From UHGV virus genome UHGV-0202589: a DNA stretch of 12,454 bases, one strand, 5' to 3'. This document shows, in pieces, positions 1 through 12,454 of the stretch; the stretch's first letter is position 1, and every line of letters begins with the position of its first letter. The notes beneath the pieces are model-generated. The model was not told the DNA's origin. It did no database searches and was given only the letters and a program-made list of their open reading frames with translations. The position numbers and the translations under genes are program-made. The DNA comes from a virus.

Positions 1-6021: not shown

Positions 6022-7302
6022 ATGAGTAACAACGCACGTTCCGGCCTTGGCCGACTTTTTTCGCTGCTGGGTCTGCTGGTCTCGCTGCTGTGGCATCCCT
6101 TGGCGAACGCGGACTTCTACCAATGGCAGATTTCCATCCCTGGAGAGCCCACGGCCTTCTTTCCATCCTATACGGCGGCGTGCCAGTACTACTTCGATAA
6201 CACGTCGGCCAACTGGCTAAAGGAAATCAACAAACTGAGCTACAAGGAAGTTCAGTGCAGTGTTTCGGGTACTGGCGGAATCACCTGGCAGACGAAGACT
6301 GCCATCTTGACTGGTGATAGCTGCCCTCCAGAGCAAGAGCTCGATCCGGCCGATGGCGCCTGCAAGCCGCCGCCCGAAGAGTGCAAGGAAGGGGAACTGT
6401 TTCCGGCCAAGGGCCCGGACTCGCCTGTTGTCACCTCGGGCGGGCGGAACTATGTCGGCGACGGCGGCGCACCGAGCGCCTGTTATCAAAGCTGCGAGTA
6501 CGGCGGCAACCCCAGCCCGGCCAGTTGCTATCTGGTCAAAGGCTCCACCACGACCGGCTTCTGCAATTACATCCTCAAGGGCACCGGACAGAATTGCGGT
6601 GCCGATTCCTACACCTTCGCGCAGACCGGCGATTCGCTGAACCCACCCGACACCCCGAACACCGATCCCTCCGACCCGAACGATCCCGGCTGCCCGCCCG
6701 GCTGGTCGTGGTCGGGGACTACCTGCGTCAAGACCCCGACCGATCCCACGGATCCAACCGACCCAACCACGCCGGGCGGTGATGGCGACGGCGGCGGCGA
6801 TGGCAATGGCGGTGGAGACAACAACGGCGGCGGCAACGACGGCGGCACCGGCAATGGCGGCGACGGCAGCGGGGGAGGGGACGGCAACGGCGGGGGCGAT
6901 GGTAGCGGCGACGGTGACGGCAGCGGCACGGGCGGCGATGGCAACGGTACATGCGACCCGGCGAAAGAGAACTGCTCCACCGGCCCCGAAGGCCCCGGCG
7001 GCGAACTCAAGGAACCCACGCCCGGCACCTGGGATGACGCCATCGCCACCTGGGAAAAGAAGGTCGAGGAAGCCAAGAAAGAACTCAAGACCAAGGTGAA
7101 GGCCAACGTCGACCAGATGAAGGGCGCCTTCGACCTCAACCTGGCGGAAGGCGGCGGGCAACTGCCCTGCGAGCCCATGACCATTTGGGGCAAGTCCTAC
7201 TCCCTCTGTATCTCCGACTACGCCGGCCAACTCTCCAGCCTGCGCGTGGCGCTGCTGCTGATGGCCGCGCTGATCGCCGCCCTCATTCTGCTGAAGGACT
7301 GA
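6022..7302 (+). CDS. coaA: Minor coat / adsorption protein CoaA (pIII-like) of about 426 aa. It has a signal peptide, Cys-rich N-domains, a Gly/Asp/Asn linker and a C-terminal membrane anchor.
   Basis: The signal peptide MSNNARSGLGRLFSLLGLLVSLLWHPLANA is followed by a repeat linker and a C-terminal hydrophobic segment LLLMAALIAALILL. It follows coaB as in Pf1/Pf4. The ATG at 6010 is an alternative start. Confidence 0.8.
   Translation: MSNNARSGLGRLFSLLGLLVSLLWHPLANADFYQWQISIPGEPTAFFPSYTAACQYYFDNTSANWLKEINKLSYKEVQCSVSGTGGITWQTKTAILTGDSCPPEQELDPADGACKPPPEECKEGELFPAKGPDSPVVTSGGRNYVGDGGAPSACYQSCEYGGNPSPASCYLVKGSTTTGFCNYILKGTGQNCGADSYTFAQTGDSLNPPDTPNTDPSDPNDPGCPPGWSWSGTTCVKTPTDPTDPTDPTTPGGDGDGGGDGNGGGDNNGGGNDGGTGNGGDGSGGGDGNGGGDGSGDGDGSGTGGDGNGTCDPAKENCSTGPEGPGGELKEPTPGTWDDAIATWEKKVEEAKKELKTKVKANVDQMKGAFDLNLAEGGGQLPCEPMTIWGKSYSLCISDYAGQLSSLRVALLLMAALIAALILLKD
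6730..6950 (+). repeat. Low-complexity tandem repeats inside coaA: (TDP)n followed by imperfect (GGDGNGGGD)n codon repeats.
   Basis: The nucleotide periodicity ggcgatggcaacggcggn is read directly. It is analogous to the Gly-rich linkers of Ff g3p. Confidence 0.7.
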
Positions 7303-7306
7303 CCCT

Positions 7307-7663
7307 ATGGAATGGCTCTCCGGTTTTCTCGATCAGATCATCGCCTTCTTCCAGTGGATCTGGGATTTCTTCGCCCAGGGCATCTATGACTTCGTGCGCG
7401 ACGGCCTGGTGGTCGCCACCAAGGCGTCGATGTACGCCGCGCTCCAGACCCTGATCCTGCTGATCGATGTCAGCTACACCGCCGCCCGCGAACTGATCGA
7501 CAGCCTCGGCGTGCCGCAGATGATCCGCAGCATGTACGCCGCGCTACCGGGGCCGATTGCGGCGGGTCTGGCCTTCTTCGGCGTGCCGCAGGCGCTGAAC
7601 ATCATCATGGTCGCGGCGGCGACGCGCTTCTGCATGCGCTTCGTGCCGTTCATTGGGAGGTGA
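7307..7663 (+). CDS. Hydrophobic minor virion protein of 118 aa, pVI-like, PA0725 homolog.
   Basis: It is multi-hydrophobic, sits between coaA and zot, and has its ATG 5 nt after the coaA stop. Confidence 0.7.
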   Translation: MEWLSGFLDQIIAFFQWIWDFFAQGIYDFVRDGLVVATKASMYAALQTLILLIDVSYTAARELIDSLGVPQMIRSMYAALPGPIAAGLAFFGVPQALNIIMVAAATRFCMRFVPFIGR

Positions 7664-7666
7664 TCC

Positions 7667-8941
7667 GTGTCGATCAAGATCCACCACGGCCCCAATGGCT
7701 CCTACAAGACCTCCGGCGCTATCCAGGATGACGCCGTGCCCGCGCTGAAAGACGGGCGGGTGATCATCACCAACGTGCGCGGCTTCACCCTGGAGCGGGC
7801 CTATCAGGTCTTTCCGGACCTGCCCAACACGGCGGAGATCATCAACCTCGATCTGGAGTCGCTGGAAGACCTCGAAAAGATGCGCACGTGGTTTCAGTGG
7901 GCGCCCCGCGGGGCCTTCCTGATCTTCGACGAAACCCAACTGCTGTTTCCCAAGTCCTGGCGGGAAAAAGACCTCGAGCGCTTCGACTACCCCGGTGGAC
8001 CGGAAGCGGCCCATGCGGCCGACCGCCCCATGGGCTGGCTCGACGCCTGGACCCGGCACCGGCATTTCAACTGGGACATTGTCCTCACCACGCCGAACAT
8101 CTCCTACATCCGCGACGACATCCGCATGACCTGCGAGATGGCCTACAAGCATTCCAACCTCGCGGTGATCGGCATCCCTGGCCGCTACAAGGAGGCCCAG
8201 CATGACGCCCAACTCAACCGTCCGCCCGCCGATGGCACCATCATCGAGTACAAGCGGATCCGAAAGCAGACCTTCGCCCTCTACCAGTCCACGGCCACCG
8301 GCAAGACCCAGGACACCAAGGCGGGCAAGAGCCTCTTCCGGTCGCCTAAGCTGGTTCTTCTACTGGCATTGCTGGCCGGCACTATTGGCTTTGTCTGGTA
8401 TATGGGGCCTCTGCGCACGATTGGCGGTCCGGCTGCTGCGACACCTGCCGACGCTCCTGGCGACCCTGCTCAAGCCCCTGCTGCGCCCGCTGCTGTGGCT
8501 GCTCCAGCGCGTCCTGCTGCGAATAGCTTTCTTCCTCCTGGGCTTGTACCTGATGGGCCTGCTGCTGCGCCTGTTGATCTGAACGCCCATCCCTTCGCCG
8601 ATCGGCGGATCTCCATCCTTGCCCACGCCTACCGCAAGTCGCGGGGCGATATCTACCTGTTCGCCCTGGAGGATCCCACGGGCCGGCGCCTGGAACTCAC
8701 CAGTTGGCAACTGATCGGCTCCGGCTACCGGGTGACGCCCAAGGGCGAGTGCGTCGTAGAGCTTCGCTATGAGGACTGGAAACAGACCGTCACCTGTGCC
8801 GGGAGGCAGCCCGGCGCGGTGGCCAGCATCGCTCCGGCAGCGCCTGTCGCCGCGTCCGCAGACGCACCGGCCAGGGGCCAGTCGCCGCTGACCATCGTCC
8901 CCGATTCCGAATACGCCTCGCGGCCCTGGAGGCAGAAATGA
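7667..8941 (+). CDS. zot: Zot-like / pI morphogenesis ATPase of 424 aa with an N-terminal P-loop ([10 protein letters not shown]), a central TM segment and an Ala/Pro-rich region.
   Basis: The GTG start has GGGAGG 6 nt upstream. The Walker A motif lies at residues 8-17, as in Zot/gene I proteins. A TM segment [19 protein letters not shown] is present. Confidence 0.85.
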
Positions 8942-9039
8942 TCGATTGGGAATTTCTCGTCCCGGTGGCGATGGGCTGGGCGCTGCATCACTGGTGGACG
9001 GTGATGACGGCGCTAGCGGCGGTAGGGGTGCCGCCATGA
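8938..9039 (+). CDS. Candidate 33-aa hydrophobic micro-protein [33 protein letters not shown], overlapping the zot stop by ATGA.
   Basis: The ATGA overlap suggests translational coupling, and GC3 is high. It is not in the track because it is under 60 aa. Confidence 0.3.
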
Positions 9040-9109
9040 GGGGCGGGCCGCGCCGCCGGCCGGGAGCGCAAGGCATGAGCGATAGGCCGAAGGCGCGGCC
9101 GACGCCCCT
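9040..9109. other. Long-range GC-rich inverted repeat (GGGGCGGGCCGCGCC ... GGCGCGGCCGACGCCCC) in the zot-rep intergenic region. It is a candidate origin, packaging or terminator structure.
   Basis: The arms at 9040..9054 and 9093..9109 are complementary apart from a 2-nt bulge. Confidence 0.4.
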
Positions 9110-9170
9110 GTAACACGTCAGATAACCCCCGATCAGCAACCCCATAGAACCTCATTAACGGGTAAAGAAC

Positions 9171-10463
9171 ATGAAGACTCCGATCCATCCAACGCGACTG
9201 GTCCTCGAAGAGAACGGGGATTTCCACAAGTCCCCGAAGGGGATGCTTTTCATGGACCCGCTCAATGGACAGTTCACCGACCTGTCAGGCGTGCGCATTC
9301 TGCGGTGCGGCGTGGATACGGTGCGGCAGTTGTACAACGGCAAATTGCGTCCGGAAGTGATGGCGCTGTTCGACCTATCGGTGGATGTGGTCGAGTTTGC
9401 CGGCTACGAGTGGTCCAAGGGCCGTATCGGTCGCGACTCTGGCTATCAGTACCGCCTGCAGAACGCCGAAATGGGCCTGATCCTGCTGATCAAGAACCAC
9501 AACATCAAGGTCGACACCATTGGCTCGCACCTCAAGATCGAGGTGTCGCCCCACGCCATTGACGGCGCCGATCCGCGTATTCTCCAGGGCGTGCTGGATG
9601 ACCTGGCCGCGGCGGTGCTGAGTCACTGCGAGACCAACCAAGCAGCCGTGCATATCGCGCTGGATGTGCAGGGCTGGACGCCTCCGGCTGATCTCGTTGA
9701 CCGCATGCATTGCCGCTCGCGTCGGGTGCGGCAAATCAGCGGGATCGAGCGGATCGAGTTCGACGGCAACGCCTCTGTCTACGGGCGTGGCGAGACGTAC
9801 ATGTTCGGCTCGGCCAACGGTCTGCAACTGTCGATCTATAACAAGACTCTCCAGGCTCGGGCCACCGACAAGCTCGACTATTGGGAAAGCGTGTGGGCGA
9901 CCTTGAACGGGGATCCGTTCGGCGATGGCGACCCGGCCTATAACCCCCTGGAAACGGTGTGGCGGATCGAGTTTCGCTATCACCACTCCATCGTCCAGCA
10001 GTTCTCCGAAGGCTCGCGTATGGCTTCGGGAGAGGTCATCGGCTGCCGCACCTACGAGGGCCTTTGCCCGCACCTACAGGGGCTGTGGAACTATGCCTGC
10101 GAGGCATTCCGTGTGCTCTCCCGGGAGGGCATGTATGACGCCTTCTGGAGCCTGATCAGCCAGGATGCCCGCGTCCAGGTCGAGTGCGATCCGCTGATCG
10201 AGCGCACCGAGTATCGGCGCTATTACAAGACCGCCAAGGGCTTTAGCGGGCGCAACTGCGAGATGTTCCTCGGCCAGTTCGTGAGCCTGATCGCGCGGGA
10301 GCGTGTCCCGGCAAAAAAGGCTATTGAGTCCGCCCGCAAATTGGAGTTCTGGCACGTTATCGAAGACCACTATCTCGCCAAGGGTTGGACTCGTCGCGAT
10401 CTGGAAAGGCATATCCACAAGCTCATGTGTGATCGCTATCTGCGCAAGGGATATGCGATATGA
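9171..10463 (+). CDS. Rolling-circle replication initiation protein (gene II-like, PA0727 homolog), 430 aa.
   Basis: Its size, its position between zot and int, and its overall similarity to the Pf replication protein support the call. An in-frame stop lies at 9156..9158, so the ATG at 9171 is the first possible start. Confidence 0.8.
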   Translation: MKTPIHPTRLVLEENGDFHKSPKGMLFMDPLNGQFTDLSGVRILRCGVDTVRQLYNGKLRPEVMALFDLSVDVVEFAGYEWSKGRIGRDSGYQYRLQNAEMGLILLIKNHNIKVDTIGSHLKIEVSPHAIDGADPRILQGVLDDLAAAVLSHCETNQAAVHIALDVQGWTPPADLVDRMHCRSRRVRQISGIERIEFDGNASVYGRGETYMFGSANGLQLSIYNKTLQARATDKLDYWESVWATLNGDPFGDGDPAYNPLETVWRIEFRYHHSIVQQFSEGSRMASGEVIGCRTYEGLCPHLQGLWNYACEAFRVLSREGMYDAFWSLISQDARVQVECDPLIERTEYRRYYKTAKGFSGRNCEMFLGQFVSLIARERVPAKKAIESARKLEFWHVIEDHYLAKGWTRRDLERHIHKLMCDRYLRKGYAI

Positions 10464-11461
10464 CGGTACGCAAGGACGGCAAGACGTGGACGGCTGACTT
10501 CTATGAGAATGGTCGTTCCGGGCGCAGGATTCGCAAGAAAGGCTTCGCTACCAAGTCTGCCGCGATTCGCTATGAGCAGGATTTTTTTGCCGTGAAGGGC
10601 GAGACGGGCCGACCGCTGGATGACCGCCTCTCCGATCTGGTGAAGGTTTGGTATGACCTCCACGGCTGCACCTTGAAGGATGGCAAGCAACGCTTGGCGC
10701 GCTGCGAGGCGCTGGCGAAGCGGCTAGGGAACCCCTTGGCGTTCGAGTTCGATTCGTTGGCGTGGGCACGCTACCGGCAACGTCGCTTGACCGAGGTGAA
10801 GCCTGAGACGGTCAATCACGAGCAACGCTACTTGTCGGCGGTCTTCTCTGAACTGATTCGCCTGGGCTCCTGGCACAAGGAAAACCCGCTGGGCAAGGTC
10901 CGGCAAATCAAGACGGATCAGGTCGAACTTACGTTTCTGTCCCTGGATCAGGTCGCTCGACTGCTGGAAGAGTGCAAGGCCAGTACGAACAACCATACCT
11001 ATCCGGTCGCGCTGTTGTGTCTCGCCACGGGAGCCCGCTGGGAAGAGGCGGAAAGCCTGACGCGGGGCGCTGTGCATGGCGGCAAGGTGCACTATCACCG
11101 GACCAAGAATCGGCAGAGCCGATCAGTGCCGATCCCGGACGAGTTGGAGAGGTTGATATTCAAGGTGGGCATGCCTGGATCTGGCCGCCTGTTCATGTCC
11201 TGCCGCGCCGCGTTCCGCTGCGCCTATCAGCGTTGCGGGTTCCAGACGCCGGGCCAGATGACCCACATTCTCCGCCATACCTTCGCCAGCCACTACATGA
11301 TGGGGGGAGGGGACATCCTGACCCTACAGCGGATCCTCGGCCACTCATCGATCACGATGACCATGCGGTATGCGCACCTATCGCCGGAGCATTTGGCCTC
11401 GGCTATGAGCCTGTCCCCGCTGTATCAGATAAAGCACTTCGCTAGTCAGGTACACCAGTAG
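10460..11461 (+). CDS. int: Tyrosine recombinase / phage integrase of 333 aa (IntF-like).
   Basis: The C-terminal catalytic region HILRHTFASHYMMGGGDILTLQRILGHSSITMTMRYAHL carries the R-H-R-Y signature. Its ATG overlaps the rep stop (ATGA). It is adjacent to the tRNA-like att fragment. Confidence 0.9.
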   Translation: MTVRKDGKTWTADFYENGRSGRRIRKKGFATKSAAIRYEQDFFAVKGETGRPLDDRLSDLVKVWYDLHGCTLKDGKQRLARCEALAKRLGNPLAFEFDSLAWARYRQRRLTEVKPETVNHEQRYLSAVFSELIRLGSWHKENPLGKVRQIKTDQVELTFLSLDQVARLLEECKASTNNHTYPVALLCLATGARWEEAESLTRGAVHGGKVHYHRTKNRQSRSVPIPDELERLIFKVGMPGSGRLFMSCRAAFRCAYQRCGFQTPGQMTHILRHTFASHYMMGGGDILTLQRILGHSSITMTMRYAHLSPEHLASAMSLSPLYQIKHFASQVHQ

Positions 11462-11852
11462 AAGCCTTTTCAGGTTTTTCCAGGGAGCTATCAATACGGC
11501 TGAGGAGGTTTCGCTCCTGAACGACCCAAATCTTCGGAGCGGCATAACCCACAACGAAGGATAGAGCCCATATCTTTGCAAAAACTGCTGGTGTCTCTTG
11601 TAGTGCTCCAATGAAGTACAGCCCAACAACGAAGCCTAATACGCCTCCAACAAAAAGCCGCATGAATAGCCATGCGGAGCGAAGTTCTTGTAGTTGAGTC
11701 GAGGCGAGTTTCATATCTCCTTCCTTGCGGGGAAGGTGAGTGAGGTTGTAATTCGCGACCATTGTCTGTGCCAGGCTCCCAAAGATCGCACCGATAGTGC
11801 AGGCAATGGGAAGAAGCACGTCAAACATAGAAAAGCCGAGTTCGCTGAACAT
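11442..11852 (-). CDS. Membrane protein with 2-3 predicted TM helices, about 136 aa from ATG 11852. The track's 159-aa form extends to 11921. It belongs to the AT-rich cargo and is convergent with int, overlapping its 3' end by 20 nt.
   Basis: Hydrophobic segments include FDVLLPIACTIGAIFGSLAQTMV, WLFMRLFVGGVLGFVVGLYFIGAL and IWALSFVVGYAAP. GC is about 48%, lower than the core. It lies downstream of the tRNA-like fragment and terminator, in the same orientation. Confidence 0.5.
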   Translation of the reverse strand: MFSELGFSMFDVLLPIACTIGAIFGSLAQTMVANYNLTHLPRKEGDMKLASTQLQELRSAWLFMRLFVGGVLGFVVGLYFIGALQETPAVFAKIWALSFVVGYAAPKIWVVQERNLLSRIDSSLEKPEKASTGVPD

Positions 11853-11923
11853 GTCCCTTGTCTCTACTGGCTGATGACCGAAGGGTAGGGCAGAGGCAGG
11901 GGTGAGGGAAGAGGTAGACACGC

Positions 11924-11943
11924 TGTAGTCACTTTGTAGTCAC
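11924..11943 (+). repeat. Two direct copies of TGTAGTCAC spaced 11 bp apart (11924..11932 and 11935..11943). They are candidate integrase or excisionase arm-type binding sites.
   Basis: Read directly. The motif resembles the tRNA acceptor 3' end GGTGTAGCCACC in inverted orientation. Confidence 0.4.
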
Positions 11944-11950
11944 CACAGGC

Positions 11951-11990
11951 AAAAGAAAAGGGGTTAGCTTGCGCTAACCCCTTGAAAAAT
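11951..11990 (-). terminator. Rho-independent terminator on the - strand: the GGGGTTAGC-ttgc-GCTAACCCC perfect 9-bp stem (11960..11981) followed on the - strand by TTTTCTTTT. It lies immediately 3' of the tRNA-like fragment.
   Basis: Read directly. The geometry would terminate the reconstituted tRNA after integration. Confidence 0.55.
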
Positions 11991-11991
11991 A

Positions 11992-12037
11992 TGGTGGCTA
12001 CACCGGGACTTGAACCTGGGACATCAGCATTATGAAT
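11992..12037 (-). other. attP core candidate. It is a degenerate 3' portion of a tRNA-Met(CAT)-like sequence (anticodon loop, T-arm, acceptor 3' strand and CCA); it is not an intact tRNA.
   Basis: The minus strand reads ATTCATAATGCTGATGTCCCAGGTTCAAGTCCCGGTGTAGCCACCA. This resembles the elongator tRNA-Met 3' half as I recall it (...CTCATAATGATGGGGTCACAGGTTCGAATCCCGTCGTAGCCACCA). The T-stem has an A-C mismatch. The acceptor 5' strand complement GGCTACA is absent upstream. Confidence 0.55.
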
Positions 12038-12138
12038 CGCATGAATCATGCCCTCCTTTACCCTAGAACTCCATAGACTGGCTCTTTTCGCGGTCCCGTT
12101 TCCCTATAGGAACACACTTTTTCTGACAGCATAGCTGG

Positions 12139-12147
12139 TGTAGTCAC
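12139..12147 (+). repeat. Third copy of TGTAGTCAC, within GGTGTAGTCACC, on the other side of the attP core.
   Basis: Read directly. It differs by 1 nt from the tRNA-like 3' end GGTGTAGCCACC, in inverted orientation. Confidence 0.4.
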
Positions 12148-12443
12148 CTCTAAGCTCTTTACGGGAGATGCCTTCTCGCGTTAGCTTCAGAGGATGGCCT
12201 CTTGCCATGGGCGCTCGGGAGACAAGGATGATCCATTGCCGTATAGCTTTGACTATCAAATCTTATAGAGAATTTCTGGCTCCTTCTCCTTTGCTGCGGT
12301 TGGCAAACTTATTGCGTTCATGTGGCTACCTCTGTGTCCTTAGTGATAGGGCGCTATAGGGGCTAAAGTTCAGTTGCTAATGAGGAATGGTGGTTTTTAA
12401 GTTTATATTATTATATTTGGTTTTTCGGGAAATCACTCTTGAT

Positions 12444-12454
12444 AAGGAGGGAGT
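12444..12454 (+). promoter_or_regulatory. Shine-Dalgarno sequence AAGGAGG for the gene starting at position 1, across the circular junction. An AT-rich putative promoter region lies upstream, about 12360..12440.
   Basis: The window ends ...GATAAGGAGGGAGT and starts ATGCTAAGT. Confidence 0.5.

What the first reader, a model, noticed from the sequence alone, without database searches (positions are those of the whole stretch)
11992..12037. attP is a degenerate tRNA-Met-like 3' half next to int, which predicts integration into a host tRNA-Met gene
The minus strand carries ...TTCATAATGCTGATGTCCCAGGTTCAAGTCCCGGTGTAGCCACCA. This is an anticodon loop with CAT, a T-arm and an acceptor 3' end ending in CCA, closely resembling elongator tRNA-Met. 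It has a T-stem A-C mismatch, and no complementary acceptor 5' strand (GGCTACA) exists upstream. It is therefore the phage copy of the att core rather than a gene. Integration would regenerate the tRNA 3' end from phage DNA. I recall Pf4 using tRNA-Gly, so this element belongs to a different integration lineage.
Basis: partly seen in the sequence, partly recalled or inferred. Interest (0 to 1): 0.55.

Follow-up and report, generated by a model that had tools for sequence, protein, structure and literature searches.

The report
Known Pf phage tRNA-Met attachment site
The 46 bases are an exact phage-borne copy of the 3' part of a Pseudomonas tRNA-Met gene, serving as the attachment site a Pf filamentous phage uses to insert into that gene; this site is real but already described in the literature.

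Summary
Window 12037..11992 (minus strand) carries 46 nt running from the anticodon loop (CAT) to CCA. No tRNA is called there and no 5' half exists.

It is not degenerate. It matches positions 31-76 of the Pseudomonadaceae elongator-type tRNA-Met gene exactly. The A51-C63 "mismatch" is native to that gene: 100 full genes carry it.

The window is a circularly permuted Pf filamentous phage of P. aeruginosa, so the fragment sits in attP configuration. In lysogens the same integrase gene lies beside an intact tRNA-Met next to ychF. The displaced 46-nt fragment marks the other prophage end, next to higBA.

Identity among attP, attL and attR spans 82 bp (11956-12037): 46 nt of tRNA plus 36 nt of terminator. 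Three exact TGTAGTCAC repeats flank this core. The integrase is of the HP1/P2 type. Nineteen fragments in other species lose identity at the same anticodon-loop boundary, which suggests crossover in the anticodon loop. That crossover position is inferred, not shown.

All of this matches the published Pf-tRNA-Met group (Pf6/RGP42, Pf7), whose attP is described as a 46-bp tRNA-Met fragment. Verdict: real, correctly interpreted, already known, low interest.

The parts
11992..12037 (-). 46-nt exact copy of tRNA-Met positions 31-76. It covers the last base of the anticodon stem 5' strand, the anticodon loop with CAT, the variable loop, the T arm, the acceptor 3' strand and CCA. This is the tRNA part of the attP core.
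   Evidence: It is identical to the 3' part of 100 full tRNA-Met genes and to attL and attR in lysogens. Published as the 46-bp attP of Pf6.
11956..12037 (.). 82-bp block identical in attP, attL and attR, and therefore in attB. It comprises 46 nt of tRNA plus 36 nt downstream that include the terminator hairpin.
   Evidence: The window differs from the attL host flank only at 11955 and below, and from the attR host flank only at 12038 and above.
12030..12036 (-). Anticodon loop TTCATAA, the inferred strand-exchange (overlap) region at the 5' edge of the identity block.
   Evidence: This is an inference. Identity starts 1 nt 5' of this loop here. It starts 1 nt 5' of the loop in 17, and at the loop's first base in 2, of 19 displaced fragments with unrelated arms in other species. 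The 'A' (anticodon-centred) attP class is described in Hudson et al. 2015.
11951..11983 (-). Intrinsic-terminator-like hairpin AAGGGGTTAGCGCAAGCTAACCCCTT with a T tail, immediately 3' of the tRNA fragment. After integration it follows the regenerated tRNA-Met.
   Evidence: 11 pairs, 6 GC. One search gives a terminator-only resemblance to BjrC68. One search shows the phage-type flank following the intact tRNA in L123-L130.
11924..11943 (+). Two exact direct repeats TGTAGTCAC (11924-11932 and 11935-11943) in the int-proximal arm. These are candidate arm-type integrase binding sites. A degenerate copy, GGTAGACAC, lies just before them at 11913-11921.
   Evidence: 3 exact copies in 12.4 kb, all within 224 bp around the core. 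They are conserved at the same place in phage 54-4 and PfAC11. Binding is inferred, not shown.
12139..12147 (+). Third exact TGTAGTCAC repeat, in the other arm about 100 bp from the core.
   Evidence: It is conserved (as GTAGTCAC) in the otherwise diverged arms of 54-4 and PfAC11, followed by the conserved CTTTACGG and TCTCGCG(T/C)TAG blocks.
12038..12185 (.). Cargo-proximal attP arm. Only patchy conserved blocks are shared with other Pf-tRNA-Met phages, and similarity ends beyond about 12185.
   Evidence: Alignment. It is identical to the phage side of attL in L131.
10460..11461 (+). Tyrosine integrase, 333 aa, of the HP1/P2 type.
   Evidence: Pfam Int_N 3.8e-33 and Phage_integrase 9.1e-20. 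PDB 5c6k 2e-47 and HP1 integrase 1aih 1e-43, with the ATGARW, HILRH and MRYAH motifs aligned. The identical protein sits next to tRNA-Met in P. aeruginosa chromosomes.
11442..11852 (-). Small ORF (136 aa as called in lysogens) between int and attP, convergent with int. Function unknown.
   Evidence: Called in L124-L130 at 6983..7393 and annotated as ORF19, hypothetical, in PfAC11. No Pfam or PADLOC hit.
3552..3824 (+). Probable excisionase, the partner of int for excision.
   Evidence: Weak HTH_17 hit. The homologous ORFs in PfAC11 and 54-4 are annotated as excisionase. Xis-Met is reported as specific to Pf-tRNA-Met prophages. It was not compared directly with the published Xis-Met sequence.

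Best explanation
The feature is the attP core of a Pf filamentous phage of the Pf-tRNA-Met group. The double-stranded replicative form carries an exact copy of the last 46 nt of one host tRNA-Met gene (PA4673.1 in PAO1 nomenclature) plus 36 nt of its terminator.

The phage's own HP1/P2-type tyrosine integrase pairs this 82-bp block with the identical block in the chromosome. It is probably helped by arm-type TGTAGTCAC repeats on both sides of the core. Strands are exchanged most likely within the anticodon loop, at the 5' edge of the block.

The prophage then lies between an intact tRNA-Met and a displaced 46-nt fragment. The intact gene has a host 5' part and is followed by the phage terminator, the repeats and int. 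The displaced fragment is followed by the original host terminator and higBA. The tRNA gene is therefore never lost. Excision, with the phage excisionase, reverses the reaction.

Shown here: the sequence identity, the att configurations in lysogens, the integrase family and the repeats. Inferred: the exact crossover position and protein binding to the repeats.
For: Nature of the fragment:
- It is exact and non-random.
- No tRNA gene is called in the window.
- The host gene was identified: 100 full tRNA-Met(CAT) genes in Pseudomonadaceae carry the identical 3' 46 nt, including A51-C63.

Configuration of the window:
- It is 100% identical over 1-10715 to a prophage in chromosome CP093354.1.
- There, window 11992-12454 directly precedes window position 1. 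The window is therefore a circular permutation with a single internal core flanked by both phage arms.

Lysogens:
- In eight chromosomes the identical 333-aa integrase is followed by the same repeats and terminator, then an intact tRNA-Met (7533..7609, minus strand). In six of these ychF-pth-rplY-prs follow; in L123 and L128 an AlpA-like gene and a mer operon follow instead.
- Phage 54-4 is deposited with 66-bp terminal direct repeats that contain this fragment.
- The common core is 82 bp.

Supporting features:
- Arm repeats.
- Integrase family and catalytic motifs.
- The identity boundary at the anticodon loop is shared by 19 fragments with different arms.

Literature:
- Pf6 in PA4673.1 and Pf7 in tRNA-Met (PMC7047154).
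- PfAC11, 97% identical across int up to the attP core, lysogenised PAO1 (PMC11878078).
Against: - Nothing contradicts the attP reading.
- The crossover point cannot be located by sequence, because the 82 bp are identical in all four sites.
- My genome scan only recovered fragments that include the anticodon loop, so it could not reveal T-loop-type fragments.
- I cannot verify that the window was obtained from a physically circular molecule rather than from a prophage circularised in silico. The Campbell model gives the same attP either way.
- No unoccupied P. aeruginosa attB was retrieved; attB was reconstructed from attL and attR.
Confidence: 0.93

Rival explanations
1. The fragment is a prophage-chromosome junction (attL or attR) because the window is a piece of bacterial chromosome, not a phage attP.
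For: The same fragment does occur at such junctions in chromosomes. Several deposited Pf 'genomes' are in fact excised prophage coordinates.
Against: Both flanks in the window are phage DNA. The side at and above 12038 equals the phage side of attL in L131. The side at and below 11955 equals the phage side of attR in L123-L130. No host gene (ychF, higBA) is in the window. The last bases of the window hold a Shine-Dalgarno sequence for the ATG at position 1, and the two ends are contiguous in L131.
Confidence: 0.03
2. Integration is at this site, but strand exchange takes place in the T loop or at the T-stem/acceptor junction rather than in the anticodon loop. The anticodon-side identity would then be only passenger homology.
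For: Those subsites are common for tRNA-integrating elements (PMC4383910). The identical 82-bp block does not let sequence decide.
Against: Elements that cross over in the T loop need only restore about 20-25 nt, yet here identity begins exactly at the anticodon loop. Nineteen fragments with unrelated arms in other species stop at the same base. The integrase's closest characterised relative is HP1 integrase, which I recall crossing over in the anticodon loop of tRNA-Leu. That recollection is from memory and was not checked here.
Confidence: 0.15
3. The fragment is an inert relic: a dead attP in a phage that no longer integrates, as in Pf1.
For: Pf1 lacks this region and has a truncated int (match only to 3551-10759). 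Some chromosomes hold rearranged arrays of such fragments (L041 and L063).
Against: - int is full length with catalytic motifs.
- The identical protein is recorded in thousands of assemblies.
- The core is 100% identical to the host gene.
- The arm repeats are intact.
- The very same phage is found integrated at the site.
- The near-identical PfAC11 lysogenised PAO1 experimentally.
Confidence: 0.04
4. It is a phage-encoded functional tRNA or tRNA-like RNA gene.
For: It has an anticodon loop, T arm, CCA and a terminator in the right order.
Against: There is no 5' acceptor strand, D arm or anticodon-stem partner. ARAGORN and Rfam are negative. No promoter-like site occurs in 11400-12454.
Confidence: 0.01

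Closest known systems
attP of the Pf-tRNA-Met group of P. aeruginosa filamentous phages (Pf6/RGP42 in MPAO1, Pf7 in PA7; Klockgether 2010 as cited in Fiedoruk 2020, PMC7549136)
   Same: The same 46-bp tRNA-Met fragment, the same target gene next to ychF (PA4673.1), the same integrase type and the same Pf core genes. Identity to deposited Pf-tRNA-Met phages across int and attP is 95-98%.
   Different: Nothing differs at the att site. Only the cargo on the far side of attP differs: an ABC-3C-type module here, versus Avs, retron, nuclease and other modules in deposited relatives. Here I additionally delimit an 82-bp common core and three arm repeats. I did not see these stated in the passages I read.
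HP1 and P2 phage integration systems (tyrosine integrases; PDB 1aih and 5c6k)
   Same: The integrase is a clear homologue (E 1e-43 and 2e-47). It has an attP with a core flanked by arm repeats. For HP1 (from memory) the target is a tRNA gene whose 3' part is duplicated in attP, with crossover in the anticodon loop.
   Different: The carrier here is a filamentous ssDNA phage, not a tailed phage. The target is tRNA-Met, not tRNA-Leu (HP1) or a non-tRNA site (P2, from memory). Accessory-factor requirements were not examined.
Pf4 attP (27-bp tRNA-Gly fragment)
   Same: The same phage genus, and the same logic of a tRNA 3' fragment plus a dedicated integrase.
   Different: A different tRNA and a shorter fragment (27 bp). 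Integrase types share only 40-62% identity, and the excisionase type differs.
CTXphi-type filamentous phage integration at dif by host XerCD
   Same: A filamentous phage that lysogenises by site-specific recombination.
   Different: The Pf phage brings its own integrase and targets a tRNA gene (discussion passage). No dependence on dif or XerCD is indicated, and none was tested here.

Membership tests
Pf-tRNA-Met group attP | attP contains the 46-bp 3' fragment of the specific P. aeruginosa tRNA-Met gene | tested here: met
   46/46 identity to the tRNA-Met in lysogens and to 100 full genes. The definition is given.
Pf-tRNA-Met group attP | Integrase of the type that co-occurs only with tRNA-Met insertion | tested here: met
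   The identical 333-aa protein is encoded 530 bp from an intact tRNA-Met in 8 of the 8 chromosomal places shown.
Pf-tRNA-Met group attP | Pf (Primolicivirus-like) core genome: ssDNA-binding protein, CoaB, CoaA, Zot and replication initiator | tested here: met
   95-98% nucleotide identity to Pf phages over 2790-11991. Annotations are; Zot, DUF2523 and Phage_Coat_B appear.
Pf-tRNA-Met group attP | Xis-Met type excisionase | tested here: inconclusive
   ORF 3552-3824 has only a weak HTH_17 hit and lies where PfAC11 and 54-4 annotate an excisionase. It was not compared with WP_025324668.1.
tRNA-gene integration by a tyrosine integrase (Campbell model, anticodon-centred 'A' subsite) | The prophage is bounded by a regenerated intact tRNA gene and a displaced 3' fragment in direct orientation | tested here: met
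   attR carries an intact tRNA-Met (L123-L130). attL carries the fragment and no tRNA call (L131).
tRNA-gene integration by a tyrosine integrase (Campbell model, anticodon-centred 'A' subsite) | The identity block starts at the anticodon loop and runs through the 3' end | tested here: met
   The block is 11956-12037 and starts at tRNA position 31. The same boundary occurs in 19 other fragments.
tRNA-gene integration by a tyrosine integrase (Campbell model, anticodon-centred 'A' subsite) | Strand exchange physically occurs within the anticodon loop | not testable with these tools
   All four att sites are identical over the block, so cleavage mapping is needed.
tRNA-gene integration by a tyrosine integrase (Campbell model, anticodon-centred 'A' subsite) | Tyrosine recombinase with the catalytic Arg, His-x-x-Arg and Tyr motifs | tested here: met
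   ATGARW, HILRH and MRYAH are aligned to the PDB integrase 5c6k.
Functional tRNA gene | Complete cloverleaf with the 5' acceptor strand, D arm and both anticodon-stem strands | tested here: not met
   ARAGORN finds 0 genes. There is no Rfam tRNA hit. No GGCTACA lies on the minus strand upstream. The sequence 5' of position 31 is unrelated to the tRNA.

The most novel reading that the evidence does not exclude
The identity beyond the tRNA may not be a coincidence of terminators. The 'empty' chromosomal site may itself be a fossil of an earlier element of the same integrase family.

Downstream of the displaced fragment the host flank carries, in order:
- the same terminator;
- GACTACA/GTCTAC-type repeat relics;
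- higA-higB;
- a 42-codon remnant of an integrase C-terminus, 67% identical to the Pf integrase (E 3e-12) and in the same order and orientation as in the phage.

If so, the core-genome HigBA toxin-antitoxin of P. aeruginosa would be surviving cargo of a decayed tRNA-Met element. The int-proximal arm of Pf attP would then be homologous to, rather than merely matching, the host flank. That could also permit RecA-mediated insertion or tandem arrays.
Probability: 0.45. Interest if true: 0.25.

Novelty: already known. Interest (0 to 1): 0.08.

Why it matters
The finding matters little as a discovery. The tRNA-Met attP of Pf phages has been published since 2010 and is the basis of the current Pf-tRNA-Met nomenclature.

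Its practical value is for annotation. It fixes the true ends of this prophage type and shows that the tRNA-like piece must not be called a tRNA or a pseudogene. It also identifies the window as a complete, circularly permuted Pf genome with a working-looking integration module.

The refined anatomy may help people who build Pf deletion or integration tools. That anatomy is the 82-bp common core, three arm repeats, and a phage-supplied terminator for the regenerated tRNA.

Tried and rejected
- **, no biological meaning.** My first genome scan returned nothing because I mistyped the pattern, dropping one C of the T stem.
- **P. aeruginosa representative not retrieved.** It was not among those 120 loci, so I obtained P. 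aeruginosa context through exact-protein look-ups instead. No unoccupied attB from P. aeruginosa was retrieved.
- **Rfam.** The only hit, BjrC68 at 24.7 bits against a gathering score of 39, covers just the terminator hairpin. I rejected it as a family assignment.
- **tmRNA 3' end.** I considered whether the roughly 420 nt upstream of the fragment plus the fragment could be one. I rejected this because ARAGORN was negative, the acceptor matches tRNA-Met, and the upstream part is cargo-specific and not conserved among relatives.
- **61-codon ORF.** An ORF from ATG 12049 (minus strand), preceded by AAGGAGG, runs through the fragment and terminator. It is not called in any lysogen, so I treated it as spurious.
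- **Role in phage replication.** I rejected a role for the attP region in replication because Pf1 lacks everything beyond window 10759.
- **E. coli comparison not run.** I did not run the planned check of the A51-C63 feature against E. coli tRNA-Met. The 100 Pseudomonadaceae genes already settle the point.

Full report
**What is in the sequence**

- A 45-nt pattern for it, with two positions left free, occurs once in the window and never in 200 shuffles.
- ARAGORN finds no tRNA or tmRNA anywhere in the window.
- Rfam gives no tRNA hit. Its single sub-threshold match (BjrC68, 24.7 bits against a gathering score of 39) covers only the hairpin that follows the fragment.
- That hairpin, AAGGGGTTAGCGCAAGCTAACCCCTT plus a T run at 11983..11951, is also picked up as terminator-like.
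- The complementary acceptor 5' strand GGCTACA is absent from the minus strand.

**What the window is**

The window matches Pf filamentous phages of Pseudomonas aeruginosa at 95-98% over about 2790-11991. These include 54-4, PfAC11, PfAC02a and PfAC04.

It has the usual gene order: repressor, excisionase, ssDNA-binding protein, CoaB, CoaA, Zot, replication initiator, integrase.

The first 2.7 kb are low-GC cargo (36-40% GC) and are not found in the phage collection.

The last bases of the window carry AAGGAGG, and position 1 is the ATG of the first cargo ORF. In chromosome CP093354.1 (L131) the prophage is 100% identical to window 1-10715, and window 11992-12454 lies directly in front of window position 1. 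The window is therefore a circular permutation of this phage, and the fragment lies inside it with phage DNA on both sides.

**The host gene**

- Of the 121 matches, 100 are the 3' part of a full gene: GGCTACATAGCTCAGT(C/T)GGTTAGAGCGCAGCA followed by the 45-mer. ARAGORN calls tRNA-Met(CAT) in each of the four such loci I submitted.
- The phage copy is exact over 46 nt. Identity to the tRNA stops at position 30/31, one base 5' of the anticodon loop.

**Integrated forms**

The identical 333-aa integrase is recorded in thousands of assemblies. In the eight chromosomal places shown, reading rightwards in window orientation (the small ORF is not in the gene call for two of them, L123 and L125):
- int is followed by the small convergent ORF;
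- then by the same repeats and terminator;
- then by an intact tRNA-Met (7533..7609, minus strand);
- and, in six of them, by ychF, pth, rplY and prs. In L123 and L128 an AlpA-like gene and a mer operon follow instead.

At the other prophage end (L131) the 46-nt fragment has no 5' half. On one side it is joined to window 12038-12454. On the other it is joined to a host-type terminator tail (TGTTTTGG...) and higA/higB.

Phage 54-4 was deposited with 66-bp terminal direct repeats made of this fragment plus 20 nt of the terminator.

Base-by-base comparison shows that the window departs from the attL host flank only at 11955 and below, and from the attR host flank only at 12038 and above. The block common to attP, attL and attR, and hence attB, is 11956-12037. 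That is 82 bp: 46 of tRNA and 36 of terminator.

**Further anatomy**

The 9-mer TGTAGTCAC occurs exactly three times in 12.4 kb, all in one orientation. Two copies are in the int-proximal arm (11924, 11935) and one in the other arm (12139). All are conserved in 54-4 and PfAC11, although the surrounding cargo-side arm is otherwise only patchily similar and diverges completely beyond about 150 bp from the core. These repeats look like arm-type integrase sites, but binding is an inference.

The integrase has Int_N and Phage_integrase domains. It is closest to PDB 5c6k (2e-47) and to HP1 integrase 1aih (1e-43), with the Arg, His-x-x-Arg and Tyr motifs aligned.

**Where exchange happens**

Sequence cannot tell within an identical block. 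However, 19 displaced fragments in other species have quite different arms (for example ...CTCATGCGA...GTAGCGGA...CAAGCGA). In 17 of them identity to the tRNA extends one base 5' of the anticodon loop, and in 2 it stops at the loop's first base; none extends further. This is the signature of the anticodon-centred attP class described by Hudson, Lau and Williams (PMC4383910).

One caveat applies. My pattern began at the loop, so shorter T-loop-type fragments could not be seen. I rate the anticodon-loop crossover as likely (about 0.7-0.8), not shown.

**Comparison with what is known**

- Fiedoruk et al. [quoted passage not shown] They count 65 Pf-tRNA-Met prophages and show a one-to-one link between insertion site and integrase type. 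They also note that only one of the four tRNA-Met variants is used.
- The Secor review places Pf6 in PA4673.1 and Pf7 in the PA7 tRNA-Met (PMC7047154).
- RGP42 is described next to tRNA-Met with its integrase PA4673.2 (PMC4410645).
- PfAC11, 97% identical across int up to the attP core, is listed as a tRNA-Met phage and lysogenised PAO1 (PMC11878078).

The feature is therefore a member of a described class. Only the cargo of this particular phage is not in the phage collection.

**Verdict**

The feature is already known and of low interest. The small additions here are the 82-bp common core, the three arm repeats and the shared identity boundary across species.

Noticed in passing
window 1-2715 (ORFs 1-255, 239-811, 771-1028, 997-2715): Low-GC (36-40%) cargo operon that looks like an ABC-three-component (ABC-3C) conflict system. 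It has a weak CTD10-like protein, a Middle Component 6 protein (1.2e-10) and a 572-aa DUF2326 protein that matches PADLOC candidate PDC-M68B (1.2e-38). It is not present in any record of the phage collection. The 572-aa protein was found on only 6 contigs.
   Followed up: partly
L131 5611-6541 (host flank of attL in CP093354.1): The 'host' side of the site carries a 42-codon remnant of an integrase C-terminus, including MRYAHLSPEHL. It is 67% identical to the Pf integrase (E 3e-12) and in the same orientation. It is followed by higB/higA, GACTACA/GTCTAC-like repeat relics, the same terminator and the displaced fragment. The core-genome HigBA locus may be the remains of an older element integrated at this tRNA-Met. 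I did not find this stated in the papers I searched.
   Followed up: partly
L041 6135-8000 and L063 1-6818 (P. paraeruginosa ATCC 9027, one contig): A rearranged Pf remnant follows the intact tRNA-Met. Window 10798-11419 is joined to 5971, so the CoaA-Zot-replication region is missing. Two further tRNA fragments and another int 3' remnant follow. One fragment has G instead of A at T-stem position 51, which would close the A-C pair. The arms appear swapped relative to a simple single insertion.
   Followed up: partly
L123 and L128, 7610-12700: In these two chromosomes the DNA beyond the 5' end of the intact tRNA-Met is not ychF. It is an AlpA-like gene, a 304-aa ORF and a mer operon (MerR, MerT, MerP-like, MerA). 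Another mobile element therefore abuts the other side of the same tRNA gene.
   Followed up: no
L006, L015, L026, L027, L053, L058, L066, L071, L072, L074, L075, L081, L093, L097, L110, L120 and others: Nineteen displaced copies of the same tRNA-Met 3' part were found in other Pseudomonas, Stutzerimonas, Ectopseudomonas and Aquipseudomonas genomes. They fall into several distinct arm families, so this tRNA-Met is a multi-element integration hot spot across the family. The elements themselves were not examined.
   Followed up: partly
L017 (Candidatus Magnetobacterium casense contig, 3.7 kb), L079 (Pedobacter MAG), L047 and L093 (Marmoricola MAG): The Pseudomonas-type tRNA-Met 3' part, or its displaced fragment, occurs on short contigs assigned to unrelated phyla. 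In L017 it carries the same CTCATGCGA arm junction and terminator as the Pf attP. These are probably Pseudomonas contamination or mis-binning.
   Followed up: no
window 11864-12049 (minus strand): A 61-codon ORF starts at ATG 12049, two bases after AAGGAGG, and reads through the tRNA fragment and terminator. It is not called in any lysogen and is probably spurious.
   Followed up: no
window 11442-11852 (minus strand): A 136-aa ORF sits between int and attP, convergent with int and co-directional with the tRNA fragment. The translation looks hydrophobic, and it has no Pfam or PADLOC hit. Phage 54-4 has an unrelated 'membrane protein' gene on the opposite strand at the same place, so this slot is a second small variable region.
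   Followed up: no
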